Under the pieces are notes generated by a model that was given only the letters and a program-made list of their open reading frames with translations, made no database searches and was not told the origin of the DNA. This document shows, piece after piece, positions 1 to 64,000 of a stretch of 64,000 nucleotides of DNA (position 1 is its first letter; each line of letters begins with the position of its first letter). Made by a program: the position numbers and the translations under genes. Where the stretch lies: positions 76,508,001-76,572,000 of the forward strand of contig OX597815.1 in NCBI GenBank assembly GCA_951406725.2. The letters are read 5' to 3'. This DNA is from Octopus vulgaris (Eukaryota).

Positions 1-127
1 AATGCCTTGTTGTTGTGAGTTCAAATCCTGCTAGCTCTGACTTCATCTTTCTGTCTCCTGATTCAGTGAACTATATTGATTCTCTATTAAAATGAGCTTG
101 ATACTTAAATAAAAAGAAAAAAAAATC

Positions 128-540
128 GGTTGTGTGGTTAAGCTTCCTTCCCAAACATGTGGTCTTGAGTTCAGTCCCACTGTGAGGCACCATGGGCAGG
201 TGTATACTATTGTAGCTCTGGGCTGACCAAAACTTTGTGAGTGGATTTGGTAGATAGGGAATAATCCATGCCAGCATGGAAAATGAACATTAAATGATGA
301 TGTTAAATCTGAAAATAGCTTGTTGTACATCTTTCTATTTGTCTGTATGTATGTTGTGTTTGTCTCATCACTGCATGGCAACCGGTATTGGTTTGTTTAC
401 ATCCCTGTATTCTAGTGGTTCAGTAAACAAGACTGAAGAATAAGTACCAATCTTAAAAATAAGTACTATGATTGATTTGACTAAATCCTTTAAGGCAGTG
501 CCCCAGCATGGCCATGGAACAATGACCGAAACAATCAAAA
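128..540 (+). mobile_element. Degenerate tRNA-derived SINE (family B: CORE-like head plus 3' module), CpG-decayed
   Basis: GGTTGTGTGGTTAAG...GAGTTCAGTCCCACTGTGAGGCACCATGGGCAGGTG head and ...GCAGTGCCCCAGCATGGCCATGGAACAATGACCGAAAC tail; the same modules recur at 2370-2710(-), 6615-6735(+), 7530-7955(-), 26730-27320(-), 30520-30660(+), 45530-45740(-). Confidence 0.8.
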
Positions 541-1669
541 TCTTTCCCACATCTGTATGAATAGCTATTCCTACAGTTTTTCCGGTGGAATTTAAAACAA
601 ATTCTTATATAGGATGAGGAAAGTAGACTGGCATAAATGGTGGTGTATTAGATTAAATGTTTTCAGTATTTAGTCTAGTCCTATGCTCTGAATTAAAATT
701 CCATCCGAATCAGCTTTTGCATTTTGTTTCCTGAGGTTGATACAGTAAATGCTAGTCATGTAATGGAGGGAATTCAAACAACTGCAACTCCTCTCCCTTT
801 ACAAATTTGTGACCTTGCACTTGCGTGAGAAATTTTGTTTTTTTAAACTGTAGGATAAAAGGCTATAGTAATTGAAAAGATTAAGTTTTATTCAGCTAAC
901 TATGCATAATTTTGTAGCGGGAATATAGTCAGTGAATTTAATCCTCTATATTACTACTTTTATCACTGACCTCTCCTCCTCTAGAGGTATGAAACCCAAA
1001 GTTAATTATAAGTAGATTTAAACTCGGAATTGACATAGCTAGTCTGCAATGCAATTAGCCATCTCTTTACAGTCAATAAAGAATGTCTCAAAAGCTAAAT
1101 TCAGTATTGATGGGCTTTGACATGGAATCTCTATCTGTATGAATCAATTATCAGAATATATAGTACTATGTCCTGGCAGAAAGACATAAATCTCAATTAT
1201 AATGAGATGCATTTGGGAATTAGTTTATTGCTGTAATCAGTGGAAACAGTATGATTAATGTGTGTTTTGTGAAATGCAAATCCTCTGAAAATAACATAGC
1301 ATACTTTCCAGTGGGAAAGATGGCTGTCTGCCACTTTGTAACTTCAAAACTGGGTGAGAACATGTACATCACACCATGATATCAGTAGCAAATGGTGATT
1401 GATGAATGAAAATGGAAAAGACATTATGTAATAAAATGATACTAATGACAACAAATTGTTTCACAACACAAATTAGCTGTTGTATTCTAAATATAAATTT
1501 TTCATTCTACATCAAATATCTGAATTTAGGTCAATTGATATTGATTTACCAGTAAACTTCTGTTATATTAAAAAAAAAAAAAGCGGTTCAGAAAGTCAGG
1601 CATTACATTTTAGATTAGGTAGTTTTATCTGGTATTTTCTAGTTACAGTGTAAATAGGAATGATTAAAA

Positions 1670-1713
<44 letters not shown>

Positions 1714-2369
1714 TGGAAGCTGAATTGTAATAGGATGGAGTATGTGGGCTGGTATGGTGTCTTTAGAATGATGCATTAATATTGGTACATGAGGCACTAA
1801 GTTTTCTAAGAAACCATCTGGCAATGACAAGGGAAGAAAGGACAGGTCTTGATTATACTTTACAAAAGCTATATTGATAGTCATTGAAGAAGAGAATGTG
1901 AAAGAGAAAAATCAATGTTGCTAATGTAGAAATTATTATTTCTATTAGTTTGGAGATGATCAAGGTGAATATACACTTGAAATAATAATTGGTTTTCCTT
2001 GGCCTCAATACTTTTGTTTTATTTTTGTACATGTGAGCTTCAAAGCTAACATGTATGTTCATTGTTCATTTTCATCACATCAGCTTCAATGTTCTGTATT
2101 AATATTTCAGATCATTTTAAGATTTTAATTTAAAGTTAACACTTACAAGTTGTTACAAGTATTTTGAACAAGCAAACAATTTAGAAATGGGGGGAAAAAT
2201 CTGCAAGACTTGCACTTAACTAGGTTTAAGCTTTTTTTATAATGCTAAAGAATGTTTACTCTGTGCTTATCTTTCTACACTGCTTGTTCTAAAACAAAAA
2301 TTCCTTTTTAATAATTTGCAATTGAATTTTGCAAATGAAGTATTTCTGAGAAAGACTATTCTTTAATCT

Positions 2370-2710
2370 TTTCTTGTTCTAGTCATTCAACTGTGGCCAT
2401 GCTAAGGCACTGTCTGAAGGGTTTAGCTGAATACTTGACCCCAGCATTTATTTTTTTTTTAACACGGCACTTATTTTATTGGTTGTCAAACTGCTAAGTT
2501 ATTTAACATAAAGAAGCCAATACTGGTTGTCAAGCAGTGGTTGGGGACAAATATGAAGGCACATGCACACACACCGCACACAAATGACCAGTTTCCACAG
2601 TGTTTGTCAACCAAATTTACTTACAAGGCCCCAGGCTATGGTAGAAGGTGTTTGCTGAAGGTGGAACGTAATGGCACTAAACCCAAAACTATATGTTTGC
2701 CAAGCAAGCA
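2370..2710 (-). mobile_element. Degenerate family B SINE
   Basis: Reverse-complement matches to the head and tail modules at 128-540 (AGTCATTCAACTGTGGCCATGCT..., CAACCAAATTTACTTACAAGGC). Confidence 0.7.
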
Positions 2711-2773
2711 GGAAAATATTTGATGGGACTGGTATTTAAGGATACTTTTATTTCCAGTGATACATATTGTTAG

Positions 2774-2857
2774 GTGTTACAGATTTGGAATATGGACTTT
2801 GGAATTCAAGCCCTTCAAAACTTTTCCATATTGAAACAGATAAGTAGAAATAAATGA
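2774..2857 (+). other. Candidate terminal coding exon of an unidentified gene (speculative)
   Basis: Weak acceptor TATTGTTAG, two short open frames (VLQIWNMDFGIQALQNFSILKQISRNK* or VTDLEYGLWNSSPSKLFHIETDK*), AATAAA right after, inside a CpG-depleted block; no homology recognised. Confidence 0.15.
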
Positions 2858-4286
2858 AATAAAAGAACTAATAGTTCTTTCCTTCAGCTTTATACTTTTG
2901 CTGGTAACTGTTAAAAATACTGCTAAATATCTATAGTTGTTATTTATAATGTTACTATGAATGAAAGTTTTCTGAATAATTTCCAGCAGTTCTAGTTTCA
3001 ACTAACTGTACAGTAAGAAGGTTCATTGCGTAAGGTGTCTAATTGTAAACAGTATTATTTTCAGTTGAAATTCTTGTGCCAGTCACATAAAAAATAAATA
3101 GCAATGTTTATTTGTGGTGTGATGAGTAGAAATTTGGTTAGCCTACTCAACAGGTAAGACTTCTCAGCTTTCAATACATCTGATGCCAAGTTAAGGATAC
3201 AAATCACTATAATTATTCCTTGCAATTCCTGGAGCTATTAGAGCAGAACAGATTGTAGATTGTTGACTGTGAGTTCTAAAAATATCACATAAACTTGATA
3301 ATGATACTGTGCTGTAGCTCACTAATATAAATAAGTTCTGTATGTTGCTGCTGTTATTTTAGAAACATCAGTTGAGGAACATCAAAACAGCATCTTTCTT
3401 TCAGAATTTCCACAGTATTCTCAATATTATTATGTAAAGAATTTTGTGTGAAGGACATCAGTAAAGTGGAAAATTTTAGTTGTACAAATTCTTTATAAAA
3501 ACAAGAAGAGTTTTCTACTTAAAGCAACTTATGGTATATGGTTCTTAATAGTGGGCTTTTAATTCTAATCTTTAGATTAGAATTAAATCCCATTAGAATT
3601 GCATAATATTTATTTTGTCCTAGAACCTGCTCAAATATTCAAATCTGGATGTCTATACTTGATTTTTGGCTTTTTTCCATTATAAACTAACAGTTTGTGG
3701 CTTTTGGTTAAATGTTAGTTAATTTCATCTAAATAATTCTCCTTAATCATAGTTTCTGCATTTCTTCGGATTGGTAAATAGATGACAAACAAATTTTAGA
3801 TAAATGATATAAATTAGTTATCTATCAGGAAAAAGGGATAACTGTGTAAGTTATGTAGCATGGTTTTTACATCAAGGTTAATTGAAATAAATAAAAACTG
3901 AATTCATGATTTTGTAAATCTCTAAGGTGCTTTTTGAGCTCTATTCTAATTTCTGTAAGGTATTTGGCAGTTTGCTTCATTCTTTCTTTTTTTCTTGTTT
4001 TTCTTCTTCTTTTTTTTTGTGCCTAAAAACTTTGTCATGAGGAGCTCTCTCTGATTTTAAAATTGTTGGTAGTGGATTACAGAATTGTTAGCATATTAGA
4101 TAAAATACCTTGCATTATTTCTTCCACGTCTTTACTTTCTGGTTCAAGTATAACTACAGTGAACTTTGCCTTTCATCCTTTCAGGGTTGATAAAATAATG
4201 TACCAGAGGTTGATATAATCAATTTGCCCCCTCTCAAAACTGCTAAGCCTTGTACTAAAATTAGAATGAATCATTACTATTGTTGT

Positions 4287-4596
4287 AGAGGCGCAATGGA
4301 CCAGTGGTTAGGGCAGCGGACTCACAGTTAGAGGATTGTGGTTTCGATTCCCAGACTGGGCGTTGTGTGTGTTTATTGAGCGAAAACACCTAAAGCTCCA
4401 TGAGGCTCCGGCAGGGGGTGGGCGACCCCTGTTGTACTCTTTCACCCCAACTTTCTCTCACTCTCTCTTCCTGTTTCTTGAGTAACACTGCGATGGACTG
4501 GCGTCCCATCTAGCTGGGGGGAACACATACGCCACAGAAACCGGGAAACCAGGCCCATGAGCCTGGCTAGGCTTGAAAAGGGTGCATAAATAAATA
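4287..4596 (+). mobile_element. Full-length tRNA-derived SINE with Meta-domain-like body
   Basis: A box (TGGACCAGTGG), B box (GTTTCGATTCC), GCGATGGACTGGCGTCCCATC...CCACAGAAACCGGG motif resembling the MetaSINE domain, (TAAA)n tail, perfect 14-bp TSD ATTACTATTGTTGT at 4273-4286 and 4597-4610. Confidence 0.85.
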
Positions 4597-5442
4597 ATTA
4601 CTATTGTTGTTATTTTTTTCATCAGCCTTAAGAAAGTTTGTTTATTTGCACAGATCACCATTTTTAGTCCTAATTATTAGTTTTATATTTTACATTTATT
4701 AGATAAACCAGGGTCTGATAATATTATCTATTTCTTCTCTTGGTATATTTTGCTTTGGATGTTTTTTTTTTAGTTTTTCTATCTAAACTTATTCCAGGGA
4801 ACCACTTAGTAGTAGTTGTTGAAAGCAGTGTTTTCATATCCATGAAATTTCAATCTCAAATTTGCCTTTAATATTCCAGTAGTGTCTTACAATATAAAGT
4901 TGAGCAAGATTTTCTGGTTAGACAAAAACAGAAATCCTGTTTTTTGATTAGTCTGAAGAAGTGAAATATGGATCCAATATTTCTAGAAGTTGTAAAGAAA
5001 TACAAGCATGGAAGGATGTAACAATTTAAAATGCATTTGAGGCTAGAAAAGCCATTTTTTTAACACATACACTACTACGCAATCAATTTTAAGTTTTAGC
5101 TATTTTTTTCACCTGAAACTAATATGGAAGATATTTAACATTTCAACTTTCACAATCAGCTATCTGAAGCACTTTAAGAACTTCTAAAAATGTATGGAAA
5201 GAAAATCTTGAGAAATCAAGATTATCAGTGGAAATATATAAATATCATGACAAGAATAGAATGTCATAAATTTGCTATGTACAAATATAAAGCTATGATT
5301 GAATTAGTGAAGTCAAAATTAGCTGGCCTTGTTTAATTTATGTTCTTTATAATCACTACAATTTCTTCATCTAGACATAGGTACATAAGATATGTGTTTG
5401 TCATTGAAAATAAATGAAAACATTTGGCTTTACATGTTATTG

Positions 5443-5526
5443 TCACCAAGTGATAAGAAAGAGGTTATCTCCTGTTGGCTTTTCACCAAGTGACAAGAAA
5501 GAGGTTGTCTCATGTTGGCTTTTCAC
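5443..5526. repeat. 40-bp tandem duplication (2 copies)
   Basis: TCACCAAGTGA(T/C)AAGAAAGAGGTT(A/G)TCTC(C/A)TGTTGGCTTT starting at 5443 and 5483. Confidence 0.9.
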
Positions 5527-5993
5527 AATAAGAAAAGTCAAATTTATCAAAAGTATTTAATGTAAATATTCACTTTATGAATATATATATAGAAAGAGGT
5601 TAGGTAGAACAAAGAAAGAAATAGAATTCAATACATGAGTATAAATGGTTTTTATTATTTCTAATTGGCAGAAAGTTACATAAGTCATTCTAGGGCCAAG
5701 AGTTTCATGCAGGGTATGATAAGACCCTAGCACAAAACTCTTGGCATTTGAGTCACTTTTGTACCTTTCTGTGATACTTAAAGTCAGCATTATGTGTATT
5801 TATTTGTCTGTTCTTTATACAAATTACTAATGTGAAATATATTTACTGTTAGGATCTTACAACTATATACAACAATCACTACAATGATGAATGAAAACTT
5901 GTATTCCACTGGCAAATGGGTGTATTACACTTTGGTTTCCTTAACCATATTCCTGTCCAAAGATGATCAGGAAGCAAAAAATCTATATACATG

Positions 5994-6050
<57 letters not shown>

Positions 6051-6756
6051 TCATATAGATGACTATGAATTTAAATTTACATTTCTAGTTAAGATTCTTA
6101 ATTTATTGAAACTATCTTCCCATTTCTTTGAGTCTCTAACAATTGCTGCTAGGTTTTTGGCTTTCATCAACTAAAGGGAAATTTTCAGTGCCTTGAAAAT
6201 ATTTTGCATTAGGAAGAACAACCAGCTTTAGAAACCGTGCCAAAACTGGCATTGGAGTTGAACACAACCCTGCTGGATCCTGTCAAACTGTCCAATCCAT
6301 GCTAGCATGGAAAACAAGTATTAAATGATGATGATGATATCATTCTGTACATCACCATCCATCTAAAATTGTCTAAGTTCTTGCTTCTAATCTACTTGAG
6401 TTCACTTTAAGTTCACTCCTTTATCTCACTTCACTCTTTTGTAATTATGCAAATTATACTGGCTAAAATTAGTGGTAACCCTTTAAGAATTCATGTAAAT
6501 CAATGTTAACCGAGCAAAACAGGCCTGAGAATACTATGTTTTATTAAAGAGATCCAATAGTACCAAGATACATCATAGCTGTAATGAGATGTCATTTCAA
6601 TATTGCTACACAATCAGATGGTTTTGGGTTCAGTCCCACAGGGCAGCACCATGGGCAAGTGGTATTAATTATGATCCTGGGCTAGGCAATGTCTTGTGAG
6701 TGAATTTGGTAGATAGAAACAGTATTGAAGCCGGTTTGTGTGTGTGTTTGTGTATG

Positions 6757-6795
<39 letters not shown>

Positions 6796-7529
6796 GCATG
6801 TGTGAACAGTTTTGTTAATCTGCTAGCAAAAATGAAATTTCCCTACTGTCCCCACCCAGCATGAGAATTCTATTTTCTATGACATTCTTAATTTCTTGAA
6901 TTTTTATTCCCTATTCTTTGAGAGTTACTAGCAATTAGTTTGTTAGGTTTGTGTTTGCTTTCTCTAACTAAAAGGTAAATATGAATTTACTAAGAATCTT
7001 TCACAAATGTCATCGCATACACACCATCACCTAACTTGATGAACATTGATTTAGCTATTAGGAATTTATAAATTAAATTATTGATACATAAGTAGAGATT
7101 TATTAAATAAACTCTTTTACTCTTTTTTTCAGTCATTGGACTGTAGCTATACTAGGGCACTACCTTGAAGAGTTTAGTTGATCAAATAGAGGAAAGTTAT
7201 AAAAGTAACCCAAGGGCCGAAAGCTTCGTACATTATAAGTTTCGTATAAAAAACGCTCGCCCTCTGAGTCACTTTCGTAACATTCTGCTAATTAAAAATA
7301 AAAATGTGCATGTGTATGTGGCAATCCCAAAGAAGGAAAAATATCACTCTCAACAGCTCCGGATTCGAATAATGTAAGTTACCTCCCTTGATAAGTGGTT
7401 GGTGAAAACGTCCGCCAACGCAATACATTATTATATAACAACGTGCTGTTGCGTTGAAAAAAAAATTGTCAAGCGTTAATATATGTATATAACGATTGTT
7501 AAAATAAAGAAATATAAATTTGAGATACT

Positions 7530-7763
7530 TCCTAATTCTTTTATTTGTTTCAGTCATTTGACTGCGGCCATACTGGAGCACCGCCTTTTGTCGAACAAAT
7601 CGACTCTAGGACTTATTCTTTGTAGCTGAGACTTATTCTTTGTAAGCCTAGTACTTATTCTAACGGTGTCCTTTGCCGCACCGCTAAGTTACGGGGACGT
7701 AAACACAACATCGGTTGTCAAGCGATGGTGGGAGGACAAGCACACACAAATCCATCCATCCAT

Positions 7764-7797
<34 letters not shown>

Positions 7798-7955
7798 GAC
7801 GGGCTTCTTTCAATTTCCCTTCTTACCAAATCCACTCATAAGGCTTTGGTCAAACCGAGGCTATAGGAGACACTTGTCCAAGGTGCCACACAGTGGAACT
7901 GAACTCGGAACCATGTGGTTGGGAAGCAAGCTACTTACCACACAATTGCTCCTGC
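7530..7955 (-). mobile_element. Near full-length family B SINE with internal (TA)n/(TCCA)n
   Basis: Minus-strand head GCAGGAGCAATTGTGTGGTAAGTAGCTTGCTTCCCAACCACATGGTTCCGAGTTCAGTTCCACTG, CORE-like ACCTTGGACAAGTG, tail ...GGCCGCAGTCAAATGACTGAAACAAATAAAAGAA. Confidence 0.85.
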
Positions 7956-9689
7956 ATGTTTTATTATTTTACTTTTACTTTAAAAAATAATAATACAAGC
8001 TTTAAAATGTCATTCGTAGTTTAGATTATACGCAGTGGCTCATTATTCAAAGTTCAAATAGGATCAGAATTAATAGTAATAAGAGTACTACGGTATACTG
8101 AGTTCATTAGTCGACTATTTCCCGAATACCTAAAAGTATTTCTGCTTAATTAGGATATAGATCAATGAGCCACCTTTTAATTATTTCCCCCCTATAACGT
8201 AGGGACTTCGAAAATTCTGAATTATTACAATAAAACTGTAGATATTACATATTTATATCTTTTGGAGAGAAATAGTCAGTTCTCTAGGATAGAGATTAAA
8301 TTGAACGAATTAAGCCAGTATATCACTAACATTTCTTTTCTATCTTAGTAACGTTCTGATACGAAAAGAGAGCTATGTTGATCTTTCTAACATTTTAACA
8401 AATATCATTATCACTAACATGAAAATGTGCTGATGCTTATTTTAATTACATTGTAGCAGAGACGTGCGCCCACACACATCTCACCTAGTTATTCTGGACC
8501 CCAATTAAGGAGTGTTAAAAATACTATGGCCAGTTTTTGGCGATAATCCAGCATAATAATCACAACTACAATTCCAAAGCAACTAAAGTAGTAGTAGTAG
8601 TAGTAGTAGTGGTAGTAGTAGTAACAACAACAACAACAAGAACGATCTGCAAAATGACAATTACACATACACACATACATTCCAAGAAGTGCAAATTTAA
8701 ACCACTGTTGCTGCACCCAAACAATATCAAACTATGTGAAACCTATAAACAAGAAAAACTGTGGTGGTAGTGGTTGTGTATAATGATATTAAGAGAAGAA
8801 GTGTGAGTAGAAATACAGAGTGGAGTATGATAATATTAGGGGAGAAGTGCGAGTAAGTGTTATAGAGTAGAGTTAGAAAATGTTCACATGCCAACTAAAT
8901 GATTAATGTATTTATTTATTTAGTATTTTTAGAAAGCAGTTCCAAAACTGAGAGTGCCATCGTGGCTTGATTGAAACTATCTCGATTCACTAATATCTTT
9001 GGAGAATACATATATGTTAAAACATCCATTTCAGTTCCATAAAACGTTTTTCTTTCATCTAGATAAAAACCGCTAGTCATATTTGGAAAGTGTCTAAGTA
9101 ACAAAGGCAGAATTACGGTAAACTGTGATGTAGATATGTAGGTGGGCCGAGTCTACGACTCAGTTTTGATTGTTAGAGCTGCAGGGTGTCTCCACCAAAA
9201 TAAAAGGATACTTTCACAGCCCATAACTCACTGAACATTCCTTCTGTATTAGGTGCAGTCGATCAATAAACATAGGTTGAAATAACACAAAGGGTTGAAG
9301 AAATTTATTCTAAAGCATCACTGAAGTACGAGAACGTAGTAGACTCAAAGATTTTCTAACTGATCCAGCAAGCGACTAACCATTATGTATGTATGATAAG
9401 CAAGATGTATTTTATATCAATTGTTCCCAACATACGTTTCACCATTGTGGTTACTTGCATCCTTTGCAGTGGGTGTTCAAAGTGCAATTGAATGCTAAAC
9501 CACAACAGTTCATCAGCGTAACACTTTATAGCATTGCTTATTCAGATCAAATGCATTTTGTTACATTTGTTCTGTGTGTGTGTGTGTGTGAGCGTGTGTA
9601 TCAGCTATACTCCACGGCAGTGATACATGGATTGTTACTACTGAGGATATGCAAAGGCTTGAAACAAATGAATCTAGTATGTTCCGCTG

Positions 9690-10350
9690 GATGGGTAATG
9701 TCAGTGTGCATGTACGGCAGAATATGATTTGAAAGAAAAATTGGGTATACAAAGTATCAGATATATGTGTGCAAAAGAGAAGACTGTGCTGGTATGGACA
9801 TGCGATGTGTATGGATGAGAGCAGCTGCACCAAGAAGTTCCGATTTCTAATTGTGGAGGGAACGTGTGGAAGGGGTAGATTCAGGAAGACATGGGACGAA
9901 GTGGTGAAAAAGACTCTTCTGATGTTGGGCCTCACATAGAAGATAACAAGGGATCAAGACTTCTGACAGTTTGTAGTGCTTGAGAAGATACGTCAAGCTA
10001 AGTACAATTGGGGTCATCCAGACATACAGGCATGTCTTCCGTGTCCATCTCTCAGTTGAGAGAACCTAGTCTCGCGGGCATATGGGTGCAGGTGTTACGT
10101 AAAACACCCATGTCGTTGCCACGTAAAAGCGTTCGTGCCGGTGCCACGTTAAAAAGCATCCAGGATACTCTGTAAAGTGGTCAGAATTAGGAAGGGCATC
10201 TAGCCGTAGAAACTATGTCAAAACAGATAAATGGAACCCAGACAGCTGACCAACTCGGCAAGACTTCCGCCCCCACCCAAACCACCCTTAAAATTTTTTT
10301 TTTTCTTTCGACACAAACCCCACTTTTCGGCTAGCATGGAGAATGGATGC
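9690..10350 (+). mobile_element. 3' fragment of RTE-clade LINE (ORF C-terminus plus 3' UTR)
   Basis: Translation RLCWYGHAMCMDESSCTKKFRFLIVEGTCGRGRFRKTWDEVVKK matches the RTE C-terminal WxGH...GRGRPRKTW motif. Confidence 0.8.
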
Positions 10351-10478
10351 TACATGATTATATATACATATATATATATAACGGGAAGCTTTATGAAAAT
10401 AAACAAAAGACGAAGGCAGGTGGAAAACAAACGAACAATTGTATTAGTATGGCGCTCAGGAAATATAAATAAAACAAG

Positions 10479-10516
10479 TCTTTAACGTTTCGAGCCTACG
10501 CTCTTCAACAGAAAGA
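10479..10516 (-). ncRNA. Minimal type I hammerhead ribozyme
   Basis: Minus strand UCUUU-CUGUUGA-A-GAGC(GUAG)GCUC-GAAAC-GUU-AAAGA: 5-bp stem I, 4-bp stem II, palindromic AACGUU in place of stem III; core reads CUGUUGA (A6 to U variant of CUGANGA). Confidence 0.7.
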
Positions 10517-11920
10517 TACACAGAGAGAGAAAAACACAGAAAGAAGGAGAGAAAAAAAAAAAAAAAAAATATATAAATGTATGTGTATGCTCGATTCTTC
10601 ATTTCTTTTTTCATTAACAGTCGAAAACCAGTCTTACAAGAAGTTTTAGCGATGACACAATAGATCATAGCCATAAGAAAGCAAGTTTCTTGGAGCAAGT
10701 TTTTCGAATGGGTTATCTATTTGTTTTTGGTTTTGAAATAGGAATCGATTTTTCAAATATTTTAAAATGAAAACACCAGCTATCGTCTAACTGTCGTCTC
10801 TGATTAAATTTTTCATTAGTTTCAAAAGTTTATTTTATCAATGTCCAAAGCCTTACAACTTCTTAGTGCCTCAAATCTAACAATCTTGACATAGACGGCA
10901 CTAAAAGAAAAAACAAAATCTGCCGAACAAGCAACACTGACATAGTAACTTACAAGTTAAATTTACTTTAATAAGCACCATTCCATCTTCAAATCTTTCC
11001 ATATATGGTATAATCACGGCTATATACACCGACTGAATATTTTGATAAGCCAACACCATTCTATAGATCTGTTTAACTAGAGCTAAATTGTATTGTTTAA
11101 TAAACACTTGTGGTTATGTAAGTCGCCTTGTTAGATAACGTATAAGAACGTAATGAGGTTCGTGTTAATCAGGAAGGTTGCTTTGCTTTGGTTAGTGTGG
11201 CAATAACATCGAACAATTTAGGTTGAGTCTACTTTTAATAGATCGATTATCCAAGAGTCGATTTCCGGACACTGAACATTTTATATATAACTGTAATTTC
11301 CATCAGCAGGTGGTTGGCAAATCGATCGAATGGAGGAAATAGAAACGCTTTAAAGTCAACCGATAGGTCGATTCGCATCAGTAGAATAACTTACACGGAA
11401 ACAATAACAATAACATTAAAAATATGCATTTACGTGTTAAAGTATTATGAGCATTGGTAGGACTGTATTGATGGATAGATGTAGAGGCGTTGCTGGCATA
11501 TAGGATGAACATAACATTACCTTTCACAATCATGAATCAACAGGCATAGACGATCAGAGAAACTACGAACAAAAATATTTCTTGTAACCCGATTACATTA
11601 GACAAACATATCAACAGTGATACAAAAACATACAAAATATAAAGACAATCAAAATATCAATACTACGATTAGATAAGTATACACACATATCACAAATGTA
11701 CACTGATATAATATAATGAATGCTTAAGTAAATCAATAACACACACCGAATGTTGAACAATTTTCAATAATTATACTACATCATTTAATGTAGTTGGGTA
11801 GTAGAAAGATTGAAATGAGTGTTAGGTTAGACGGTAAACAATTTCAGTTTGAATTCCGATAAATTCGACTTTTAACTTTCATCCGTCTCCTCGAGATCAA
11901 TAAAATATATGCAGAACATC

Positions 11921-12064
11921 TACATTATTTACATTTGGCGGATATTTGTCCTCATCTTGTTTGTTGTTAACACAACGTTTCGGCTGATATACCCTCCAGT
12001 TTTCATCAGGTGTCTTGGGGAAATTTCGAACCTGGGTTCTCACTCCTATGGTAGTTTTCGACGC

Positions 12065-12099
<35 letters not shown>

Positions 12100-12188
12100 T
12101 CACTGCCTGGAATCGAACTCTGAATCTTGGGGTTAGCAGCCCGCGCTCTTAACCCCCAGATTCCGAGATCGATTCCAGGAATAATAAT

Positions 12189-12226
<38 letters not shown>

Positions 12227-12406
12227 CAGCATCGAAAAATACCTTAGGAGTGAGAACCCAGGTTCGAAATTTCCCCAAGACACCTGATGAAAACTGGAGG
12301 GTATATTCAGCCGAAACGTTGTGTTAACAACAAACAAGATGAGGACAAATATCCGTTAAATGTAAATAATGTGCGTAATTCATCATTTCTTAAATATAGA
12401 ACTGTA
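11921..12406. mobile_element. Fold-back insertion of a tRNA-headed, hammerhead-bearing short retroelement
   Basis: Arms about 11921-12150 and 12152-12372 are reverse complements; 14-bp TSD ATATGCAGAACATC at 11907-11920 and 12407-12420; each arm has B-box remnant, (AAT)n and CTGATGA...GAAAC. Confidence 0.85.
12279..12325 (+). ncRNA. Minimal type I hammerhead ribozyme (second copy on minus strand 11969-12014)
   Basis: GACAC-CUGAUGA-AAACUG...CAGCC-GAAAC-GUU-GUGUU; stem I GACAC/GUGUU, stem II only partly paired (CUG/CAG, base weakened), palindromic AACGUU. Confidence 0.6.
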
Positions 12407-15400
12407 ATATGCAGAACATCGACTAATATCGGGTCAGTCAATTAGATCCACCCTTATATTGTACCAATCTAAAATAACACTACTTGTCTACATCCATAAA
12501 GATATAAGTAGAACAATCGTGGTTTCATGCAATTATAAATTATACATGAGCAACTTATATTTATACTCGACACAGTTATAGGATATAAAATCCGAGAGAA
12601 CTGGAGGTGGACAGTGTCAGTTAATGTTAACCCATAAAAGTTCTTAGATAAAACCAAAACCAACAGTAAGTTGATTTATTATGAGTGGAAAATTCAGCAT
12701 TTCGGACACTCGTGTCCCTTCAGAGAATATACAGAAGTTTTAATACGGCGGTCGTAATTTTGTGATTGTGATATTAAAACGTTAAAATTTTTAACTTCAT
12801 AGTGACAAATTAACCTAGAAATTTTTTTATCTCTGAAGTGTCAAGTGTCATTCGTAAATATTGTGTTGGGAGTTTCCTACAGCTCCATTAGTCCAATTAC
12901 TCTCTTTCTCACACACAGAGAGATATCCTAAGATAAAGGAGTCATAACAGTCAGTATAAGAATTACAATGAAAAAGACAAACAGATACGATGAGAGCAAT
13001 GCCCTGTATATGTGCGACAGTACTTTATTCAAAATATCCTCACCCCTACCGCGTTGGTTAGCTTTCGTACCTTAGAATAAATAGCCCGGCGGTAAAGCAA
13101 GAAGAAAATATCTTTTCTTGTCATATTTATAGTTTGCAGTGGGGCAACGAAATATATTCTCCACGAATTGAGTTCACAACCAGTTTCGATATTAAAATTA
13201 GAAACTATTTCTTTAATGTCACTATTTATTTATTACATTTCTTTCGATTTAGTCGTGGAAGGAAGGGTAGCGACCATGACCATTTTGTTTTTCAGGGTCT
13301 CCGAGGCTGGTGGGAAGAAGGGAGGAAGTTGAGGAAGTTTTCCTCAAACCGAATACTTTCAACAAAATGAATGAACACTGGCAAAGGCAGCAAGCCGAGG
13401 ATCAGCTGGTGGTGGTGATGTTAAACCGGGTGAGAGATTAAAATTTACGACTCAAGAACCCATAGCATAAGCAACCGGAACAAATATCACAAGGTACCTT
13501 GTCCTATGTTCTCACAATTCTGCTGATCCATCACCTTGATCCGGAATTTTATTTTATCGCCCCACCCCACCTCCAAATAAAATTGACCTCCACGGGATTT
13601 GAACTCAGAGCGCAGAGAGCCGGATAAACCTCGCAAGGCATCTCGTTTGATGCTCTTACAATTCTACTAATCCAGCACTCTTAATTGGTACCCGAAAAGA
13701 TAAAGTTGACCTCGGTAGGGTTTGAATTCGTAAGTGCAGAGAACCGGAATAAATACCTCAAACTATTTTGTCCCAGGCTCTAACAGTTTTGTGTCTTTGT
13801 CTCTTCTACCCAATATGTCATAGATCTTGTCTATGTAGGGCATTTGTTATTGTCTGTCAACATTCTCGTAGACATTTCGTTGTCCCAGGCTTTTGTTTAC
13901 TTAATTTTTTAAACTTTCTATCATTTATGTGTTCAGTTAGAAGATATGACGAACAAACTTAAAAGATCTTGTATTTGTTTATTATTTTCTTTCATGTTGA
14001 CACTCCATTTTGAAAATTTAAACAATAGTACAAGTGATCTAAAGAGAGCCATTCATGTGGAATGCAAGCGAGCACTATTACTCTTATTTACAGTGCAATA
14101 ACCTTTTATGAATGACCTCATAATGAAAGATTACTTACATCGGAATCATAACTCAAAGTAGTAAGTTTAAATGAGATTTAATGGGAGAACAGATATAAAG
14201 CCAGACTTCGAAAAGTGTGTACTCATGCGAGAAGTCGTAATAAATAATAAGAGAGTAATATGTCAGTAGAAGAGGGATAAAAAATATAGAATAAAACAGA
14301 GAGGTAGTGGTACTTGTACGTTTTTTATGATGGAGAGAAAAAAATTGTGTCAGTGTAATAACAATGTATTTCAGAGTGAATATGAGAAGTCTGCACACCA
14401 AGAGAAATAAACGAATATGATGTAACGTTCGTGGGACAGATGTACGTATATCAGTACGAAATAGAGTGACAGACAGATAGATAGATAGAAAGAAAGTGAA
14501 AGTGCTGTGTGAACTGAAAATGCGTGTGTGTGTGTGACAGGAACGTTAATGGGACAGACTATGATAAAGAGAACGGGGTTTGCTAACTGTTATGATTACA
14601 TTCAAGGGCTTACTTGAATGGGAGCTAATGCACTGCTGCTGAGAGGTCTCGTGTCCTTTTAGCTGACAAGCTGAAGCGAGAGGGCTACTTTACGCACCCT
14701 TATCCTTTGTGATACTATTTCACGTATTAAAAAACAAACAGTCTTTTAGTTTTTGTATTAAGGTAACACATTAAAGTAAAGAGCTGTTTTCTTTGTGATG
14801 TAACAACATTACACTGCAATATCATCGAAATGTCGATATTGTAGTGTATCGATGACTACTGTTGATTATAAAGTTTAATTATTTTCACATAGGAATCGAA
14901 ACCGGTTCATAGTGATTTTCATCGAGAACTGACATCTCAATAATGTTATATCATACAGAGATCTGTTAGAAAATATTTACAATATTTATGTATGAATAAT
15001 ATTAGCAACGCTGTAACGTTAAGGAGACACTTTTCATTGATAGGAACATTCAATATTAAATATATTAGCAAAAGGTACTTTATTTTGTTTTCATATACAT
15101 TTAACAAGTTGAAATAGCTTCAGAGTAGTATTTTAATTAGAGTAAGTTTCAAAAAAAAAAAAAAAAAAAAGTTACATTTGATTAGAAGAATGAAGTTGAT
15201 GATGAGTTTGTTAATTTATCCGTAAACAAACATCGATTTCCGAGTAAAATATTTTCTGTTAGGGAGAGTAAGAAATGTAGAGATTTCTCAACTTACGGTT
15301 TATCCCATAACTTTTATCTTCCAGCTTGGTTTTCCGAAGTTATTTTTTGAGCAGTGATCACTTCCGATACGGTATGAAAATATTTAGCTGACATAAATGA

Positions 15401-16681
15401 CAGCTCTAACGTTTCATGTGTGTGTGTACGCAAGTACTCGTAACTTGAACATAACTCAAGTTCTTTACAAACATTTCACTTTCAGACACTTTCTTCAATG
15501 GCATGAAGCTCCGCTGTAATAGAAATAGTTCCTAGGTTATCGCGTCAAAGCAACACTTCTGAAGCACCGAAGCTAGTTGAAACGAGTGTTATGTGATATG
15601 AACAGTGAGTAGGATTTAATTTCACTGAATTTTAATGAGTGACATTTTAAATTTAATGAACAAAAATAAAACCGTGCCCGAACACGTGAGTTGTAACATT
15701 GAAAACGTGAGAGTGCGTAGTGATATGCACTTGGTTACAAATAGTGATGCGATCGGACCATAATTGGTATTACAAAACAGGTCAAGGTAGGATTCCTTGG
15801 TGGAAGGTTACATGAATACATTAAGAAAAGAATGAACGACTAAAATGAGTAAGTGGGTAAGATATAGATTGATAAAAGAGAGAAGTGAAACGGAGTGAGG
15901 GAGCGGGTTCAGTGAAACATATAAATACAGAGAGTAGAAGGAATATTAACCTAATACAATATTTTGTTTACATATCGTAAGAACTATGTGAGATGGGGGT
16001 CACTAAGTCAGGATCGACTGCAGTTACGACAAGAATAGCAGCCAAAATTTTGTTTTTAATTTTTAAATTGTGTTTTCTGTTTTTATTTTTAATGTTACGT
16101 ATTAATGTATCTATGAAAAATTAAGAACGACTATCTATTACTTAGAACGCAAAGCTTTCGATTCGAGGGGAGAAAAAATATATCTGTGATCATGCTTAAA
16201 AAGGGATTTAGTGATCTAAGTGAATAGCTTCGATTGAAAATCGAAACTAGATCAACAAACTCTCCACAAAATTCTTTATTAGTTTTACTTGGTATAGTGG
16301 GCGTTCGTGCTGAAATAGATGTATTCGAGTATTTATTTCGAAAACAGATGGGCTAGAAGCCCAGAACAGGATTAATGCATTCTTCAGGTTTAAGTGATGC
16401 AGTTTCGATCCTCGTGGAAAAAAAGAAGAAAAAGAAATAAAATACAATACTTTTTCTCTACTGCTTTAGAAGTAAACCCGAATTTCACAATCCTCGTTCT
16501 CCCTACATTTTTAGCATCTGATCTCAGCTGGATAATTTCCTTTTCGTTTTTCCTGTGTTGTTAAAATAAACACCAGTAAAATAGTATTGAACTAAACGAC
16601 AAAATCCCTTTTGATACTTGACGAAAAGATCTTCATTAACTCACAGCCAAGTCTCTATACATTTAATGCCGTCCTTACCCT

Positions 16682-17085
16682 TGTAGCGTAGCTAGGGGTG
16701 GATGAAGTGGTGGTACGAGTCGTACGGTCTGCTTCGAGCAACGCTTTTATGGGGCAGTACTTTTGGGGCTACTATTTAAGACTGTATAGGCTTGGGGGTC
16801 CGGGTGTTGAACAGATTCAAGGGCTGTTCCGAACGGCGGCCTATCCTAACTGCGTTACTGTCCTATCCATGGTAATATATTATAATTAATGCGCAAGGCG
16901 GGGCAGACGGTACGTCGATCGGTAACCCGGGGGTCCGTGACAATCTACCAGGCCCCTTCCTAAAATAACCCCTTCCCGCACACAAAAACGCAGCTTCTTA
17001 GAATTTTGAGTGAACTTCCCTTTTCCCCGGGACCCGAACGCAGTCTTATCCCGCCACTTGCTGATTTTCTATTAGGGACCCAGGT
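16682..17085. mobile_element. GC-rich degenerate MITE-like relics
   Basis: GC-rich island starting TGTAGCGTAGCTAGGGG with GGGGC/GCCCC motifs typical of hAT-type non-autonomous elements; termini not resolved. Confidence 0.3.
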
Positions 17086-17559
17086 TAAAAAATTCGCTTT
17101 ATGAATACATAAAGAAAGAACAAACCTCGAAGTGAATAAGTAGATGTAGTGTTGAATTGGTTAAAGAGAGCTGGAATAGAGTGAAGGAGAAGGATCATTG
17201 AAATACATAAACACAAGGTGTAAGGTGGGGTGGAGGGAATATCGGAAGAGCCATGGGGTTTTAAGTTCGATCCCAGAGTGCAATACATATATTGAATGAT
17301 TTCTGGTGTAGTCTCGGATTAATCAATATATGCATACGCGCGCGTATGTGCGTGTGCGTGCGTGTCCCGGAGCACACACATGTATGTGTGTGTTTGTCTG
17401 GTGACACGCGAGTCGTAACATCTGGTCGTATTAGAAGGCAACAAAGCCAGGTCTTTCGCATTGTGATTCCTCCGAACAGCAAATCGAAATCGTTTTCTGA
17501 TTAGTCTGTTTGAACGCCGGCCTAATTGAGTGGTCAAAAAAGTCGCTTCGCAACCGTGC

Positions 17560-18105
17560 TCATCGATTCTGAAAGGGTAAAAGGCGAAGTCGAAATTAGT
17601 GGTAAAGACAAACGAAATGCCGCTAAGCATTTTGTTCGGCGTGCTAACGATCCTACCAGCTCGCCGCCAATATAATAATAATAATAATGATAATGATAAT
17701 AATCCTTTCTGCTATAGACACAAGGCCTGAAATTTGGAGGGGAGGAAGGGACCAGTCAATTACATCGACTCCAGTGCGTAACTGGTACTTAATATATCGA
17801 CCCCGAAAGGATGAAAGGCAAAGTCAACCTCTGCGGAATATGAACTCAGAACGCAGCGACGAGCGAAATACCTATTTCTTTATTACCCACAAGGGGCTAA
17901 ACACAGAGGGAACAAACAAGGACAGACATAGGTATTAAGTCGATTACATCGACCCCAGTTCGTAACTGGTACTTAATTTATCGACCCCGAAAGGATGAAA
18001 GGCAAAGTCGACCTCGGCGGAATTTGAACTCACAACGTAACGCAGACGAAATACCGCTAAGCATTTCGCCCGGCGTGCTAACGTTTCTGCCAGCTCGCCG
18101 CCTTC
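17560..18105 (-). mobile_element. Tandem family A SINEs (tRNA-like head, Deu/Nin-like central domain)
   Basis: Minus strand GGCGGCGAGCTGGCAGAAACGTTAGCACGCCGGGCGAAATGCTTAGCGG...GAGTTCAAATTCCGCCGAGGTCGACTTTGCCTTTCATCCTTTCGGGGTCGATAAATTAAGTACCAG, two to three units. Confidence 0.85.
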
Positions 18106-18116
18106 ATAATAACAGC

Positions 18117-18154
<38 letters not shown>

Positions 18155-18156
<2 letters not shown>

Positions 18157-18701
18157 CCCTGATGCAGTACCAGGCAGTGGCTCTCATGGCTTCTGATCTT
18201 AACTGATTGGAAGTGTTATCATGTACATTGTTTTGTCTTGGTATAAAAGATGGGCTACAGCAAATATTCTGCTCAATACCACAGATTTGCTTGTCAGTTG
18301 TTTGACCTTAACCAGTTGAGCATGTCCCTTAGTGGCTGACGATATGTGCATCTCTGATCACGAGCAGAAGTAGTGGTGGAGCATCATAGCCATGTGTTGA
18401 GAGGGATTCTTTGGGGTTTGAATAATTCACCTCTGGAAACATGGGTGTTTCATTCAACATCCTTAAACAACCCTTATTCAGGGACCTTTTGAGCGGGATG
18501 GGCTACTCAACCTGAAGAAAATTCTAACTGGGCCCCACCTGCAAGGTCATGTGCTGTTTATCTTGATATGAGATCACCATGTCGCGCACACATGGTTGTG
18601 ATGCATGTGCCTGGTATCAGACGAGTAGTCATGATGGGTATATTGGGCTTCGTATATTTTACCCCAGTGTCACTTTGATGGCATGAACTGCTCTCTCACT
18701 C
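18155..18701. mobile_element. Non-coding interspersed repeat embedded in (AAT)n; possibly 3' UTR of a microsatellite-targeting LINE
   Basis: Bounded by (AAT)n on both sides; diverged partial copy at about 53300-53465 (GCAAATATTCTGCTCAAT...GAGCATGTCCCTTAGTG...TGTGCATCTCTGATCA). Confidence 0.65.
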
Positions 18702-18728
18702 AATAATAATAATAATAATAATAATAAT

Positions 18729-19737
18729 TCGTTCGTTTATTGGCCACAAGGGCTAACAAAAATCAATTAAAACATAAAGGGACAAAACACAGGACGAAAG
18801 TTACAAAGGGTTTTGTCCGTTTGAAAAAGTCCGTGTACAAAAGCAGGATAACAACGAAATGTAAGTAACAATTAAAACTCCCAATAGGGGGAGGCGCTTC
18901 AAAAGGTTACTCGTGGAAAAACCCACAAAAGCCACGGGAGCCTGGTCAAAAGGGGGGTAGAGAGCCCCTTTCTCCTTTTATATTTCCTTTTAATTTTCAC
19001 AGGTGTATCCTCAGAATTGGTCCGTTCATACTGGCCATTCTTGCACAATTCACCCACCTTTCAATAAACTTTCTACCAGACATCACTTCCCTCTCTACTC
19101 TCATCTTCCTTTTCAAGTGAAACTTGAAAAAGTTGATGAGCCCTTGGCCAAAGAGGAAAGTGTCTGACCTTAGCCTTTTCAAACGGGTCCACCATATCAC
19201 CTCTTTCGCTACAGCCACTAGGCAAAGGAAAACTGCCTTGCCCTCCCGGTTAAAGGAGGTCGGCGGGGCAATCCTCACTATGGATTCAGCTGATAGCCGG
19301 ATCCGTCCTATACGCGACAATAGCTGTTCATCATAAACCATAGTTCAGCAATACTCGAGCACTGGACGGGTGCGTGCAGAACGGTTTCGTCGTCCTGGGC
19401 GCACCTCGGGCAGTCCCGGTGACGGCACTTCCGTGCCGGTAGAGTTTATTCCAAACAGGCACAGCCCCTCGGTAGCACTGCCAAGCGAGGGACCTTTGGA
19501 AATTATCCATTGGCCCCGGCCCGAAAGTTCTCCCGAACAGACTGTTTAGCTCGTTATCGTCAACGCCTAGAGTTTCCCCGAGAACGTCGTCGCACTTTTC
19601 TTCCACTAACCCGCTATAGAACGCTAGAGTGGAACCACTACCGATCACATTGCCCACCTGGTGGAGGGCAGAGAGAGCTTGACGGCACTCGAGGTGCCAA
19701 GCGCCCTTTCTCAGTCTGCGTTTGATCCAAGACTGCA
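18729..19737 (-). mobile_element. 5'-truncated Tx1/L1-clade LINE (ORF2 C-terminus with zf-RVT, 3' UTR, polyA signal)
   Basis: Frameshifted SLAWQCYRGAVPV...CPRCAQDDETVLHAPVQC and AKEVIWWTR...FIERW motifs; 3' end AGCCCTTGTGGCCAATAAACGAACGAA. Confidence 0.85.
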
Positions 19738-20418
19738 TATTATTTCTACTCAAGACACAAGACCTTGAAAATTTTGCAGGGAGGGGACTAGTAGATTTCG
19801 GCAAAGTCAACTTCGGCGGAATTTGAACTCAGAACGTAGCGGCAGACAAAATACCGCTAAGCTTTTCACCCGGTGTGCTAATGATTCTGCCAGCTCACTA
19901 TCTTAATAATAATAATAATAATAATGATAATGTGGCATAGGGGGACGACAAAGAAACATACAGAAAGATAATCAAAATACAAGCACTCAATGGACGCAGA
20001 CATGCTTCATCCTTCATCAGCTTTCGACCAAATTTCATTACAATTTTGACACCTGATTATTTGTTTCAGTGTACTCTTGTATTCCTTCAAAGGAATATAT
20101 GACTGAATATATGATGGAACGGGAGCAGTGTAAACAGTAGACAACTACGCGGCAACAAGTTAAGGATGGACTGGATAGCATTTGATAGACATTTGTCTAA
20201 GTTATTCTAAGTTACGGTGATAAATAGTATTGTTAGGTTCAAAAGATAAAATTTTTAGATGTATGGGTTGAAAGTAAAGATGTAGAGTATTGAGAGAGGA
20301 CGAGGTGTAGAGAAAAAGAGAAAGTGAGAGAAAGAATGAGGAGGAGTGTGATACTATTAGGATCAAGATTTAGCTGTTGGATTAATTCGGTAGAGTTTAG
20401 GGAAGATAGAAACACACC

Positions 20419-20451
<33 letters not shown>

Positions 20452-20761
20452 TGGATTCTCCCGTTCAGCCTTTTCCAAATGACTTGCACTATTGATTTAT
20501 TTACAGCGATCAAATGTATGTGCCGTGCATTAGCTCAGTCCCTCCATCACATCGACGTTGCCTGAACAGATACACGGTGTACCTCGCGTCAGGTGTCGAA
20601 GTGATCGTAATGTGAGATGAAGTGTTTTGCCTAAGAACAAAACGCAACATCCGGCCTAGGAACTGAAACTATGATCTCGCGATTGTGAGTGCAACACTCT
20701 AACCACTAGGCCATACGGTCTAACTCCCTCCCCCCTCTCTCTCTCACACATATATACATAC

Positions 20762-20798
<37 letters not shown>

Positions 20799-20933
20799 AT
20801 ATACGGTGACACGTATAAGACTAGTGATGGTTCTTTCGAATTGTTGGTCCCTCAAATAAATATCTGTAAAGTTATCGGCATTGTACATATTTCAAGTATT
20901 ATGAATTATGATCTCCCCCCCTCGCTCTCTCTT

Positions 20934-20998
<65 letters not shown>

Positions 20999-21015
20999 TT
21001 GTACACACACACATA

Positions 21016-22268
21016 CACGTGAGGTGTTCATTAAAGATTTCCCTTGACCCACTTCCGGTTATTGCTGGAAACGGAACTTGTACAGGTATAATTGCACATG
21101 TCTCTACATGTCACATTGTAAATTGCTGTTTCCCATTAGTATTCGTTTATCTTTTGCAGCTGCTGAAGTGGACAAAGCTATTATAACGGAGGCAGTTGAA
21201 AGCAGATCAGTAATAAGGTTCTTATACTTGAAAGGTCGCATACCAAAAGAGACTTTCGATGAAAATGAAAGAGTTTATGGTGACGATGCACCATCATTCG
21301 ACATATTCAAGCACTGGCATCGCCAGTTCAAATGTAGTCGGACATCGGTAGAAACTGCTCCTATTTCTGGACCATATTCCGCCATTGATGACGACATCAT
21401 CCATAAAGTGGAAGCCGCGATTTTGGAGGATCTCCGCATAACTATTCGGCAAGTAGCCCAACAGGTGACGATAAGTTGTCTGCACGATGGATTCCCTGGA
21501 TGCACACACCTTTTCAGACGCAGGAACGAGTTAGTTGCTCCCAAGCTTTTCTGGCAATGTGCGAAGCAAACGCGGAGAACTTTTTCGACAGACTTATCAC
21601 ACAGGATGAAACATGGGTCCATCACTATGAAGCCGAGACTAAAGTCCAGTCGAAGCCAATGAAGCATGATAACTCTCCACCTCCAAAGAAGGCTCGTGTC
21701 CAGCCCTCAGCAGGCAAGATGATGCTCACAGTCTTTTGAGACCGGCGTGGAGTAGCAATGATGGATTTTCTGGCAAAGGGCACCACAGTTGACAAGGCAT
21801 ATTATGCTTCTCTGTTGCAGGAATTGCGGAACGCCATCGAAGCTGAGAGGCATGGCATGCTGATCAAAGGAGTCTACCTCCTCCAAGACAACTCCTCAGC
21901 TCACAATGCGCATGCTGCCCAGATGAAGCACACTCATGCGGCTATAAAATCCTTCCTCATCCTTGTTACTCTCCCCACCTCGCACCATCTGACTTCCACC
22001 TCTTTCCAAACATGAAGTCTTTTTTGAAGGGAAAGCACTTTTCGGATGATGATGAACTTATTTCCGAGGTAAAGTCTTGACTCCAGATGCAACCTACCGA
22101 CTTTTACAGACACGGTCTTCACAGCTTCATAAAGCGATGGGAGAAGTGTGTCACCATTGGTGGTGACTATGTAGAGAAGGACAAATAATCATATAATTAT
22201 GCCAAGTTTCGCTTATCCCAGTCCTTGGGAAGTGAGTTAGGAGAAATCTTTAATGAACACCCCTCATG
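21016..22268 (+). mobile_element. Full-length degenerate mariner transposon
   Basis: TIRs GGTGTTCATTAAAGATTTC / GAAATCTTTAATGAACACC with TA flanks; frameshifted transposase: HTH (SVIRFLYLKG), ITQDETWVHHY, GKMMLTVF, LLQDN, YSPHLAPSDFHLF. Confidence 0.95.
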
Positions 22269-22408
22269 TATATATATATACACGCGTGCGCATATGCATA
22301 TATGCATACACAAACACACACAACATATAAAAGATCAAATAATAGAGATTTATAAATCCAAGCAGATACTTTGTCAGCACTCAATGGCTATGCAAACTCG
22401 ATTCACTA

Positions 22409-23652
22409 CGAAGGTGGGCTGGAAAGTTTAATGGAGGAGTGAATGCTGACTATGAAGGAGCGGTGCTAGAGCTGTGAAATTATGCATGTATTTATTTCAT
22501 ATCTTATTAATAACTGCATTGTTTCTTTCCAGGTAAACTGACATCTGAATGTTTAAAGAAGACTTCAAAAGTAAATAGTGGCGACTTCTCTTGAAAATGG
22601 ATAAAATGACATCGTGGTGTTATTCACTACTTGCAGAAAAAGAGTTTAGCCCCCAAGTACATTCATGCTGATAAGGTTGCTGCATTAGGAGATGGCGCAC
22701 AAGCTTTAACAGTGGAAAAGTGGGTAGCTGAATTTTGGAGGGGAAGGGAGAGTCTTGAAGACAATCCTAGGTCTGAACGTCCCGCAACTGCCATCACCGA
22801 AGAAAACATTGATCGTTTTCATCACATGGTGTAACAGGCTATTGACTGTAAATCAAATAGTCAATGCTATTAGCATATCTCGTGACGGACGCTTTTGTTT
22901 GGCAAGTACCACGTCTCTTGAAACCTGATCAAAAGCGCACCAGATTGATCACGTTACAAGAAAATCTGACATTGTTTGAAGCAGATCCAGCTGGACGTTT
23001 CCTAAGACAGGATGCGTGATGGGTTCATCACTTTGAGCCAGAGACAAAGAGACAATCCGTGCAGTGGAAACACCCTTCCCCATCTGTTCCAAAGAGGCTA
23101 CGGTCGTTTCATCCGCAGGGAAAATGACAGCTTCAGTTTTATGGGCTGCAAAAGGCATTGTATATATCGATTATCTTCAAAAGGGATACTCCATCAATGG
23201 AGAGTACTATGTCAACTTGCTGAGGCAGTTACGAAAGGCTATCAAGACCAAATACCCAGGAAAACTGACAGAATGGGTCTCGTTTCATCAGGACAATACT
23301 CTAGCACAAAATCCTTGGATCAATGGCTGCTGTGCGTGATTGTGGCTTTGAACCAGTTGATCACCCTCCCTATACTCCAGATTTGGCCCCATCTGACTAT
23401 CAGCTGTTCCCCAGCATGAAAAAAGACATTTGGTTGGGAACCTATATCGCATTGATGATGACGTCATATCTGCTGTTGATGACTTTTTTGCCCAACAGGA
23501 TGAAAGCTTCCTTACCGATGGGATCCGAACACTGCAACATAGACGGAAGAAGTGTGTGGACCGCAAGAGGATTATGTTGAAAAATAAACCTCATTTGTTC
23601 ATATTCCGTGAGAATATCTCGGTCAGCCTATGAACTTCTCAGCTGATTCTCG
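22409..23652 (+). mobile_element. Second degenerate mariner transposon (different family)
   Basis: TA-CGAAGGTGGGCTGGAAAGTTTA ... TGAACTTCTCAGCTGATTCTCG-TA; GRESLEDNPRSERP, SAGKMTASVLW, FHQDN, HPPYTPDLAPSDYQLF. Confidence 0.92.
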
Positions 23653-24339
23653 TATGTTGAACGATCGAAGTTCGTTAAATCTAAATACTGTAATACTCCC
23701 TGTTCAATAAGTAAATCCAAAATTTACTTGAAAGAATTTCGAAAAATTACATAATATCTTAGAAATACATTAACAAGTATGAAGAATAACAAATCTTTAA
23801 TACTTGATTGCATGATACAAAGGCCAACATGTGTTTCATTTACGTAAGCATTTTTAGATATAATAAATAGTATAATACACAAGTCAGTCAATACTGGATC
23901 GATAGTGAAATCATATTTATCCAAAACTTTATGCAAACAATGTTTTTAAGACAACTCACAAAGGCGTGAATTTAATGAAAACTGAGAATTTAGCAACAAT
24001 ACAGGGAAATTACTGAAACCAAAGGGCAGGAATGCAGAAAGATAGAAAGCGAAGATGAAATATGATATGATACGAAAAGTCAGTTTGGTATTTAAATGTA
24101 AAATGACCTCAGAGGACAGTGAATAAATAAACAAATAAAAACACATCGGTTACCTCAGTACATGTAGCTAGATGGCTATTTAGGTCAGCTAAAAATAAAT
24201 TTAAAAGGTAATTAGAGCCAAGTAAATGATATAAAGGAATATTTTAAAAATTAGATACAAAATGATACAGTGATTCAAGATAGTAAAATTATATGCATTG
24301 GTGATATCCTCTTCAAATAGCCTGGTTGCACTAATTACT

Positions 24340-25420
24340 GCATTAACTATACTTAACTACACTGTAGTACCTCTGTTCAATAGCCAGCAGAGCTGTTCGA
24401 TGCTGAGGCAGCACATCTTGGTTTAGCTTTCTTGAGCCGCACATATACTGTGAAGTAGTTACTGCCCCGGAGAATGGCGAGGGAGATGCCAGGAACAACC
24501 ACTGTGACCCACGGGGCTTGCACTTGCGGATAGCCATCTCCGCCCCAATAGCGATGAGTAGGGATATGATCCAGGGGCCAAGAACGCCAGAGGTCTCCAC
24601 TGCCACAAGCTCGACTATAAATCTGTCGGAGAGCGACCGATACCTTGACAGCTTGCTTTTCTCAGCCTGATGAGCGGTAGAGCCTGTGCTGGTAGCTGAC
24701 CCCACCAAGTTGCCGCTGGAGAAGGTGTCGCAGCATATGGCGTACCAGATGAAAGACCTACCTCCACGGAACGGGAAAACTATCATATCGTCCGGCCTGT
24801 TGCCGTCTCCTCGGTCTAGCTTCGCTGGGTCGAGCTAGGAAGGGAAGCCTGCAGATTCTAGGCCATAGTTTTATGATCTTGTTAAAGGCGGCATGGCGTG
24901 GAAGGCGGCCGGTACTCTGACGGTATGACAGTGGGTGGAGGCCGAAAGAATCCACAGGGGATATGCAGCGGAATTCACGACGCTCATAGATCTGGAGGCC
25001 AAGCCTCAAGGAAACACCGATGCACAGACAATCGCTACCAAGATGAGTACCAGTTGCGAATGATGGTACGGCATTGAGCCAACCTCCGCTGCGAAGCTCA
25101 GAGGCTGAGCAGAAACCTATCAGACAGTGCTGGTCAAGTCGGCGCACTAACTCATACACAAATCATGCTACACTGAATAGCATCCCATTTCTTTCGAGAG
25201 AACCGAACGTCTTCAGAAGGGAGTTGGTGGAGGTGGGGTGAACGTCAGCAAGATGCAGCCCGGGCTGACTCCATATCGCGCAGGCCGCCTGACTCCATGT
25301 CGCGCAGGCCGCCTGACTCCATGTCGCGCAGGCCGCCTGACTCCATGTCGCGCAGGCCGCCTGACTCTATGTCGCGCAGGCCGCCTCGCGTTCTCTAATC
25401 ACCGATGGTTCAGTTGTATT
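24340..25420 (-). mobile_element. 3' fragment of CRE-like non-LTR retrotransposon (Zn knuckle plus restriction-like endonuclease)
   Basis: SGGWLNAVP, LRLGL, C..VD.FGLHPLS, PRHAAFN, GDGNRPD, AEKSKLSRY, VAVETSGVLG; frameshifted. Confidence 0.85.
25265..25386. repeat. 24-bp GC-rich minisatellite, 5 copies
   Basis: CTGACTCCATGTCGCGCAGGCCGC x5 with two single-base variants. Confidence 0.95.
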
Positions 25421-25697
25421 GTGAAGAACCCTGTTAATGACCCTATATTTCGATGTAATTGGCTTAACCTTTTCCCACAGGTCTTCTGTTTATAGTAGAA
25501 AGGGTTAATATTACTACTGCTATTGTTGTTGCAGTTATTAATACAGCCGCTTTACTGTTAATAATCCCATATTAGTGTTGCTTCGAGATCTTCTGCCAGG
25601 TCGGCCTGGAGCTGCGAAGCATCCTGTGTTATCGCGTGGAAGGCTGGTCAGAAGACTGAGTGAGATAGTGAGGGAGCGAGGAAGGAAGGAAGGAAGG

Positions 25698-25742
<45 letters not shown>

Positions 25743-26173
25743 TAAGGGAGAGAGAGAGCAATACACACTAAGCTGCTTCCTGCTTCAGCACATGGGCTAG
25801 CCAGCGGCAGCACGCTGTAAACGAGAGGGTTGCAAACAGGTGGAAAGTAGCAACACACCTACGCCATCAACTAAGAACGCCTGCACTAGAAGCATCATAT
25901 CGCCCCTGTACACATACATGCACACTAAACGCATGAGCACGCGCCCTCCACAGCACGCGTATACATTAATGTTTCTGTTTTCTTCAAGAGATATTTTCTA
26001 TTTCGAGACAGCTTGTAGCCACCTACACCTCTGCCTTAGATTCACTCTCTTAAACCAGTAGCTATCTCTTAAGTAAGCTTCTCTGGCAGATTGTTGTAAT
26101 TGTTTTGAGAGTAATTGACCCAGGGAAGTAATTACCAACAAGCATATTGAGTCGGTTTTACAAGCGCGTGCGT

Positions 26174-26239
<66 letters not shown>

Positions 26240-27329
26240 AAGCTGAAACGCTTGGCACCTCTCACATACAATGTTTTTCTTCATGTGTTCGCATTAAAAA
26301 AAATCTCTTTTTACCCTTACTTGCCCTCACTGCTATGTTGCTGATAAGCAAAACGATGTCATGGAAGGGAATTAACCGATATTTTTTGCCAAGAATATGC
26401 TATAAGCTATCCGAAGACCTGCCTTCAGTGACACGGCTGTATTAAGAACAGCAGCAGTAACAACAACAACAGTAGTAACATTAGCCCTTTCTACTATAAG
26501 TACAAGGCCCGTGGGAGTGGGTTAAGTCGATTACATCGACCCTAATGCGTAACTGGTACTTATTTCATCGATTCGAAAGGATGAAAGACAAAGTCGACCT
26601 CAGCGGAATTTGAACTCATTTAATAGTAATAACATTTATGGTTTCTGATTTAGGCACAAGGCCAGTAGTTTTGATGTGAGTGGGTTAGTTGATACCATGG
26701 ACCCAGTCGATGCTGGTAACTTTTTATCATCTACTTGTTTTAGTCATTGGACTGCGGCCACACTGGGGCACTGCCTTGAAGAACATTTAGTTGGAGGAAT
26801 TGATCCTAGTGCTTATTTCTTTTTGACCCATATATGCCCATAAAAAATGAAGTCTTAAAATTTCACCGTGTTTCAATTAAACGTTATGGTAAGCTTTCGC
26901 AATCTGGAAGAGAAGGGCAGTATGCAGCTGTTAGCTACGGGTGTCGACTACCCACTGAACATTTCGTATGCTCAGTTACATGCTTCTCGGCGAGTTCATG
27001 TCCAAACTCGTAGGAGCAGGCTCTGCAAACGCAACCAGGGGTATATATAGGTTAAGTCTTGAACTTATTCTATCGGTCGCTTTTTGCCGAGCTGCAAAGT
27101 TACAGGGACGTAAACAAACCAACACCGGTTGTCAACACACACGCACACACACACATACACGACGGGCTTTCAGTTTCCGCCTACCAAATCCACTCACTAG
27201 GCTTTAATCGGCCCGATGCTATAGTAGAAGACATTTGCCCAAGATACCACACAGTGGGACTGAACCCGGGACTATAAAGTTGGGAAGCAAGCTTCTTTCC
27301 ACATAGCCATCCTTACACCTACTGCGGTC

Positions 27330-28820
27330 CTTTATTCTCCTCCCGGAAAAATATAAGGTAAAGTTGGCCTCGATGAGATTTTAACTCAGAATGTAAAGAG
27401 CCGCAAGAAATACCGCAAAACATTTCGTCCAACTTTCTTACTATTCTGTCAGTTCGCCACTATTAGTTTCTAGTTTAGGCACTAGACCATCAATTTTATA
27501 ATTAGGGGTAATCTATACTGTGAACCCTAGGACTTGAGTGGTACTTTATTTTATCGCCCTTGGAGAGATGAAAGGCAAAATAGATCTCGGCGAAATTTGA
27601 ACTCGGAACATAATGAGCCGAAAAGAATTGTGCAAGGCATTTTCCCCCACACTCTACTGATTCTGCTAGCTTGCTGCCTGTGTCACAGTACTAATAATCA
27701 TTTCTATTAAAGGCACAAGGCCTGAAGTTTTGGGGGAAGGACTAGTCGATTACATCGACCCCAGTACTCAACTGGTACTTGATTTATCAACTCCGAAAGG
27801 GTGAAAGGCAAAGTTGACCTCGGCGGAATTTGAACTGAGAACGTAGCGGCGGGTGAAACACCGCTAAGCATTTCGTCCAGTGTGCTGACGAATCTGCCAG
27901 CTTGCCACCTTTGTCACAGTACTAATAATAATTTCAAATTTTGGCACAGGGGCAACAGTTTTTGAGGAGAGGGTAAAGTTGATTACATCAATCCCAGTGT
28001 TCAACTGGTACTTACTTTATCAACCCCGAAAGGATGAAAGGCAAAGTAGACACCGGCGGCGTTTGAACTTAGAACGTAAATAGCCGGAAGAAATGCTAGT
28101 AAGTATTTTGTCCGACACGCTCACGGTTCTGCCAACACACCACCTTTGTCCACAAAACTGATAATAATTACTTTTAACATAAGCACAAAAACCAGGAAAT
28201 TTTGGTCGGGGTTTGTCGATTATATCGAATTCTTATTACTTGATTGGTGCTGTATTTTATCGACATGGAAAGGGTGAAAGGCAGAGTTTAACACCACAGT
28301 TGTATAAAACCACGAAATGTTTTGGCGACGGTGTCTGTAGTGTATTAAATCAATACCAGCCTTTAATTAGTTCGCATTTTACCGATTCCTGAACAATCAA
28401 AGGTAAAGTCCATACAGAAAAGATAAATGGTTGGGAAGAGGTGTTAATTTGAAAACGTAAAACGGCCAAACTAAATACTGTAAAATATTTTCCTCAACAT
28501 TTTGTTGTTTCTGCTTCTCATACCTGTTGCTGCTGCTGCTGCCACCACCTTTACCGCCGCCACCACCACTACCTGTAGCATTACTACTACTATCTATTGT
28601 TTTTTGGATGAGTTATATTCCTTTCTATTATAGGTACAAGGCCTGAAATTTCAGAGAGGGGTCTAACTGAATAAAGACCCCCAGTACCTGATTGGTCGTT
28701 AATTCATCGACTCCGAAAGGATAAAAGGCTAAGTCGATCTCGGTGGATTGGAACTCGTAAAGATGACGAGATGCCACTAAGCATTGTGTCAGGCGTGCTA
28801 ACGATTCTGCCAGATCTCAG
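27330..28820 (-). mobile_element. Cluster of same-orientation family A SINE copies of mixed age
   Basis: At least six repeats of the AAAGGCAAAGTCGACCTCGGCGGAATTTGAACTCAGAACGTA-like motif. Confidence 0.85.
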
Positions 28821-28872
28821 GATGAGTTATAACTGAAGAATTACTCAATACTTTTTGCGGAATTCATGTTCT

Positions 28873-29029
28873 TTATACTTTTGTAAGAATAGTGGTGATA
28901 GTGACTTCGAATTTTCAGCTTGCCAGTCTTCGTCGGACTGTCAAGACAGAATATGCCACAAGCACGGTCCGACGAAGGCTAACAGGCCGAAACTTCGAAT
29001 TCACTGTCACTATTCGTGTAAAAATATAA

Positions 29030-29030
<1 letters not shown>
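28873..29030. mobile_element. Short fold-back element with a hammerhead-like core in each arm
   Basis: Arms 28873-28940 and 28965-29030 are diverged reverse complements; two-arm consensus CAGU-CCGACGA-AGGCU...GCC-GAAA-CUUCGAAG-UC-ACUG; abuts (ATCT)n. Confidence 0.6.
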
Positions 29031-29112
<82 letters not shown>

Positions 29113-30295
29113 TTATCTCTTTGTATACCTTACTCTCCCCCCTCTCGCTGTATCTGTGTGTGATTGTGTGTACCCCCGTCTCTGTCTCTGTCTGTCTGTC
29201 TGTCTCTCTCTACACACACGCACGTACGCGCACACACACGTGCGCACACATACACCCCCCCACAGACACACACACACATTACCAGTATGCTTAATATTTA
29301 AAATATCACGTTTCCAGGTCGTTTTCTTTGGTTGACATTTATGTAATAGGTAACAGAAAGAAAGAAATATAAAAAAGTTAAAAGAAACACAAGCAACATA
29401 AACAAAATATCATTTTTTTAATAAATTTATTTCATGTTAGACTGCATACGTTATTTCAAAGATTATTGCTGATTGCAAATAATATGGATGGCATTAAGCT
29501 GTTCTCAACCAATGTTCAAAGTCCTCAGTTTCATATCGTATCTGAACTACAGTTATTTCTGCTTTTATGCCCGATTCGTCAACGTGATCGAAGATCAGGT
29601 GGATGTTGTTTTGTAAATCACCATGTTGTGCTTAAGTGTTTTTAGCTATCGAGCTATTTGTTCCGTGACATTTTAAGTGTCATGTAGGAAATACAATAGC
29701 TATGCAAAAAAGATACCCTGAATCTGCGTCAGGCTTAATCAATATGTCACTTTTAGCTGTGGAGGAAAAAACAAAACAAAACAATTTTAGCTATTAATTT
29801 ATAACTTAAAAATGTTGAATGATCATTTTCTTTACGGATCGTACAAAAGTTAACCTTCTCCGCTTCAAAAACCTACCAAATATTTCAGCTTATAATCTGT
29901 GGCAGTGATCCCCACGTTTGTTTTGCACCATGGACAAGTTTCAAGCAAAAACAATTTTTCCACGGACCAGAAGATCAATTGCATAACTAAACACACTACA
30001 ATATGTATAAAATATAATTTAATTATTACATATATAATGCAAAATCCCTCCAGAATGCGACAGGCAACAAAATAGAAATAAAATTTAAAAATTATTCTTT
30101 CTGTGCAGCCCGATACCAGATAATCCATTGCTCAGTGGTTGGAGGGGGTGTCTCTGATCTATAAGACATATCCAACTGGCTGGAACTAGTAATCGAATAA
30201 AGTAAGATTTAGGCACTTTTTATATCATTATAAATTGATTATGAACAAAGCACTTTTGAGATGTGTATGAGCTATGAAGCAAAGTAGAAAAAAGG

Positions 30296-30458
30296 TACCG
30301 TAATCGCACTGTTTTGTATTTGATTTTATCTGAAAAAATTAGAGTGTGACTTATACACGGGGTAAAGCTGATATTAATTTGGAATATGAAGGGGAAAATG
30401 TTGTAACAGGAGTTAACACTGAACTAGGGGTGCAACTTACACACAAATATATACGGTA
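30296..30458. mobile_element. pogo/Tigger-type MITE relic (similar piece about 34800-34948)
   Basis: TACCGTA...TATATACGGTA ends with repeated subterminal GTG(C/T)(G/A)ACTTA(T/C)ACAC motif. Confidence 0.5.
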
Positions 30459-31218
30459 ATACCAGGGTGGACCATATTTTCAGTCTCCTTTCATTTCCAA
30501 GCTAAAGTTATATCCTCTGTCGCAGGTGTAGGTATTGTTGTGTGGTTAAAAAGGTTTGTTTCGAAATCAAATGGTTTGGGATTTGGTCCTTAGTGTGACA
30601 TCTCGGGATAGTTTCGTCTTCTCTAACTTTGGATTGACACAAGCTGTTTGGGTGAAATTCGGCTGACATATTGTGCCAAATCGTTGGGTGAACTGTATTT
30701 GCTCTTGGTTTACGAGCAACATTTGACCATTGACTTCTTATGGAAGAGTTCATTCTATTCTAAGCATTCCTAATGTCTCCTCTCTGAAGGTAACTTGATA
30801 TCCTGATGCACTATTTCCTCCATCGGTAGCAATTCATGAACGTAGTTTGTTTTCCGCCCCTATTTCTGCTATGAGTCTTGGAGGCTATCCAAAAAAGATC
30901 ATTGGAGTCGCTCTTTCCTTTTGATTAAGCTATAAAAAAGAAAACAAAAAGAAAAAATAATGCAAAACAAAATGAAATAAGATAAAACAAACAAACGTCT
31001 TCCATGTTTTGTTACACCTATCATCAATAGTTGAAAGCTGTGAAAATTTGTGATTTTCGTTTTTCTTTTGCTTGAAATTTTGCTCCTTTAAAATGTCAGC
31101 CTTTGCGCAGATTTCTAAAACACAAGGAACACAACTAACGCAACTAACATACTAGTATACAACGCTCCTTATCAACGGAGGAGTGCCTGGACTTTGAATT
31201 TACATATATTCTTATATA

Positions 31219-31797
31219 CGAGGTGCGTCCAAAAAGTATGCGACTTCCAGCATGTCCTGGGCGATTTCCATGCGGAGTTGAATCTGCTGCTCTGCAAGCA
31301 CCTTGGGGACGAATTTCGCAGACACTTTCCGCATGCGCAATTCCTCTGTTAGAATGGAAAAAATGTACTGATCCTGTGCTTATTCCCACTTCGTGGTGGT
31401 CTTCCATGACTGTTCGCCGAACTTTCTCAATCGGCTCTTCGTTTCGGTTTGTTGGTGGTCTGCCTGGGCATTTCTCGCTTTCCACTGAGGTGTGGACATG
31501 ATTGATCTTGACCTGAGTTTTGCTCATGGCATCATAGACAAAGGTCTGCTGAATCTTCTGGATGGTTTGACCCTGAGTATCGCCAAGCTTTTGGAAAAAC
31601 TTGATGTTCGATACGTTCGGTGAAAACAAAAATCCGATGAGCGCGTACTTCACATCTATACTCTAAGTATAATAGCCGAGAATTGACGCGACCTACTGAG
31701 GCGAAACTTTTTGCACATGCGCAGGAAGGTTGGCGTCTCCTCCCACCCAAAGTATTTTGCCTACACATTACTTTTGTCGAATATTTTTTGAATGCAC

Positions 31798-31801
<4 letters not shown>
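31219..31801 (-). mobile_element. Internally deleted mariner
   Basis: TA-CGAGGTGCGTCCAAAAAGTATGCGAC / GTCGAATATTTTTTGAATGCACCTCG-TA; N-terminal HTH only (NIKFFQKLG...TSVESEKCPGRP...EVGISTGSV). Confidence 0.9.
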
Positions 31802-31829
<28 letters not shown>

Positions 31830-32332
31830 ACACATGCGCGCGCGTATTCATACACACTCTATCTTACACATATTCTCATACAGATAGACACACATAAAAC
31901 ACACATATGCATATATACGTACACATGTACATACGAATATCTATCTGTATATGCATATACACAAACTGATCCATCCAACTTATATCAGCATGAAGACGTG
32001 AACGTAAAAATTATGATGACGAAGATGATGATGATGATGATGATGATCTATATATACACATACTTCCTTATCCGTCAATTCATATGAATAATGAACCAGC
32101 CCGTAACTCATGGTAATGGTTTTTCCGTTACTAATGTACCACGACTCCAGACTTTCACAGTAATCTCTTCTATTCAGCTCACCTGTTCATGGCTTACTCA
32201 GATGCTATGTCATCTCCATTCGTTATGAGACCACGTCAAATAAAGATCTCTAAACAAGAACATCACTCTCCATAACTTTCGATCGGATCCATTGCGGCGC
32301 TTGCTCTGTCCACTAGTGGAATATATATATAT

Positions 32333-32385
<53 letters not shown>

Positions 32386-32388
<3 letters not shown>

Positions 32389-33106
32389 CGGCGACTCCGG
32401 CACTCGGGCTGTTCGGGCTTAGCCTGAGTATAAATTTAAGTGAGCGTGTATTTCCAAGCTGATTTAATTCCAACTCTAACTTCAAGTATGTAATTGCAGC
32501 CAATAACTCGCGCTCCTTTTATTGAGCCTGGTTGCAGTTCAGCGTCTGGCGGTCATCTTAGAAGTGCCCTGCGTCATAAAGTATCATTCGTAGCAGACGT
32601 TCTCTCGACATCGTTCACACGCGCCTAACTCGGGCTCAGAAGTTACCTCTCGAGTTGTTATCTATGATCGTAAAAATTAAAAGTAATCCAAATTTAATGT
32701 TTTCTCGAAACAATAAATTTCTATAGAGATTAGTATTTAAATTCCAATCTATGAAAATTTTCCGTTCTAAATATTCTTAAAAGAAGGAAAAATTACCCAG
32801 CAACTCGGGCTAATACAAACGAGCCTGGTAGGTGTAAAAAACTAACTGGCATCTCTTGTCAAGAGTACAGGTGACACTCAAATCGCTGATGTTTGTTGTG
32901 CACCCAGCTGTCGTTATTTGATTGCTGTTATTCTGTGCGTCTGTGTGTAAAGATCAGTTGTGCTTTGCTGAGTTGTTTTATTTTTACCCTTAACTTAGAA
33001 ATGGAGAAAGACATAGTGCTAGATATAAAAAATAAGCCATTTGGAACTAGAAATAAAGCGAAATCTATGGTGAGCTCGAGTGACGACGCTGATGATCTGG
33101 AGTCGC

Positions 33107-33109
<3 letters not shown>
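32386..33109. mobile_element. Putative MITE inserted in (TA)n
   Basis: Ends GGCGACTCCGG / CTGGAGTCGCC form an imperfect inverted repeat; repeated CTCGGGCT subterminal motif; (TA)n on both sides. Confidence 0.4.
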
Positions 33110-33151
<42 letters not shown>

Positions 33152-33399
33152 TAGAAAAAAACCACCTTTTATCAATTCAATAATAAAAAATTAAATTACA
33201 CCATCTAGAAAATTACATATTACAGAAAGAATAAATGCAAATTTATTACATAAATTTGTAATTCATTAATTGAGTATAAATTAAAGCAATTGTAGGAATG
33301 ATTATCAATATGTTAATAAATTAATTATTAACCATTAACTCTCTATTTTCTTCTCTTACTTGAATTATATATATATATGTAAATCACGACGATTTACCT

Positions 33400-34450
33400 T
33401 TGAAGGAGCAATCAGGTACGATGAAGTCTTCCATTATTTGTTTTTGTCTCATCTGCTTTGGTACCTTTTCCCTATCACTTTAATATCGAGATGGAATTTC
33501 CCTTTATGTTCTTCATTAATGTCAACCATAATCTCTTGAAACAATCTCTTGTGTTCCTTGTGTTTTATAGAGAAAGTGTGTTTTTATGCACATTTTAATA
33601 CACAAACTTTTAAAGTCACTGAACATCTGCATCAAATATTCATAGTTTTCTGTTTCCGTGATTACTCGAAAAGTTTATGTTTTTCCTCAAAGTCCATGTC
33701 GATTTTTTTCAGTAAACTTGCTTTGTTCTGCTATTCTGGAAACAGATGAAGTAGGGATAATTTATGAATTGCTTTTGCTGTCTCGCGATAAGCTCATTTT
33801 CTTTAGGTGAATGTATAAATCGCTGAAGTTCAAGGTAAAAGAGATTGGTAAGAACATTTTGATAATTTTATATTACTCATTAAGTTTTATTGAGTTGGAA
33901 TACTGGTTCCTATTGTACAAGAAAACAACTGTATATATAATAAAAGAAATAAAATCAAAAACTATTAGTTGTCTTTATGATAATCTCGTATTTCCATTCA
34001 GAGAAGTCTTGGGATGAAAGAAGTCCTTCCTCTGTTCAGTGATCTAATTCTCCCAGATTAGATCCTTTTTGATAGATATCAAATCACTGAGCTCCGTTTG
34101 GAAAACTTTTCAATAACTTCATATTTACTTCCATTGTTACTACCTGTGCCATAATTCAAGTCTTGACTTCTTTTAAAACTATGTATATTTCTTGTAGCAG
34201 TCGAATCCTTTCATTGTACAAAAATATATCATTGCTGTGGTTTGGAGGTTTGGAGTCAACCTCTCCACCTGAGGTAGACCAAAGTTTAAACATTTCCACT
34301 CTCTATTTTCCCATTGTCGTAGGTATTCTGTACACAATTTGAAAACTTTCCGAGGATTACAAAGACATTTTGGTCACCAAGTTGCCTCCAAAACGAGGCA
34401 AATATACTCTTGTTTACAATGTCAACGACATTTCTAATTTACTTTTACTT
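33400..34450 (-). pseudogene. Highly decayed DNA transposase relic, Chapaev3 (CMC)-like
   Basis: Minus-strand fragments QLGDQ, ENYEYL, MCIKTHFL, INEEHKGKFHLDIKVIGKRYQSR*D resemble the LGDQDK...MSLKIHFLHSHLD...EEQGERFHQDIKxMEKRYQGRW motif series; superfamily assignment is from memory. Confidence 0.65.
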
Positions 34451-36019
34451 AGTGTATTCGCCACAAATGTAATAAAATGCATTAGAATGATTTAAGCAGA
34501 TTTTTCGAGACGAGCTCATCATCGATCTGCAATTAAAGATTAGATTAAGTTAAAAACTAGTTTGAATAAAAATGTTGAATAATATAAAGATAAACCTAAT
34601 CCTTCTGCGTTCGCTAGCAACTATTATAGATTGTATAAAGGTAAAATCATTATTTGAGATGTATCCTACATCTCAAAATCTAGAATCCATTTTGTACAAC
34701 TATAGTCACTTTTAGATTTAGCGCTCTCTCTACAAGAAATCCTGTGTCCATCTAAATATCCTTGGCGACTACTAAACAATTTCTGTTTAATGCACAATGT
34801 TGTAAGTATTAGGGCGCACTCGTTTATGTTGAACCCATAAGTTTTGCCTTCATGATTTTAACTTTGCCCCGTGTATGTGTCGCATCCCATTTTTTCAGCT
34901 AAAATCAAGCAAAAAATTGTGCGATTTATACACAAGTGAATAAGGTATATATGAAGTCATATGTATATGTATATAGCTTCTGTGAAATTAAACCCTGGAA
35001 GATCATCCCAGCAGCTTGGGATAAGAATCGAACAGATCAGATTTATTGTTACTTAATTTATCGAAATCTCACCTACCGCTCCGTTGCCGGAAAAGGTCTG
35101 CACTAGACCTACTTTAAAAGCGAAACTAAATACAAATGATTATGAATTCATATATGATTTATGTTTCCAAATATTTGTGCAGTAATCTTCTAAATTTTGG
35201 ACGAGGAAAACATCCATATAACACGTCTTCTCCAAAATCAATTATGTGTTCTTTAAATTCTGTAAGTTAAACAGAGAAAATACTCGAAGATTTTTTTCTA
35301 AAGGTCAGCACATTACGCTACCCAGTTACAGTTATCTAAATACCAACATACGTGCATTGTTGCTGTGTTAAAGATCGATTTCTTCTTTATTGAAGGAATT
35401 TCAAGAATGAATCAATAACATGTTCATTTCCACTTTGTCTCAGTCATCGTTGGAAGCAACGACCTACCTTTATAATTATTTTATCATTTCACTAGCTTCA
35501 ATAATTGGACTTTAGCTATGCTTAGGCAGCATCGTCTAAGGGTTTTATTTAATTATATCGATCAAGTACACTTTGTCTGGTAGCTATTTATTAAATAACG
35601 CAACGGGCAAAGAAAAGAACAACTTGGGCGTGAAGTTACGTAACTTGTACGAAAGGAAATATCACATGGTATTTTGTTTGTATTTACTCTTCCATCCCTC
35701 ACCGACACATGCATACACGCAAACACACACACACATACATACACACACACACTTACACACACATCATACACATCACACGCAATATTTGTTGAAAGCATGA
35801 AAGACATATTCGTAGAAAGAGAAATTACTAAATCAGTCGAAAAACAAATTGATCGAAAATGCAGAATATTCATCGAAAATTGTATATAGTTTTCAAAATA
35901 TCTGTAAAGAATAATGCATTGATTTATTAATAACTTAATTCCTCATCGTTATGTTTTAAATCTTAAAGTTAAGAAATGGTTCGTATATAATGTTTTCAGT
36001 CAATCTGATTTTGAACCAG

Positions 36020-36750
36020 AGTGTTTTTAATGAATGTGTTTTTGATGACTGTGTCGTTGGAAGCGTGATTAGGTTTTGAGTGTCATAACAAACATCATTC
36101 GAGATGGGATTAGTAATTGTAAACATCTCTCAAAGAAGTTCATCTCTTTTACCAAGGCTGGCGAAAAGATGTCTGCTGCTGGATCTGGACCCCCTCGGGC
36201 CTACATGCAACGACAAAAGATAGAGCAGAAAGTCGACCTGGTAAAGCAGCTGATGTTCTCAGAAACCGTGGCTTCAACATTACTAAGGCTGGATATGGTG
36301 ATGATACCAGAAGTATCCAAACAGGTAGTTCTGTTGGAACATTCCGTTCCTTGGGAAGATTGAATTAGGGAGGCTAGCGAGAGGAAGCGGAGGAAATATG
36401 CTGTGGTAACAACTGTACCAAAGCAATGGGTGTCAAGGTGTAATCCCATGGAGGGGGAATGCAGAGGGTTCACAATCCAATGCCCACCACTCCCGAGCTT
36501 ACAACATGCATCGGCAGGACCAATAGGCAGAAGATCAAGAGGCTGGTTGTGGAGGCAGCAGAAGCTGCTTTAAGGTAGTTAATGCGAGCCCAATTGGTAG
36601 TGCCAATTGGACATAGGCTGAGGTTTGATCAAGCTCGGCTGGATCGCTTTGATGGAGGTGTCTAAAGTGGAAAGACTCAAAACATAATAACCCCAGGAAA
36701 CAGCACTGATGATGTGTTCAGATGCATCACAAGATGATGTATCGAAAAAC
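36020..36750 (+). mobile_element. 3' fragment of HERO-like non-LTR retrotransposon (RLE domain)
   Basis: TLLRLDMVMIPEVSKQVVLLEHSVPWED*IREASERKRRKY matches (R)PD..ELTVPWE..ERKR.KY; MEGECRGF; ends at (TACA)n. Confidence 0.8.
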
Positions 36751-37486
36751 TACATACATACATACATTACGGTATGGACATGACTGTCAGAGGTAGTTAT
36801 ACATCGCTAGTTATAAAGGTTACCCATTTACAACTGAGCAGACTGAAGCAACGCGAAAGGAAATACTTTGTTCAAGAACACAACGCGTCACTCGGTCCGG
36901 GAATCGAACCCACGAGTACAATCCACTCACCACTAGGCTACACTTCTTCACACACACACACACACACACACACACATGCACAATGAAAAGAATGGAATAG
37001 GTTATGTATCACATGTTTCAAAAGGAGCACTGAACGCATATTACTTAACTTTAAGATGTTAGATAATTATTCAGTGTTCTTTCTCATTAGATACTTTCCA
37101 TCTGTTAGAAATTCTTTACACTTGCAGTGCATAAGTACCTACTCCATTCCTTTCATTCGCAGACTTAATAATCACATAGTAAGCAACCTTCGTTACTATA
37201 CATTGGAGTTGTATAGTAACAGTCATCTTATCGAAATTTCTGCCCAATTTCGATAAGGGACGAAATGTATTGGATATATTGATTAATAAAGTTAATTGAC
37301 TGATTACCGTCTCTTCTTGCGTAATCTATACCAAACTTGTCTATGCTAGAGGCTAACCAACTGAATTGTATACATTGGTGAATGGTAGTAATAATAATGT
37401 GAGTGTGTTGCTGATTGTCTATTTAGTTGGAATTTTTTTCTGTCTTCTCTCTGAACACTCATACGTTGTCTGCGACGCAGGAGTTC

Positions 37487-37845
<359 letters not shown>

Positions 37846-37848
<3 letters not shown>

Positions 37849-38741
37849 AATGTAGGATAAAATTTTTTTCGAAAAAAATATTCTTTTCGAAAAAAATTTT
37901 ATCAATGGCCACCATATTAAAAAATACCTTTAAAGGTTAAATTTACGAACAATTCATAAATAAGGGCAAACGAAAAAATTTCTAATGCCAAATATGCCGA
38001 AAAATTGGACATATTGTCCATTAACCATATAATTTTTTCACAATACGCACGCTACTCGAAGAAAGGTCGACAGAAAATTCTAAAAAATTCCATTATTACC
38101 ATATCGGACCGATTTCAGGGTTAGCTCATAACAGCCCTCCCTTCGTCAGTGATACATGTGGCAAAAGAAATAAATGAGATACTTACTCATACCCATGGAA
38201 TAAGCAAACACTAAGTCATGAGCACAATTAAGTACCCCAAATACATCCAAAATAGAAATACTCCAGCCTATTTTAATATGCTGGCCATTGATAAAATTTT
38301 TTCGAAAAGAATTTCTTTTCGAAAAAAAATTTTATCCTACATTAGATATAAATTTAAGCGTTCACTTCCGGACTCTCTCACTCTGTGAGGGCCTCAGTTC
38401 AAATCGCACGTGTCTCGAATGGGCTGGAGTATTTCTATTTTGGATGTATCTAGGGTACTTAATTGTGCTCATGACTTAGTGTTTGCTTCTTCCATGGGTA
38501 TGAGTAAGTATCTCATTTATTTCTTTTGCCACATGTATCACTGACGAAGGGAGGGCTGTTATGAGCTAACCCTGAAATCGGTCCGATATGGTAATAATGG
38601 AATTTTTAAGAATTTTCTGTCGACCTTTCTTCGAGTAGCGTGTGTATTGTGAAAAAATTATATGGTTAATGGACAATATGTCCAATTTTTCGGCATATTT
38701 GGCATTAGAAATTTTTCGTTTGCCCTTATTTATGAATTGTT
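37846..38741. mobile_element. Inverted, circularly permuted pair of hammerhead-bearing units (Penelope pLTR/retrozyme-like) inside (TA)n
   Basis: 37846-37921 is the reverse complement of 38271-38347; 37948-38268 is the reverse complement of 38422-38741; hammerhead in each long arm. Confidence 0.85.
38536..38588 (+). ncRNA. Minimal type I hammerhead ribozyme (second copy on minus strand about 38102-38154)
   Basis: UAUCA-CUGACGA-AGGG.GGGCU(GUUAUG)AGCU..CCCU-GAAA-UCGGUC-CGAUA; GUC cleavage triplet, near-palindromic GAAA(U)CGGUC, stem I UAUC/GAUA. Confidence 0.75.
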
Positions 38742-39071
38742 TATATATATATATATATATATATATGAGATACATACATATATATGAGATACACACATAC
38801 ATTCAAAACAATACAATGTTTTCAAGATTTTCATAAAATTTAAAGTATAGGCGTCCATGGAAAAAATGTGATTTCTTTCTCTTTGTCTCGCTTTCTTTGT
38901 CTGTTTGTCTCTGTCTGTCTGTCCGTCTGTCTGTCTCTTTAAAGTTCTCTTTCTCTTTAAAGTTCTATTTTAATTGATTTCTTTGTTTTCTCAATCTTGA
39001 CATCAGGAAGACGGTCGATTAAAACAACATAAGTCCAATCGAGAAGACACACATATATACACACACGCGCG

Positions 39072-39149
<78 letters not shown>

Positions 39150-39642
39150 CACATCGAGTGTCTGTGACACGTTATTATAATCTAGACATGTGTTTCACAC
39201 CTCTGTTTACTTAAAAACATTGATCGTGTCACCAGTTTTGAATTCTTTACGTATCATCAAATCTCTCACTATGTTTCATCTTGCACATATATATTTCTAC
39301 CAACAACTATTAAAACGGAAGGGTTTTATTCGTATGTTACGAACTAGAAGCATTAAGGAATCTCGCGCGTTGATTCATGTTCCTAGGTTCAATTTCAACA
39401 GGGGCGTTGTAATGTCTTTCATTCATTCAGGGCTGGGACAATTGCTAGTGGTAATATATTGAAGTAAAAGTAATCGATTTTAGCCTTCCAGCCCACAAAG
39501 ACACTTTAGTGCCTAATTTAACAAAAACGATTCATTTGTGTGCGTGTGTGTTTGAGCAGACGTGTGTATGATATTTCTGTTACCACCAAAGATCAACCAA
39601 ACAATTGATTTAATTCATCGTGGGATAGATAGATATTTATCG

Positions 39643-39681
<39 letters not shown>

Positions 39682-39856
39682 ACACACATTATATATACTA
39701 TGATACATATACAAGATATTTGTGTATGAATGTGAATGCATGTGTTAAGGTTAATATTTTAAATCTGAACAATTATTAATAAGAGTCAGTACTGAAAGCA
39801 GAGTTAAATTTATTATAGAATTTGTTTTGAGTGGGACCTAACAGTATTTATATGTA

Positions 39857-40030
39857 TAAGGAAATGAGATGACAATTATCTTTTGAGCTTCATTAGCTTA
39901 CAGCTTTTTCTGCTATAAGATGTAGTGGACTCATTGTCAAGTGTCTGATAAACACCTTATAGCAGAAACAGCTATGAGCTAATGGAGTTTATAACATAAT
40001 CGTTTATTCCTTTGTCATCTCATTTTCTTA
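39857..40030. repeat. Imperfect fold-back repeat, possibly decayed Penelope-type pLTR pair
   Basis: AAATGAGATGACAA...CATTAGCTTACAGCTTTTTCTGCTATAAG versus CTTATAGCAGAAACAGCTATGAGCTAATG...TTGTCATCTCATTT. Confidence 0.7.
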
Positions 40031-40859
40031 TTACTGAGATTTTGGCATTTTCCTACTGTATCGCTACATCATGCGGTGCTGAGCAGCAATGATGTAATTA
40101 GACAATGTTTGGCATATTTTGACTCCGTTACTGTAGCTCAGTTTTTCTCGATGCAGTTACCACAACAAACCACTCCAGACATTTTGAATTTTTTTGTTTT
40201 GCTATACGCTGACGATTTATCTGTTTATTTTAGCTTGATTTTAAATAAAAGGCTTTTTATCTGAATGGAAACTTTTAACCAATGGCAGAATACAATGCAA
40301 CATTAGTATTTCTATTTGTTACGCATCTAAAAACAAATCATTAATGAAGAGAAACATCTTTCTATCAATAGTTACAAAAGAAAGTATAGCAGAAGAAATA
40401 TAAATATTGGGATTGGTTATTTGAATGTGAAATCTAGCACTAACAACAAAGGTATGGAACCTTTGAAGGTGGGCATACATGGTAAAGAAAAATATTGTCC
40501 TGGGTAAGACATTGAACTTCATCTAATGATGAGACTCCAGCTCAACAGTTTAAACGATTTTGGGAGTATGGACTCACTCCTTAGTTTCAACTACTCCTAG
40601 ATACACTCTGGCTCAAGTTAGTAGTACCTGTTAAAGACTGTACAAATGGATCAAGTAGTAGAAGATGGTCCTGTCACTAAGGTTTATATAGGATTTAGAG
40701 GAGGGCTGATCCCAAGACATGTGTCATACAGACCTACCCATGTAGGGACATGCTCTGATGTAAGATGAACTAGTTCATCACTTAAGAGCTACATAGCCCT
40801 GTACCTCAAGGGTAAACTCGGAAGAGCTGTAGATTAATAGGGTGAACTAAATAAAACGG

Positions 40860-41450
<591 letters not shown>

Positions 41451-41649
41451 TAAAAGTTACAGTTTGTAAGCTATTACAGCGGTTCAGCTTGCCAGAAAAG
41501 TATGTCAATCAAATTTTTTGTTTCTGGAGATGTAATAGACTTGTTTCCAAAAGCAACATGACTACCACAGATCCTATTTCCCACAAATCCTTCTCAGAGT
41601 TGTATTACGCTGAGAAGGAGCTTCCAAAGTAAAGGAAATTATTCAATCA

Positions 41650-41960
41650 ATGATCTTGAAATTTGGAAGGGTTGTTATTGAGACAGGTTGTGCGAGCATT
41701 TTGGTTTTCTGGATGTAAATCTGAAACCAAAGCGATCATATGAGTTATTGACTGATTGCTGTATCTTCTTATATGTATGTTCTGACGAAATATTGTCATC
41801 TGTAAACTGCAGCTCGATGATCCGGGTAACATGCACAGTCATTGTGAGAGGAGTCTGGAGGAGTTGAAAAGTTCTCCGTTGCTGTGACACCTGATCTCTA
41901 CGCTAGGTTGTATATTGTTGATAGTTTACAATTTGGAAACCAGAATTTGGTATTAGCGAT
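41650..41960 (-). mobile_element. Decayed RTE reverse-transcriptase fragment
   Basis: IIELQFTDDN (YADD-box equivalent) followed by YDRFG and, after a frameshift, IQKTKMLAQP. Confidence 0.7.
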
Positions 41961-42376
41961 AAAGAATTCTGTACCAGAAATATTTACCACAGAGTCTTAA
42001 TTTCTAAACAGCAGTCACTTTGCATAATGATTTCCAATCCTGAGTTTAATCCATCACGTTTTGCCATAACCGGTTGCATTACTTAATTCTCAAGTCCAAG
42101 CTACGAAGTAGAACGTGCTTGTCTCTTGTTGATAGTTTGGAGTGCGTCGCGTTCAGTTGGCGTAGAATTAATCCTTAAGGTTTTAATCGGCGTCTAGTGT
42201 GGTGTATTTACAGAAACAAAAGTAATAAAACTGTTTCCATAGAATGATATTCGGAATTCTGAACCTCTTATTGTTGCTTGTTCAAAGTGATGGTTTTTTT
42301 CCTTAGCAATGTTTTCAAAATTGTATATATGTATATATACATATGTGTGTGTATATGTAATGTATATGTATGTATG

Positions 42377-42998
42377 TCTCTTCTATTTTTTCATTTACTA
42401 TAAATCTTCCACTGAGGAAGGAGCCGGTTTCCGACAAAGATACAAAGCTCCATCTTTGGGATGTAGTTAACACAGACAAATTCACATTTGGAACTTGAGA
42501 AAAGTCTTGCATACTTTTATTGTTCTACTCACAGGTTGTATTTGCACGAATTAGCCGGTCGATTTCTCTTTCTGAAAATCCCAGTTTATTCAGAGTCTCC
42601 TTTAAGCATTTATTAACTAAACCTAGTACTCCAATCATTATTAGCATGAATATGAATTCATAGTCTGGATTTAGAAGTTGAAGGTTTCGAAGCAGTTGTC
42701 CATAGATATCCTCTTGTTCTTTGATTTTCAAAAAGATATTTATATCTGCAGGGCGGCTGACCTTTATAACGGTACATGTCTTTGCCCCTCTGTCCCAAAC
42801 AACAATATCCGGCCTGTTATGCTTTGACAGAAATTTTGATGGGAATATTCCACTAGTATTCCTTGAGTTGGTGTTTATGGATGCATTCCACAATAGAGAG
42901 ATTTTCTAAGTTTATTTCAAGACAGTCTATTTTTGTGGATGGCATTGTAAATTGTTTTAGCAACAACATCGTGCCGCATAGGGAGGTAGTACCATGTA
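42377..42998 (-). mobile_element. 3' fragment of R4/Dong-like non-LTR element within (CATA)n
   Basis: YYLPMRHDVVAKTIY, HNRPDIVVWDR, KEQEDIYGQL, IMIGVLG RLE motifs; TGTA repeats on both sides. Confidence 0.8.
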
Positions 42999-43205
42999 TT
43001 AATGTATGTATGTATGTATGTATGTATGTATGTATGTATGTATGTATGTATGTATGTATGCATGCATGTATGTATGTATGTATGTATGTATGTATGTGTA
43101 ATGATGCATATGTATGTAAGTATACATGTGTATATATATATATACACGTATAATACATATGTTCATATGTATCTATGTTTATAGATATATATGCATCTAC
43201 TTACG

Positions 43206-43239
<34 letters not shown>

Positions 43240-44496
43240 ACATACACATACAAACCATTTGGCCATACAGCCGCACACCTACACGCACACCTACACACAT
43301 ACACACATTCTCACACACTCATACACTTACAATATACATCGCTATCAAGTCTGTCGTATTTTTTCAGACCTTTCAATTTGTGAACTTAACTTCAGCAATA
43401 ATCAATAGCCCAGAATCTCGTAGCTAAATACGACGATCACAGCCATATATATGTGATTACACTGATAGAAAACCGTCATATCGATTTTGCTACAAAAATT
43501 CCTCCAGCGCTCCCTCCCACACAATACCATACACATCTGTTACCTTACCTATTTGTAAAATAAAGACAATGAAGATATTGAGATATTTGCATTCTCTCTC
43601 TCTCGATCTTTCTCTCTTTGTTGTTCAATCTGTCTCTGTCTGTCTGTCTGTCTGTCTGTCTCTTCCTCTTTCCCTCTACCCCCCCTCTCATTTATTTCCA
43701 TTCAGCTGTTGTATCCTATCTTTTTACCTGAAACTGGTAATCAACAAAAATGTGTACACTGGTGCGTGTTAGAGGGAGGGAAATCAGTGGTGGTGTTGCA
43801 GAGAGAATGTATGTGAGCGTGTGTATGTGTTCGCAAGCGGATTTACGTGGACTTATGCAAGAGAGTGAGAGAATATATGAAAAGTTGAGCTAAAAGTCTG
43901 AGACTTCGTATGTGGATGTGAGTCTCTATGTATGACTGTCAGTATGTGTATGTATGTGTGTGTGTTTGTGTGTAAATGAATAAATGAATGTAATATAGAG
44001 AAAAAGAGATCTGTAATAATAATGCAGTTGTTTTGTGTGTATGTGTGTGTGTGTATGTGTGTGTGTGTGTGTGTGTGTTTGTGTGTGGCAACGTGAAATA
44101 CTTAACTTTTATATATTAATGACGTGCTCTCTTTCGATCTATTAAGTGTCATTGTGTATTCGATTATATATTTGCAAACTCGCTGGTACAAGTGCTACAT
44201 GTTCAAAGCTCCGCATACAAGAAACTAGCAAGTTTATTGAACCACGAGGAAAGAATCTGCTCCGTTTCGGAGGCTTCTTCTCGACGGCATTATTACGCGC
44301 CAGCCCTAATTCATCGAGGTGAGGCACCACTTGCTAGATCAACTGGCTGCCAGGTTTCATTCAATATTCTTCTGGTCCTTTCACATCATCTCTTCTTAAC
44401 CACATCCAATGGCTTTCCTTCTCCACGTTAGTTTAGATATCACTCGTGATGATACTTGTTTTATGTTGAATTAGGCCGAGCGACAACAACTACAGC

Positions 44497-44966
44497 GTTG
44501 AGGCACAATGGCCCAGTGGTTAGGGCAGCAGACTCGTGGTCGTAAGAACGCGGTTTCAATTCCCAGACCGGGCATTGTGAGTGTTTATTGAGCAAAAACA
44601 CCTCAGCTCCACGAGGCTCCGGCGGGCAGGTGGGTGAACCCCGTTGTACTCTTTCCCCACAACTTTCTCTCACTCTTTCTTCCTACTTCTGTCACAAAGC
44701 AGAGAAACCATGGTGTAACCCACTTTGGTGTGGTAAACTTTCAGACCCTAGTTTAGATTACGAATCCTCTGTACTGGTTCAGCTCAGCCAATGTTTACGG
44801 AATGAGGAATACAACGTAGCTTTCGCGCCCGTGCAACCGCCAGTCAATCGCGTGTTGTGGGTGGATCTTCAAGTTGCCACACACATTCTTAGTAGCTTAG
44901 AGTAGGCTCGAATTAGAGATTATTTTTTGTGGCTAAAGGCGTGAATTCTGACTGGAAGAAGAAGAA
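44497..44966 (+). mobile_element. tRNA-derived SINE sharing its 5' half with 4287-4596 but with a different 3' module and (GAA)n tail (duplicate about 57330-57799)
   Basis: Head and body match to about 44685; TSD GACAAC(A/T)ACTACAGC at 44482-44496 and 44967-44981. Confidence 0.8.
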
Positions 44967-45372
44967 GACAACTACTACAGCCTCATGTTGCTTCCAAGTA
45001 ATCCTATACATCCAACTTCAATTGAATAATGTTCAGTTTTCCAGTCAGTGTCTTTTCATTCTTCGAGGAGATATCCATGCCGGTCACTCTTTCGAGTTCG
45101 AGTGGTGTGCACGTTATTTTTATGGGGGAACCGTCGACCAAATTTGCTATTTTCTTTTCCTCACACCAGACGATGGTATCTGATTGCTTCGTAATTTCTA
45201 CGGGGAAGAATCATTGGTACAGAATAGTTTTTACCATCATGAGTAAAATAAGGAAATAATATGGAAAATGTATAATGATCATAATCTAAGTTTTATAAAA
45301 TTTCTTGGTCGTTATACAAAATGAGAAAATAAATGCTAATATACATTACTTTAAGATAAAATTATGGAAGAA

Positions 45373-45447
45373 TATACATTACCTTAAGACATGTATACTT
45401 TAAGGTATACATTACCTTAAAGTATACATGTTTTAAGGTAATGTATA
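45373..45447. repeat. Near-perfect 35-bp-arm palindrome
   Basis: TATACATTACCTTAAGACATGTATACTTTAAGGTA-TACAT-TACCTTAAAGTATACATGTTTTAAGGTAATGTATA, one mismatch. Confidence 0.9.
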
Positions 45448-46074
45448 CATATAAAAGAAAAGAAAAATATATTACTTTAAAATTAAATAACACAAATTTC
45501 TCGTTTGTGTAACTCCTCCTATAACTTCTCTGTCAAGCGGTAGTAAAGGGGACAAACACAAACGTAAAGACATAAACACAGGTATATACTACGAGCTTCT
45601 TTCAGTTTCCGTCTACCATATCCATTAAAAATGCTTTCGTCGCTCCGAGGCTATAGTGAAGACATTTGCTCAAGGTGCCATGCAGTGGGACTGAACTCAG
45701 AGCCCTGTGGTTGGGAAGTAAGCTTCGTATCATACTGCCATTCCTCTACATTATTCTCCATTTTCATACTGAAATTGGTATATCTAATCTCTGACTCAAA
45801 AATATTCCTGAATATATCTCACAGTGATTTCTAACACTGGCGTATCTTCTGAATCGTTTAACTCCAAGTAGAGCATAAGGTACCAACAAGAAATTGATTT
45901 TTTACATACATATATATATATATCTTAGATATTTATATTTCACCCCCCACCACACATCACATATATATCTTATAAATATATTTATATATTTCATATATAT
46001 ATATATATCTTATACATATATACATATATATATGTTATATATATATATCTTATGCATATATATATTTTATACAT

Positions 46075-46107
<33 letters not shown>

Positions 46108-46148
46108 AATATATATGCTATATACATGTCTCATATATATATACATAT

Positions 46149-46185
<37 letters not shown>

Positions 46186-46311
46186 TAGATATATAAATCT
46201 TATATATGTATATATCTTATATACGTTTCATATATATATATATATACATTCCATATATATTATATATATTTTATATAAATATATATTTCATATATGTATG
46301 TAAATGTATGT

Positions 46312-46347
<36 letters not shown>

Positions 46348-46964
46348 CTAGCAGCCAAGCCCGGTTTCACCCGGTTGGTTTGGATGATGTGGCTGTAAAG
46401 CCTGCTCTGTGTAAGCATTCGACTTGTTTGGGCACGTTTACGCCAAAAAAACAATTTTAGAATGGCTTTTTTTCTGTCAAAACGCTAAAAATAATTGACC
46501 ACCCAAAATAAAACAAAACAAAAACGCAACCAAGATTCGACTAAATCAAAAATAGCGCAAATACTAAGCGAACAAAGATGAACCATCCCACTTCCTTTGC
46601 ACACACATTCACATACCCCCTTTTACATACATACATAAACACACACACACATACATTCACACACTCCCCTTTTACATACACACATATATTCACACAGAGT
46701 TGAATATATGTGTGTGTAACAACATCCCACTACCATGTATGACATGCCACCTTCCTTCCTTATTCATGTATCACCCCTTCCTTTCTCATTCATAAACACA
46801 AGAGTATTAATATAGTAGATTATCTCGGTAACCATGGGAGCTATGAAAAATACAAAGCCCAGCATCACCACCGAATCATTCTACACATCTGTGTAATATT
46901 TCGCGCAATTCCACCTAGCCATTTGACCGTGAATCCCAAGTCAAGAAATAATTGCCCATGTCAA

Positions 46965-46975
<11 letters not shown>
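46348..46975 (-). mobile_element. Non-autonomous Helitron (duplicate about 59176-59805)
   Basis: Minus-strand 3' end CCGGGTGAAACCGGG hairpin then CTAG followed by T; 5' end merges into (TA)n. Confidence 0.7.
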
Positions 46976-47057
<82 letters not shown>

Positions 47058-47243
47058 CATATATACACACACACACATATATATATATACATATATATAC
47101 ACATACATATATATATATATATATCTTATTTACATATATCTTATATATATTTATGTGTGTGTAAAGGCAGTGCTCCAGTATGGCTGCAGTTAAATGACTG
47201 AAACAAAACAGTAAAAGAATATATATATATATAAATATGTATT

Positions 47244-47312
<69 letters not shown>

Positions 47313-47421
47313 TTATATACATATACACACATATGTATGTATGTTTGCATGTATGTGTGTGTGAGTGTGTGTTTGTGGCAGGGAATGATTAACGAAATGC
47401 AAATGTTGTGGAGTAGCTTTG

Positions 47422-47522
47422 CTTATGTAACTGGATTTGCAGGAACTATAAATATAGTAATGGTGTTATTATAAATCACAAGTTAGCCTTATGTAACTGG
47501 ATTTGTAGGAACTATAAATATA
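47422..47522. repeat. 35-bp direct repeat with short spacer
   Basis: CTTATGTAACTGGATTTG(C/T)AGGAACTATAAATATA at 47422 and 47488. Confidence 0.9.
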
Positions 47523-48128
47523 CTTGCCGTGCTTGTATATCCGTAGTGCTTGTATATCTGTAACGCTTGTATGAATTACAACACTCAGGTCTGGAGAGCT
47601 TCTTTCACTGGGAGCAAAAATGTGGTTGGAAACGATATCTTCTTTAACTTACATTGCAATGTTGAAGTTCTATGGATTCATATCATTCTGTTTTGTATTA
47701 TTTTCTGTATTATATTGGCTTATTCGTCAGTAGTGTAACAAATCTAACATAAAAGAGACCCAACTAGGGGACCTCTACGCTACCACCTAAATCCTACTCA
47801 TACGATATTTAATTGTCTTAAAAAGGGAATAACATAGTCGCAGATGTACTGTTCAGATAAAGACAGGATGATCATGGATTGACCATCAGGTCTGTTATGG
47901 GACTAAGCAACAGCGATGACATAAAGATGACCTTTCCTGGAAAAGTATTATTTATAAATGTATGGTGACGATTATTCGCCAGCGAGAGATAAGTTCCCTA
48001 TTAGAGAAAAGCATTGTTTGGTTCGAAGTCCAAATTAAAGAATATGCAACTAATATATAACGATATGCAGCTTAATAGTGCTACAGAAGTTGTTCATGAA
48101 GTTTAGACACACAGTATTTAGCGCTACG

Positions 48129-48548
48129 GGATCTTTTCGGTTTGAACGGCAGTTTTTTCATGCGGTGTCATATGAAATTGTCGCCCATAATTATGACCCT
48201 AGTATCGATCTATTGCATTTCAATCTGTTTTAGGCTTAGGGTTAGGGGTGGGGGAAGGGTATCTTTTTTCTTCACAAATATAAATAAACCCGATCTGTTT
48301 CTTAAACGAGGGACATATTCATACGGCACAGAATGTTTTCACCTCAATAGACGTCATTGATTGGTTGAAATTGCAGAAATTGAAGAAAAGAAAAAAACAA
48401 CAAATATCTTACAAGCTATAGAATTTTCTCAATAAAGCCAAGAGAAAAATATGTTTTCTAAACACATTCTACCAGTATACGAAGTTTAAAAGTGTTTAGT
48501 TACGTGGAAATTATTTTAAGAAAACTGCCGTTCAAACCGAAAAGATCC
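48129..48548. mobile_element. MITE with perfect 28-bp TIRs and internal TTAGGG repeats (duplicate about 60961-61381)
   Basis: GGATCTTTTCGGTTTGAACGGCAGTTTT / AAAACTGCCGTTCAAACCGAAAAGATCC; possible TSD GCGCTA/GTGCTA; internal TTAGGCTTAGGGTTAGGGG. Confidence 0.9.
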
Positions 48549-49147
48549 GTGCTATGAAAGATGAAGTTTAGATGCTCAGTAAATAAATTTAGTGGTTAAA
48601 AATTTTTTTTTCCTATTACATAAAGAACGTGACAATGTATCAGCTAATGGCTGCATATGCTTCATTGAAAACCAATCTAACAACTGTATTTTAAATAATA
48701 TAGTGCTTCTCTCCTTCGTAAATGAATTCATTTCAATAATATTACATCGCCAGGGAAATTTTCTTTATTGATTTTTCTATTTTCCAATTTGTTATTCTAA
48801 AACCGATGAAACCCGAGATACATTAATAAAGTTTGATTGGTAGGTCGAGAAGAAAATCGAAAAAAAAAATTACATTGAAAATTTAAAACGCTTTCTCTTT
48901 TAAAAAATGACATTTGAAAAAGAGTTAATAAAAATTAACATTCAGTTTTAATTTCTTCGATTTCAGTTCCAATATCACTCTCCTCCTCATCCACCACTCC
49001 AAGGTATACTACATTTAATGAAACAGCAAAAACAATATACAACAGATGGATGTTTCATTAGATTGCAATACTGAGTTCAAATTCTTCCACAGGTGACTGG
49101 AGGGGAGAAATTTACCAAAAGTAATAATAATATTATTCATTAACTAT

Positions 49148-50610
49148 TGGGCAGCGAACTTGCAGAGTCGTTAGCATCCCGGACAGAATGCTCTACGGTA
49201 TTTCGTCTGCTGCTACGTTCTGAGTTCATATTCCGCCGAGGCCGACTTTGCCTTTCATCCTATCGGAGTCGATTAAATAAGTATCAGTTACGCACTGGGG
49301 TCGATATAATCAACTTAATCCGTTTGTCTGTCCTTGTTTGTCCTCTATGTGGGTAGTAAAGAAATAGGTATTTCGGCTATCTTTATGTTTTGAGTACAAA
49401 TTCCGCCGAAGTTGACTTTACCTTTCATCCTTTGGAGGTCGATAAGATAAGAATCAGTTGAGCGGTATCGATATAATCGACTTAGCCTTTTCTCCAAAAT
49501 TTTTAGCTTTGTGCCAAAATTTGAAACTAATATTATCCAGTAACCATAGGGCGACGAGCTGCAGAAACGTTAGCACGTCGGGCGAAATGTTTAGTAGTAT
49601 TTCGTCTGCCACTACGTTCTGAGTTCAAATTCCGCCGAGGTCGACTTTGCCTTTCATCCTTTCGGGATCGATTAAATAAGTACCAGTTACGCACTGGGGT
49701 CGATATAATCGACTTAATCCGTTTGTCTGTCCTTGTTTGTCCTCTCTGTGTTTAGCCCCTTGTGGGGAGTAAAGAAATAGGTATTTCGTCTGTCTTTACG
49801 TTCTGAGTTCAAATTTCGCCAAGGTCGACTTTGCTTTTTATCCTTTCGGAGTCGATTAAATAAGTACCAGTTACGCACTGGGGTCGATATAATCAACTTA
49901 ATACCTTTGTCTTTCCTTGTTTGTCCTCTCTATGTTTAGCCCCTTGTGGGCGATAAAGAAATAAGAATCGTTAGCGTACTGGGCATAATGCTTAGCGGCA
50001 TTTCTTCATGCTTTGCGTACTGAATTCAAATTCCGCCGAGGTCGACTTTGCTTTTCATGCCTTTCGGGGTCGGTAAAATAAGTATCAGCTAAGCATTGTA
50101 ATCGACAAGCCCCTCCCCACAAATTCCTGGCCTTATGCCTATAGTCTAAAGGATTATCCCTTAACCATATGATGTTGAGCTGGCAGAGTCATAAACGCAT
50201 CGCAGAAAATGCCTAGCGGAATTTCTTCTGGCTCTTTACGATCTGAGTTCAAATTCTGCCGTAGCCCAATTTGTCTTTCATCTTTTCGAAGGTTGATAAA
50301 ATGAAGTACCAGCTAAGCACTGGGGTCGGCGTAATCGAGTAACCCTAAAATTGCTGAGCTAGTACTAAAATTTGAAGCCTTTATTGTTACCTTAACCGTA
50401 AGGTGACAAGCTGGCAGGGTCATTAAGAGACAAAATAATTAGAGGCATTTGATCCAGCTATTTACGTTCTGAGACCAACTATTGCCGAAGTCAACTTTGC
50501 TTCTCATCCTTTGAGGTCGACAAAATAAAGTGCCAGAGAAGCCCTGGGCTCGATGTAATCGACTAACCCACTGCCTTCAAAACTGATGGATTTGAGCCAA
50601 AATTTGAAAC
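49148..50610 (+). mobile_element. Tandem and nested array of family A SINEs (duplicate about 61978-63440)
   Basis: At least seven units with GAGTTCAAATTCCGCCGAGGTCGACTTTGCC-like core; several end in TTTAGCCCCTTGTGGG..TAAAGAAATA. Confidence 0.9.
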
Positions 50611-50644
50611 AATTGTTATTCGTTAATTCAAAGGCCGGCAAATT

Positions 50645-51195
50645 CTTTTCTACTCTAGGCTTAAGGCCCGAAATTTTTGGGAAGGGGCTGGTCGATTAGA
50701 TCGACCCCAGTACGCAACTGGTACTTAATTTATCGACCCCGAAAGAAGGAAAGGCAAAGTCGACCTCGGCGGAATTTGAACTCAGAACGTAGCGGCAGAC
50801 GAAATACCTAATTCTTTACTACCCACAAAGGGCTAAACAGAGAGGGGACAAGCAAGGACAGACAAACGGATTAAGTCGATTATATCGACCCCAGTTCGTA
50901 ATTGGTACTTATTTAATCGACCCCGAAAAGATGAAAGGCAAAGCCAACCTCGGCGGAATTTGAACTCAGAACGTAGCGGCAGACGAAATACCTATTTCTT
51001 TACTACCCACAAGGGGCTAAACACAGAGGGGACAAACAAGGACAGAAACATGGATTAAGTCGATTATATCGACCTCAGTGTGTAACTGGTTCTTATTTAA
51101 TCGACCCCGAAAGTCGACCTCGGCGGAATTTGAACTCAGAACGTAATGGCGGACGAAATACCGCTAAGCATTTCGCTCGGCCTGTTAACGTTTCT
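50645..51195 (-). mobile_element. Tandem trimer of family A SINE (about 188-bp period; duplicate 63475-64000)
   Basis: CCTCGGCGGAATTTGAACTCAGAACGTA repeated at about 50764, 50949 and 51118. Confidence 0.9.
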
Positions 51196-52816
51196 TGACT
51201 CTTTATTGCCCATCAGCGGGGCCAACATAGAGGGGAAAACACATCACATGTGGGGACACAGAACGATAAAACAAAAAACAATGTATGACAAAGATGAATG
51301 GTAACACGAAAATGAATAAATGGAATGGTGCACTCAGCCCCACTTTTGGGTTACCCTATTTCTACCCTTTATCATCTTTTGTACCCCGTTCATTCTAGAA
51401 TGTCAACCCCATATAGTTCTAACATCTCCTCGTACGCCGAAAATCTCGGTAGCTCCTTCCTATCCATCTCTATCTCCCACCACCTGTGTCCACTTTTATG
51501 TTTCAGAACTCTCTCCAACTGTTCCTCCGTAGGTAGCACACAACGGTGCAGCGTCTTAACATTATCAAACCCTTCACTTCCCACCGCCTTAAAGTCATCC
51601 CACTTCAGTATTTCTTTACACAGATCCTCGTTTGAATCGTCAGTCATGATTACTGGACATGTCTTTTTTGTCTGGAGGGAGGGAGTTTGAGATTTCTTGT
51701 ATGTTTCATTTTTTTTTGTTTTCGTGTCGGAGGGGAATGGGTAGACTCGGTGTCTATTCCCATTCAGTCTGACCTGCTTTCTTTCTCTTCCTCTGTTTTT
51801 TCTTTTCTACCACTTTCTACGGCTCGTCGTTGTTTATTTGTATTTCCTCCACCTTCTCTGGTGCCTTCCTGAATTCTTCCTGATTTTTCTCAGTCGGTGA
51901 AGGGCAGTCCACTCTAATGCGCCCCTTTTGGTCACATTTGAAACATCGAGGGATTCTGCCCTCCACCAACTGTTACTGTTTCCATCATTTTTTTCTAGGT
52001 TTTCTGTTGAACCTTGTATAATTATATCCAACGTGTGTCCTTTCCAATTGGTTGTTTCTGTTTTCATGATTTGGAGAACGGCTATTTCCCCTTCGCTGCT
52101 TAGAGGTATAGCCGCCGCTACCTAAGCCACATCTATTTCGAGTGGGATCCCCTCTACCCTAATCCTGGAAGCTCTCCTTCCAAGGTATGTGGGTAAGAAG
52201 ACCACACTTTTCATCCTTAACGGGGTTGCCAAGTGTTGCTTTACCTTTGCTGCCTCTTTAAAGTGAACCTTCACTGATCCATATCGACTTCCTCTGGCAA
52301 GATATAACATATCTTGCCATATTGACTTCAAGGCTTTTTCAATTTTCTCCGCTGATACAATTTCAATTCTCTTATCTTCTACAGAATATACTTTGTACAC
52401 AATAGTCCTTTCCTGCATATTTTTTATTACTTCATGGGGTGGCGACAACTTTACGTCTCCCACTTCTCTGTGTATCATCTTAAAACTTTTCAACATTGAC
52501 AGATCCACTCCTTATTCGCAAATTCCGCCACTTGCGCAAAACTTTTCTTCATTTGGCTATTCATTTTTTTACTGATCGTACTAGTTCCTCTTCAGACGAT
52601 GATAATTCAGACCCACTAAGGTCTGAATAAGATAAATTGTCCTTTCTATCCATAGCTAACTTTCCTCAAACGAGGAGAGAAAGCACAGACAAATTGCTGC
52701 AAAGCAACACAAAAATAATTAACGAAATGTTTAAAACACTGATACAAAAACAAAACGATGTTACTACTGAAAATACCGTCAAAAATGACTCACGTATACC
52801 TTGAATAACACCGGAA
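51196..52816 (-). mobile_element. Non-autonomous ORF1-only LINE derivative (Tx1/L1-like) inserted in a SINE head
   Basis: Broken ORF 52508-51390 with L1/Tx1 ORF1-like features (YLARGSRYGSVKVHF...RIRVEGIP); no RT seen; 3' end CCCCTCTATGTTGGCCCCGCTGATGGGCAATAAAG; both flanks carry the same 16-nt SINE-head segment. Confidence 0.6.
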
Positions 52817-53579
52817 GCGTGCTGGCGTTTCTGCCTGCTCGCCGCCTTCAAAGACCGGCAAATTGCCAGAATCGTTAAACCGTCGGTCAAAATATTTTGC
52901 AGTATTTGTTCTAGCTCTTTACTTTCTGAATTCAAATCTCACCGAGGCCAACTTTGCCTTTATTCTCTTTTTTGTTCCCACGTTAAAAATTATTATCATC
53001 CTGTGGCCTTTGTGTTTCGGAAATTTTCGGAAATTTTCTTCCATATGGTTAAGACAGCTATATTGTTTTAATAGCAATATATAGTATTACTTGTATAATA
53101 GTATGTAGTTACATATAGCATTGTTAACAATGCGTAACAAAATTATTATTATTTTGTTTTTGGTCAATAAGTTTTATTTCCTTTTAGCTTCTAACTTGAA
53201 ATCGAGGGAAATGACTACTGTTTTTCTAAAACTTTGCTTTTGTGATCTGGACATTTCAGACACATTCAGCACTGAGTTGCTGAAGCAGAAATATCGTTAT
53301 TGCAAATATTCTGCTCAATGCCATAGATTTGTTTGTGAATTGCTTGATCTTAACCATTTGAGCATGTCCCTTAGTGACTGACAATATGTGCATCTCTGAT
53401 CATGAGCAGGAGTAGTGGGAGAGAACCATAGCTATATGTGAAAGAGATTCTTTGGAGCTTGAATAAATGTAACAAAATCAAAGTTTGAAGGAAATATTAG
53501 CCATTTTTCACACTTTCTGAGGGCAAGCAAATAGGAAATAACAGTTGCTACCCAAGGGAAAAATACAATGTAATAATGA

Positions 53580-54550
53580 TTTCTATTACAAAAACGAATC
53601 TACAAATTATTAACCAAGGTGGGATATTCGACTAAATATCGATCCCCGTAGTTGGCTGGCACTTACTTTTACAACCCCGTGAGATGAAGGCGGAGTCAAA
53701 CTTGGCGTGATTTGAATTCAAAATAGTCAAAAGTGATTAATTATATTCCACAATGGTATTTCATCCGGCTCTGAACTTCTTTATGCTAATAATAAAGATT
53801 TCTGATCTCGGTACAAGGACGGCAATTTTGAGTATGCGTGTGCTAAGCTGGTTACATCAACCCCAGTACTCAACTGATACTTGTTTTAACGACTTCGAAA
53901 GGATAAAAGGCAAAGTCAACCTCGGCAAAAGTTGAGCTTAAAATGTAAAAAGCCAGAAAAAATACCGCAATACATTTAGCCTGACTCACTGACGATTGTA
54001 CCAGCCAGCTGCTCTTCTTGTACCAACTATTAATAATTATAATAGTTTTTGACTTAGGCACAAGACCAGAAATTTTGAGAGGACGTGGTTCATCCGACAC
54101 CATTAACTCCTGAATTTGACTAGAACTTTATTTTATCCTCCTCGAAAAGATGAAAGGTAAAGATGATCCCGGTGAGATTTCTAACTTTAGCACAAAGCCA
54201 CAACTACTGGTTTCAAACTTTGGTTTAAAGTCAGCAATTTCGGGGGCGAGAATAAGTCAATTAAATCAACCCTAGTATTCAACTGGTACTTAATTTATCG
54301 AACCCGAAAAGATGAAAGGCAAAGTCGACCTCGGCGGAATTTGAACTCACAACGTAAAGACAGACGAAAAGCTGCTAAGCATTTTGGCCCCCGGTATGCT
54401 AAAGATTTTGTCAGGTCGCCGCCTTATACCAGGTCAAGAATATTGGAAAAGGTGATTATCGATCTAATCAACCGATTACTTTACTGGTACTTATATTATC
54501 AGTGCAGAAAGTGCAGAAAGACAAAGTCGACTCCAGTGGGATTTGAACTT
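53580..54550 (-). mobile_element. Cluster of degenerate family A SINEs
   Basis: Repeated GATGAAAGGCAAAGTCGACCTCGGC-like motifs. Confidence 0.8.
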
Positions 54551-55344
54551 AGACTTAAAACATCTAAAATACATTTACTCTCAGAAATTATATTGCTTTT
54601 TTTTTCTTTTTCATTTGTAATGGAAATTAGCAAATCAAAATAAGTGTATTGGTGGAAAGGTTGAGCATTGAACTAAATCCTTTTCTGTTCTATTAGACAA
54701 TAAGATTTCTGCGTAGTTACTTGAAATAGCAGGCACATATTCTTTACATAACATGTGTAATGTAGTTCCTGTTATATAAAAAGAGGATTATCATGGGTTG
54801 AACACCTTTGATCAGGATGACCCAGAGTTCAACAATAACAAAAACAACTTATCTACAATCGGAGTCAAGGAAAGCTCTGCTATGTGGTCGTTAGACCTCC
54901 CTCATCTCCCACTCTACTGTCTTAAAGAAAGGAAGGATACGCTAGTTGTGTTCCAAGACACCATGTGAAAAGAAGGACAGGATGGCATATGCTAGAACGC
55001 TTTTGACCATTGGTTTCTTCGATCAGATATAATCTGGCATTAAAACAGCAACAACAGGGACTATCAATCTGCAATTAGGTGGACGAAAGAGAGCTAAAAT
55101 TTTGACATAAACGACTGGTGACTGTACGAAAACATTCGACCCTTCAGCTAATAGATATATCGTCTCAGCTAATGTGTTGACGTTATCTTTCACCCTTATA
55201 TGGATAATTATAAAATAACTACCAATTAAGTACTAATTTGATCTAATCGCGTATGCTAAAAATGTGTGGCTTTGTACCTATATTAAACGAATTATGTTTT
55301 TATCAGTATTGAGAAATAAAGAAAACATTATTATTAGTAATGAC

Positions 55345-56435
55345 AAAGCAGCGAACTTGTAGACTCGTTCGCTAGTTTGGACAAAATAGGTAACGTCATA
55401 CATATATTTTTCCCCCCCAATTTTTACGTTCTGAGTTCAAATTCCACCGATATTGACTTCGCCATTTATCTTTTCACGGTCGATGAAACAAGTATCAGTT
55501 GAGCACTAAGGTCGACGTTATCAACTTACCACACACACTCTCTCTCTTAGAATAGTCGGTGTTCTTGATTTACCCACTTTCATTGAAATTGGTTGGTCTT
55601 GGGCCAAACTTAGAAATATTATCACCACTGAGAGGCTGGTTCATTATTGCTGATGCAAAATTTAGTTGCCGCTCTTTACATTCCGAGTTCAAATCTAACT
55701 GAGGTTAGTTTTGCCTTTCATTCCTCTGGGATCAATACAATAAAGTACTGGGGTCGGTGGTATCGATTAATACCCGCCTCTCAAAATTGCTGGCCTAGTG
55801 CTTAAATAAGAAACCAGGGTGTTGTGAATTGGCAGTATTGTTAGAGCATCGGAAAAATTTGCTGGCAATGTTTAGTTGTGGCTTTTTTACGTTGTAAGTT
55901 AAAATTCTGGCGAGGTCAATTTTACCTTTCATTCTCTTGCTATCATTAAATAATCGATCTACTAAAGCTTTCCCTTCAAAATTGCTGGTCTTGTGCTTAA
56001 ATTATAAATAATAATAATAATTATGTTATCATTTCGAAGGTGGCGAGTAGGTAGGATCGTTAAGACGACGGACAAAATGCTTAGCGGTATTTCGTCTGCG
56101 GTTACGTTCTGAGATCAAGTTCCGCCGAGGTCAACTTTACCTTTCATCCTTTCGGGGTCGATAAATTTAGTACCAGTTACGCACTGGGGTGGATATAATC
56201 GACTTAATCCGTTTGTCTGTCCTTGTTTGTCCGCTCTGTGTTTAGCCCCTTGTGGGTAGTAAAGAAATAGGTATGTCGTTCGCCTTTACGTTCTCAGTTC
56301 GAGTGCCGCCGAGGACGACTTTGTCTTTCATCCGCTTAGAGGTCGATAAAATAATTACCAGCTGAACATTGAGGTCGATATGATCGACATACTGCCTCTC
56401 CCGAAATTGCTGACATTGTACCAAAATTTGAAACC
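55345..56435 (+). mobile_element. Cluster of family A SINEs including a dimer at 56037-56435
   Basis: Repeated TTCTGAGTTCAAATT...GAGGTCAACTTT.CCTTTCAT motifs. Confidence 0.8.
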
Positions 56436-56444
56436 ATTATTGTC

Positions 56445-56446
<2 letters not shown>

Positions 56447-56496
<50 letters not shown>

Positions 56497-57168
56497 TGAG
56501 ATTCTGTCTGTCTGTTTGTCCCACAAAGTGAAACTAAAATCAAACACCATCTCTATGCTTTTCTTTCTATATCTCTTCTATTCTGTCTCGCCCTCTATAT
56601 TCTCTGTCTGTCTAATTGTCTGTCTCTCTGCCATGCTACTTCAAAGAGATTCTGTCTCTTTGTTTGTCCCGCAAATTGAAACTAAAACTCTGCCATGCTA
56701 CTTCAAAGACATTCTGCCTCTTTGTTTGTCCCGCAAAGGGAAACTAAAACCAGACACCATCTCTATGATTTTCTGTCTTCTCTATCTGTCTATTTTCCCT
56801 CCCTTTCTTTCTCTTTCTTCCTCTTTCTTTCTCACTCTCTTCCTTTTTCCCTTTCTCTCTTTCTTATTACACATGGAGTAAATAATAAATGGAACAGACG
56901 CAAAATAGGCACAAAGGTTCAATGTCATTCTGGTATTAAGTTTGGAACAACAATTTGTAGATTATATACTGTACATCCTAATCAAAATGACTACTTTCAT
57001 CTCAGAATGCTTCTTCATATAAAAAGAGGACCAACTTCATAGGAAAGTTCGAAACAAGTCGATGGTAAGATTTGCAGAACATATCGAGAAGCGTGTTTCA
57101 AGTTAGGTTTGCTTGCAAATGATCAGCAATGGGAAGCTACATTAGAAGAAGCTTCAATATCAAAACAC
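56447..57168 (+). mobile_element. Internally deleted Helitron: 5' terminus plus Rep/Helicase fragment, cut by assembly gap
   Basis: TC(TA)nAAAGTGAGATTCTGTCTGTCTG 5' end; KWNRRK...RLYTVHPNQNDYFHLRMLLHIKRGPTS and VDGKICRTYREACFKLGLLANDQQWEATLEEA are characteristic Helitron RepHel motifs. Confidence 0.85.
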
Positions 57169-57268
57169 NNNNNNNNNNNNNNNNNNNNNNNNNNNNNNNN
57201 NNNNNNNNNNNNNNNNNNNNNNNNNNNNNNNNNNNNNNNNNNNNNNNNNNNNNNNNNNNNNNNNNNNN
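57169..57268. other. Assembly gap (100 N)
   Basis: Direct reading. Confidence 1.
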
Positions 57269-58902
57269 GATATCACTCGTGATGATACTTGTTTTATGTT
57301 GAATTAGGCCGAGCGACAACAACTACAGCGTGGAGGCGCAATGGCCCAGTGGTTAGGGCAGCAGACTCGTGGTCGTAAGAACGCGGTTTCAATTCCCAGA
57401 CCGGGCATTGTGAGTGTTTATTGAGCAAAAACACCTCAGCTCCACGAGGCTCCGGCGGGCAGGTGGGTGAACCCCGTTGTACTCTTTCCCCACAACTTTC
57501 TCTCACTCTTTCTTCCTACTTCTGTCACAAAGCAGAGAAACCATGGTGTAACCCACTTTGGTGTGGTAAACTTTCAGACCCTAGTTTAGATTACGAATCC
57601 TCTGTACTGGTTCAGCTCAGCCAATGTTTACGGAATGAGGAATACAACGTAGCTTTCGCGCCCGTGCAACCGCCAGTCAATCGCGTGTTGTGGGTGGATC
57701 TTCAAGTTGCCACACACATTCTTAGTAGCTTAGAGTAGGCTCGAATTAGAGATTATTTTTTGTGGCTAAAGGCGTGAATTCTGACTGGAAGAAGAAGAAG
57801 ACAACTACTACAGCCTCATGTTGCTTCCAAGTAATCCTATACATCCAACTTCAATTGAATAATGTTCAGTTTTCCAGTCAGTGTCTTTTCATTCTTCGAG
57901 GAGATATCCATGCCGGTCACTCTTTCGAGTTCGAGTGGTGTGCACGTTATTTTTATGGGGGAACCGTCGACCAAATTTGCTATTTTCTTTTCCTCACACC
58001 AGACGATGGTATCTGATTGCTTCGTAATTTCTACGGGGAAGAATCATTGGTACAGAATAGTTTTTACCATCATGAGTAAAATAAGGAAATAATATGGAAA
58101 ATGTATAATGATCATAATCTAAGTTTTATAAAATTTCTTGGTCGTTATACAAAATGAGAAAATAAATGCTAATATACATTACTTTAAGATAAAATTATGG
58201 AAGAATATACATTACCTTAAGACATGTATACTTTAAGGTATACATTACCTTAAAGTATACATGTTTTAAGGTAATGTATACATATAAAAGAAAAGAAAAA
58301 TATATTACTTTAAAATTAAATAACACAAATTTCTCGTTTGTGTAACTCCTCCTATAACTTCTCTGTCAAGCGGTAGTAAAGGGGACAAACACAAACGTAA
58401 AGACATAAACACAGGTATATACTACGAGCTTCTTTCAGTTTCCGTCTACCATATCCATTAAAAATGCTTTCGTCGCTCCGAGGCTATAGTGAAGACATTT
58501 GCTCAAGGTGCCATGCAGTGGGACTGAACTCAGAGCCCTGTGGTTGGGAAGTAAGCTTCGTATCATACTGCCATTCCTCTACATTATTCTCCATTTTCAT
58601 ACTGAAATTGGTATATCTAATCTCTGACTCAAAAATATTCCTGAATATATCTCACAGTGATTTCTAACACTGGCGTATCTTCTGAATCGTTTAACTCCAA
58701 GTAGAGCATAAGGTACCAACAAGAAATTGATTTTTTACATACATATATATATATATCTTAGATATTTATATTTCACCCCCCACCACACATATATATCTTA
58801 TAAATATATTTATATATTTCATATATATATATATATCTTATACATATATACATATATATATGTTATATATATATATCTTATGCATATATATATTTTATAC
58901 AT

Positions 58903-58935
<33 letters not shown>

Positions 58936-58976
58936 AATATATATGCTATATACATGTCTCATATATATATACATAT

Positions 58977-59013
<37 letters not shown>

Positions 59014-59139
59014 TAGATATATAAATCTTATATATGTATATATCTTATATACGTTTCATATATATATATATATACATTCCATATATATTATATATATTTT
59101 ATATAAATATATATTTCATATATGTATGTAAATGTATGT

Positions 59140-59175
<36 letters not shown>

Positions 59176-59791
59176 CTAGCAGCCAAGCCCGGTTTCACCC
59201 GGTTGGTTTGGATGATGTGGCTGTAAAGCCTGCTCTGTGTAAGCATTCGACTTGTTTGGGCACGTTTACGCCAAAAAAACAATTTTAGAATGGCTTTTTT
59301 TCTGTCAAAACGCTAAAAATAATTGACCACCCAAAATAAAACAAAACAAAAACGCAACCAAGATTCGACTAAATCAAAAATAGCGCAAATACTAAGCGAA
59401 CAAAGATGAACCATCCCACTTCCTTTGCACACACATTCACATACCCCCTTTTACATACATACATAAACACACACACACATACATTCACACACTCCCCTTT
59501 TACATACACACATATATTCACACAGAGTTGAATATATGTGTGTGTAACAACATCCCACTACCATGTATGACATGCCACCTTCCTTCCTTATTCATGTATC
59601 ACCCCTTCCTTTCTCATTCATAAACACAAGAGTATTAATATAGTAGATTATCTCGGTAACCATGGGAGCTATGAAAAATACAAAGCCCAGCATCACCACC
59701 GAATCATTCTACACATCTGTGTAATATTTCGCGCAATTCCACCTAGCCATTTGACCGTGAATCCCAAGTCAAGAAATAATTGCCCATGTCA

Positions 59792-59885
<94 letters not shown>

Positions 59886-60071
59886 CATATATACACACAC
59901 ACACATATATATATATACATATATATACACATACATATATATATATATATATCTTATTTACATATATCTTATATATATTTATGTGTGTGTAAAGGCAGTG
60001 CTCCAGTATGGCTGCAGTTAAATGACTGAAACAAAACAGTAAAAGAATATATATATATATAAATATGTATT

Positions 60072-60144
<73 letters not shown>

Positions 60145-63100
60145 TTATATACATATACACACATATGTATGTATGTTTGCATGTATGTGTGTGTGAGTGT
60201 GTGTTTGTGGCAGGGAATGATTAACGAAATGCAAATGTTGTGGAGTAGCTTTGCTTATGTAACTGGATTTGCAGGAACTATAAATATAGTAATGGTGTTA
60301 TTATAAATCACAAGTTAGCCTTATGTAACTGGATTTGTAGGAACTATAAATATACTTGCCGTGCTTGTATATCCGTAGTGCTTGTATATCTGTAACGCTT
60401 GTATGAATTACAACACTCAGGTCTGGAGAGCTTCTTTCACTGGGAGCAAAAATGTGGTTGGAAACGATATCTTCTTTAACTTACATTGCAATGTTGAAGT
60501 TCTATGGATTCATATCATTCTGTTTTGTATTATTTTCTGTATTATATTGGCTTATTCGTCAGTAGTGTAACAAATCTAACATAAAAGAGACCCAACTAGG
60601 GGACCTCTACGCTACCACCTAAATCCTACTCATACGATATTTAATTGTCTTAAAAAGGGAATAACATAGTCGCAGATGTACTGTTCAGATAAAGACAGGA
60701 TGATCATGGATTGACCATCAGGTCTGTTATGGGACTAAGCAACAGCGATGACATAAAGATGACCTTTCCTGGAAAAGTATTATTTATAAATGTATGGTGA
60801 CGATTATTCGCCAGCGAGAGATAAGTTCCCTATTAGAGAAAAGCATTGTTTGGTTCGAAGTCCAAATTAAAGAATATGCAACTAATATATAACGATATGC
60901 AGCTTAATAGTGCTACAGAAGTTGTTCATGAAGTTTAGACACACAGTATTTAGCGCTACGGGATCTTTTCGGTTTGAACGGCAGTTTTTTCATGCGGTGT
61001 CATATGAAATTGTCGCCCATAATTATGACCCTAGTATCGATCTATTGCATTTCAATCTGTTTTAGGCTTAGGGTTAGGGGTGGGGGGAAGGGTATCTTTT
61101 TTCTTCACAAATATAAATAAACCCGATCTGTTTCTTAAACGAGGGACATATTCATACGGCACAGAATGTTTTCACCTCAATAGACGTCATTGATTGGTTG
61201 AAATTGCAGAAATTGAAGAAAAGAAAAAAACAACAAATATCTTACAAGCTATAGAATTTTCTCAATAAAGCCAAGAGAAAAATATGTTTTCTAAACACAT
61301 TCTACCAGTATACGAAGTTTAAAAGTGTTTAGTTACGTGGAAATTATTTTAAGAAAACTGCCGTTCAAACCGAAAAGATCCGTGCTATGAAAGATGAAGT
61401 TTAGATGCTCAGTAAATAAATTTAGTGGTTAAAAATTTTTTTTTCCTATTACATAAAGAACGTGACAATGTATCAGCTAATGGCTGCATATGCTTCATTG
61501 AAAACCAATCTAACAACTGTATTTTAAATAATATAGTGCTTCTCTCCTTCGTAAATGAATTCATTTCAATAATATTACATCGCCAGGGAAATTTTCTTTA
61601 TTGATTTTTCTATTTTCCAATTTGTTATTCTAAAACCGATGAAACCCGAGATACATTAATAAAGTTTGATTGGTAGGTCGAGAAGAAAATCGAAAAAAAA
61701 AAATTACATTGAAAATTTAAAACGCTTTCTCTTTTAAAAAATGACATTTGAATAAGAGTTAATAAAAATTAACATTCAGTTTTAATTTCTTCGGTTTCAG
61801 TTCCAATATCACTCTCCTCCTCATCCACCACTCCAAGGTATACTACATTGAAACAGCAAAAACAATATACAACAGATGGATGTTTCATTAGATTGCAATA
61901 CTGAGTTCAAATTCTTCCACAGGTGACTGGAGGGGAGAAATTTACCAAAAGTAATAATAATATTATTCATTAACTATTGGGCAGCGAACTTGCAGAGTCG
62001 TTAGCATCCCGGACAGAATGCTCTACGGTATTTCGTCTGCTGCTACGTTCTGAGTTCATATTCCGCCGAGGCCGACTTTGCCTTTCATCCTATCGGAGTC
62101 GATTAAATAAGTATCAGTTACGCACTGGGGTCGATATAATCAACTTAATCCGTTTGTCTGTCCTTGTTTGTCCTCTATGTGGGTAGTAAAGAAATAGGCA
62201 TTTCGGCTATCTTTATGCTCTGAGTACAAATTCCGCCGAAGTTGACTTTACCTTTCATCCTTTGGAGGTCGATAAGATAAGAATCAGTTGAGCGGTATCG
62301 ATATAATCGACTTAGCCTTTTCTCCAAAATTTTTAGCTTTGTGCCAAAATTTGAAACTAATATTATCCAGTAACCATAGGGCGACGAGCTGCAGAAACGT
62401 TAGCACGTCGGGCGAAATGTTTAGTAGTATTTCGTCTGCCACTACGTTCTGAGTTCAAATTCCGCCGAGGTCGACTTTGCCTTTCATCCTTTCGGGATCG
62501 ATTAAATAAGTACCAGTTACGCACTGGGGTCGATATAATCGACTTAATCCGTTTGTCTGTCCTTGTTTGTCCTCTCTGTGTTTAGCCCCTTGTGGGGAGT
62601 AAAGAAATAGGTATTTCGTCTGTCTTTACGTTCTGAGTTCAAATTTCGCCAAGGTCGACTTTGCTTTTTATCCTTTCGGAGTCGATTAAATAAGTACCAG
62701 TTACGCACTGGGGTCGATATAATCAACTTAATACCTTTGTCTTTCCTTGTTTGTCCTCTCTATGTTTAGCCCCTTGTGGGCGATAAAGAAATAAGAATCG
62801 TTAGCGTACTGGGCATAATGCTTAGCGGCATTTCTTCATGCTTTGCGTACTGAATTCAAATTCCGCCGAGGTCGACTTTGCTTTTCATGCCTTTCGGGGT
62901 CGGTAAAATAAGTATCAGCTAAGCATTGTAATCGACAAGCCCCTCCCCACAAATTCCTGGCCTTATGCCTATAGTCTAAAGGATTATCCCTTAACCATAT
63001 GATGTTGAGCTGGCAGAGTCATAAACGCATCGCAGAAAATGCCTAGCGGAATTTCTTCTGGCTCTTTACGATCTGAGTTCAAATTCTGCCGTAGCCCAAT

Positions 63101-64000
63101 TTGTCTTTCATCTTTTCGAAGGTTGATAAAATGAAGTACCAGCTAAGCACTGGGGTCGGCGTAATCGAGTAACCCTAAAATTGCTGAGCTAGTACTAAAA
63201 TTTGAAGCCTTTATTGTTACCTTAACCGTAAGGTGACAAGCTGGCAGGGTCATTAAGAGACAAAATAATTAGAGGCATTTGATCCAGCTATTTACGTTCT
63301 GAGACCAACTATTGCCGAAGTCAACTTTGCTTCTCATCCTTTGAGGTCGACAAAATAAAGTGCCAGAGAAGCCCTGGGCTCGATGTAATCGACTAACCCA
63401 CTGCCTTCAAAACTGATGGATTTGAGCCAAAATTTGAAACAATTGTTATTCGTTAATTCAAAGGCCGGCAAATTCTTTTCTACTCTAGGCTTAAGGCCCG
63501 AAATTTTTGGGAAGGGGGCTGGTCGATTAGATCGACCCCAGTACGCAACTGGTACTTAATTTATCGACCCCGAAAGAAGGAAAGGCAAAGTCGACCTCGG
63601 CGGAATTTGAACTCAGAACGTAGCGGCAGACGAAATACCTAATTCTTTACTACCCACAAAGGGCTAAACAGAGAGGGGACAAGCAAGGACAGACAAACGG
63701 ATTAAGTCGATTATATCGACCCCAGTTCGTAATTGGTACTTATTTAATCGACCCCGAAAAGATGAAAGGCAAAGCCAACCTCGGCGGAATTTGAACTCAG
63801 AACGTAGCGGCAGACGAAATACCTATTTCTTTACTACCCACAAGGGGCTAAACACAGAGGGGACAAACAAGGACAGAAACATGGATTAAGTCGATTATAT
63901 CGACCTCAGTGTGTAACTGGTTCTTATTTAATCGACCCCGAAAGTCGACCTCGGCGGAATTTGAACTCAGAACGTAATGGCGGACGAAATACCGCTAAGC
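57269..64000 (+). repeat. Copy 2 of the duplication, starting exactly at the gap
   Basis: Begins GATATCACTCGTGATGATAC as at 44436 and runs to the window end. Confidence 0.97.

Follow-up and report, generated by a model that had tools for sequence, protein, structure and literature searches.

Head-to-head hammerhead arms between TA tracts of Octopus vulgaris: likely a non-autonomous, retrozyme-like Penelope parasite

What placed two inverted, hammerhead-bearing copies of a non-coding repeat head to head between TA tracts of the octopus genome, and from what kind of RNA were they copied? We analyzed the whole 64-kb stretch of DNA in which the locus lies (hereafter the window). Self-BLAST resolves a minus-strand arm reading B-D-A (38272-37848) and a plus-strand arm reading A-C-B (38271-38741), the head-to-head arrangement that the first-pass annotation had described. 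The two copies of B (37948-38272 on the minus strand and 38418-38741 on the plus strand) are identical at 318 of 325 positions (97.8%, E 2e-161) and those of A (37848-37922 and 38271-38344) at about 93%; segment D (37923-37947, 25 nt) is present in the minus arm only and segment C (38345-38417, 73 nt) in the plus arm only. Together, A, C, B and D add up to a unit of 496 nt with a GC content of 32-35%, in keeping with the earlier proposal of a cyclic unit of roughly 500 nt in the order A-C-B-D. In ribozyme sense, both arms point outwards from their junction (38266-38272) into TA tracts, and the setting between (TA)n tracts is confirmed by TA-rich flanks of 357 bp on the left (37490-37846) and a shorter stretch on the right (38742-38785), in which no target-site duplication is readable. 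The features of the locus are as follows.

37490..37847, no strand: left TA-rich microsatellite, the likely target; the inverted arm ends there at an ATAT/TATA overlap
37848..37922, minus strand: segment A, closing the inverted arm at its 3' end; contains an A/T-rich hairpin in which 18 bp are duplicated
37923..37947, minus strand: segment D, 25 nt (self-BLAST map and family contigs)
37948..38272, minus strand: segment B of the inverted arm, 5' end at 38268-38272 (self-BLAST)
38090..38161, minus strand: type I hammerhead of the inverted arm; CUGACGA 38149-38143, GAAA 38116-38113, predicted cut after A38102
38266..38272, no strand: head-to-head junction; imperfect microhomology of a few bases with each arm
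38271..38344, plus strand: segment A, 5' end of the direct arm (self-BLAST)
38345..38417, plus strand: segment C; starts with TATAAATTTAA (38347-38357), B-box-like word at 38397-38405
38418..38741, plus strand: segment B of the direct arm; at its end family copies go on with TATAAAT
38529..38600, plus strand: type I hammerhead of the direct arm; CUGACGA 38541-38547, stem II 38548-38573, GAAA 38574-38577
38742..38785, no strand: right TA-rich microsatellite (repeat map)

Segments D and A form a tail of 100 nt that is found at the left end of the insertion only. Both outer ends of the insertion fall at TATAAATTTAA, an 11-nt AT-rich motif with one further match in the 64 kb: one at the start of C (38347) and the other at the start of D, with the majority letters at 37946-37947. 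These are the first two letters of D, which begins with the motif in about 99% of the family depth. The motif offers TATA microhomology to a TA target.

Self-BLAST detected no further copies of the element in the window, which holds several other repeats. Positions 44436-51169 and 57269-64000 are a 6.7-kb direct duplication with 99.6% identity, the second copy lying right behind a gap of 100 N (57169-57268), and this is likely a haplotype or scaffolding duplication. A SINE-like repeat is present in many copies (49597-49963, 50691-51112, 17703-18102, 27524-28169 and 56058-56397), some of them 184-bp tandem arrays, two of which face each other; we take this repeat and its arrays to resemble an octopus tRNA-derived SINE. 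There are broken pieces of a mariner transposase (21048-21739 and 23006-23419, with HTH_48 and Transposase_1), and two minus-strand frames (24343-25162 and 42525-42905) that presumably resemble pieces of non-LTR retrotransposon proteins, judged by eye, and that had no match in Pfam. Another imperfect palindrome (11922-12372, 450 bp, 88%) surrounds AAT/TTA microsatellites; the descriptor finds no hammerhead in it, and it is possibly another head-to-head insertion.

The absence of an ORF, already noted in the first reading of the locus, was borne out. The longest stop-free frame in the element is 85 aa, and 0 of 22 frames of at least 25 aa reached the Pfam cut-off (3 of the 22 gave weak matches far below it). 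A 44-aa sense frame across B-D, the one frame of the 22 compared with 1.84 billion proteins, had a single match, a spurious one, in which six short stretches of a repetitive FG-GAP-domain protein made up the score. No ORF for a reverse transcriptase (RT) and GIY-YIG endonuclease exists at the locus, which is therefore not an autonomous Penelope-like element (PLE). Segment C contains a TATA-like word, TCACT words and the B-box-like word, which stays within the consensus in the variants of the family; these words may be those of a promoter module, or may have arisen by chance. A Pol III head of tRNA origin is no more than a lead for it: the B-box-like word also occurs in 158 of 2,000 shuffles and is followed by six runs of at least four T, and neither ARAGORN nor Rfam found a tRNA in the segment. 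Rfam gave 20 weak matches, to models of miRNAs and other RNAs, in the TA tracts and in the A hairpin, and these were taken as chance. Pattern scans retrieved 0 loci from metagenome contigs and 0 from viral contigs, and all 7 prokaryotic loci were chance matches of 19-26 nt.

We surveyed the family by aligning the contigs of four public runs to positions 37850-38430 (X4 and X3, assumed to be DNA by guess; X14 and X16, RNA by guess only and given no weight for expression). Matches were found in 3,596 contigs of X4, 4,873 of X3, 404 of X14 and 53 of X16, many of them at 90-99% identity, and the stretch is present in 20 of the 24 runs listed, which come from 10 studies and carry 4 organism labels; no RNA run is listed among those that contain it. 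Colinear joints from C to B occur in 5 X4 and 6 X3 contigs, and more loose ends go on into B. Another 25 loose ends, from X3, continue beyond A into the beginning of C (24 of 504 loose-end entries were listed). Two pieces, 16 (38329-38423, 5 letters different) and 32 (38271-38430, 13 different), hold A, C and the start of B in one contig. The joint from D to A (37922/38271) was found in 6 contigs, B-D-A is joined in other family contigs, and there is one B-C-B tandem joint. Since A-C, C-B, B-D and D-A are each joined in other copies, the 496-nt non-coding unit exists, and the earlier claim of a non-coding family is supported, by the thousands of matching contigs and by A-C-B and B-D-A being joined in some of them. 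No contig spanning the whole unit, D-A-C in one piece or the central junction was seen among the 32 of 9,106 pieces listed. The A hairpin (37856-37903 and 38290-38336) contains the 18-bp duplication in both arms, and in family loose ends a single palindrome centred on TTCGAA is found instead.

The architecture of the locus is that of ordinary PLE ends, and a long coding PLE, probably one of the Neptune type, which targets TA, could have left the two arms as truncated ends (a pLTR with its tail). A-C-B would then be a deletion or partial-tandem by-product rather than a unit that replicates. Truncated PLEs have indeed been reported with pairs of hammerheads on opposite strands 100-700 bp apart (PMC4209133), and one family piece (31, of 301 nt) extends 170 letters beyond the B start without a listed match. 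The summed depth over C is also 4.5-10 times below that over B (this is contig depth, which is no copy number and cannot rank the parts); given this lower depth, many copies may lack C and could carry other sequence upstream of B. However, the A-C joint and the C-B joint each occur in many diverged contigs, and depth at the A end is as great as that of C, so that C is normally preceded by A. Furthermore, contigs that lead into unlike sequence make up a share of 0, after rounding, in X4 as well as in X3, and no coding trace was found either in Pfam (0 of 22 frames) or in the B-D frame, with its spurious match only. The case of the ends of a long coding element, which the first-pass annotation had named as refuting its own reading, is disfavoured, and we regard it as quite unlikely.

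The inversion is not confined to this locus either. In 9 of the 27 joints listed (70 in total), an inverted B with its cut point somewhere from 37981 to 38253 adjoins plus-strand A or C. These 9 head-to-head joints likely represent different loci, since 7 of them come from X3 alone. The inverted arm in them always keeps the part that lies downstream in ribozyme sense, as 5' truncation predicts. The joints point to a strand switch that recurs in the family, at many points. They also bear on whether the palindrome is a misassembly beside the long TA tract, or a later product of two separate copies. None of the pieces listed bridges the central junction, and the 6.7-kb near-exact duplication beside the N gap means that the assembly of this region may have faults. 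Yet the same class of joint is found in other contigs, the arms differ at 7 of 325 positions of B and each has a segment that the other lacks, and two near-private letters are common to both. The letter at 38077 has a leftover depth of 12.4 out of 137,773 in X4 and 38.3 out of 392,933 in X3, about one locus's worth, and a second rare letter is found at 38061. Considering that the arms have these letters in common, they are likely derived from one source and not from two insertions, and an artifact or a two-copy origin is very improbable.

Each copy of B carries CTGACGA and a stem II, read earlier as part of a hammerhead, and this assignment holds: in the 64-kb window, searched on both strands, a type I descriptor has no other match than these two sites, and it matches 0 of 2,000 shuffles of the unit. 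All elements of the fold are present, namely, the core (CUGANGA, GAAA and UH) and helices I (5 bp plus a distal 3 bp), II (4+4 bp) and III (4 bp, with the loop GUC). The Rfam hammerhead models gave no match to it, neither at the gathering score nor at E up to 10. The cleavage site is where our reading departs from the first one, which had placed it at GUC. This triplet is the loop of a palindromic stem III (38577-38587 in the plus arm), and the cleavage triplet is predicted to be AUA because the helices close only with a cut after it (A38588, position H17, in the plus arm and 38102 in the minus arm). A cut at GUC was rejected: loop III would shrink to 2 nt and a C-A mismatch would adjoin the core (-11.8 versus -15.2 kcal/mol).

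In the predicted ensemble, the monomer is inactive, with the core paired to stem III (probability 0.98) and the active fold about 6 kcal/mol above the minimum; the computed energy of the self-duplex that the palindromic stem III allows between two molecules is -13.9 kcal/mol. The hammerhead is predicted to cut after AUA, probably acting as a dimer through the palindromic stem III, and both this stem and the misfolding monomer fit the dimer-acting PLE hammerheads described by Cervera and de la Peña (2014, PMC4209133). These, as characterized there, also have a palindromic stem/loop III, a 5-bp helix I and a long helix II, but the octopus motif has A10.1-U11.1 in place of the conserved G-C, an AUA triplet and no bulged base before stem II.

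Variation in the family was read from the 40 of 73 variant entries listed, 12 of which fall in the hammerhead motif and none of these 12 in the core or stem III. Two pairs vary in the compensatory direction (38140/38119 and 38134/38125, the pairing being read per position and not within the same molecules), five variant positions are located in loops or bulges, and the variant at 38092 breaks a pair of distal helix I. One X14 loose end has a stem III variant that keeps the pairing before AUA without the GUC. The depth of X4 and X3 shows no step at the predicted cut site (5'/3' ratios of 0.93 and 0.79, contig depths of little weight). In some X14 and X16 loose ends at 38165, the part of B upstream of the ribozyme is kept and followed by another hammerhead-like core (CUGAGGA) and a stem of reduced length. 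These ends suggest that one subfamily carries a different ribozyme module.

How, then, was the pair inserted? Since A follows B at a distance of 25 nt in one arm and precedes it by 73 nt in the other, the template was longer than one unit. With a probability of roughly 0.6, we favor one insertion of an abundant 496-nt repeat by PLE enzymes into a (TA)n target, likely from a linear, uncut RNA of more than one unit, counting a fold-back as a variant of the same explanation. The RT and endonuclease of an autonomous PLE would copy the non-coding RNA into the (TA)n tract, after the enzyme had nicked both strands of the tract. Each nicked strand would prime a cDNA at one of the two TATAAATTTAA motifs, which are 100 nt apart in the RNA (at the B-D and A-C boundaries), giving an arm B-C-A on one strand and an arm A-D-B on the other. 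Microhomology would then unite the 5' ends of the two cDNAs, so that just one end of the product retains the D-A tail. In the variant, a single A-C-B-D-A cDNA would fold back and lose one tail, with the same product. The shortest template would be a linear A-C-B-D-A of about 570 nt, and a B-D-A-C-B RNA would serve equally. As this shortest template has one hammerhead, the circular permutation of the arms needs only terminal redundancy, and this insertion did not require cutting by the hammerhead, since both arms keep the sequence on either side of the site.

Taken together, a truncated arm in inverted orientation, a one-ended tail and a microsatellite as the target make up the published PLE signature. 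PLE insertions have been described as an inverted, 5'-truncated copy head to head with a direct copy, with a tail of 30-40 bp at one end and a bias towards microsatellites (PMC8557442, PMC3846280), and self-priming has been proposed for them (PMC3846280). PAc, an element of the anole, introduces a nick into each strand of AT-rich DNA and extends both; two internal start sites in the RNA set its tail, and uncut RNA is its main substrate (PMC11167929). In the accounts of these endonuclease-bearing PLEs (Arkhipova et al. 2013, PMC3846280; Craig et al. 2021, PMC8557442; Frangieh et al. 2024, PMC11167929), the inverted 5'-truncated arm and the one-end tail, the microsatellite target without a readable duplication, the hammerhead in a repeated end and the microhomology at the junction are all like those of the octopus locus, where the AT-rich target is represented by the TA tracts on either side of the single locus 37846-38741. 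The octopus element differs in that it lacks an RT/GIY-YIG frame and that both of its ends are located at one repeated 11-nt AT-rich motif. Its tail of 100 nt, compared to 30-40 nt in described PLEs, stands against our favored explanation.

A different template would be a covalently closed circle of 496 nt, which the hammerhead would release and ligate and around which a reverse transcriptase would roll, as in the model for animal retrozymes. The four junctions of the unit do close into a cycle, and the cut site is intact in both arms, as a religated circle would show. Retrozymes of coral, mussel and axolotl are expressed as circles (PMC7229834), and the arms fold better than shuffles (z of about -6, or about -2.5 to -2.8 without the A hairpin). 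Against the circle, a linear RNA of 1.15 units accounts for the locus, and uncut RNA was the main substrate of the only PLE studied in vitro (PMC11167929). The B start acts as a fixed 5' end, which is foreign to circles, and the inverted arm starts there. Four joints listed, with three distinct offsets (-41 twice, -64 and -67), tie the B start to earlier points of C; they agree with the hint, to which the drop in depth at the B start adds weakly, that many copies begin at this position. We consider the circle unlikely as the template of this insertion. From the original proposal of a circular or tandem RNA template with a strand switch, a template longer than one unit and a recurrent strand switch are retained, and the circle is not needed.

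Under the linear-template explanation, the locus is likely a non-autonomous, retrozyme-like Penelope parasite, and two groups of non-coding elements invite comparison. Animal non-LTR retrozymes (Cervera and de la Peña 2020, PMC7229834; Li, Clavereau and Pollet 2026, bioRxiv 10.64898/2026.07.22.740005) are, as presented in these sources, similarly small non-coding units with a type I hammerhead, many copies and a GC content below 50%, and have been proposed to be moved by PLEs; the 496 nt of the octopus unit fall within the range of 51-972 bp given in the latter. They occur in head-to-tail arrays and as circular RNA, whereas the octopus element is known here as an inverted pair in a TA tract and from contig joints. 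In addition, its stem III (4 bp plus a 3-nt loop) is longer than the usual 1-2 bp of retrozymes, and its loop II has an extra helix. No LTR, primer binding site or polypurine tract, features that retrozymes of this kind lack, was noticed in it. The non-autonomous Chlamys PLEs, such as MRC1 (PMC8557442), are likewise non-coding and acquire pLTRs and head-to-tail copies through a PLE partner. However, they are algal, most are described there as devoid of canonical hammerheads and their partners are known, unlike the octopus unit, known here without its partner. Among the papers listed, no description of a cephalopod retrozyme or hammerhead repeat was found by title or the start of the abstract, and Repbase, Dfam or supplements may already hold the family. 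A 2026 annotation of Octopus vulgaris lists 31 recently active Penelope-like families, with no mention of ribozymes in its main text (PMC13282606).

The insertion architecture as such has already been described, and the locus by itself is not surprising. Its interest resides in what moves. That PLEs mobilize animal retrozymes has so far been argued, in the sources cited, from co-occurrence and sequence trees (PMC7229834; bioRxiv 10.64898/2026.07.22.740005), and the mechanism of mobilization is presented as still to be elucidated (bioRxiv 10.64898/2026.07.22.740005). When a non-coding unit with a hammerhead is inserted time and again with the inverted arm and tail of PLEs, the insertions themselves provide the evidence. 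The large family would let 5' ends discriminate between a circle and a linear transcript, and would also let the role of the repeated AT-rich motif in setting two priming sites be asked. As a tentative possibility, the family could be a retrozyme of about 500 nt, high in copy number and expressed as circular RNA, whose dispersed copies bear the full Penelope signature, with two TATAAATTTAA priming sites that direct its insertion to TA microsatellites and a hammerhead module swapped between subfamilies. If true, a circular-RNA retrozyme with the Penelope signature would be direct structural evidence of PLE enzymes moving retrozymes.
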